NCBI GenBank assembly: GCA_022566725.1
Contig: JADFIM010000001.1
Coordinates: forward strand, 1-63,773
DNA length: 63,773 bases
Origin: Planctomycetota bacterium
Lineage (GTDB): Bacteria; Planctomycetota; Phycisphaerae; Phycisphaerales; SM1A02
Reading direction: 5' to 3'
Shown: positions 1 through 63,773 of the stretch, piece after piece
Numbering within the stretch: position 1 is the first letter of the stretch
How the letters are laid out: each line of letters starts with the position of its first letter
Program-made: the position numbers and the translations under genes
The notes under the pieces: model-generated
Database searches by the model: none
What the model saw: the letters and a program-made list of their open reading frames with translations, nothing else
Told to the model about the DNA's origin: nothing

Positions 1-1377
1 ACCGAAGGATGGACCGCCGTTCGGCTGTTATTGTCCCGCGCGGCAACCGAGCGGCTTCCGGTGGAGCGTCGCCGAGGCGAAATCGAGATGCTCGGATGGC
101 TGGAGCTTCACCTGGACGTTGCCCCGGCGGTCATCGTGGCGGGATTCAACGATGGACGCATTCCCGCCGCGGTGACCGGCGATGCGTTCCTGCCCGACAC
201 TCTTCGGCGGCGATTGGGCCTGACCGACAACACTCGGCGCTATGCCCGTGACGCCTATATCCTCGAAGCGCTTCGCCACAGCCGGAAAGATCTGACGATT
301 GTCATGGGTCGGCATACGGCCCAGGGCGAGCCGCTGGTGCCCAGCCGGCTGCTGCTGGCCTGCGAGAGATCGCAACTTCCCGCCCGCATCGAACTGGTTT
401 GCGATGAGCAGCGGGCAAGAACCTGGCGGCAGCCGGTCGGCGTAGCGTCACCGGACCGAAGCTCGCAGTTCGAGGTGCCGCCACTGCCGCCGGACCTCCA
501 GCCACCGCAGGTGATGCGCGTGACATGGTTCCGCGAATACCTGCAATGTCCGTATCGGTTTGCCCTGCGGCGTCTGGTGGGGCTGCAAAGCAAGACCGAC
601 ACCGCGATGGAGCTGGACCCGTCGCAGTTCGGCATTCTGGCCCATGAAGTGCTGCGGGCATTCGGCGAAGAAGAAGCAATTGTGAACTCCGCCGATGCTC
701 AGGAGATCGAGGCGTTCCTTCTGGATGCGCTCCAGAAGGAAGCTCGCCAGCGATTCGGCGAGCATCCGATGTCGGCGGTGCACGTCCAAATCGCCCGGCT
801 TGCGCATCGCCTTGGATCGTTCGCAAGGTTCCAAGCGAAGCAGCGCGAAGCCGGTTGGATCATCCGACACAGCGAACTGAAGTTCACGGAGGCAAACTTC
901 CTCGATGTTCCGGGGCAGGCCCCCATGCCGATCCGCGGACGGATCGACCGAATTGACCAGCATGAAGGCACCGGCGCGTGGCGCATCATCGACTACAAGA
1001 CGGGCGATCCGGGCGAGTCGCCCTACGAGATACATCACGGCCGAAAGACGCTCCCGAAAGAGGGTGACCCGAAGTGGCAGGACCTGCAACTGCCCCTGTA
1101 CCACTTCCTCGCGGAGCAGCACGGCATGACCGGCGATGTCGAGCTCGCCTACATTGTGCTTCCCAAACAGACCGACGGGGTCACGTTGTTGGCAGCTCAG
1201 TGGGGGCAGGATCATCTGGCCGGCGCGATCGAGATTGCCCGCGAGATCGTTCGCGACATTCGAGCCGGCCGATTCGAGATGAACTTGGAGTACTCCCCGC
1301 GGTTCGACGACTTCGCCCGCATCTGCCAAGCGTTGGTCTTCGCCGAGGGCGACAGCACGGAGGAGGGTGGGTCATGA
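1..1377 (+). CDS. AddB/RexB-like helicase-nuclease subunit, C-terminal PD-(D/E)XK nuclease part (5' end outside window)
   Basis: Frame is open from nt 1 (track ORF 31..1377). Motifs CPYRFALRRLVGL, GRIDRIDQ...WRIIDYKTG and QLPLY fit a RecB-family nuclease domain. Stop overlaps the next start (ATGA at 1374-1377). Confidence 0.75.
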   Translation, partial: TEGWTAVRLLLSRAATERLPVERRRGEIEMLGWLELHLDVAPAVIVAGFNDGRIPAAVTGDAFLPDTLRRRLGLTDNTRRYARDAYILEALRHSRKDLTIVMGRHTAQGEPLVPSRLLLACERSQLPARIELVCDEQRARTWRQPVGVASPDRSSQFEVPPLPPDLQPPQVMRVTWFREYLQCPYRFALRRLVGLQSKTDTAMELDPSQFGILAHEVLRAFGEEEAIVNSADAQEIEAFLLDALQKEARQRFGEHPMSAVHVQIARLAHRLGSFARFQAKQREAGWIIRHSELKFTEANFLDVPGQAPMPIRGRIDRIDQHEGTGAWRIIDYKTGDPGESPYEIHHGRKTLPKEGDPKWQDLQLPLYHFLAEQHGMTGDVELAYIVLPKQTDGVTLLAAQWGQDHLAGAIEIAREIVRDIRAGRFEMNLEYSPRFDDFARICQALVFAEGDSTEEGGS

Positions 1378-4300
1378 CGGCCGATCGTTTCGCCCACCTG
1401 CGGATCCTCGCCTCGGCGGGGTCGGGCAAGACCTACCAACTGACCACCCGGTATCTGCAACTCCTGGCGGCCGGGGCGGATCCGAACTCCATTCTCGCCA
1501 CTACGTTCACCCGGGCGGCCGCCGGGGAGATTCGCGATCGCCTGTTGCGCGATCTGGCGGAAGCGGCGATCGACCCCAACCAGCGACGAGCTCTGGCTCA
1601 ACGACTCGACCAGACGGCCTTGAGCGAGGATGACGTGCTGGAGATCCTAGCGTCGCTAGCCGCGCAACTGCACCGGTTGCAAATCCGCACCCTGGACAGC
1701 TTCTTTGCGACGGTGGTGCGCAGCTTCGCGCTGGAGTTGGGAATTGGCGCCGAGGCCGGCATCGTCGAGCAAGAAGTCGGCCGCCGCTACCGCCGCGAAG
1801 CCGTTCGGCTGATGCTCGACGAGCGACATCCCCAGCGCCTCGTCGATCTGCTGCGCAAGCTCACCCAGGGTACCTCCGACCGCAGCGTCCTGCACGCCAT
1901 CGATCGAACCGTCGAGGGCTTGTATGCGCTGTACCGGGAGGCCGATCAATCGGCATGGGAGCAAATCGAGGCCCCGCCGCGGCTGCGCGAGGATCAAGTC
2001 AACGACGCCATCCACCATCTTGCCGAATGCGCCGTACCCAGCCACAAGAACTTCGCCAAGGGACACGCCAACGACGTGCACAGAGCGTGGGCACGCGAGT
2101 GGGAAGAGTTTGTAGCCAAAGGGTTGGGCTCGAAGATCATCCAGGGACAGCCCAACTATTACGGCTTGGACATCAACTCGCAGCTTGTCGAGGCCTACCA
2201 GCCGCTGCTTCGGCACGCCAAGGCTGTGCTGCTAGGTCGCGTGCGCGACCAGACCATCGCCACACGCAAGCTGCTTGAGCTGTACCACCGTCACTACGAG
2301 CAGGTCAAGCGCCGCGGGAGGGCGATGACCTTTGATGACGTGACCCATGCCATGGCCGGGGCCAACGAACGCGGCAGCCTGGATGAAATCTGCTTCCGTA
2401 TCGACGCCAAACTGCACCACCTGCTGCTGGATGAGTTCCAGGACACGAGCATTCAGCAATGGCGGGCGCTGCAACCGATCGTCGACGAAATCATCTCTCA
2501 CCAGACAACGAAGCGCACGTTCTTCTGCGTGGGCGACGCCAAACAGTCAATCTATGGCTGGCGCGACGCATCGCCTGAGGTCCTCGACGAGATTCCCCGC
2601 CTGTTGCGGGGACCCGATGGTCGTAGCGCCGTTGTGGATCGGCATCTCGCCAAGAGCTACCGCTCCTCGCAGATCATCATCGACGTCGTCAATCGCGTCT
2701 TCACCAGGCTGAGCGACAACCCGGCGCTGAACGACTACCCGGACGCGGCGAACATCTGGGCAAAACAGTTCCGCAAGCACGAGACGGCCAAGGAGCTGCC
2801 GGGCTATGCTCAACTCCTTGTCGCTCCGAGAACTGGCGAAGGCGAGAAGCAGGATCTCGTGCGTCTTCAATGTGCGGCTGATCTGGTGGCGAAGCTTCAC
2901 CGCGCAGCGCCGCTGCGATCCATCGGCGTACTGACGCGGACCAACCCAGGCGTGGCCCGCATGATGTACGAGCTCGGCCCGACGTGCCGAAAGACGCCCG
3001 CCACCGGCCGCGGAGGCCTGCCCCTGACCGATTCGGCCGCGGTGAACACGGTGCTCGATCTGCTGCGTCTCACCGACCACCCGGACGACACGATCTCGGC
3101 GTACAACGTGCGGCACTCGCCCCTTGGCTCGCTGATCGGGTTGACGACCCTGGAGCCGCGGCGCTGTCACACGGTGGCCCGCGAGGTGCGCCGGGACCTG
3201 CTGAGGGACGGGTACGCGTTGACCATCGCACGATGGGTCGGCCGCCTCGCGCCGGCGTGCGACCAACGCCAACTGCGGCGCCTCCTGGAGCTGGTGGAGT
3301 TGGCCGGCCTGTATGACGCCGACAGCACACAGCGCGCCGACGACTTTGTCGCCTGCGTTGAAATGCGGCAGATGCCCGATGCCGCACCCTCCACGATCGA
3401 GGTGATGACGATCCACCAGGCCAAGGGTCTGGAGTTTGACATCGTCGTCCTGCCTCAGCTGGACGGCCGACAAGGTCAACTTACCGGCAACAAGCCGCCC
3501 CCCGTGGTGTTCGAGCGGGAGAGTCCGACCGGGCACATCACGCGGATCTGCCGCTATATGAAGCACGAAACGCTGGCCCTAGCCCCGCAACTGCAACCGA
3601 TGTTCACCTCTCACATTCAGCGCACGGTGCGCGAAAGCTTGTCGCTGCTCTACGTGGCGATGACCCGCGCCCGCCACGCCTTGCACCTCGTGATCGATCC
3701 CCCGCGCGCCAATGAGAGGTCGATCCCAAGGACACTCGCCGGTGTCCTGCGCAGCGCCTTGGCCGATGGTCCGCTTGAGCCGGGGCAATGTGCCTACGCC
3801 CACGGTGACCCGAACTGGCTCGGCGTTGCCCAACGTCCTGAAGCGCCCATTGAACCAGAACCGACCGACAAGATCACCATTGGCCTCGCGCCGTCAACGG
3901 GTCCGGTTGTGCATGCAGCGGTCAGCCCTTCCAAGCTTGCCCAGCGGGACCTGGCTTCGGCACTGAGCTTCCCGGACGACGAGGCACTTCAGCGGGGTGC
4001 GGTCATCCACGACATGTTCCAACAGGTCGAGTGGCTTGAGGATTGGCAGCCAGATCAGGACTCGCTGCAAATGGTCGCCAGGCGAGTGGCCGCGCGGCGC
4101 GGCGAGGACTGGGCACAACGGCAGGTCGAGTCGTTCCTGAGGATGGTCGAACGCCCGGCAGTACACGCGGCCCTCTCGTACGGCGATCGTGAACCCTCGA
4201 CCCTTCGACTGTGGCGCGAGCATCCGTACGCCCGGCTTGTTGATGGCGCGGTACAGCGCGGAGCGATCGACCGCTTGGAAGCCCGGTACGACAAGGGGAA

Positions 4301-4496
4301 GCTGCGAGCGGCTTCGATCATCGATTTCAAGATCGACGACATCGATCCGAGCGAGGCGCCAGCCAGAGCCGAGCGGTATCGACCGCAGCTTGAGGCGTAT
4401 CGAGACGCCGCGGCCGAGATGCTTCGGACGGACCCCGCCGCGGTGAAAATGATCGTGCTATTCGTCACCGCGGGCGAAGCAGTTGTCCTGCCATAA
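1374..4496 (+). CDS. UvrD/Rep-family ATP-dependent helicase with C-terminal RecB-type nuclease (AddA-like)
   Basis: Walker A ASAGSGKTY, DEFQDTS, VGDAKQSIYGWR, TIHQAKGLEFD and VAMTRAR helicase motifs; C-terminal IIDFK...QLEAYR nuclease motif. Start set at ATG 1374 (in frame with track ORF 1074..4496), because the upstream part lies inside the previous gene. Confidence 0.85.
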   Translation: MTADRFAHLRILASAGSGKTYQLTTRYLQLLAAGADPNSILATTFTRAAAGEIRDRLLRDLAEAAIDPNQRRALAQRLDQTALSEDDVLEILASLAAQLHRLQIRTLDSFFATVVRSFALELGIGAEAGIVEQEVGRRYRREAVRLMLDERHPQRLVDLLRKLTQGTSDRSVLHAIDRTVEGLYALYREADQSAWEQIEAPPRLREDQVNDAIHHLAECAVPSHKNFAKGHANDVHRAWAREWEEFVAKGLGSKIIQGQPNYYGLDINSQLVEAYQPLLRHAKAVLLGRVRDQTIATRKLLELYHRHYEQVKRRGRAMTFDDVTHAMAGANERGSLDEICFRIDAKLHHLLLDEFQDTSIQQWRALQPIVDEIISHQTTKRTFFCVGDAKQSIYGWRDASPEVLDEIPRLLRGPDGRSAVVDRHLAKSYRSSQIIIDVVNRVFTRLSDNPALNDYPDAANIWAKQFRKHETAKELPGYAQLLVAPRTGEGEKQDLVRLQCAADLVAKLHRAAPLRSIGVLTRTNPGVARMMYELGPTCRKTPATGRGGLPLTDSAAVNTVLDLLRLTDHPDDTISAYNVRHSPLGSLIGLTTLEPRRCHTVAREVRRDLLRDGYALTIARWVGRLAPACDQRQLRRLLELVELAGLYDADSTQRADDFVACVEMRQMPDAAPSTIEVMTIHQAKGLEFDIVVLPQLDGRQGQLTGNKPPPVVFERESPTGHITRICRYMKHETLALAPQLQPMFTSHIQRTVRESLSLLYVAMTRARHALHLVIDPPRANERSIPRTLAGVLRSALADGPLEPGQCAYAHGDPNWLGVAQRPEAPIEPEPTDKITIGLAPSTGPVVHAAVSPSKLAQRDLASALSFPDDEALQRGAVIHDMFQQVEWLEDWQPDQDSLQMVARRVAARRGEDWAQRQVESFLRMVERPAVHAALSYGDREPSTLRLWREHPYARLVDGAVQRGAIDRLEARYDKGKLRAASIIDFKIDDIDPSEAPARAERYRPQLEAYRDAAAEMLRTDPAAVKMIVLFVTAGEAVVLP

Positions 4497-4535
4497 CGCC
4501 CAAGCCAGCACAACCGGGTCAGGTCCGGTTTCCAT

Positions 4536-6059
4536 TCAGTGGTTCCAGCTGCGGGCGATCAAATGCAGCTCGGCATCGATCCCCGGGCGGCTGCGCTGCT
4601 GGATCGGGATCGCAAACATGACGGCTCCGTCGCGTTCGGTCGGTTCCACCCGCCGCGTTGTGCGATTGGGCGTCTTGGAGTCCAGCCCGTAACGCAGCGT
4701 CCAATGGCCGGCTGGGCCGGCCGATCGCGTGATCTGGAAGTTGAGCTTGTCGCGAAACAGATACCCCCCGTCGTAATGGTCATCGAACCACAGGGCATTG
4801 TCGATCTCGTAATGCGGCACCAGCACACCCAAGTCAACGCTGAAACCCAGCGACGGGCGGCGGGAATTCACCCGAGCCCGGGCGCTGAGAAAGGTCGAGA
4901 ACAAGTACGGGCAGCGTGATTCAGCATCCGGACCCCTGAGCATCTCGTCAAACCTGCGGAAGATTGCGGAGTGCTCGGCGACGGTTCGGCGATGCAGGTC
5001 CCAGGACGCCCCGCGAGTGCGTATCACGACCTCGAAGTGGTACGATGCGCGAATCGTCTTTCCCCTGTCGAACGCGCGCTGGAGAGCCCAAGGCAACCGA
5101 AGGTCCTGGACGATCAGCTTGCCATCAACCCGCACATCGCCGAACAGAAAGCGGACCAGGTTCTGATAGCCCTCCTCGGAGTTGACGATGCCGTAGTCAC
5201 CGCTGTGGCTGCGGTGGACGAAGGCTCGCGGGGCGCTGCGGACCGAGGCGTTCTTGATTCGCACCAGGCCATCGCTCATCGGGCCGACCACTCGCCGGGC
5301 CCATCCCCCCGCCGACTCATCATCGCGATCGTTCGTCCCGACCAGACAGAAGAAACGTTTCGGATCGAACCAGCCGCCCAGCTCATCCACCCTCGATGGT
5401 TCGCCGGCCAGGTCAAGATACTCGGCCATCCGCGCGCGGTTGAAGCTGTCGGCGTTGTTGAGCCCGAAGATTCCCGGGACATTGCCAATCACGTTCAGAT
5501 CGATCCCGTTGTGGGGGGTCGCGTAGGTGAAGACCTTGTCCACGAGGCGCTTGGCGTTATCCGTGCCGATGCGGGGGTTCTGAAGGAAGCATCTGCAGAT
5601 CAGCCCGCCCATCGAGTGCGCGACGAGGTACACGCGACACGCACTGCGTGCGCTGGAATCATCACCGCAGACCGCATCGCGCACCCGCAAGATGAAGTCG
5701 CTGAGCCCCTGGGCATAGGTCTCGATCTCAGGTCGCTCGCCGGTGCCCAGATCGCCCGACACCTGATCGTAGTAGCGATACACGAACACGCTGCGGCCGC
5801 CGACGGACCGGCCGTCGCCAAATTGGGCCCCCTCGTGGTACGCGTCGTGGTAGCCGTGATCTTTCATCAGCCGAATTAGTGGAGATTCGAAAATGTGGCG
5901 CACCACCTCGCCGGTCCACCGCTGCCTGATCTTGGTCGAGCCGCGATTGAAGCCCATGTAGGGCGTGGCCACGGTCTGCTCCACGGACGACTCGGTTGCG
6001 GCGTATCCGCGCACATAAATGATTGGGTGGTAGGGCGGCTGAATACAAGGGGTCGGCAT
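4536..6059 (-). CDS. alpha/beta-hydrolase (PGAP1/DUF676-like esterase-lipase) with uncharacterised ~250-aa C-terminal domain
   Basis: GxSxG nucleophile elbow in VYLVAHSMGGLICR, followed by TYATPHNG. Start chosen at MPTPCIQ (ATG at 6059), preceded by GGAGAA; track ORF extends to 6227. Confidence 0.6.
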   Translation of the reverse strand: MPTPCIQPPYHPIIYVRGYAATESSVEQTVATPYMGFNRGSTKIRQRWTGEVVRHIFESPLIRLMKDHGYHDAYHEGAQFGDGRSVGGRSVFVYRYYDQVSGDLGTGERPEIETYAQGLSDFILRVRDAVCGDDSSARSACRVYLVAHSMGGLICRCFLQNPRIGTDNAKRLVDKVFTYATPHNGIDLNVIGNVPGIFGLNNADSFNRARMAEYLDLAGEPSRVDELGGWFDPKRFFCLVGTNDRDDESAGGWARRVVGPMSDGLVRIKNASVRSAPRAFVHRSHSGDYGIVNSEEGYQNLVRFLFGDVRVDGKLIVQDLRLPWALQRAFDRGKTIRASYHFEVVIRTRGASWDLHRRTVAEHSAIFRRFDEMLRGPDAESRCPYLFSTFLSARARVNSRRPSLGFSVDLGVLVPHYEIDNALWFDDHYDGGYLFRDKLNFQITRSAGPAGHWTLRYGLDSKTPNRTTRRVEPTERDGAVMFAIPIQQRSRPGIDAELHLIARSWNH

Positions 6060-6261
6060 ACTCGATTCTCCGAGGAGGCGTCCTCCCATCGCCAGGCGGG
6101 CTGTGACCCGGCTGCGGTCGCAATGACCGGGCCTCCCCGTATATCCCGCCCGCGGACGCCGCGGCGCGCGCCAATCTGGGCGTCGCGGCAGCTTCCGTGG
6201 TTCGTGATACAATTCACAGGCTCGCATACTGACTGCGATTCGCCATCATTCGAGGCCGCGC

Positions 6262-7914
6262 ATGCCCAGCATCACCATCAACGGCAAGGTCTGCGACTTC
6301 CAGCCGGGGCAGATGATTCTTCAAGTTGCCCTGGACAATGAGATCGAGATCCCGCACTACTGCTACCACCCCGGGCTGTCGATCGTGGCGAACTGCCGGA
6401 TCTGTCTGGCCGAGGTGTGGGCCCCCAACCCTCGCCACGACCACAAGCTCGAGCCCATTCCCAAGCTGCTGCCGACCTGCCAGGCCACCGCCGGCGAAGG
6501 CCAGGTCGTCTACACCGACAGCCCCAAGGCGATCGCCAATCAGCGGGCCGTCATGGAATACCTGCTGATCAACCACCCGGTGGACTGCCCGGTCTGCGAC
6601 CAGGCCGGGGAGTGCTACCTTCAGGACTACTCCTATCAGTACGGCCGGGGCGTATCGCGCTTCCATGAGCAGAAGATCAAACAGCCCAAGAAGGAGCTCG
6701 GCCCCAACGTCCTGCTATACATGGACCGCTGCATCATGTGCACTCGGTGCGTCCGGTTCTGCCGGGAGGTCACCGGCACCAGCGAGATCGTCGTGCAGGA
6801 TCGCGGCGCGCATTCGCAGATCGACGTGTTCCCCGGCCTCGCCCTGGACAACGAGCTCAGCGCCAACGTCATTGACCTGTGCCCGGTTGGAGCACTTCTC
6901 GACAAGGACTTCCTCTTTCAGCAACGGGTGTGGTACCTCACCAAGACCCCTTCGATCGACGGCATCACCTGCTCCGGCGACAACATCTTCATCGAGCACA
7001 ACAAGGGTCGGGTCTACCGCATCAAGCCTCGCACCAACCTGGAAATCAACAAATGGTGGATTACGGACGAGGTCCGCTACGGCTGGAAGTTCGTGCACGA
7101 TGAGAGCCGCCTGACCCTGCCGGCCGTGCGCGGCGAGGATCAATACCAGGCGACCGAAGCGCCCCTGGCCTATGAAGCGGCGTATGCGAAAGTCAACGAC
7201 GCCTTGCAGCGGGCGAACCACATCGGCGTGATGATCAGCCCGATGCTGAGCTGTGAAGAGGCGTATTTGTTCGCAACGTATGTGCTGCAACATGACGCCG
7301 AGGCCACCTTCGCCGTCGGCCCGATCCCGCGCCACGGCGAGCCCAAGACGTTTCCCGGCGGGTTCACCCTGTATGCCGAGAAGGCCCCCAATGCCCGGGG
7401 CGTGCGGCGCGTGCTTGAGCGGGTCACCGCCAACGTGCTCGACTTCAACGCCCTCCTCGGCCGGTTGCGCAGCGATTCCAGTATCCAAGCCATGCTCCTG
7501 ACCGGCAACTACCCCAGCAACTGGGTCAATGATGAGTTTCTGGACGCGATCGACAGCACCGATGATCGTTTCGTAGGGCTCATCGACACACTGCCCAACG
7601 CCCTCGTCGAGCGGGCCGATGTGCTGATCCCCGGCGCGACCTGGGTGGAGAAAGCGGGCACGTTCGAGAACGTCAACGGCCGGCTCCAGGCGTTCGAGCG
7701 GGCCATCGAGCCGATGGACTACTGCAAGAACGAAGCGCAGATCGCACTGGACCTGACCGCCGATTGCCTCGGCGAGTCCCCGTCCGTGTTCAACCCCGCC
7801 GCGACCCGCCAGGCAATGGCCGACACGCACGGCCTGAAGGAGTTCCTCACCGACGTGCATCTCCCGGCCGGGATTGAGATGATCGAATCCGACATGGCGG
7901 TGGTCGAGCTGTAA
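6262..7914 (+). CDS. NADH-quinone oxidoreductase subunit G-like Fe-S protein
   Basis: N-terminal 2Fe-2S ferredoxin fold (ITINGK...CYHPGLSIVANCRICLAEV), HPVDCPVCDQAGEC and CIMCTRCVRFC clusters, then a molybdopterin-oxidoreductase-like domain. It stands alone with no other nuo genes nearby. Confidence 0.75.
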   Translation: MPSITINGKVCDFQPGQMILQVALDNEIEIPHYCYHPGLSIVANCRICLAEVWAPNPRHDHKLEPIPKLLPTCQATAGEGQVVYTDSPKAIANQRAVMEYLLINHPVDCPVCDQAGECYLQDYSYQYGRGVSRFHEQKIKQPKKELGPNVLLYMDRCIMCTRCVRFCREVTGTSEIVVQDRGAHSQIDVFPGLALDNELSANVIDLCPVGALLDKDFLFQQRVWYLTKTPSIDGITCSGDNIFIEHNKGRVYRIKPRTNLEINKWWITDEVRYGWKFVHDESRLTLPAVRGEDQYQATEAPLAYEAAYAKVNDALQRANHIGVMISPMLSCEEAYLFATYVLQHDAEATFAVGPIPRHGEPKTFPGGFTLYAEKAPNARGVRRVLERVTANVLDFNALLGRLRSDSSIQAMLLTGNYPSNWVNDEFLDAIDSTDDRFVGLIDTLPNALVERADVLIPGATWVEKAGTFENVNGRLQAFERAIEPMDYCKNEAQIALDLTADCLGESPSVFNPAATRQAMADTHGLKEFLTDVHLPAGIEMIESDMAVVEL

Positions 7915-7915
7915 A

Positions 7916-8156
7916 TGTTTACCCGCGGCCGCCAAGCCGCGCATCAGGCGTCGAGCGAAGAAGTTGTAAAGCCGCGACCATTGGTCGCGGTGCTTTGCCA
8001 CACGCCGCACGCGAGCGGTCTTAGCGAGCCCCACAGCGCCGCCGTTTAGCCGCCGGTCGCAGACCGGCGCGCTGCTGTGTCAAGCGTTTAGCCGCCGGCC
8101 TTGGCCCGCCGGGTCGCTCGGGTCGAACGCCCCGCGGGTTTCCACCCGCGGCTAAC
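7916..8156. repeat. cluster of five REP-like units (TGTTTAGCC/TGTAAAGCC + GC-rich hairpin) filling a convergent intergenic region
   Basis: Units at 7916-7942, 7965-7998, 8044-8069 and 8086-8113, plus an inverted unit at 8130-8156. Each has a TTTA/TAAA-GCC head and a 6-8 bp GC stem, e.g. GCCGGTC-GCA-GACCGGC and CCGCGGGT-TTCC-ACCCGCGG. Confidence 0.7.
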
Positions 8157-8176
8157 AAAACCCTGCCGCTTCCTTG

Positions 8177-9559
8177 CTACTTCGCCACGGTGACCACGCG
8201 GGGCTGGGTGAACTGGCGGTGGCCTTCTTTGCCGGAGTGGTAGCCGAAGCCGGATTGCTTGGCCCCGACCCAGGGCGAGCCGGTCGCTCCGCCACAACTC
8301 TTGTTGATCCCGATCATTCCGGCGTCGAGCCGGCGGGCGACATCGGCGGCCCGTTGCTCATCGCCGCCGAAAACCACGGCGCCCAGCCCAAACGGCGTGT
8401 CGTTGGCGAGCCTGACCGCTTCATTGACATCATCGAAGCGGGCGATGCAGGCCACCGGCCCGAACGTTTCGCTGCGCATGATGTCCATCTCGTGCGTCAC
8501 GTCGCCCAGCACGGTGGGCATGATGAAGCCGCCGTGATGACCCTCGCCCCCGGCGATCACACGCGCACCGTCCTTCACCGCGTCCTCGATCTGGGCCAGG
8601 ACGTGGTCGCGCTGCCTGCGGTTGATCATTGGGCCGACGGTCACGCCCTCTTCGGTGCCTTGGCCCACCTTCTGCTCGCCGGTGAGCTTGACCACCTCGG
8701 CCTCGAACGCGTCTGCGATCTCGTCGGCAACGTAGATGCGCTCGGTGCTGACACAGACCTGCCCGGCGTTGCGAAAGCTGTTGCGCACCGCGAACTCGGC
8801 CGCGGCCCCGATGTCGGCATCTTCCAGCACGATCATCGGATCCTTGCCGCCGAGCTCGAGAATGACGCGCTTCAGCCCGGAGCTTGCGGCGCTCAGGATG
8901 TGTTTGCCCGCTTCCCGCGAGCCGGTGAACGCGATAAGGTCAACATCAGCTTGCACCAATGCTTTGCCCTGCTCATCGGCCCCGTGGACGATCTGCAGCA
9001 CGTGCTTCGGCAGAGCCTCATTGAGCGCATCGACATACGCCTGGGCGATCAACGGCGTCTCTTCGGACGGCTTGAGCACGACGGTGTTGCCTGCCATCAG
9101 GGCCGGGATCACCATCCAATGCGGCATCGACAGCGGAAAGTTCCACGGCGTGATGGCCACGCAGACGCCCAGCGGATCGTGATAGACGAACGACTTCGCT
9201 TTGTCGTCTTCCAGGACGTCCGGCTGCAGGGCATCGACGATCTCCCGCAGCGTAGCCTCCAAGGACTCGCCGCAGTGCTTGATCTCCCCGACCGCTTCGG
9301 GCAGGGGTTTGCCCATCTCGCGCATCAGCAGCCGGCCAAGGTCGTCCGCCCGATTAACGAGCTGCGTCCCGACCGGCAGCATCGTCTGCATTCGCTTTTC
9401 CAGACCAAGGTCTCGCCAGGCCGGTTGGGCGGCCCGGGCGCGGGCGACGATGTTTGGAATCTCACCAATCGGCGTGATCGGCACTTCGCCGACGACCTCG
9501 CCGGTGGCGGGATTCAGGGACTTCAGCGTTCCGATTGGGGGCGCGGTGAGCGTGGTCAT
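8177..9559 (-). CDS. NAD(P)-dependent aldehyde dehydrogenase
   Basis: ELGGKDP glutamate motif and catalytic Cys context FRNAGQVCVSTERIYV; length 460 aa. Confidence 0.9.
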   Translation of the reverse strand: MTTLTAPPIGTLKSLNPATGEVVGEVPITPIGEIPNIVARARAAQPAWRDLGLEKRMQTMLPVGTQLVNRADDLGRLLMREMGKPLPEAVGEIKHCGESLEATLREIVDALQPDVLEDDKAKSFVYHDPLGVCVAITPWNFPLSMPHWMVIPALMAGNTVVLKPSEETPLIAQAYVDALNEALPKHVLQIVHGADEQGKALVQADVDLIAFTGSREAGKHILSAASSGLKRVILELGGKDPMIVLEDADIGAAAEFAVRNSFRNAGQVCVSTERIYVADEIADAFEAEVVKLTGEQKVGQGTEEGVTVGPMINRRQRDHVLAQIEDAVKDGARVIAGGEGHHGGFIMPTVLGDVTHEMDIMRSETFGPVACIARFDDVNEAVRLANDTPFGLGAVVFGGDEQRAADVARRLDAGMIGINKSCGGATGSPWVGAKQSGFGYHSGKEGHRQFTQPRVVTVAK

Positions 9560-9620
9560 TGCAGATTGTCCTTTCGCAGGATATGCGACATTGTAGGGCG
9601 GGGCGCTGGCGGTGGGTGAT

Positions 9621-9664
9621 GCGCGGCCTGGCGGCCGCGGCTAAACAGGGCCGGACGCTAAACA
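9621..9664 (-). repeat. two tandem TGTTTAGC REP-like units, the first supplying the panC stop codon
   Basis: The minus strand reads CCCTGTTTAGCGTCCGG CCCTGTTTAGCCGCGGCC-GCCA-GGCCGC. The TAG of the first unit (9658-9660) is the panC stop. Confidence 0.6.
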
Positions 9665-10497
9665 GGGCGCACCCCTATTGCGGCATTGTCGATCAGTCGC
9701 ACCCGCCGCGGCGGGCCCAGGTGGGCGGCGATGAGCCCGCGCGTCGGCCGGTCGAATGATCCCACAGGCTCAAGCGTCCTTGCATCACGGATCACGGCGT
9801 AGTCGATTGCAAGATCATGTTGTTGGAGGGTGTCGCGCATGATCCGCTGGGCGGCCTCGACGTGCCCGGCGGCGCCTGCGGATTGCAATGCACGAAACAG
9901 ACCGAGCGCCCGGCCACGCTCATCACCCTTCAGATAGGCGTTGCGGCTGCTCAGCGCCAGCCCATCGGGATCGCGCACCGTCGGATGCGGTTCGATCCGC
10001 AATCCCGGCCAGCGGTCGCCTTGTCGCTCGACCATCGACTCTACGACCAGCAGTTGCTGATAGTCCTTCTCACCGAAGACAGCGACCCTTGGTCTGACCA
10101 GATCAAACAGGCGTGCCACGACCTGGCAGACGCCGGCGAAGTGGCCGGGGCGATGCGCATCCTCCAGGCCGGGCGTTGTCGCCACCTCCGGCAGCGGCGG
10201 TACGGGTACATTCTGATTGGGCGGATAGATCGTCTCGACATCGGGCACGAAGGCCACATCAACTCCGATGGCGGCCGCGGCGTCGAGGTCGGGGTCAAGC
10301 GCTCGCGGGTAGTGCTCGTAATCCTCGCCCGGGCCGAACTGGGTGGGGTTGACGAAGATGCTGATGACCACGGGGCCGGCCAGCTCCCGCGCCCGGCGTA
10401 TCAGGGCGAGATGACCATCGTGCAAGGCCCCCAACATGGGCACGAACGCCCCGCCGGCAAACGCGGCCAGCTCAGCCGGATCGCTCACGACTCGCAT
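9658..10497 (-). CDS. panC: pantoate--beta-alanine ligase
   Basis: HxGH motif in MLGALHDGHLALIRRA; typical length of 279 aa. Confidence 0.9.
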   Translation of the reverse strand: MRVVSDPAELAAFAGGAFVPMLGALHDGHLALIRRARELAGPVVISIFVNPTQFGPGEDYEHYPRALDPDLDAAAAIGVDVAFVPDVETIYPPNQNVPVPPLPEVATTPGLEDAHRPGHFAGVCQVVARLFDLVRPRVAVFGEKDYQQLLVVESMVERQGDRWPGLRIEPHPTVRDPDGLALSSRNAYLKGDERGRALGLFRALQSAGAAGHVEAAQRIMRDTLQQHDLAIDYAVIRDARTLEPVGSFDRPTRGLIAAHLGPPRRVRLIDNAAIGVRPV

Positions 10498-10642
10498 GTG
10501 TGTAGCGTCTCGCAGTGATCGTGGGCGGTCAACTGCTCCGCAGGGGCCGATAGGCGGCCCGCCGAGGTCGGCTGATCCTCATCGCCCTTGCCTTTCTGAC
10601 CGACTATAATGAATGGCTCAACCGTAATAGGAGTTCTACCAA

Positions 10643-11071
10643 TTGGCTGTCACCGTTACCGAAAATGCAGCTCGGGAAGTTTCCACGATCATCAAGCAGC
10701 AGGACCTTGATCCGCAGAAGATCCGGCTACGCGTCGGCGTCAAAGGCGGCGGCTGCTCCGGCTTCAGCTATCTGCTGGACCTGACGGAGAATCAGCGAGA
10801 CACGGATGAGGTCTGGGAGCATACCTACGCGCTGCAGCCGGCCGGCGAAGCCGCCAAGGTGAATGCCGAAGCAGCCGAGGGCGGCGTGGCCACCGCTACG
10901 GGCGGCAACGGCGAGACCTTCACCGTCCGTGTCATCTGCGACCCCAAGAGCTACCTGTATCTCAACGGCACCGTAATCGACTTCAAGGACGAGATCATGG
11001 GTCGGGGGTTTGTCTTCAGTAACCCCAACGCCAGCAGCTCCTGCGGCTGCGGCTCCAGCTTCGCGGTGTAG
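10643..11071 (+). CDS. IscA/ErpA/HesB-family iron-sulfur cluster insertion protein with an internal insertion
   Basis: GGGCSGFSY and C-terminal SCGCGSSF cysteine motifs. TTG start with TAGGAG 10 nt upstream. Confidence 0.85.
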   Translation: MAVTVTENAAREVSTIIKQQDLDPQKIRLRVGVKGGGCSGFSYLLDLTENQRDTDEVWEHTYALQPAGEAAKVNAEAAEGGVATATGGNGETFTVRVICDPKSYLYLNGTVIDFKDEIMGRGFVFSNPNASSSCGCGSSFAV

Positions 11072-11107
11072 ACGAACCCATCCGCGCACCACCAGATGAA
11101 GATGTCC

Positions 11108-11139
11108 GAAGCCCACACGGGCTCGAGCCCGTGGGCTTC
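11108..11139 (+). terminator. 32-nt near-perfect palindrome after the Fe-S carrier gene; copy 1 of a duplicated hairpin
   Basis: GAAGCCCACACGGGCTC|GAGCCCGTGGGCTTC followed by TTT. The same sequence, minus a 2-nt AC insertion, recurs at 12708-12737. Confidence 0.6.
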
Positions 11140-11185
11140 TTTGCTCCGCTTCGCGCTGCCAGCGCCATGAGCTACACTGTGCCGC

Positions 11186-12415
11186 ATGGCGGAGGAAGAA
11201 CTTTCATCCGACGAGGCGCTCAAAGCGCTGGAGCGGTTCGTCGTGGAGAACGACGACCTGCTGGCGCTGGAGGAGCGGATCGGCCGGTTCAACATCTTCG
11301 ATGCGCTGGGTATCGCGCGCCGGGAGTTGCAGCACTCCAACTTCCTCGCCTGGCTGCTGGACCCGGCCGAATCACACGGCCAGGGAGCATTGTTCCTCAA
11401 GGCGATCCTGATGGACCTGCTCGCTCAGACGCCGCCGGAGCTGCGGCCCCTCAGTCCCGTTGAGCTGGACGGCGTGGAGCTGCGTGGCGTGGATATCCGC
11501 CGCGAATGGCGAAAGATCGACATCCTCATCACCTGTGAGGACCCGAAGTTCGTTATCGCCATCGAGAACAAGATCGCCAGCGGCGAGCATCGCAAGCAAC
11601 TTTCGCGTTACGAAAAGGTTGTCAACGAAGGTTTCGGGAACCTACCGAGGCAGTTCGTCTATCTGACCATCGATGGCGATGAGCCCTCTGAAGAGAAATG
11701 GGTTCCGTACACCTATGGCGATATCCACCGCGTATTGACGCGGGTACGCAAGACACACGCAACCGCGATTGGGCAGGACGTGCTCGCGTTCCTCGATCAT
11801 TACCTGCGCTTGATTCGGAGCCAATTTATGGATGATCCACAGATCGATGAACTGTGTCAGCGCGTGTACAAGAACCACCGCCAAGCACTCCAGCTAATCT
11901 ATGAGCGCGTCGGATCGCCCATGGCGGGATTGGTCGCCGACATCGCGGAGACGATTGGAAAGGACGAGCGGTGGCATCTGGTAAACCGCACGTCCAAGAC
12001 GGTCGTTTTCATTCCAAAGGCGTGGTTGGACGTGTTCCCTCCAATCGGGGCGAGACCGACATTCGACAATCGCGCGTGGGTGGTGCTGAGGCTCGATTGC
12101 GGCAGAAAGGGATGTTATTTTGGCGTGAGCGTGTGGCCTACGACCAATCGGGAGCTTCGTCGCGCCGTCATCAAAGAGTTGATTTCCGATTCCGACAAGT
12201 TCGGATGCCGGGTTCACGGCAAACTCACGGATCAGTGGACCCGCCTGCATAAGTCTGTCGTCGCTCGATGGAACGAAGGCGATGAGCCGGACTTTGAAAG
12301 GGTCATCGCAAAGGTTCAGAAGCGGCTGGACGAGGCGGAACGCCGTCTGGGCGGTGTGCCGGAGGCGCTGCGGCCGATCTTTGCGGAGCAGGCGACGCCG
12401 GCCGGGAGTCCGTGA
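11186..12415 (+). CDS. PD-(D/E)XK nuclease family protein (PDDEXK_4-like)
   Basis: N-terminal ELQHSNFLAWLLDP signature and the D...E-x-K core in KIDILITCEDPKFVIAIENKIASGEH...QLSRY. The second half looks lower in GC than neighbours by eye. Confidence 0.7.
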   Translation: MAEEELSSDEALKALERFVVENDDLLALEERIGRFNIFDALGIARRELQHSNFLAWLLDPAESHGQGALFLKAILMDLLAQTPPELRPLSPVELDGVELRGVDIRREWRKIDILITCEDPKFVIAIENKIASGEHRKQLSRYEKVVNEGFGNLPRQFVYLTIDGDEPSEEKWVPYTYGDIHRVLTRVRKTHATAIGQDVLAFLDHYLRLIRSQFMDDPQIDELCQRVYKNHRQALQLIYERVGSPMAGLVADIAETIGKDERWHLVNRTSKTVVFIPKAWLDVFPPIGARPTFDNRAWVVLRLDCGRKGCYFGVSVWPTTNRELRRAVIKELISDSDKFGCRVHGKLTDQWTRLHKSVVARWNEGDEPDFERVIAKVQKRLDEAERRLGGVPEALRPIFAEQATPAGSP

Positions 12416-12470
12416 CGCTGGGCGGTATGGAAGGGCTATACTGCACCGGAGTACCAGCGGAGAGTCACGC

Positions 12471-12674
12471 ATGAAAATCAAGGAGGGCGTTCACGAGGCC
12501 GAGGAGGGCGGGTACTGGGCCCAGGTGCCGGCCATTCCCGGCTGCGCCACGCAAGGCGAGACGTTCCAAGAGCTGCTTCAGAATATCTACGAGGCGGTTG
12601 AGGGATGCCTATCGGTGGACGTCGAGCCGACACAGGCCGACGGCGATGGCCAGGTCCTGGAAATCGCGGTGTGA
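12471..12674 (+). CDS. hicB: HicB-family antitoxin-like protein (UPF0150), with no hicA partner visible
   Basis: MKIKEGVHEAEEGGYWAQVPAIPGCATQGETFQELLQNIYEAVEGCL matches the HicB N-terminal fold signature (..PG C.tqG.T.eEa..n..EAi). ATG 12471 is preceded by GGAGAG; the track ORF starts upstream at 12282. Confidence 0.75.
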   Translation: MKIKEGVHEAEEGGYWAQVPAIPGCATQGETFQELLQNIYEAVEGCLSVDVEPTQADGDGQVLEIAV

Positions 12675-12707
12675 GAGCGGCCGCGCGGCGACGCAGGAGC
12701 CACAATC

Positions 12708-12737
12708 GAAGCCCACGGGCTCGAGCCCGTGGGCTTC
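12708..12737 (+). terminator. perfect 30-nt palindrome; copy 2 of the duplicated hairpin
   Basis: GAAGCCCACGGGCTC|GAGCCCGTGGGCTTC, located 34 nt after the hicB stop. Confidence 0.6.
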
Positions 12738-12810
12738 TCGTTGATCTCACGTTGCACCGGGTGAGGGATAGACGCAGGTATGATGCCGGCGCATCGAGTG
12801 GCGCAAAGGT

Positions 12811-13473
12811 GTGCCGATGTTCAAAGATCGCCAAGAAGCCGGGCGGCAGCTTGCCCAGCGGCTGCTGCATGTGAAGGACGAACACGCCGACAGCGTGGTG
12901 GTGCTCGGGTTGCCGCGCGGCGGGGTGGTCGTGGCCGCAGAGATCGCCAGGCTGCTCGATGCACCGCTCGATGTGCTGATCGTCCGCAAGCTCGGAGCGC
13001 CCGGTCAACCGGAGCTGGCTATCGGGGCGGTGACCGACGGCGAGCAGCCGCAGCGCGTCCTCAACCACCAGGTGATTCATATGCTGGGCGTGAGCGAAGC
13101 CTACCTCCAAGAGGAGATCGCCCGGCAACTGGTCGAGGTACGCCGGCGACAGGAGCTTTATCGAGGGGGCCGGCCGGCTGTGCGGCTCGGGGGGCGAACG
13201 GTGATCGTGGCCGACGACGGCATCGCCACCGGGGCGACCGTCCGGGCGGGTGTTGGAGCGCTTCGTCGAAGTGCCCTGGATCGAATCGTCTTAGCGGTCC
13301 CCGTCGCTCCGCCCGAGGTCGCTGAATCACTTCGAGCGGAAGTCGACCAGCTGGTCTGCCTCCACACTCCCTCGGCGTTCGGCGCCGTCGGCGCATTCTA
13401 CGCCGACTTCAGCCAGACCAGCGACGAGCAGGTCATCGCGCTGCTGGAGCAGGCAGTGATGAGTGATGAGTGA
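12811..13473 (+). CDS. phosphoribosyltransferase-family protein
   Basis: PRPP-binding loop VIVADDGIATGATVRA and the early VVLGLPRGGVVVA motif. Confidence 0.8.
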   Translation: MPMFKDRQEAGRQLAQRLLHVKDEHADSVVVLGLPRGGVVVAAEIARLLDAPLDVLIVRKLGAPGQPELAIGAVTDGEQPQRVLNHQVIHMLGVSEAYLQEEIARQLVEVRRRQELYRGGRPAVRLGGRTVIVADDGIATGATVRAGVGALRRSALDRIVLAVPVAPPEVAESLRAEVDQLVCLHTPSAFGAVGAFYADFSQTSDEQVIALLEQAVMSDE

Positions 13474-13508
13474 TCGCAACAGCCGCGTGCCGGGAGGCCG
13501 CGGGGAAG

Positions 13509-13590
13509 CGTGATCGAAGCGCACACCCCTCGCCGTTGCGGGCGAGGCTATTGCTTGCAAGTCTCAAGTCTCCGGTCTCAAGCTTCAAGC
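13509..13590. repeat. composite intergenic repeat (hairpin CCTCGCC-N5-GGGCGAGG followed by CTCAAG(T/C)C octamer repeats), copy A
   Basis: Aligns by eye with 18818-18893 and partly with 18262-18308. The octamer tract is the reverse complement of GGCTTGAG repeats, and the fabF stop lies inside it. Confidence 0.65.
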
Positions 13591-14916
13591 CTCATACCTT
13601 CTCACAATCAGCGTGTCGTTTTGACCGCCGAAGCCGAACGAGTCAGAAAGGCACACGTCCACCTTCGCCCGGCGGGCCTTGTTGGGCACGTAATCAAGGT
13701 CAAGTTCGGGGTCGGGTTCGCGGAGGTTGATCGTCGGGGGAAGCATTTGATGCTGAATCGCCAGGACGCAGGCGATCAGCTCGACGGCCCCGGCGGCGGC
13801 GATCAGGTGCCCCATCATCGACTTGGTCGAGCTGATGGGGATCTTCGGCGCGTTGTCGCCGAAGACGCGCTTGATCGCCAACGTCTCGACGGCATCGTTC
13901 TCCTGCGTGCCGGTGCCATGAGCGGAGATGTAATGGATCGGGGGCCGGCCGTCGTCGTCGGTGGCCCGCGGGTCAATGCCCGCCTGGTTCAGGGCCTCGA
14001 TGACGGCAGCGGCTGGTCCACGGCCGTCGGGATGCATATCGGTGATGCGAAAGGCATCAGCGGTGGAGCCGTACCCGATGATCTCGGCAATCGGCGTGGC
14101 GTCGCGGGCCAGCGCATGGTCAAGCGTTTCCAGGATCACGATCCCCGACCCCTCACCCATGACGAAGCCGCTGCGCCTGCGGTCGAAGGGCCGCGAGACA
14201 CGCGTGATGTCATCAGTGCCCTTTGACAGTGCGGTGAGGCGGATGAAACCGGTCACCCCCAGCACGTGGATCATGGTGTGGGTGCCGCCGGAGACCATGA
14301 CATCGGCGTCGCCGCGCCGCAGAATATCGCACGCCTCGCCGATGGCCTGGGTGCTGGCGGCACAGGCCGTAAGGCAGTTGTATGCCGGGCCACGGATGCC
14401 GAACTCCCGCGCGAGATGACTCACCGGCATGTTCGGCTCCTGGCCGATCTCACGCCAGGGGTCCATGAGCTCGCCGGCCGCCTGAGCCCATCGGGGCGTG
14501 TCGATGGCGTCTTGCTCGGGGTCCCATGACGCTATGTCAACACGCGCATAGGCGTCGAAATCCAACACCCCTTCGCCCGCCCCCAGATAGATGCCCACCC
14601 GACGACCGTCGAGCCCGGGCGCCGCTCCCAAACAAGCCTGGTCCCACGCTTGGCGGGCCGCGCCAAGCGCAAACTGCGTGTTCACCGCTGCATGTTTGTG
14701 CAAAGCCGGATCGCGTAGGTATTCTCGAAAGTCGTAGTCGCGCACCTGAGCGGCAAAGGATGTCGGGAACGTAGCAGCATCGAAGCGCTCGATCTGCGTT
14801 ACGCCCGATTGACCGTTGATCAGATTCGACCACACGCTTTGCAGATCATGCCCCAGCGGCGTGATCCATCCCATGCCGGTGATGACGACGCGCGGTGGAC
14901 TCGTTTGTGTACTCAT
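13585..14916 (-). CDS. fabF: beta-ketoacyl-ACP synthase II
   Basis: Active-site Cys in NCLTACAASTQAIGEA; His motifs AHGTGTQEND and KSMMGHLIAAAG. Start set at MSTQTSPPRVVITGMG (ATG 14916). Confidence 0.9.
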   Translation of the reverse strand: MSTQTSPPRVVITGMGWITPLGHDLQSVWSNLINGQSGVTQIERFDAATFPTSFAAQVRDYDFREYLRDPALHKHAAVNTQFALGAARQAWDQACLGAAPGLDGRRVGIYLGAGEGVLDFDAYARVDIASWDPEQDAIDTPRWAQAAGELMDPWREIGQEPNMPVSHLAREFGIRGPAYNCLTACAASTQAIGEACDILRRGDADVMVSGGTHTMIHVLGVTGFIRLTALSKGTDDITRVSRPFDRRRSGFVMGEGSGIVILETLDHALARDATPIAEIIGYGSTADAFRITDMHPDGRGPAAAVIEALNQAGIDPRATDDDGRPPIHYISAHGTGTQENDAVETLAIKRVFGDNAPKIPISSTKSMMGHLIAAAGAVELIACVLAIQHQMLPPTINLREPDPELDLDYVPNKARRAKVDVCLSDSFGFGGQNDTLIVRRYEA

Positions 14917-14985
14917 CGCGAAGATTGATTCAGCTGGAGAAGCGCCGGGGCAAGCCCGGCGGCGAAACAGATCATTCGTCACCGA

Positions 14986-16320
14986 TCACTCATCGCTCAT
15001 CACTCGCCCCAACACAAATGCCACGTTCTGTCCGCCCTGACTTGTGCTGAACACGAGGATGTGGCTCAGGGCGGCATTGCGCGAGGAGCACGCGCCGGCA
15101 TCGAGGCCGTCAGCGACCTCACAATTGATCCTGGCCGGGAGCATCTGGGCTTTCAGAGCCATCGCGGCGACCGCAACCGCAACCGTTCCCGCTCCGGCGT
15201 TACAGTTGCCGGCGTTGGGCACGGTGGTGATCAGCGGGATGGACGCAGCGCGGGGACCAAAGACGCGCTTGATCGCCGCCGACTCCGCCTGGTCAACGCA
15301 TGGAATGCTCGAACCGAGCGGAACGATTGCATCGATGTCCGTTGCATTCGTCTCGGCCTGCTGAAGCGCGATCTCGATCGCATCGGCAACACCACGACCG
15401 TCTGATTCGATCTCCAAGCCGATCGTGTCGGGGCAATGCGATTGCGTCGAAGCGAAACTCAGCAGCTCGGCATAGGGCGTTGCGCGGCGATTCTCGGCGA
15501 CCTCCAACGCTTCGACGATGACGATCCCGCCGCCTTCGCCGATGATCGTTCCGCGGGCGGCGACATCGAACGGCCGCACCACTTCTTGGGGGCTCTCACC
15601 GTTGCCGGTGGTGGCCAACCGTCCCGCAAACTGCTGGCGAAGGAACGCCATCGGATTCACCTTGGATTCGACACCACCCGAGAGGCAGGCGTCGGCCGCG
15701 CCGCGCTGGATCACTCGCATCGACTCGCCGATCGACAGCCCGCTGCTCGCCTCACAACAGGTGATCGTGTTGCTGGGGCCCTGGCAATCATGAATGATCG
15801 TCACGTGACAGGCCAGCATGTTCGGCAGATATTTCAGCAGCCACAGCGGCGTGAGGTTCTCCATGCCGCTACTCCCCCAATGGCGTAAATCCAATTCGCC
15901 TGAGTCGGTCCGGCTGGTCCACAGCGCCGCAGCGAGCTCATTCACATCGGCCGCGACGAGCCCCGCCCCGATGTGACAACCCAAGCGCGGCGAAGCAATC
16001 GTCGGCTCGGCGTCGGGATCAACCGCTTTGGTCACCAAGCCGGCATCTTCGACCGCTGCTGCGGCCCCGCCGACCGCCAGCTCGGTGTCGCGGCACATCA
16101 CCTTCGTCGCCTTGCGATAGCTTCTGGGAACGACCTTGCGAACGTCGAACAACTCGGCGCTGAGCTGGGCAGCGATCTTGCACACGAATCCGCAGGGGTC
16201 GAAGCGATCGATGCGCGCAATCGCCGAGCGGCCCTCAACCATCGCCCGCCACAGCGGTTCGATGCCGACGCCGAACGCTGTGATCGGGCCCAGGCCGGTG
16301 ATGACGACACGCCGTGACAT
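14986..16320 (-). CDS. ketosynthase-like protein lacking both catalytic His motifs (KS partner/CLF-like)
   Basis: Thiolase-fold N-terminus MSRRVVITGLGPITAFG and Cys region TITCCEASSGLSIG. The HGTGT position reads FASTQS and the GH position reads NAGNCNAGAG. Confidence 0.7.
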   Translation of the reverse strand: MSRRVVITGLGPITAFGVGIEPLWRAMVEGRSAIARIDRFDPCGFVCKIAAQLSAELFDVRKVVPRSYRKATKVMCRDTELAVGGAAAAVEDAGLVTKAVDPDAEPTIASPRLGCHIGAGLVAADVNELAAALWTSRTDSGELDLRHWGSSGMENLTPLWLLKYLPNMLACHVTIIHDCQGPSNTITCCEASSGLSIGESMRVIQRGAADACLSGGVESKVNPMAFLRQQFAGRLATTGNGESPQEVVRPFDVAARGTIIGEGGGIVIVEALEVAENRRATPYAELLSFASTQSHCPDTIGLEIESDGRGVADAIEIALQQAETNATDIDAIVPLGSSIPCVDQAESAAIKRVFGPRAASIPLITTVPNAGNCNAGAGTVAVAVAAMALKAQMLPARINCEVADGLDAGACSSRNAALSHILVFSTSQGGQNVAFVLGRVMSDE

Positions 16321-16457
16321 CGGCCGATAGTGTAGCCAAAGTAGAAGCCCGCTGAAGGCTTGACGCTTGGAGGCATTTGTCTCGGCGTGAACGCACGCGA
16401 GGCGATATGAGCCATCCTGACCTCGATAGAGTTACCCGGCCCGGACAGGCTCCTCAT

Positions 16458-17498
16458 ATGGACCCGCTGACTCAAACCCTTCTCGGTGCTGTCGCAGCCC
16501 AGGCGGTGCTGGGCCGAAAGCTCGGCCGAACGGCGGCGCTGCTTGGAGCGGTCGGCGGGGAGCTGCCCGATATCGACGTGTTCTTCCCGTGGGCTGATGC
16601 AGCGTTGCCGATTGAGTTTCACCGCCACTTCACCCACAGCTTGGCGTTTGTGCCCGTTGGAGGCGTGATTGCGGCGCTGCCGTTTCTTCTCGTCGGCAGA
16701 TGGCGGCACAATTGGAAGCTTCTCATCGCCGCGGCGACGATCGGCTGCGCTACCCACGGCCTGCTGGATACGTGCACCAGCTACGGCACCTATCTGCTCT
16801 GGCCGTTCGTCAACGAGCGCCTGGCCTGGGACCTCATCAGCATTATTGATCCGTTGTTCACGGTGGTGTTGGTGACCGGCCTGGTGTGGTCACTTATCGC
16901 AAAGTCTGCCCGGCCGGCTCGCGTTGCGCTGCTGATGTGTCTTCTCTACCTCGGCGTGGGACTCGTGCAACACGCCCGGGCGGCAGCCGTGCAGGAGCAA
17001 CTCGCCTCGCAGCGCGGGCACGAGATCACTCGCGGGAGAGTCATGCCGACCCTGGGGAATCTGCTCCTGTGGCGGTCGGTGTACGAAGCCGAGGGGATGC
17101 TTTATGCCGACGCCGTGCGCGCGCCGCTGTTCCAATCGACGATGGTGCGTCAGGGATCGTCCCTGTCCCTGGCCCGCTTCGCGGATCTCCCGCAAGAGGT
17201 GAGAGAATCCCAACGCATCCAGCGAGTGTTTGGCGGCTTCGTGAAGTTTGCCGACGGCTACGTGGCGCATCTGCCGGACGATCCGCGTGTGATCGCCGAC
17301 ATGCGCTATTCGCTTAGCCCCGCGGGATTCGAGCCCCTATGGGGAATCGAGATCGAATCGGCCGAACCCAATCCAACCGTGCGATGGATCTACCTTGGCG
17401 CCGACCGCAACAGCGCGTTGCGCGACCTCTGGCAGGATCTCCTTGACGGCAGCGACTATCGGCTGGTGCCTACCGGGGAATCCGGTTCAACTCGATGA
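16458..17498 (+). CDS. membrane-bound metal-dependent hydrolase (YdjM/DUF457-like)
   Basis: Starts MDPLTQTLLGAVAA, has an HRHFTHSL motif and multiple TM segments. Start moved to ATG 16458. Confidence 0.65.
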   Translation: MDPLTQTLLGAVAAQAVLGRKLGRTAALLGAVGGELPDIDVFFPWADAALPIEFHRHFTHSLAFVPVGGVIAALPFLLVGRWRHNWKLLIAAATIGCATHGLLDTCTSYGTYLLWPFVNERLAWDLISIIDPLFTVVLVTGLVWSLIAKSARPARVALLMCLLYLGVGLVQHARAAAVQEQLASQRGHEITRGRVMPTLGNLLLWRSVYEAEGMLYADAVRAPLFQSTMVRQGSSLSLARFADLPQEVRESQRIQRVFGGFVKFADGYVAHLPDDPRVIADMRYSLSPAGFEPLWGIEIESAEPNPTVRWIYLGADRNSALRDLWQDLLDGSDYRLVPTGESGSTR

Positions 17499-18229
17499 CG
17501 AAAGGCCTTCACCACCGTGCCACATTCCGGGCAGCGCTCATGATCGGCGCCGCGCAGGTCGTAGCCGCAGGCCGCACACAGCCTGCGCTTGCGCCGGATG
17601 AATCGCCGTAGGGCCAAGGAGCCAGGGAACAGCAGCCAGAGAATCGCGGCGTAGAAGAGCGTGTTGATTGCGAAGCCCGGCCACATAGGGCGCCATGGGA
17701 GAAGACGGTATTCGCGGCTGCCCGAGGCTGTACGAGCGATCGAGATTGTCTGGTGAAAGATCGTCGTATTGTGCGTGGGTGTTCTTCGCATGGCATCGGA
17801 TACGGCGAGCGCACTGGTGAATGGCTGGCCGATGTCCCATCGCCTGCCTTCGAACGCCGCTATCGGCCAGCCCGATTGGACGATGATCACGTGGTCCCAG
17901 ATTGTGCTGGAACCAGAACTAGTGATTCGCATGCCCCAGACTTCGCCGTCCTTGCCGACCTTCGTTACCGCGATATCGCTATTGCTTCGGCCACCGCTGA
18001 TCTGCACAACGACCACACCCGGAGAGGCGGAGCGGGAAACCATCAGCGGCGTCGAGTCCACGTTTGCAGGTGGATTGGCGTTCCATGCCGCGATCTCCTT
18101 GCGCTTCGGCACGAACATCGGATGTCCGCCGTCAATGGGCATGAACCCGGCGAGCACCCAGGCCACGGCGATGGTGGTGATGGCGCCGAGCAGCAGGCAG
18201 ATCGCGATGTGGGCGAGCCAGCGTTTCAT
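17456..18229 (-). CDS. hypothetical membrane protein with C-terminal CxxCGYDLRG...CPECG zinc-ribbon
   Basis: N-terminal and C-proximal TM helices, then RRKRRLCAACGYDLRGADHERCPECG. Its 3' end overlaps the convergent gene by 43 nt. Confidence 0.6.
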   Translation of the reverse strand: MKRWLAHIAICLLLGAITTIAVAWVLAGFMPIDGGHPMFVPKRKEIAAWNANPPANVDSTPLMVSRSASPGVVVVQISGGRSNSDIAVTKVGKDGEVWGMRITSSGSSTIWDHVIIVQSGWPIAAFEGRRWDIGQPFTSALAVSDAMRRTPTHNTTIFHQTISIARTASGSREYRLLPWRPMWPGFAINTLFYAAILWLLFPGSLALRRFIRRKRRLCAACGYDLRGADHERCPECGTVVKAFRHRVEPDSPVGTSR

Positions 18230-18261
18230 GTATGAAACAATAGCCGCGGGCGGAGGCCGGC

Positions 18262-18308
18262 GGAGCGCTCGACGATGACCTCGCCCTTCCGGGCGAAGCT
18301 ACCGTGTC
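18262..18308. repeat. direct repeat copy C (left flank of the hicBA cassette)
   Basis: GGAGCGCTCGACGATGACCTCGCCCTTCCGGGCGAAGCTACCGTGTC differs from 18818-18862 by 1 substitution and a 2-nt indel. Confidence 0.8.
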
Positions 18309-18527
18309 AACTCAGGTCGTGGAACTCGTCAACGGTCATACCGGCAGCGCGGATCAGCGCTCGGAGGGTGCCCGGGGCGAGCTGTTTGTGCTGAGGAACT
18401 GAGAGGCTGGCGAGGGACCGGGTTGGATCAGCACGACTTGCCTTCCCCGCTGCCGATCGACGCGCCAGCCTGCTTTCACGAATGCCTTGACCGCATCAGC
18501 CCCCGACACCATCGGGAGCCGATCCAT
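18307..18527 (-). pseudogene. hicA: hicA toxin, frameshifted (or carrying a sequencing error)
   Basis: ATG at 18527 shares one nt with the hicB stop (TGATG). Frame A gives MDRLPMVSGADAVKAFVKAGWRVDRQRGRQVVLIQPG and stops at 18354. The conserved C-terminus SLASLSVPQHKQLAPGTLRALIRAAGMTVDEFHDLS* lies in another frame and ends at 18307. The switch is near 18413-18420. Both pieces are under 60 aa, so they are absent from the track. Confidence 0.7.
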
Positions 18528-18733
18528 CAGACAGTCACCTCAACCTCGCGGGTGGCGACGGTCATTGGAAGCCCGTTCGCGGCCCGCGCTTCCAGGCACG
18601 CCTCGATGGCTTCGCGGATGTTGGCCAGGGCCTCGGTCTCACTGGCTCCCTGAGAGACGCAGCCGGGAATCGACGGGCATTGCGCTACCATCATGCCCGT
18701 CTCATCTCGTTCGAGCGTGACGATGAACTTCAT
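18527..18733 (-). CDS. hicB: HicB-family antitoxin
   Basis: MKFIVTLERDETGMMVAQCPSIPGCVSQGASETEALANIREAIEACLEA. Confidence 0.85.
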   Translation of the reverse strand: MKFIVTLERDETGMMVAQCPSIPGCVSQGASETEALANIREAIEACLEARAANGLPMTVATREVEVTV

Positions 18734-18817
18734 CGATAATCTCCGCGGTGTTGGAGTGCCGTTTCACCATGATAGCTACCCATACCTCGACCGAACAGAC
18801 GCAGGCGGAGCGCCGCG

Positions 18818-18893
18818 GGAGCGCTCGACGATGACCTCGCCCTTCCGGGCGAGGCTACTGTCTACCTAAGCCTCAAGTCTCAAGCCTCAAGCC
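18818..18893. repeat. composite repeat copy B (right flank of the hicBA cassette) with hairpin and CTCAAG(T/C)C octamers
   Basis: The hairpin CCTCGCCC-TTCC-GGGCGAGG is perfect. It is followed by CTACTGTCTACCTAAGCCTCAAGTCTCAAGCCTCAAGCC, and the DAHP synthase stop lies in the last octamer. Confidence 0.75.
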
Positions 18894-20239
18894 TTCCTCT
18901 CCCGGTTCATCTGACTGACTCTTCGCGTAATGAGCAAGGCCATCTCCAGGGCCTGTTCGTAGTTCAGTCGCGGATCGACCTGGGATTTGTAGGCGCGTGA
19001 GAGATCAGCTTCGGCCAGCCCGCGGGCCCCGCCCACGCATTCGGTGACGTTCTCTCCGGTGAGCTCGAAGTGCACGCCGCCGAGGTAGGTCCCGGCCTGT
19101 TGGTGAATCTCAAAGGCCTGCTCGAGCTCGCCGAGGATGTCATCAAAGCTGCGGGTCTTCAGACCGTTGCTGGTGCGCTGCGTATTGCCGTGCATCGGAT
19201 CGCAGCACCACAGGACGGTCTTGCCGCTGGATTGCACGGTTTCGATCAACGGCGGCAGGCAACGGGCGATTTTGTCGGCCCCAAAGCGATGCGTCAGGGT
19301 CAGCCGGCCCGGCTCATCGTTGGGATCCAAAACATCCAGCAACCCCCCAAGCCACTTGGGCGTCATACTCGGGCCGATCTTGATAGCGATCGGGTTGGCG
19401 ATGCCACGGAAATACTCCACATGAGCGCCATCCAAGTCGGCGGTGCGCATGCCGATCCACGGGAAATGGGCGGCGAGGTTGTACCAGCCCGCCCGGCGAG
19501 GGACCTGCCGCGTCTGGGCCTGCTCATAAGGCAGGTGCAGCGCATCGTGGCTGGTATAGAAGTCCACGCGATTGATCTCGCCAACGTGCGTGCCGGCCAG
19601 GGTCTCCATGAACCGAAGCGACTCGCCGATCGATTCCACGACCCGCTGATACTCCGCTGCCCGGGGCGAATGCTTGACAAAGCCCAGGTCCCAATACTCG
19701 GGATGGTGCAGATCGGCGAAGCCGCCGTCGATCAGCCCGCGAATGAAGTTCAGCGTCAGTGCCGCCCGTTCATAGCCACGAAGCATGAGCTGTGGGTCGG
19801 GCGTACGATCGGCCTCGGTGAAGCTGATGCTGTTGATGAGATCCCCGCGATAGCTGGGCAGGGTCTGGCCGTCTCGGGTCTCAGTGTCGGCGGAGCGTGG
19901 TTTGGCGTATTGGCCGGCGAATCGCCCCACGCGAATGACGCGCTTATGCGTCCCATGCACCAGCACGAGGCTCATCTGCAACAGGATTTTGAGCTTGTCG
20001 GCGATGACGCTCGATTCACATTCTTCGAAGCGCTCGGCGCAGTCCCCGCCTTGCAAGAGGAACCGCCGGCCGGCCGCTGCCTCGGCCAACTGCGATTTGA
20101 GCGTCTCAATCTCCCATGAGGTCACCAGCGGCGGCAGCATCGAGAGCTGCCCGACGACCCGCTGCACCTCAGCCTGGCAGGGATAGCTGGGCTGCTGTGT
20201 AGCCGGCTTGCACTGCCAGGATGTCGGAGACCAGGGCAT
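18887..20239 (-). CDS. class II 3-deoxy-7-phosphoheptulonate (DAHP) synthase
   Basis: MPWSPTSWQCKPATQQPSYP N-terminus and RVGRFAGQYAKPRS motif; 450 aa. Confidence 0.9.
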   Translation of the reverse strand: MPWSPTSWQCKPATQQPSYPCQAEVQRVVGQLSMLPPLVTSWEIETLKSQLAEAAAGRRFLLQGGDCAERFEECESSVIADKLKILLQMSLVLVHGTHKRVIRVGRFAGQYAKPRSADTETRDGQTLPSYRGDLINSISFTEADRTPDPQLMLRGYERAALTLNFIRGLIDGGFADLHHPEYWDLGFVKHSPRAAEYQRVVESIGESLRFMETLAGTHVGEINRVDFYTSHDALHLPYEQAQTRQVPRRAGWYNLAAHFPWIGMRTADLDGAHVEYFRGIANPIAIKIGPSMTPKWLGGLLDVLDPNDEPGRLTLTHRFGADKIARCLPPLIETVQSSGKTVLWCCDPMHGNTQRTSNGLKTRSFDDILGELEQAFEIHQQAGTYLGGVHFELTGENVTECVGGARGLAEADLSRAYKSQVDPRLNYEQALEMALLITRRVSQMNRERKA

Positions 20240-20611
20240 GAGAGGTCAGGCTTGAGGCTCCAAGGCACGAAGGCTTGAGGCGTGGCGTTGGGCGGCGCCT
20301 CTGGGCCGATTCATCGGCATGCTATCCGCCGAACTTGGGGGCGGCTCGGCGATGTGGAGGTGGGGCGACTGCCGACGAGCCGCCGGCGAGCTGCGGCCCG
20401 TGATGCCACGATGCCCCTTGTGCAAAAAACCCCGCCGCCAGAGTCTGGCACGCCCAGCCAACCCTGCCCGTGCGACGGGGACGATTCCCAGCACAGCCCG
20501 CACATGCTGCGGTTTGGGATGCTGTTCGCAGATGTTGGACAGATGGTTCCGCCCGGCGATGGGCGAGGCGACGGAAGCGCTGCCAGCGGCCTCGGAGTGT
20601 CGTGTGGCCAT

Positions 20612-20693
20612 GCGGGCGACAGGATTCGAACCTGCACGGGTTGCCCCACGGGAACCTAAATCCCGCGCGTCTGCCAGTTCCGCCACGCCCGCG
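20612..20693 (-). tRNA. tRNA-Leu, anticodon UAG
   Basis: Hand fold: acceptor GCGGGCG/CGCCCGC plus discriminator A; anticodon arm CGGGA-TTTAGGT-TCCCG; long variable arm; T arm GCAGG-TTCGAAT-CCTGT. No encoded CCA. Confidence 0.9.
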
Positions 20694-20759
20694 GTGAAAA
20701 CCAGTAAGATTATCCCCGAGCCATGGCCTGCGGACAACAGATCTGCCGCGGACCTGCCG

Positions 20760-21617
20760 ATGGGAGCAATATCGATGAGTTTCAGTCAAAACGCAGCCAC
20801 CAACATCGTTCCACTGCTGGGCCGCTTGGTATTGGCCGCAGCGTTCATCCCGGCCGGGTTCCACAAGGTTTGGGAAGATAGTACGTTCACCGGCGAGGCG
20901 GCGCAAACGCTCCTCGACCTTGGATTCGGTCAGCTCATTGCAGCCGACGAGCAGGTGAGGTCCGCCGGCCGAATCGTCCTTGCCTCATATCAAGACGTGG
21001 AGACCGGACGCCTTGGTAGCCAAACGCAACCGGCCACAACGCAAGATGAGGAAGCGGCAGCAGACGAGCCGACCCAGCCGCAGGCCGATGCAACCGGCGA
21101 GGCAGCGCTCGAAGAGGAGGTCCCGGTCGAAGACCTGCAACCGGCTGAAGAGCCGGACGCCCGACCGCAACCGTCCAGCCCCCCTGAAGTCGAACCTGAA
21201 GTCGAACAGGCTCCCGGCATACAAGTCACAGCCAAGCGCCTCCACCATATCACGGTGATGCTCGTGGACGGTGGCCTGGACTGGAACCCGGGGCTGATGG
21301 CCTGGGCGGGCGCGCTGACGGAGCTGTTCGGCGGCGCGTTGATCTTGATCGGTCTGCTCAGCCGGCTCTGGGGTCTCGGTCTGGCCGTCGTGATGGGATG
21401 CGCGTTCTATCTCACGACGTGGGTCGCGATCGGCGAGCACGGCTGGTTCTCGCTGCCGGTTTCACAGTTCAACACCATGTTCACCCAACTGGGCTTGTTC
21501 GTGCTGGCCTTTGGCGTGCTCCTGACCGGGCCCGGAGCGGTGAGCTTCGATCGGGCGCTCTTCCGCCGGGCCAAACCCGAAACCGAAGACGAGCATCATT
21601 TCGTCGATCTGACCTGA
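20760..21617 (+). CDS. DoxX-family membrane protein with a long acidic/Pro-rich insertion
   Basis: IVPLLGRLVLAAAFIPAGFHKV and a C-terminal DoxX-like TM bundle. Start moved to 20760 (or 20775), because the track ORF start at 20319 runs across the tRNA. Confidence 0.65.
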   Translation: MGAISMSFSQNAATNIVPLLGRLVLAAAFIPAGFHKVWEDSTFTGEAAQTLLDLGFGQLIAADEQVRSAGRIVLASYQDVETGRLGSQTQPATTQDEEAAADEPTQPQADATGEAALEEEVPVEDLQPAEEPDARPQPSSPPEVEPEVEQAPGIQVTAKRLHHITVMLVDGGLDWNPGLMAWAGALTELFGGALILIGLLSRLWGLGLAVVMGCAFYLTTWVAIGEHGWFSLPVSQFNTMFTQLGLFVLAFGVLLTGPGAVSFDRALFRRAKPETEDEHHFVDLT

Positions 21618-21717
21618 CACGCTGCATCCATGCGGCAACCCGTGCACGCGCATACGCTAAGACAAAGGCCGCGCCGCCCGTCATCCATGGCTGGCCGCGA
21701 TCCTGGGAAGCTTCGAC

Positions 21718-22731
21718 GTGACGCAGCAGCCTATCTCAGGCCCCAATCCGCCGCGCCGACATCCCGGCGAGATTCCAGCGGGAATGCCCGCTGAGAGTGA
21801 CACTGAACGAGCCGTCAGGCGGATCGTGCCGTGGGTGGTGTCCGTGGGGCTCCACGCGGGCATCATTGTGCTGGGCTTCTTCCTCACGTGGACGGTCATG
21901 AGCGGCAACGACGAGCAAGCGCCCACACGGGTCACGGCCGAGTTCTACGCCTTGAACTACGACCCCCTGGTGACGCTGGCCAGCGATCCGACAACAATCG
22001 ACGAACCATTCTCACCGCAAAGCGCCACGATCGAATCGTTGGAGCAGGCGATCGCGGACCAATTGGCTGATCTCGAACCGATGCCGCTGAGCCTGATCGC
22101 CGAGACGGTCAGCGCGTCGCATTCGGTCCAGTTTGCCCCGCCGCCGGCCCATAACTCGGCCACATTCGTCGGGCTCACCAGCACGAACGCCCGACGGATC
22201 GTCTACGTCATCGACGCCTCCGGATCAATGATCCGCTCGCTTCAGATCGTGCTGGAAGAGCTCGCCCGGTCGCTGGATGCCCTGACACCGCCCCAAGAGA
22301 TGGGGATCATCTTCTTTCAGCGCAACCAGGCAGTCATGGTTCCGCCACGCGACCACCTGGTGGCGGCGACGCCGCAAGCGAAAGTCCAAGCGCTGCGGTG
22401 GATTGACGAGCAAATCATTCCGGCGGGTCGATCAAACCCCCTGGCGGCCATCGAGAAAGCTCTGCGCTTCAAGCCGGACGTGATCTTCCTGCTCAGCGAC
22501 AACATCACCGGCTCGGGCCAGTTCGGAATCGATCAAAAAGAGTTGCTCGATCTGCTGGAACAGCTCAACCCCATCGACGCCGAAACCGGACGGCGAGCGA
22601 CGCGGATCAACTGCGCGCAATTCCTCTACCCCGATCCGCTGGACACTCTGCGCAAGATCGCCGAGCGCCATGGCGGCCCCGAAGGGTATACATTCCTCGA
22701 TGCGGCGGCGCTGGGAATCTCGGCGCCATGA
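21718..22731 (+). CDS. membrane-anchored von Willebrand factor A domain protein
   Basis: One TM helix, then the MIDAS motif VYVIDASGSM. Confidence 0.75.
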   Translation: MTQQPISGPNPPRRHPGEIPAGMPAESDTERAVRRIVPWVVSVGLHAGIIVLGFFLTWTVMSGNDEQAPTRVTAEFYALNYDPLVTLASDPTTIDEPFSPQSATIESLEQAIADQLADLEPMPLSLIAETVSASHSVQFAPPPAHNSATFVGLTSTNARRIVYVIDASGSMIRSLQIVLEELARSLDALTPPQEMGIIFFQRNQAVMVPPRDHLVAATPQAKVQALRWIDEQIIPAGRSNPLAAIEKALRFKPDVIFLLSDNITGSGQFGIDQKELLDLLEQLNPIDAETGRRATRINCAQFLYPDPLDTLRKIAERHGGPEGYTFLDAAALGISAP

Positions 22732-22859
22732 AGGCATCCGCCGACATCGTCCGCCGCCGCTGGCAGGGGCGACTGGTGGTACCCTGAATCGCCCCGCGGC
22801 AAATTGACGCACACCGGCTCGAAGTGAGATAGTTCCCGTTTCTTGCACGAGACAGCCAG

Positions 22860-23693
22860 ATGCGAAACATCGTCCGTCAGATTGTTGTCTTCTGCCTGCT
22901 GCTGTCAGCGATCGGTTTTGGGGCCGCTGCGGCCGGGCAGAGCGACGATCTCGGCATCGAACCGCGGTCAGCCCGAACGCCGGCCACCGGCAGCTTCGCC
23001 GATCATTTCTTCATCGCACGCAAGACCGACCCGAACGGTGAGCAGTCCGTCGAGATGATCGGCAGCCTCATCATTTGGTTCCTGCTGGGGCTGTCCGTCG
23101 TGAGCATCGGCCTGATCGGACACATGGCGCTGGCCAATCAGCGAAAATCGATCGTGCCCCCGGGGGTGGTCGAACAGGCGCGGAGGCTGATGGCGGGGGG
23201 CAACTATCGAGGCGTGCTCGACTTCACCGCCAAGGATCACAGCTTCTTCAGCCAGGTGCTGCATGCGGGGCTGCGTGAGGCCAACCACGGATTCGGCGCG
23301 GTCATTCGCAGCCTGCAGCAGACATCGGATGAGCTGACCTCCACGCGGCTTCGACAGATCGAGTACCTCAACGTGCTGGGCCAGGTCAGCCCGATGATCG
23401 GCCTGTTCGGAACGGTCTACGGGATGATCCTTGCGTTCCAGGCGATCGTGACGGCGGGCGGCAACGCGGACCCGATCCTGTTGGCCGGCGGCATAAGCAC
23501 CGCCTTGACCACCACGTTCTGGGGGCTGGTGGTGGCCATCCCTGCTTTGGCGGGATACGCCATCATCCGCAACAAGATCGACGAACTCACCACCGAAGCG
23601 ACCCTCGCTGCCGAGGGGTTGCTCAACCAGTTCCGGCCCAAACCAGCGGCGAAGCCCGGCCCCCCCGAAGCCAAGCCGGAGGCACGGCGATGA
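22860..23693 (+). CDS. MotA/TolQ/ExbB proton-channel family protein
   Basis: Signal peptide plus the conserved LGQVSPMIGLFGTVYGMILAF and GGISTALTTTFWGL segments. Confidence 0.85.
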   Translation: MRNIVRQIVVFCLLLSAIGFGAAAAGQSDDLGIEPRSARTPATGSFADHFFIARKTDPNGEQSVEMIGSLIIWFLLGLSVVSIGLIGHMALANQRKSIVPPGVVEQARRLMAGGNYRGVLDFTAKDHSFFSQVLHAGLREANHGFGAVIRSLQQTSDELTSTRLRQIEYLNVLGQVSPMIGLFGTVYGMILAFQAIVTAGGNADPILLAGGISTALTTTFWGLVVAIPALAGYAIIRNKIDELTTEATLAAEGLLNQFRPKPAAKPGPPEAKPEARR

Positions 23694-23775
23694 GCGTTCG
23701 GTCCATTCGCCCCAGGTTTCGCCGGGGGGTTCCTCCAACGGCCGTTAACCGTCCAGCGGAAATGACCAACCCTCC

Positions 23776-24243
23776 ATGAGCGCTGTGTTTCGACGAGGCC
23801 GGGCCGAGGTTGAGGCGAATCTCACGCCGATGATCGACGTTGCGTTTCTGCTGATCGTGTTCTTCGTGGTCGTGTCGCAGATCGTTGAGATCGAGAGCGT
23901 GCAGTTGGACCTGCCGGCGCCCCAAGACCCGGCAAGCGAGCGTCCAGGCGAGGAGCAACGAGCGGTGATCAACGTCATTCCGGCCGCCGGCGGAAAGACC
24001 TTGGGCTATCGCCTGGGCAGCCGTGTCTTCGCCGCTGACACGCAGGGCATCGAGGCGATGACCGCCGAGTTGGCAGCGTTGTACCAACGCAATCCGACGC
24101 TGGACATCAACCTGCGGGCGGATCGAACCACGCATTACGAATGGGTTGAACCTGCGTTGCAGGCCGTCTCCACTGCCGCCCGGCTCTCGGGGCGCCCGGA
24201 CGTCAGAGCGCGGATCAACCTCGTCGTGGTGAGGGAGGATTGA
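23776..24243 (+). CDS. ExbD/TolR biopolymer transport protein
   Basis: NLTPMIDVAFLLIVFF TM signature. Confidence 0.85.
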   Translation: MSAVFRRGRAEVEANLTPMIDVAFLLIVFFVVVSQIVEIESVQLDLPAPQDPASERPGEEQRAVINVIPAAGGKTLGYRLGSRVFAADTQGIEAMTAELAALYQRNPTLDINLRADRTTHYEWVEPALQAVSTAARLSGRPDVRARINLVVVRED

Positions 24244-24246
24244 AAG

Positions 24247-24786
24247 GTGACCAGCCCCATGAGCGATCACCAGCGCCGCTGGGAAAGCTCAACTTCGCCA
24301 GCGGAAGTCATTGAGCCGACCCGCGTTCACCGTCGGCACAGGCGGTCTCGCGCCCGGATCGGGCTGAACGTCACCGCCATGATTGACATTGTGTTCCTGC
24401 TGCTGATCTATTTCCTCGCGGCCACGGAGTTCAAGCTCGGCGAAGAGGTCTACCGGCTCGACCTGCCGCAGCGCGGTTTGGCGGCGGATCCGTTTGAACT
24501 GCCGCGCGACCCGCTACGGGTCGTCATCGCCACCACCGGACCGGGTGAAGGAGGATACACGATCCGGATTCGGGGCCCATACGCACAGCCCGGGAGCTTC
24601 CAGGAGCTCTACGAGTTTCTGCGCCGCAACCGGGGTGCGGAGACGGCCGTCGGCGGGCTGTTCGAGCAGGACCATCCCATCATCATCGAGCCAGCTATCG
24701 CCACCCGATGGGAGCACGCGATCGACGCCTTCAACGCCGCCGCCCGAGCCCGCTACACCAACATCACCTTCGCCCCACCGAGATGA
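24247..24786 (+). CDS. ExbD/TolR-family protein (second copy)
   Basis: LNVTAMIDIVFLLLIYFL signature. Confidence 0.8.
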   Translation: MTSPMSDHQRRWESSTSPAEVIEPTRVHRRHRRSRARIGLNVTAMIDIVFLLLIYFLAATEFKLGEEVYRLDLPQRGLAADPFELPRDPLRVVIATTGPGEGGYTIRIRGPYAQPGSFQELYEFLRRNRGAETAVGGLFEQDHPIIIEPAIATRWEHAIDAFNAAARARYTNITFAPPR

Positions 24787-27407
24787 ACGTGATGTTCAAT
24801 CGCTGCATTCTTCTCTGGGCCGTCGCGCTCGCGTCGCCAACACTTGCTCAATCACTCCAGGATCGCCCTGACGGGCCCCAACAGCCGTGGCTCCTCAACG
24901 AGCGGCGACTGCCTGAGGCGCACGGCCACTCCATGGTCACGCACTCGCAGACCGATCCGATCGACGCGGCGCAGAATCAAATCGCGGCCCAGAGGACTCT
25001 CCTGAGTGATCCCGCCATTGGGCCGGACCAACGCCTGGCCAGCGTGCAGCGCTTGCTGAAGGTCCGTGCCCAGCTCATCGGCGCGCAGGCCGACGATCCT
25101 CGCCGGGGAGTATGGCTGGCCGACCAGGCGGAGGATCTGTTCTTTGTGCTGCTGCCGATCGAAGGTTCAGGGCTGACCAATCTGTTCGGCCTGCCGTCGC
25201 CGGCGCAGCGAGCCCGAGCCCAACGCGTGGCCGGCCAAATCAACGACCTGGCCGCCGAGGCTGAGATCGAAATCGAGCGGGCGATTCTTGAAATCGAGTC
25301 TACCCCCGGCTATGTCGATGACATCGCCTTGCAGATGAAGCGGCGAAGGCTCGCTGATAACCAGCGCCATCGGCGGATTCCATTCCTTCGCGGCATCGGG
25401 GCATTCCTGCACGCCCAACTGAACGTGCAATCGTCCGCAGATCGCCGGAGGCTCTACGAGCTCGCGGCCCGGATGCTTGAGCCGCTTGGCGGCAAACTGC
25501 CGGGGATGCTCGCCGGCCGGGCCCGGGTGTACGCAGGGTTGGCTTTGGCCGGCCTGCGTGACTTCGAGGCGGCCGAGCGGTTGTTCGGGCTCGTGACCAG
25601 TGATCCCGCAAGCGATCCCGTTGATGTGTTCGCGGCTCTCATGGGGGCAGTGATGAGCCAGGCCGCCCAACATGGATCGCAGGCGGGACTGGAAGCGCTT
25701 GACTCGATCGAGCCCCGCTACACCAACGCGGACGCTCTGTTCTTCCGCGTGCTCATCGCCGACCAGCGGTTCCTGCTTCGCCGGCAACTCGCCTCGCAGA
25801 CGACCGGCCGGCAGCGCGAGGAGCTCTTGCGCCGTGCGTTCGACGCCTACCTTGATCTGCTTGACGCTGAGCTGGGGGTCCCGGCCGCCACCGTTCGCCA
25901 AATCGTCTTCGCCCGGCTCACCACAGCCGCGAATGCGGATGCGCCGCTGGAGCAGCTTCCCGCAATCGTCGCGGTGGCGCAAGCCGAGAAGCTGGCCGGT
26001 GCGGATGATACCCGAGCCCAGGCCATCACCTTGTTCGGGCGGCTCCTCTCGCGGCCCGATCTGGATCAACGAGCCCGTGCACTAGCGCTATTCAGCATGG
26101 CCAAGGCACTGCTTGCCAACGGCCAGCGGCTCGAGGCTGCGCAGCGCTTCGCCCAGGTAGCCCGCGAGCATCCTGCTCAACGCGGCGCGGACCGCGCGAT
26201 CGAGCTTGCCGCGACCATCGCCGCCGAGCTTTACCGCAAAACCCCACGCGACCCGACGGTCCGCAGTTTCCTGAGTACGACGCTGGACGAACTGCTCAAC
26301 CGGTTCCCAAATCTGCCTACGATCGACCGCTGGCGATCCACGGCCGGCCGCCTGGCCCTCGCCGAGCAAGAGTATGCACAAGCATTGGCCATCTTTGAGC
26401 AGATTCCTCCCGATGCCGAGCAGTGGCTTGACGCACAATTCATGCAAGCGGCCGTGCTGCAAGCCTGGACTGAAACTCCCAGCGACGCCGCCGAGCGCCA
26501 ACGGTTGGCCCCACAACTGCTCAAAGCGGTGCAGCATGCCCGAGATGTGATCGACCGGGCGGTCAAGCGGGCGGAGGTCGCCACAGGCGACTCGCCGTGG
26601 AGAGCTGGCGAGCAAACAGACTCCCACTTGCAGTACCTTGCTTCCCTGAGGGTCTTTCAAGCAACAGCGCTCCTGGAGGTCGGCGAACCGCAGCAGGCGG
26701 TCGAGTCACTGCAAGGCGCCGACACCGACCCTTCATTGGACAGCGCAACGATCGCCAAGGCCCTTCTGATCAGGATCGACGCGTACTACGCGCTGGGGCG
26801 TGGCAACGAGGTCGAGCACCAGATCGAGCGACTGCTGGAAGTTGCGCCGGACCGGGCGGGCGGCATTCTTGCCACCATGCTCAAATCGCGGCAGCGCGGC
26901 GTGACCGCCCTCATCGAGATGAGCCGGGACGACGAGGCGACCCAGTTAGCCCGGCGCGAGCTGGCGCCGTTGGCCGACGCCGTTGGTCGCTGGCTGGCGC
27001 TGGATACCGCCGACGCACCAGATGCGGACGGATTGCGCTTGCGCGCCGCCGACGCATACCGATTGGCCGAGCGCTACGACGATGCGCTTCGCCTGTACGA
27101 TACATTGCTGCTGAAGCATCCCAACGCCGTCGAGGCGCTGTTGGGGCGGGCCGAATGCCTGTTCGGCCTGGGCGGGGACCAGTATCCACAGGCAATGGCT
27201 ATCTATAAGCGGATCAGCAGCGCTGCGGCCGAAGGCGGCGACTACTACTGGCAATCACAGCTTCGCATGCTGCAGATTCTTGACCGCACGAACCGCAATA
27301 CACGCCGAATCGCGCCGCACATCCGACGGTTGCGACAAAGGGATCCGCAGCTCGGCGGCGAGCGCTTCCGCCGGGGGTTCGAGATCCTACAGAATGAACA
27401 CTCGTGA
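24783..27407 (+). CDS. secreted TPR-repeat protein (874 aa)
   Basis: Start at MNVMFNRCILLWAVALASPTLAQ (signal peptide), overlapping the previous stop (ATGA). It is helical-repeat rich throughout. Confidence 0.7.
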   Translation: MNVMFNRCILLWAVALASPTLAQSLQDRPDGPQQPWLLNERRLPEAHGHSMVTHSQTDPIDAAQNQIAAQRTLLSDPAIGPDQRLASVQRLLKVRAQLIGAQADDPRRGVWLADQAEDLFFVLLPIEGSGLTNLFGLPSPAQRARAQRVAGQINDLAAEAEIEIERAILEIESTPGYVDDIALQMKRRRLADNQRHRRIPFLRGIGAFLHAQLNVQSSADRRRLYELAARMLEPLGGKLPGMLAGRARVYAGLALAGLRDFEAAERLFGLVTSDPASDPVDVFAALMGAVMSQAAQHGSQAGLEALDSIEPRYTNADALFFRVLIADQRFLLRRQLASQTTGRQREELLRRAFDAYLDLLDAELGVPAATVRQIVFARLTTAANADAPLEQLPAIVAVAQAEKLAGADDTRAQAITLFGRLLSRPDLDQRARALALFSMAKALLANGQRLEAAQRFAQVAREHPAQRGADRAIELAATIAAELYRKTPRDPTVRSFLSTTLDELLNRFPNLPTIDRWRSTAGRLALAEQEYAQALAIFEQIPPDAEQWLDAQFMQAAVLQAWTETPSDAAERQRLAPQLLKAVQHARDVIDRAVKRAEVATGDSPWRAGEQTDSHLQYLASLRVFQATALLEVGEPQQAVESLQGADTDPSLDSATIAKALLIRIDAYYALGRGNEVEHQIERLLEVAPDRAGGILATMLKSRQRGVTALIEMSRDDEATQLARRELAPLADAVGRWLALDTADAPDADGLRLRAADAYRLAERYDDALRLYDTLLLKHPNAVEALLGRAECLFGLGGDQYPQAMAIYKRISSAAAEGGDYYWQSQLRMLQILDRTNRNTRRIAPHIRRLRQRDPQLGGERFRRGFEILQNEHS

Positions 27408-27483
27408 TTCCGCCAGACGGAGCCCCGGCATATTGATGCGGGGCTGACACGACAAGACTGCGCCTGGCATAGCCGCGGACCGC

Positions 27484-28239
27484 TCACTCACGCAGCACGC
27501 GTAGCTCGTCGCGGAGAATAGCGGCGAGCTCGTAGTTCTCGGCGTCGATCGCGGCTCGCAACCGCTCATGAAGCTCCATTCGCTGACTGACCGGCAATTT
27601 CGGGACCAGCGCGTCGCGCATCCCGCGCAACAACTGCACCTCGTTGGCCTGATCAAAAGCATCGGCGTGTCCGGTCTGCTCGAAGACGGCCTTGATCTCA
27701 TTCAGCCCGCGATCGATCACCGGCAGCGCCTGTTTGGGTTGGCCTTGGGCGATGACCTCTTCCGCTTCACCTCTCACTCGCATCATGATCACATAGGGGC
27801 GGAACTGTTCGAGCACGGTACGATCGTCTTGGGTCGCAGCGAAATCTCTACACAGGTCGAACAGCTCAAGATTGCGTGAGGTGTCGCGGACCACTGCCGC
27901 GAAGTCGCCCAAGGCGAACATGCCCACGTAGCGGTGGTAATACTGCACAGCTTCCTCGCGAAGGGCCCGGCATTCCTCGGGGCTGAGGACGAAGCCCTCC
28001 CGTCGGCCGCTTTGCAGGGTATATCGCTCAAGGCGGTCCTGCTGGTAGATCAGCAGCGACTCGAACCCTTCAGGACGCTGGGCGTCCGGCCGACCTTCCA
28101 TCTCCATCTGCAACACGCCGAGGTCGATGCGGACCTGCAGCTTGGGCCGGCCATCGCGCCCGGTGATTCGTCGGGCATTGACTCGTCCTGGCTCATACGG
28201 CCACGATCGAAGCAGATCTGTCAGGTCAAACGCGTCCAC
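27484..28239 (-). CDS. UVR-domain-containing protein of unknown function
   Basis: C-terminal AIDAENYELAAILRDELRVLRE resembles the UvrB/UvrC interaction motif. Confidence 0.6.
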   Translation of the reverse strand: MDAFDLTDLLRSWPYEPGRVNARRITGRDGRPKLQVRIDLGVLQMEMEGRPDAQRPEGFESLLIYQQDRLERYTLQSGRREGFVLSPEECRALREEAVQYYHRYVGMFALGDFAAVVRDTSRNLELFDLCRDFAATQDDRTVLEQFRPYVIMMRVRGEAEEVIAQGQPKQALPVIDRGLNEIKAVFEQTGHADAFDQANEVQLLRGMRDALVPKLPVSQRMELHERLRAAIDAENYELAAILRDELRVLRE

Positions 28240-58183: not shown

Positions 58184-59357
58184 GGGTTCGCGGCCCCCGG
58201 CGACCGCCGTGCCATCCGCGCACGACCTCCGCCGCGGCTTCCGCCAGCAGCGTCGCCGGCTCAGCCAACGAGCGCTGCCGCCCGTACCGATCACTCAGGC
58301 TGACGATGCCGGCCAGCCATCCTCCCGTCGCCGTATCAACACACGCGTCAGCCCCCGGGCCGGTCTGGCCGACGATGGCGATGGTAGGCACCGACAGATC
58401 CCAGGCCGCCTTGGCCACGCCGATGGTCGCCTTGCCGTGAAGCGACTGGCTGTCCAGGCAGCCTTCGCCGGTGAGCACCAGGTCCGCCCGCTCACATCGA
58501 CGGGCAAACTCCACTGCGTCGAGCACCAGCTCGATGCCGGGCTCAAGCTGCGCCCCACATAATGCGACCAGTCCGAAACCGACACCGCCCGCGGCGCCGG
58601 CCCCGGGCATATTCGGATCGCCGCGGCACAACGAGGCCAGGTGGCTCAGGGCCGAGTCGAGCAGCCTGACCTGCTGAGGCGTCGCACCTTTCTGAGGTCC
58701 GTAGACCGCCGCTGCGCCTTTGGGCCCGCATAGCGGGTTGTTCACATCGCAGGCGACACGGATCCGAGGCAAGCCCAAAGGCGGCTCGTATCGGCTGACC
58801 TCATGAAGCGTGCCCCCGGTCAACGGCTGATCGAGGAGCATGCCCGATCGATCGAAGAACCGGCCGCCGAGGGCCTGGGCGATGCCCGCTCCGCCGTCCA
58901 CCGTCCCGCTTCCGCCGATACAGACCACGACGGTCTCACATCCACAGCTCGCGGCGGCGGCGATAAGTTCGCCGGTGCCGTAGGTTGTGGTACGAGTCGG
59001 ATCACGACGGTGCACCGGTATGAGGGCCAACCCGGAGGCCTCCGCGAGCTCGACGACAGCCGTCTTGCCCCCACCGGCAATGCCGAAGCGGCCCCGGACC
59101 GGCTCGCCAAGCGGCCCGGTGACGGTGGCATGGTGAATCGTCCCCTTCATCGCGCCGATCAGGATGTCGAGGCTGCCTTCGCCGCCATCGGCAAGGGGGC
59201 ACTGGTCGCAAACGATGGCGGGGTCCGCCTTGGCCACGCCGATGGCCATCGCCGCGGCCACTTCCTGAGCCGAGAGCGATTCTTTGAAGCTGTCCGGCGC
59301 ACAGAGCACTCTGCGCGGGCGGCTCCCGATCAATCTTGTACCTGATCCGTTGACCAC
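58176..59357 (-). CDS. glycerate kinase
   Basis: APDSFKESLSA N-terminal motif and glycerate kinase length/architecture. Confidence 0.85.
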   Translation of the reverse strand: MVNGSGTRLIGSRPRRVLCAPDSFKESLSAQEVAAAMAIGVAKADPAIVCDQCPLADGGEGSLDILIGAMKGTIHHATVTGPLGEPVRGRFGIAGGGKTAVVELAEASGLALIPVHRRDPTRTTTYGTGELIAAAASCGCETVVVCIGGSGTVDGGAGIAQALGGRFFDRSGMLLDQPLTGGTLHEVSRYEPPLGLPRIRVACDVNNPLCGPKGAAAVYGPQKGATPQQVRLLDSALSHLASLCRGDPNMPGAGAAGGVGFGLVALCGAQLEPGIELVLDAVEFARRCERADLVLTGEGCLDSQSLHGKATIGVAKAAWDLSVPTIAIVGQTGPGADACVDTATGGWLAGIVSLSDRYGRQRSLAEPATLLAEAAAEVVRGWHGGRRGPRTPI

Positions 59358-59450
59358 GGCGGCTCTCGGCTAACAGGCCCTCCCCCGGCTTGGGCCAACA
59401 CGGCGAGTGGCGTCAGAATACACTTACCCAAGCAGCGCCCCGGCGGTCAC

Positions 59451-60128
59451 ATGGAAGAGATCTACAGCAATCTTTTGGCGGCCTACGGCCCGTTCGCCGT
59501 TTTCGTGCTGCTGATGCTCACCGGCGTTGGAGTTCCGCTGGGCGAAGACCTCATCGTCATCCCAGCGGGGATGCTCATCGGCCATGGCACGCTTAACCTT
59601 CCACTGACGGCGGCGTCCGCTTACCTGGGGGTGGTGGGCGCGGACTTCCTGTGGTTTGCCATTTGCAGGACCTATGGCACGCCGCTTCTGCACAAGCGGT
59701 GGTTCAAACGCGCGGTCCATCCCCGCCGTCTGCTCGAGGCCAAACACGAGATCGAGCAGCGCGGGGCGTGGGTGGTGGTGATGGCCAGGTTCATTCCCGG
59801 CAGCCGAACCCCAGCCATCACCGCCGCCGGAATCCTCCACCTTCCGTTCTGGAAGTTCGCGCTGGCCGAGTGCAGTTGCTGCCTGTTGACCGTGCCCTTG
59901 CAGCTCGGGCTCGGATTCGGCATCGCGCGGGGGGTGGGAACCGAGAAGACCGCAGACCTCACGGCAGCACTGATCGGCGTGGTCGTGCTGATCCTCGCCC
60001 TGCTTCTGGGATTGGCGTGGTGGCGCCAGCGCCGCGCGAGGCGCCGACGGTCGCCGAGGGCCAAGGTCGCCTGGCTTCGCCGATTCCGCCTCCGGCGTCC
60101 GCAACATCGCACAACGAAAGACGGGTGA
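59451..60128 (+). CDS. DedA/VTT-domain membrane protein
   Basis: GVGVPLGEDLIVIPAGML and RFIPGSRTP motifs. Confidence 0.8.
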   Translation: MEEIYSNLLAAYGPFAVFVLLMLTGVGVPLGEDLIVIPAGMLIGHGTLNLPLTAASAYLGVVGADFLWFAICRTYGTPLLHKRWFKRAVHPRRLLEAKHEIEQRGAWVVVMARFIPGSRTPAITAAGILHLPFWKFALAECSCCLLTVPLQLGLGFGIARGVGTEKTADLTAALIGVVVLILALLLGLAWWRQRRARRRRSPRAKVAWLRRFRLRRPQHRTTKDG

Positions 60129-60162
60129 GCTGCCAAGCCCCCCGCTCACTGGCTTCTGGGCG

Positions 60163-60624
60163 CTATTCGTACTCTCGCAGGAAGCCGATGAACTCTCGGC
60201 GGTGCTCCTGCTCCTCGCCCATCAGTCCGGTCGCCAAGTCTTGCGTGACGTAGTCAACGCCGTCACACGCCTTGATGATCTTATCGTAGATGGCAATGAC
60301 CGCTTCTTCGGCCGCGATGACTCCCTTGATGACCGTCACCACGTCGGTCGAATCAGGCCCCGGCTGCTGCGCATCCTGCGTCCACTTGAGACTCTGTGAG
60401 CCGGGCACGGTCCCCTCCAGCGTACGGATCCGTGCAGCCAGCTTCTGGGCGTGACCGATCTCTTCGGTGACGTCGCCCTCCAGCGACTCCCTGATCTCCT
60501 GGGCCCGCACGCCATCAAGGTTGGCCGCGTTGGCGAGGAAGTTCATCACCGTCTCCAGCTCGGCGTTGTACGCTTCGATCAACAGCTCAATGATGCGGTC
60601 GTTCTTGGGATTCGCAGCCGGCAT
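60163..60624 (-). CDS. ferritin-like domain protein
   Basis: Four-helix-bundle E/H pattern (NAELETV...EEIGHAQKL...AEEAV...EEQEHRRE). Start at ATG 60624 after GGAAGGA. Confidence 0.7.
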   Translation of the reverse strand: MPAANPKNDRIIELLIEAYNAELETVMNFLANAANLDGVRAQEIRESLEGDVTEEIGHAQKLAARIRTLEGTVPGSQSLKWTQDAQQPGPDSTDVVTVIKGVIAAEEAVIAIYDKIIKACDGVDYVTQDLATGLMGEEQEHRREFIGFLREYE

Positions 60625-60732
60625 AACAGGTTCCTTCCTGGTTGAAATAATCCAACGGTCGGGATTGTAGCCAACAGGTCCCAGCGCCGTCGGCCGTATA
60701 CTCCGCAACGGTTCGGCCGCGACCACCCAACG

Positions 60733-61884
60733 ATGCGGAGGAGCTTCATGCGAGCCCTGGTGACCGGGCAGATCGGGATGAACAAGAAGCCGTACCTCGA
60801 CGCCGTGGCCGATCTGGCCGGGCGGCGTGGCGGCCGGATCGAGGTGTTTCATCTCGGCGACCTGATGTACGCCGAGGCCCCCGACATTCGCCCGGGGCGC
60901 ATTCTCGACCTGCCGCTCAGCCGGCTCACTGCGCTACGTCGGGCCGCGTTCAAGGACATCATTGCCAAGACCACACCGCCCCAAGACCACCCCGACATCA
61001 TCATCAACACCCACGCGACTTTCCGCTGGCGCCACGGACTGTTCGGCGGACTCGACTTCGACCAGGTGCGCATGTTGGCCCCCAACATGCTCATTTGCCT
61101 GGTGGACAATGTCGAGATGGTGCACCACCGGCTCCACGCCGAGCACGACATCGACGCCACGCTGAAGGATTGCATGGTCTGGCGCGAAGAAGAGATTCTG
61201 GCCACCGAGCTGCTCGCGCAGGCCGTCGGCTGTCAGAACCAGTTTTATGTTCTCAGCCGGGGCCGGCACCGCCCGACGACTGAGACCTGCCTCTGGCTGA
61301 TCACCCAGCCCGGCCTGCGCAAGGTCTATCCCAGCTTCCCCATGAGCCACGTCGTCGATATGCCGGCGGTGCTGGCGGAGATCGACCAGTTCCGCGCCCG
61401 CCTCGCCGAACACTTCATCACGTTCGATCCCGGTGATGTGGATGAGAAGTTATTGCTCGAGCGGGCCATCGAAGCGGCAAAGGACGGCCGGGATTGGGTC
61501 GAGGTGAAACCCAACAGCCTCGGCGGCCGGGCAACGACCGACCACTCGATCCGGGTCTCGGTGCGCGAAGTGCTGGACATCGCCGGCGACATTGACGGCC
61601 AGATCTATGCGCGCGACTTCAAGCTCATCGACCAATCAGACATGATCTGCTCCTACATCCCCGAACTGCCCGGGGGTATTCCGGGGGTCTCCAGCGGCGT
61701 GGAGCGCGAGCTTCAGCACGCCTTCGAGCACACCAAGGAAGTCTACGTCGTCTGGAAACCCACCAAGACGCCTTCGCCGTTCATCACCGAAACGGCGACG
61801 AAGATCTTTGGCAGCGTGGACGATGCGCTGGGGTATTTCGAGTCAAAAGGGATGCTTCCCCAGGGCGATCTGTTCGGGCGTTGA
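60733..61884 (+). CDS. conserved hypothetical two-domain protein
   Basis: Coding-like, with no antisense competitor. No confident family assignment from motifs alone. Confidence 0.55.
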   Translation: MRRSFMRALVTGQIGMNKKPYLDAVADLAGRRGGRIEVFHLGDLMYAEAPDIRPGRILDLPLSRLTALRRAAFKDIIAKTTPPQDHPDIIINTHATFRWRHGLFGGLDFDQVRMLAPNMLICLVDNVEMVHHRLHAEHDIDATLKDCMVWREEEILATELLAQAVGCQNQFYVLSRGRHRPTTETCLWLITQPGLRKVYPSFPMSHVVDMPAVLAEIDQFRARLAEHFITFDPGDVDEKLLLERAIEAAKDGRDWVEVKPNSLGGRATTDHSIRVSVREVLDIAGDIDGQIYARDFKLIDQSDMICSYIPELPGGIPGVSSGVERELQHAFEHTKEVYVVWKPTKTPSPFITETATKIFGSVDDALGYFESKGMLPQGDLFGR

Positions 61885-61983
61885 CTGTTTAGCCGTCACA
61901 CCAAGAGCAGCGCTCCTCTTCGAGTGAGCGGCGAAACAGCGCTGACCGAACGCTCCGCATAGGTTGACCGTACCATCACGGTC

Positions 61984-62487
61984 ATGCCGCGCTACAGGCT
62001 CACCGTCGCCTACGACGGAACCAACTTTCACGGCTGGCAGAAGCAGTGCGCCTCAGATGGGCCGGCGCAGGAGTCGCTGCGCACCGTGCAAGGCGTGCTT
62101 GAACAGGCCATCGTAGACGTGGTGCGCGAGCGGGTCAGCGTCCAGGGATCTTCGCGAACCGATGCGGGTGTCCACGCCGTAGGACAGGTCGCCGCCTTCA
62201 GCTGTCAGATGGAAATCGCGCCCGATCGCCTCGCCCCCGCCATCAACTCCCGCCTGCCTGACGACGCGCAGGTACGTAGTGCCAGCATCATTCACGAAGG
62301 CTTCAGCCCCATCAGCGACGCGATTTCGAAAGGTTACCGTTACCGCATCGCCCACGGTCGCAAGGGTCCGCCGCCAGCGGGCCTGCCGCCGCTGTTCAGC
62401 CGGCACACGACCTTCTGGACCCCCTACCGTCTCGATCCGCTTCGAATGAACGAAGCCGCGCGTCGTCTGGTCGGCGAGCACGATTTC
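61984..62487 (+). pseudogene. truA: tRNA pseudouridine(38-40) synthase TruA, 5' portion only (about 168 codons)
   Basis: MPRYRLTVAYDGTNFHGWQKQ, catalytic SSRTDAGVHA, and RYRI...LVGEHDF. The expected continuation (SF...MVR motifs) is absent in all frames. Not in the ORF track because the frame has no stop before the window end. Confidence 0.8.
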
Positions 62488-63773
62488 AATGCGACGGATG
62501 CCGAAGCAGGCTGGGCCGAGTTCTGCACGGCGAACTTCGAGAGCATAGGGGCACACGATTACGAAAATACCGTTCCATACTGGAACAGTGTTTCATCGAC
62601 CGGCATCCTCAGCCATGTCTGCATTGATCGCTATCATGGGGCGGCGGCTCACGAGAAGCTCTTCTTCGAAGAGTTCGTCCCAGAAGAGGTCAGTTTTAAC
62701 GTGGAGATTGCTGCTACACGGCTCACCAAAGAAGAAATCGCCCTGGTGTTGGCGATTCTGGAACAGGCGACATCGGACCCGACGCACCCCTGTCAATTCG
62801 GCGCCAACGGCGCCAATGGCTGGGGACGGATGGCGTGGGAACTCAATGAGGTAAAGCTACTTGAGGGTAGGCCCGTTCAGTTGTCTAGCGGTCAGGCCGG
62901 ATTTGACTGCTGCAGTCAAGTAGTCGAAATCGCTTCAGCATCGCTTGACGAGCTAATCGTTCCTGCTCACATTTTGGCAGACTTGAAGCTCGAGTGCTGT
63001 GGGCCGTTCCTGGTAAACGATACTTCGCACACGAAAGAAAAGGACGCAGAAGATTCAGACGCGCCCAATTTTATCCCGTTGTGCCGGGCAGCTGGCACTG
63101 TGTGGTTGGCCGCTTCGTCGTTCCGAGGCGCCTTGCGCGAGCGGGCCGAGTTTCTGCTCCGATCGCTGGATCCCCAGGCGACCGGCGATCCCAACAGGAG
63201 TCTGGGAGACGGCCCGATCGAGCGAATCTTCGGCAAGACCTCTCACGCGGCGCGACTCACGATTGCCGAACCGACGGAACTGGGCAGATGTGAAACTCCG
63301 AAACAGGACTTCGTCGCGATCGATCGTTTCACCGGCGGCGCGGCAGATGGGGCGAAATTCGCTGCCACTTACGCCGACCGCCCCCAGTTCCAGACGAAGC
63401 TGAGACTCGACTTGGACGGACTAGAACCGGAAGATACCGCTCTGCTGGGCTTGGCTCTGCGTGATGTCTGCCAGGGCAAGGTCCCCCTGGGTTGGGGCGG
63501 ATCCAAAGGCTACGGCGAAGTAAGCGGTAGCCTCACGAACTTGAGTTCTAAAGACGTTCCACAAGATTGGGAGGTTCCCGAATCCATGGCCACGGATACT
63601 CTGGATCATGCAGGGAAGAACTGGCTGTCTAACCGACTGAGGCTGCTCTTCGACGAGCAGAATGCACTTAATATTGACAGACTAGGGAACGACGTTTCCC
63701 AGGTGATGATCCAAGAAGGAACTCTGTCAGTTACTAAAACAAAGAAAGGCCTTGACTACAGCCTCTCCTACGT
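62488..63773 (+). CDS. multi-RAMP (tandem Cas7-like) protein fragment, type III CRISPR-Cas-like; 5' boundary undefined, 3' end outside window
   Basis: Same open frame as truA. Module 1: IDRYHG...KLFFEEFVPEEVSFNVEI (62623-) and G-rich loop FGANGANGWGR (62797-62829). Module 2: LKLECCGPFLV..., ASSFRGALR (63112-63138), IFGKTSHAARLTIAEP, AIDRFTGGAADGAKF (63316-63360) and G-rich loop LGWGGSKGYGEV (63487-63522). Hand-counted GC of 43-50% per 60 nt. Confidence 0.65.

Follow-up and report, generated by a model that had tools for sequence, protein, structure and literature searches.

A probable assembly or library chimera joins truA to a type III CRISPR RAMP gene in an open frame near the end of a Planctomycetota contig

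Microhomology-mediated illegitimate recombination in bacteria produces deletions, or the integration of foreign DNA, between short direct repeats. On a de Bruijn assembly graph, a chimera can form only where two sequences have an identical k-mer of about 21 nt or more. CRISPR-Cas islands in real genomes are often strain-specific and deviant in composition, and they often break contigs. All three bear on the window analysed here, a whole contig of 63,773 nt, in which ATG 61984 opens a single frame that ORF analysis follows uninterrupted to the last base (596 codons). The product consists of TruA residues 1-168 followed by a two-module RAMP (Cas7-like) protein minus its first ~95 residues.

Two described groups of proteins provide the comparison. 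The first is TruA, the tRNA pseudouridine 38-40 synthase, in which the Asp of the RTDAGVH motif is catalytic. Window residues 1-168 are 95-98% identical to intact conspecific Planctomycetota TruA and contain RTDAGVH; unlike TruA, the window ORF is without the C-terminal ~100 residues that make up the second domain. The second group includes Csx7 (TIGR02581), Cas7-2x (PDB 8s9t_D) and the N-terminal part of 9wxh_D, and here the alignment of the window tail to two-RAMP proteins, P0004 for example, spans 428 residues. In contrast to the two-module Cas7 subunits of atypical type III systems, the window has a first module lacking ~95 N-terminal residues and does not include the end of the gene.

The truA part and its intact relatives

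The truA part occupies positions 61984-62488 on the forward strand (codons 1-168) and ends in RRLVGEHDF. At the nucleotide level it is 94-99% identical to truA of five conspecific contigs (L001, L005, L006, L007 and L087), and SSRTDAGVHA is found at residues 56-65, the same as in conspecific TruA. The C-terminal domain is missing. The match to the full-length family model TIGR00071 covers only profile positions 5-149 of 228 and scores 100.2 bits, under the curated NCBIfam cut-off of 142.85; the intact relative P0108 covers positions 5-228 with 163.2 bits. The initial annotation had described two truncated partners in one continuous frame, and both parts of that description hold, the TruA profile match breaking off at position 149 and the frame staying open for all 596 codons.

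P0108 (270 aa) matches window residues 1-168 at 96% identity and has no relation to the window after F168, where BLASTP returns only noise, which rules out a divergent TruA beyond GEHDF. Past this point, normal TruA sequence follows in all seventeen TruA proteins that differ from window residues 1-168 by 3-10 mismatches. They continue with TSFTRKNHG (TTFTRKNHG in one, TSFTRKNYG in another), and the window is wholly different there. Alignment of homologues to a divergent TruA after GEHDF had been named as the result that would remove the break; these near-identical proteins differ instead, and the break is real. The truA 3' half (…TSFTRKNHGRES…), and with it the TruA domain expected after GEHDF, is absent from every frame of the window by blastn and tblastx, as is the gene that comes after truA in relatives. 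This agrees with the earlier statement that no frame encodes the C-terminal half.

Comparison with syntenic relatives, which the initial annotation had suggested, places the homology break between 62488 and 62489. Five independent conspecific contigs, at 94-99.1% nucleotide identity and with up to 10.5 kb of collinearity, lose their match at the same base, 62488, and carry an intact truA of 262-270 aa across the point where the window diverges. The end of TruA similarity had been put at GEHDF and position 62487; the motif stands and the coordinate is refined by one base. The five contigs are L001 from Logan (94.8% over 730 nt), the Planctomycetota MAGs L005 (94.2% over 8.0 kb and 93.5% over 526 nt), L006 (95.4% over 10.5 kb) and L007 (95.5% over 10.5 kb), and L087, a MEGAHIT-style contig from ENA (99.14% over 3384 nt, gapless). 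Past 62488 they continue with the truA 3' half and further common sequence, 91-96% identical to one another and missing from the window. The region beyond truA in L006 holds a 198-aa ORF and then a glycosyltransferase. Nothing in the window matches the 10 kb that follow truA in L005, L006 and L007, and this stretch is free of RAMP and other cas genes in all three. Exact look-ups found no contig encoding an identical copy of the upstream 383-aa or 378-aa protein, or of the fused protein.

The conspecific MAGs differ from one another by indels directly 3' of truA (L006 10505-13400 compared with L007 and L005). L007 is without ~230 nt in or after the region of the 198-aa ORF, and both L005 and L007 have ~1.8 kb extra further on. 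A strain-variable spot of this kind near truA could break or mis-extend contigs in assembly.

Upstream of truA the window carries housekeeping genes, encoding UDPGP, glycerate kinase, a VTT-domain protein, a ferritin-like protein and AAA_17. As called mechanically, a 229-aa ferritin-like ORF (60163-60852, reverse strand) overlaps the start of the AAA_17 gene (60733-61884, forward strand). The L087 calls for the two genes are 153 aa and 378 aa, making internal true starts in the window (M77 and M6) probable, with a short divergent intergenic region left between them. RNA-gene detection in the 64-kb contig gave a single tRNA-Leu gene (anticodon TAG; 20611-20692, reverse strand), with no CRISPR array and no other Rfam family.

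The RAMP tail and its relatives

The tail, positions 62489-63773 on the forward strand, is a fragment of a two-module RAMP (Cas7-2x-like) gene of type III CRISPR systems that begins at about residue 100 of a protein of 520-550 residues and runs off the contig. Its ORF extends for 428 codons with no decay. The remnant of the first module (62489-62850, forward strand) has IDR and the glycine-rich GANGANGWGR present in alignment A1 and by BLASTP against P0004. The second module (62971-63543, forward strand) is complete in alignment A1, with IDRFTGG from 63319 and the glycine-rich GWGGSKGYG; PF03787 matches residues 372-513 over profile positions 30-188 of 189 (E = 7.9e-17), with the invariant columns kept. 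Across the whole ORF, Pfam reports a single PseudoU_synth_1 domain (PF01416, residues 8-101), of which TruA has two, together with RAMP domains, whose best stretch is again 372-513.

The first module had been judged too short, with about 45 codons before its IDR motif. The count is exactly 45 (codons 169-213, ahead of I214 D215 R216 at nt 62623-62631). The motif lies near residue 178 in the full-length P0004 (548 aa), so that ~95 N-terminal residues are missing from the window module. P0004 is 45% identical to the tail over 446 aligned positions, with RAMP similarity beginning at AEAGWAEFCTA. Gone from the window is the RWxIxG…PLHxGSG…PGxxLKG…FG block, which is present in nine relatives retaining the region.

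A late start as a trait of the subfamily, as in P0002 and P0003, was considered and ruled out: the underlying contigs L003 and L004 contain frameshifts, and the N-terminal block lies in other frames. These contigs hold the two closest RAMP homologues, at L003 7200-9047 and L004 7200-9044 (ENA ERZ25039522, contig_25070 and contig_25067). Frameshifts split cas genes in both, and L004 misses a base in GGGA-ATTCGAATC, exactly at the RIFGERxI motif. The frameshifts look like uncorrected long-read assembly errors, and P0002 and P0003 (410-414 aa) are truncated gene calls.

In a search of 5.8 billion proteins the nearest relative of the RAMP part has 57% protein identity, and none of the many conspecific MAGs in NCBI contributed a closer match to it. 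A native RAMP gene with its own 5' end was found neither in that protein set nor in JGI metagenomes or IMG/VR, and a plasmid search gave only a 29% match, in Tistrella. NCBIfam gives weak matches of the tail to the Csx7 and gRAMP models. Among solved structures, the closest match is to the first 460 residues of 9wxh_D, a multi-RAMP protein of the TIGR03986 family (E = 2.5e-31), with Cas7-11 and the type III-Dv Cas7-2x further away.

The RAMP relatives are two-module Cas7-like proteins of 510-550 aa, encoded in operons alongside RT-Cas1, Cas2, a short Cas10-like protein and more RAMP proteins, including a TIGR03986 member. A complete operon of this family is found at L085 807-14174 (JGI 3300037465) and also in L086. 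It consists of an RT-Cas1 fusion (868 aa), Cas2, a 608-aa protein of unknown kind, a short Cas10-like protein (553 aa), a 636-aa weak-RAMP protein, the two-module RAMP (526 aa), a TIGR03986-family RAMP (599 aa) and an unknown 272-aa protein. Several of these components are without an NCBIfam match, and with its multi-Cas7 fusions the operon resembles an atypical type III system. The window itself contains no cas neighbours and no array-like repeats, the downstream side of the RAMP gene lying past the contig end.

Composition, microhomology and the open frame

The sequence composition changes at the join. GC content is 56.6% in the tail, compared with a contig mean of 63.2% (sd 1.9) and a minimum of 58.1% among the other 1285-nt windows. 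The tetranucleotide distance of the tail from the contig is 0.0326 (maximum of the other windows, 0.0274), and GC3 falls from 0.77 to 0.64 on entering the tail. Both scans thus make the tail the most extreme part of the contig, bearing out the GC drop of the initial annotation, whose five hand counts (39/60, 30/60, 29/60, 26/60 and 38/60) were reproduced exactly. The ~55-nt lag that it saw before the drop does not stand: it reflects only the GC-rich coding of the conserved motif AEAGWAEFCTA at the RAMP start. The GC-richest stretch of the last 8 kb is 58000-59400, where 200-nt windows reach 68-73% GC over the reverse-strand glycerate kinase gene; it is the opposite extreme to the RAMP tail and shows how far the host genome normally ranges.

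The break falls within the truncated RAMP gene, at a short stretch where truA and the RAMP family look alike. Over positions 62464-62488 (forward strand), truA CGTCTGGTCGGCGAGCACGATTTCA matches the homologous position of L003, CGGATTTTCGGCGAGCGGGACATCC, at 16 of 25 nt, including a 9-nt exact run, TCGGCGAGC, at 62471-62479. Only 0.016% of window positions match the L003 25-mer as well (p about 2e-4). The similarity is codon-aligned through a G-E-x-D shared by truA and the RAMP family: the nearest RAMP relatives read RIFGERDI-RITDAEAGWAEF and the window reads RLVGEHDF-NATDAEAGWAEF, corresponding to …GTC GGC GAG CAC GAT TTC A in truA and …TTC GGC GAG CGG GAC ATC in the RAMP relatives. Phe (TTY) is found in 10 of 10 aligned RAMP relatives at the codon that in truA is Val (GTC). 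Had the parent gene retained this Phe, no more than 18 nt (62471-62488) could be shared exactly. A search of the join for element ends gave neither target-site duplications nor terminal inverted repeats, and no integrase; the join is not flanked by significant direct or inverted repeats, and neither a tRNA nor an Rfam element lies nearby.

Because the similarity is codon-aligned, any join through this microhomology keeps the frame automatically, be it biological or artefactual. This explains the open frame, whose continuity therefore does not speak for a selected fusion. More generally, codon-aligned microhomology can give a perfectly open frame over a chimeric join, so an open frame by itself does not testify to a real fusion protein.

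This bears directly on a genuine TruA-RAMP protein, in which the RNA-binding N-terminal domain of TruA, with its catalytic Asp, would replace the first ~95 residues of a Cas7-like subunit as a selected new effector architecture. The unbroken 596 codons would fit such a protein, both partners are RNA-binding folds, and type III RAMP fusions to other domains exist. However, the frame is fully accounted for by the microhomology, and the cut in TruA goes through its fold (profile position 149 of 228). The RAMP module is likewise without the N-terminal block (RWxIxG…PLHxGSG…LKG) kept in every full-length relative. Among 117 matches to the RAMP query, PF01416 and PF03787 occur together only in the window's own protein, and 120 of the 120 matches listed for the TruA query carry PF01416 alone. 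The database copy of the fused protein (P0001, 597 aa, NCBI nr), encoded on a single contig of 63,773 nt, is the sole member of its own cluster. Moreover, up to 62488 the DNA matches a normal truA at 99% identity, making the event too recent for an adapted fusion. Taken together, we consider a selected fusion very improbable. A related scenario fares no better: part of a foreign type III CRISPR operon captured in truA in vivo through microhomology-mediated illegitimate recombination, with a TruA(1-168)-Cas7 hybrid made from the truA promoter and retaining some activity, is a reading to which we assign only the slightest chance. Were it true, it would amount to, for example, an RNA-binding TruA domain grafted on a Cas7 backbone. 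Meanwhile the 597-aa 'TruA-RAMP' entry in NCBI nr calls for caution; it could pass for a new CRISPR effector fusion and contaminate domain-architecture surveys.

Chimera or recombination as the source of the join

Judged from the assembled sequence rather than from reads, the truA-RAMP join is probably an assembly or library chimera. The contig would then be two unrelated DNAs joined together, with positions 1-62488 representing ordinary chromosome of a Planctomycetota species and positions 62489-63773 belonging to a two-module RAMP gene of type III CRISPR systems (its 3' four-fifths), whose source would be different, compositionally distinct and otherwise unsampled. They would have been joined at the short truA/RAMP look-alike stretch, the frame staying open by accident. 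The join was most likely made in sequencing or assembly, either by a de Bruijn path switch at a shared k-mer or by a template-switch chimera that extended the contig end. If it is an artefact, it would exist in no cell and the 597-aa database protein would be spurious.

Several observations favour this origin. A loss of synteny at a single base, after long collinearity with five relatives, coincides with a change of composition near a contig end: the join is only 1285 nt (~1.3 kb) from that end, where a random real event would be unlikely to fall, and nowhere in the contig does composition deviate more than in the tail. A housekeeping gene is destroyed, yet truA is intact in every conspecific, including the 99.1%-identical strain. 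The RAMP gene has no close relative in the protein search, conspecific MAGs included, and nothing cas-like is found within 10 kb of truA in three conspecifics. The significant microhomology at the join accounts for the open frame. The tail ORF is undecayed, as fits DNA of a working gene elsewhere, and the join bears no mobile-element signature.

Part of this evidence can also be read in another way. Since CRISPR-Cas islands in real genomes behave as described above, the contig-end position, the composition and the uniqueness of the RAMP gene are not exclusive to an artefact. A shared run of at most 18 nt, should the Phe codon have been kept, would be below what a graph chimera needs and more typical of joins made in vivo or by polymerase template switching.

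We give tentative consideration to a recent, strain-specific illegitimate recombination that would have killed both genes and left a dead truA-RAMP hybrid pseudogene. By one route, a microhomology-mediated deletion would have run from truA to a type III CRISPR island lying downstream in this strain alone. By another, a foreign DNA fragment would have integrated into truA at the TCGGCGAGC…GA.TTC microhomology. Either route would make the open frame of the hybrid a by-product of the codon-aligned microhomology, whose size (a 9-nt exact run, or up to ~18 nt if the Phe codon was kept) is typical of such events. Consistent with a real event, the contig is seamless at the join, with zero N-run and zero repeat; CRISPR-Cas loci are commonly acquired horizontally, AT-shifted and strain-variable; and relatives show indel variation 3' of truA. 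Against it, a strain so abundant that it gave a 64-kb contig would have lost a housekeeping gene of tRNA modification, and the truA 3' half is absent from that contig. The conspecific truA genes and their cas-free surroundings weigh on the same side, and we regard recombination as less likely than a chimera. If the join were real, it would be a clean natural case of microhomology-mediated capture or deletion destroying a housekeeping gene, which would be of modest interest.

On this circumstantial evidence an assembly or library chimera is favoured over real recombination. The initial annotation had left foreign DNA recombined into truA and an assembly chimera unranked, with a true fusion as the least likely of three options; the fusion keeps its last place, and the other two, which it did not separate, are now ordered with the chimera ahead.

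Set beside known systems, the locus shares features with both kinds of join. Like the products of microhomology-mediated illegitimate recombination, it has a short codon-aligned similarity, a hybrid ORF and no mobile-element ends; unlike them, it shows one junction, and a housekeeping gene would be lost. Compared with inter-genome chimeric contigs of metagenomes and MAGs, which typically arise near contig ends by a path switch at a short sequence in common, its shared run (9 nt certain, up to ~18 nt likely) is below usual k-mers. In its abrupt loss of synteny, its change of composition, the truncation of both genes, the short shared sequence at the join and the position near a contig end, the window is like those chimeric contigs.

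Follow-up and report, generated by a model that had tools for sequence, protein, structure and literature searches.

The final 1.3 kb of a contig from a Planctomycetota bacterium was found to carry a real but partial copy of a type III-D backbone gene of a known kind, attached abruptly and in frame to the truncated 5' part of a housekeeping gene, truA. To judge from sequence comparison, bases 62489–63773 are a genuine fragment of a Cas7-2x-type gene from a CorA/SAM-AMP-type III-D operon, and the join itself is probably a chimeric contig end, that is, an artefact of sequencing or assembly. Whichever origin applies, both genes are broken and the join offers no support for function, and nothing presented here demonstrates a working or new CRISPR effector at the contig end. 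The stretch of DNA analysed (63,773 nucleotides, referred to as the window) is most probably the entire contig, which would thus end at 63773.

An open reading frame composed of two unrelated genes

An ATG at position 61984 of the forward strand opens a frame that was read without a stop through base 63773 (596 codons), in agreement with what the first-pass annotation of this DNA had stated; the frame is missing from the ORF list solely because it runs past the end of the window. Its product is on record once in the protein collection (P0001, 597 aa, from a single contig with the same length as the window, 63,773). Pfam and NCBIfam profiles identified codons 1–168 as the N-terminal part of the tRNA pseudouridine synthase TruA, on which the first-pass annotation was silent, and the last 428 codons (from 62488) hold RAMP/Cas7 domains, so that the "hidden ORF" combines parts of two genes unrelated to each other.

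The truA part (61984..62488, + strand) represents the 5' two-thirds of the gene, including the catalytic-Asp motif RTDAGVHA, and was assigned by PF01416 (codons 1–168, 4.5e-14), by TIGR00071 and by its identity to the sister genomes (95–98% to TruA of sister Planctomycetota over codons 1–168). The TIGR00071 match covers positions 5–149 of 228 and scores 100.2 bits against a cut-off of 142.85, below what a full-length TruA requires. Native TruA in the sister genomes has 268–270 aa, whereas the window's truA is cut at codon 168, after HDF; the sister genes run 100–102 residues past the breakpoint, so that about 100 C-terminal TruA residues are absent from the window. The C-terminal 100 or so residues of TruA form half of the active-site cleft. 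All TruA relatives of the clade continue with HDF-TSFTRKNHGRES past the breakpoint position, and 17 of the 17 listed members of the two closest TruA clusters are full length with native sequence beyond it. An intact truA of the same strain was sought in the closest TruA clusters and none was found, the nearest members differing at 3 of 168 residues. The homologue search, which covered 5.8 billion proteins, returned 106 RAMP relatives besides the window's own product, none of which carries the TruA domain PF01416 (0/106); conversely, the 48 TruA relatives have 224–278 aa each and none carries the RAMP domain PF03787 (0/48).

The RAMP part corresponds to the end of Cas7.2 and to Cas7.3

The first-pass annotation had reported RAMP motifs from about 62600 onwards, within a feature starting at 62488, and proposed profile-HMM searches and structure prediction, both of which gave significant RAMP/Cas7 matches. 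Among the profiles, PF03787 (RAMPs) matched the tail in two stretches (7.9e-17), the better one at ORF residues 372–513, and PADLOC Cas7_IIId (PDLC02115) matched at 6.8e-31. The best solved relative is 9wxh_D, the Cas7x3 subunit of type III-D2 (E = 9.7e-33), with tail residues 8–356 (349 residues) aligned to chain positions 108–469, a span that comprises the end of Cas7.2 plus Cas7.3; it is followed by 8s9t_D, the Cas7-2x subunit of the Synechocystis III-Dv system (5.6e-10), and then by Cas7-11 (~1e-7). Homology to Cas7.2–Cas7.3 of characterised III-D subunits is therefore found with 9wxh_D, 8s9t_D and the PADLOC model alike. An AF2 model of the tail, computed from a 50-sequence alignment, reached a pLDDT of 82.7 and a pTM of 0.79, and its top Foldseek matches were the Cas7-2x chains 8s9x_D, 8s9t_D and 8s9u_D (E 2.7e-16 to 5.3e-15, TMq 0.59–0.64), with gRAMP/Cas7-11 ranking below these in a fold library that predates 9wxh. 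Only the second Cas7 domain of the model is complete, the first being without about 130 N-terminal residues; the alignment A1 agrees, and the earlier description of a partial module followed by a complete one thus holds.

Of the first Cas7 domain (Cas7.2 equivalent; 62494..62847, + strand), delimited by A1, the 9wxh_D alignment and the AF2 model, only the C-terminal half is present (tail residues ~3–120). This half keeps AEAGWAEF, the thumb hairpin, IDRYHG, LFFEEFVPE, a helix and the G-rich loop FGANGANGWGR, and was modelled as strands (E9–77) and a helix (81–96) with pLDDT 83–94. Missing in A1 are the beta-1 strand, the GxG loop, the KGxLR helix and the FG motif (~130 aa): full-length homologues open with NRWxIxGTLTT..PLHxGxG..IPGxxxKGxLR..FG, in place of which the window has TruA codons 1–168, and family homology starts at AEAGWAEF (ORF residue ~172). 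The window accordingly holds no complete gene with its own Cas7 N-terminus. The inter-domain linker (62848..62967, + strand) is poorly conserved, with gappy, variable A1 columns and lower pLDDT (66–87), and is the counterpart of the L2 linker of Cas7x3, which is disordered (PMC13294483). It leads into the complete second Cas7 domain (Cas7.3 equivalent; 62968..63552, + strand; tail residues ~160–355), which is supported by Pfam RAMPs, 9wxh_D, AF2 (pLDDT about 87–97) and Foldseek and displays the motifs LKLECCGPFLVND, SSFRGALR, RIFGK, FVAIDRFTGGAADGAKF and LGWGGSKGYGEV. In the window and its nearest relatives the zinc-finger segment of this domain has no Cys (0) and a shorter loop; about half of the family members do have the four-Cys zinc finger of Cas7.3.

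The remaining C-terminal extension (63553..63773, + strand) has no stop and is open at the contig end. Over 55 aa it is 42% identical to the C-terminal extension of the closest homologue, P0002, indicating that the residues after the second module, which had at first matched nothing recognisable, are in part clade-typical: this applies to the first ~45 of them, and the last ~35 are of low confidence (pLDDT <50 from tail residue 395). As P0002 ends 83 residues past the aligned stretch, the stop codon of the native ORF would probably lie a few dozen codons past the last base of the contig. The tail as a whole shows no decay, with no stop or frameshift in its 428 codons and with 21 of 21 family-invariant A1 columns retained.

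The junction and its surroundings

Scanning species-representative genomes yielded three sister loci from Planctomycetota MAGs (L060, L061 and L062), the DNA of which shows 93–95% identity to the window between ~56,000 and precisely 62,488 and matches no base beyond, while their own sequence goes on for 6 kb past the breakpoint position. Compared base by base, the window tracks the sisters through ...GAGCACGATTTCA and then diverges wholly, the sisters continuing with their truA. The first-pass annotation let its feature begin at 62488, the very base at which the match to the sister genomes ends. Homology to RAMP genes resumes 2–4 codons after the break (tblastn to L001, L025 and L005). Taken together, sister identity up to 62488 and RAMP homology 2–4 codons later place the breakpoint, which leads from truA codon 168 into the interior of a Cas7-2x-type gene, at 62488..62489 (+ strand), and make the join free of filler, with at most 1 nt (A) shared between the two sides. 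With so short an overlap, a k-mer misjoin by a de Bruijn assembler is ruled out; either the junction is real or one or more chimeric reads physically existed. The reading frame is preserved across the join, a 1-in-3 event by chance, and 1,285 nt separate the join from the contig end, which puts it in the last 2% of the sequence.

A compositional switch supports the same breakpoint. At the break, GC drops from 0.65 to 0.57, and GC3 drops from 0.77 to 0.64, with the switch within bin 62434–62523. No other 1.28-kb piece of the contig deviates as much as the tail (tetranucleotide z = 4.55, GC z = -3.45): of 307 body windows, none is as extreme. Measured against 89 in-frame 428-codon windows of long body ORFs, the GC3 of the tail is 0.636 compared to 0.765±0.043 (minimum 0.687, n = 89), a z of about -3; in an unfiltered per-ORF list, which is contaminated by antisense shadow ORFs, its z is only -1.4. 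Among the relatives, the GC of the Cas7-2x-type gene matches that of the host contig, and the tail, given its composition switch, therefore resembles DNA of a genome with ~55–57% GC.

The surroundings of the junction lack the context of a III-D operon. In the last ~10–12 kb upstream, the genes examined are housekeeping genes (PGM, NUDIX, DapA, PdxJ, PhoU, UDPGP, glycerate kinase, DedA/VTT, ferritin-like and an AAA protein); the window genes examined include no cas gene, and TRF, Rfam and a direct-repeat search revealed no CRISPR array anywhere in the window. The contig begins with AddAB-like genes. In the sister loci, no RAMP or cas gene is located within 6 kb downstream of truA, and the intergenic stretch just 3' of truA varies among the sister MAGs. 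A search for mobile-element or recombination signatures at the junction gave only chance-level repeats of 10–17 nt, no Rfam family and no tRNA nearby. In JGI metagenomes, a degenerate pattern for GWAEFCTA retrieved 54 loci, of which L025 alone was a RAMP relative (53% aa identity), and no second copy of the tail, from the same strain or otherwise, was present in the protein collection or in this pattern search.

Origin of the join

The deviant composition, the position at the contig end, the undecayed tail, the uniqueness of the fusion and the lack of cas genes or an array nearby together favour a chimeric contig end. About 1.3 kb from a lower-GC member of the community would then have been appended to the contig during sequencing or assembly, the 596-codon "ORF" would owe its existence to a join that happened, with a chance of 1 in 3, to be in frame, and the Planctomycetota locus would encode no CRISPR effector. 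A tail with all invariant columns in place and no stop or frameshift fits an intact gene from elsewhere, and the unusual context noticed at first is the splice to truA, probably an assembly artefact.

A real junction is the main competitor, possible yet the less probable of the two. Illegitimate recombination may have attached a foreign III-D piece to truA, or a deletion may have extended from truA into an adjacent, recently acquired cas island, either of which would leave two fresh, functionless pseudogenes. Filler-free joins with at most 1 nt of overlap are typical of illegitimate recombination and hard to obtain by k-mer misassembly; moreover, horizontal acquisition and deviant composition are common among CRISPR-Cas loci, cas islands often being low-GC acquisitions, so that a real insertion of recent date would likewise be compatible with the shift in composition. 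The variable region 3' of truA in the sister MAGs is in line with this, and a strain-variable island would also account for the contig break 1.3 kb further on. However, a real junction needs the loss of truA, a gene that is intact in 48 of 48 relatives and in all 17 listed clade members, and it would have to have left a fragment without any decay at the extreme end of a contig, in surroundings free of further cas remnants, arrays and mobile-element ends and in a lineage whose sisters have no cas genes in the 6 kb downstream.

Homologous operons and likeness to known type III systems

The 106 RAMP relatives are mostly two-Cas7 subunits of ~500–560 aa, and none is gRAMP-sized. Three of their operons were examined (L001, L002 and L004) and have the gene order CorA/NrN, Cas10, Cas7-5, Cas7-2x-type gene and separate Cas7.4/INS gene; in each, the Cas7-2x-type gene ends with a stop and is followed by the separate Cas7.4 gene (TIGR03986), with Cas10 upstream. 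The III-D operon context that the window lacks (Cas10 together with Cas5-containing and Cas7-insertion subunits) is thus present at these loci. L001 and L004 are the two closest loci (56–57% identity to the tail) and have an L002-like layout with an NrN-CorA fusion, and the homologue in L002 shares 36% aa identity with the tail (tblastn). L002 encodes, in order, a CorA-like protein (569 aa; PADLOC, 3.2e-81), Cas10 (529 aa; 9wxh_B, 4.4e-70), Cas7-5 (618 aa; 9wxh_C, 2.2e-105), the Cas7-2x-type member of the window's family (555 aa), Cas7.4/INS (496 aa; TIGR03986, 5e-68, above cut-off; 9wxh_D 869–1220, 1.5e-66) and a CorA-associated DHH (NrN) hydrolase (266 aa; 2.6e-71), with Cas2, a reverse transcriptase and Cas1 further downstream. 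Csx19 was not detected in the homologous operons.

[quoted passage not shown] The Cas7x3 of this system (9wxh_D, from Gammaproteobacteria bacterium HyVt-522; PMC13294483) shares GPFLVND, SFRGAxR, FVAIDRFxGG and GxxKGYG with the tail, the other 9wxh subunits match neighbours in the homologous operons (Cas10, Cas7-5), and CorA is common to both. In contrast to Cas7x3, which is one 1,235-aa protein with three Cas7 domains (Cas7.2-7.3-7.4), the window's family is split into Cas7.2–7.3 (~520–555 aa) and Cas7.4/INS, and the window's clade has no Cys (0) where Cas7.3 of III-D2 has a zinc finger (C338/C344/C351/C354); the family thus differs from a III-D2 Cas7x3 of ~1,200 aa in both respects, and the window copy is in addition 5'-truncated. 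A toxin-antitoxin module has been described for III-D2; the homologous loci instead have a DHH/NrN hydrolase, which is fused to CorA in L001 and L004. In the III-Dv system of Synechocystis sp. PCC 6803 (8s9t/8s9u/8s9x, chain D), Cas7-2x is likewise a stand-alone two-Cas7 protein of ~520 aa and is followed by a separate Cas7-insertion subunit (TIGR03986), as in the window's family. It is the best structural match of the AF2 model, yet identity is only ~19%, and III-Dv has a Cas7-Cas5-Cas11 fusion where the homologous operons have a III-D2-like Cas7-5, a small Cas10 and accessory CorA/NrN.

These comparisons suggest that the window's family provides the Cas7.2–7.3 backbone of a III-D system in which, as in III-Dv, two separate genes encode what Cas7x3 combines in one protein. 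By homology to 9wxh, in an intact system the Cas7-2x subunit, together with Cas7-5, the separate Cas7.4/INS and a small Cas10, would wrap the crRNA; the subunit would hold the target RNA, and Cas10 would make a SAM-AMP-type signal for CorA. The possibility of an undescribed variant, raised in the first-pass annotation, does not stand, as the components of the homologous operons all map onto III-D2 9wxh and the PADLOC III-D models. The literature searched contains no explicit description of the split Cas7-2x plus CorA/NrN layout; we make no claim of novelty for it, since existing models cover every component.

It is very improbable that the frame opens a large effector of several RAMP modules fused in a single protein, whether gRAMP-like (III-E) or undescribed, that runs past the contig end. 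The ORF is still open 73 codons past the second Cas7 domain, there are weak partial matches to III-E and III-I gRAMP models, and since III-D2 fuses the equivalent domains to Cas7.4 in its 1,235-aa Cas7x3, a native gene with three Cas7 domains is conceivable. The Cas7 domains of III-E gRAMP/Cas7-11 are indeed homologous, with weak local matches to the Cas7.2–7.3 region (~1e-7 by sequence, ~1e-14 by fold). However, the NCBIfam gRAMP models give only a local match of 38–40 bits against cut-offs of 700–800 (NF041225: 700), and III-E gRAMPs are single-protein effectors of 1,300–1,800 aa, with four Cas7 domains plus Cas11 and without Cas10, whereas most members of the window's family have 500–560 aa and the loci examined contain Cas10. 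Membership in III-E or III-I gRAMPs was rejected on score, size and Cas10 context. Furthermore, the Cas7-2x-type gene has its stop and its separate Cas7.4 in L001, L002 and L004, the extension aligns with that of P0002, which soon ends, and the N-terminus is truA and no RAMP start. Of the initial proposal of a fused type III effector, the tandem Cas7 architecture and the likeness to III-D Cas7 fusions are therefore retained and the III-E assignment is not; as for an effector running off the window, the gene is without its first ~130 codons and is spliced to a truncated truA at 62488|62489.

A functional TruA-Cas7 fusion, in which a TruA module tethered to a crRNA-binding Cas7 would have a role such as RNA-guided pseudouridylation or some new form of regulation, is hardly credible: the in-frame join keeps RTDAGVHA and an intact Cas7.3 domain, but it is in frame by chance in one case of three, both partners are cut mid-domain (TruA lacks its ~100 C-terminal residues, and Cas7.2 its beta-1, GxG loop and KGxLR helix), the 106 RAMP and 48 TruA relatives hold no second example, the window has neither Cas partners nor an array, and composition switches abruptly at the join. 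The chance that TruA(1–168)-Cas7 is a real, expressed protein that modifies RNA under the guidance of RNA, or that the join at the least reflects the true capture of a foreign cas fragment by a Planctomycetota housekeeping gene, appears similarly slight.

Significance

The case calls for caution, in that a long frame at a contig edge with textbook RAMP motifs resembled a new fused effector and is a truncated known subunit attached to truA. The public 597-aa record, in which TruA and RAMP domains occur together, probably stems from an artefact and is unfit as a seed for family models; intact loci such as L002 suit the study of the family better than the window copy. The family itself is of modest evolutionary interest, as it combines Cas10, Cas7-5 and CorA/NrN of the III-D2 type with the Cas7-2x/Cas7-insertion split of the III-Dv type, and part of it is without the Cas7.3 zinc finger. 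[quoted passage not shown]

Features of the contig body and of the sister genomes

The 5' end of the contig cuts into a gene for an AddB-like PD-(D/E)XK nuclease, which is followed by an AddA/UvrD-type helicase-nuclease gene of about 1,140 codons (1-4496). An intergenic gap contains, at 8043-8118, a pair of imperfect direct repeats of 34 nt that are placed 42 nt apart and share 74% identity; these repeats are rich in GC and could form hairpins. A single tRNA-Leu (anticodon TAG), on the reverse strand at 20611-20692, was the sole RNA gene detected in the window. As this gene sits within a long, mechanically called ORF on the forward strand (20256-21617), the ORF is probably spurious at this site. 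Within the contig body, GC content was lowest in a patch at 45200-47900 (about 0.58). This patch showed native GC3 values (0.75-0.80) together with low GC1 values (0.55-0.60), and its low GC content is therefore likely to stem from amino-acid composition rather than from foreign origin.

The three sister Planctomycetota MAG loci (L060, L061 and L062) were collinear 3' of truA, apart from an intergenic stretch directly after the truA stop codon (about 285-970 nt downstream of the position equivalent to 62488 in the window), where a few hundred nt lacked homology. This stretch is a locally variable region; L060 displayed additional divergence farther downstream.

The Cas7 fragment and homologous type III-D operons

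In the family alignment (A2), the segment of Cas7.3, the second Cas7 domain of the fragment, that lies between SSFRGALR and FG corresponds to window positions 63136-63237. In this segment, about half of the 50 aligned family members have the four-Cys zinc finger that has been reported for Cas7.3 of III-D2; it was missing, and the loop was shorter, in the window as well as in P0002, P0003, P0005 and P0006, the relatives closest to it.

The operons closest to the fragment were those on L001 and L004, two strain-variant contigs of one sample (ENA ERZ25039522, contig_25070 and contig_25067, respectively). Several of their cas genes (cas7-5, the cas7-2x N-terminus, cas7.4 and corA) were broken into adjoining fragments, which suggests either long-read assembly indel errors or real decay. 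In the third locus with a homologous operon, L002, the III-D2-like operon was followed, at L002:14346-18729, by a sigma-70-like gene and an adaptation module in which Cas2, a reverse transcriptase (RVT_1) and Cas1 were each encoded by their own gene; an ISKra4-family transposase was present upstream.

The operons of L002 (4748-13965), L001 and L004 all contained Cas10, Cas7-5 and CorA of the type published for III-D2, as well as a CorA-associated DHH/NrN hydrolase, which formed one fused gene with CorA in L001 and L004. Cas7-2x and Cas7.4/INS (TIGR03986) were encoded by separate genes in all three, a split resembling that of published III-Dv systems. No explicit description of this layout was found in the searchable literature; it is intermediate between published III-Dv and III-D2.
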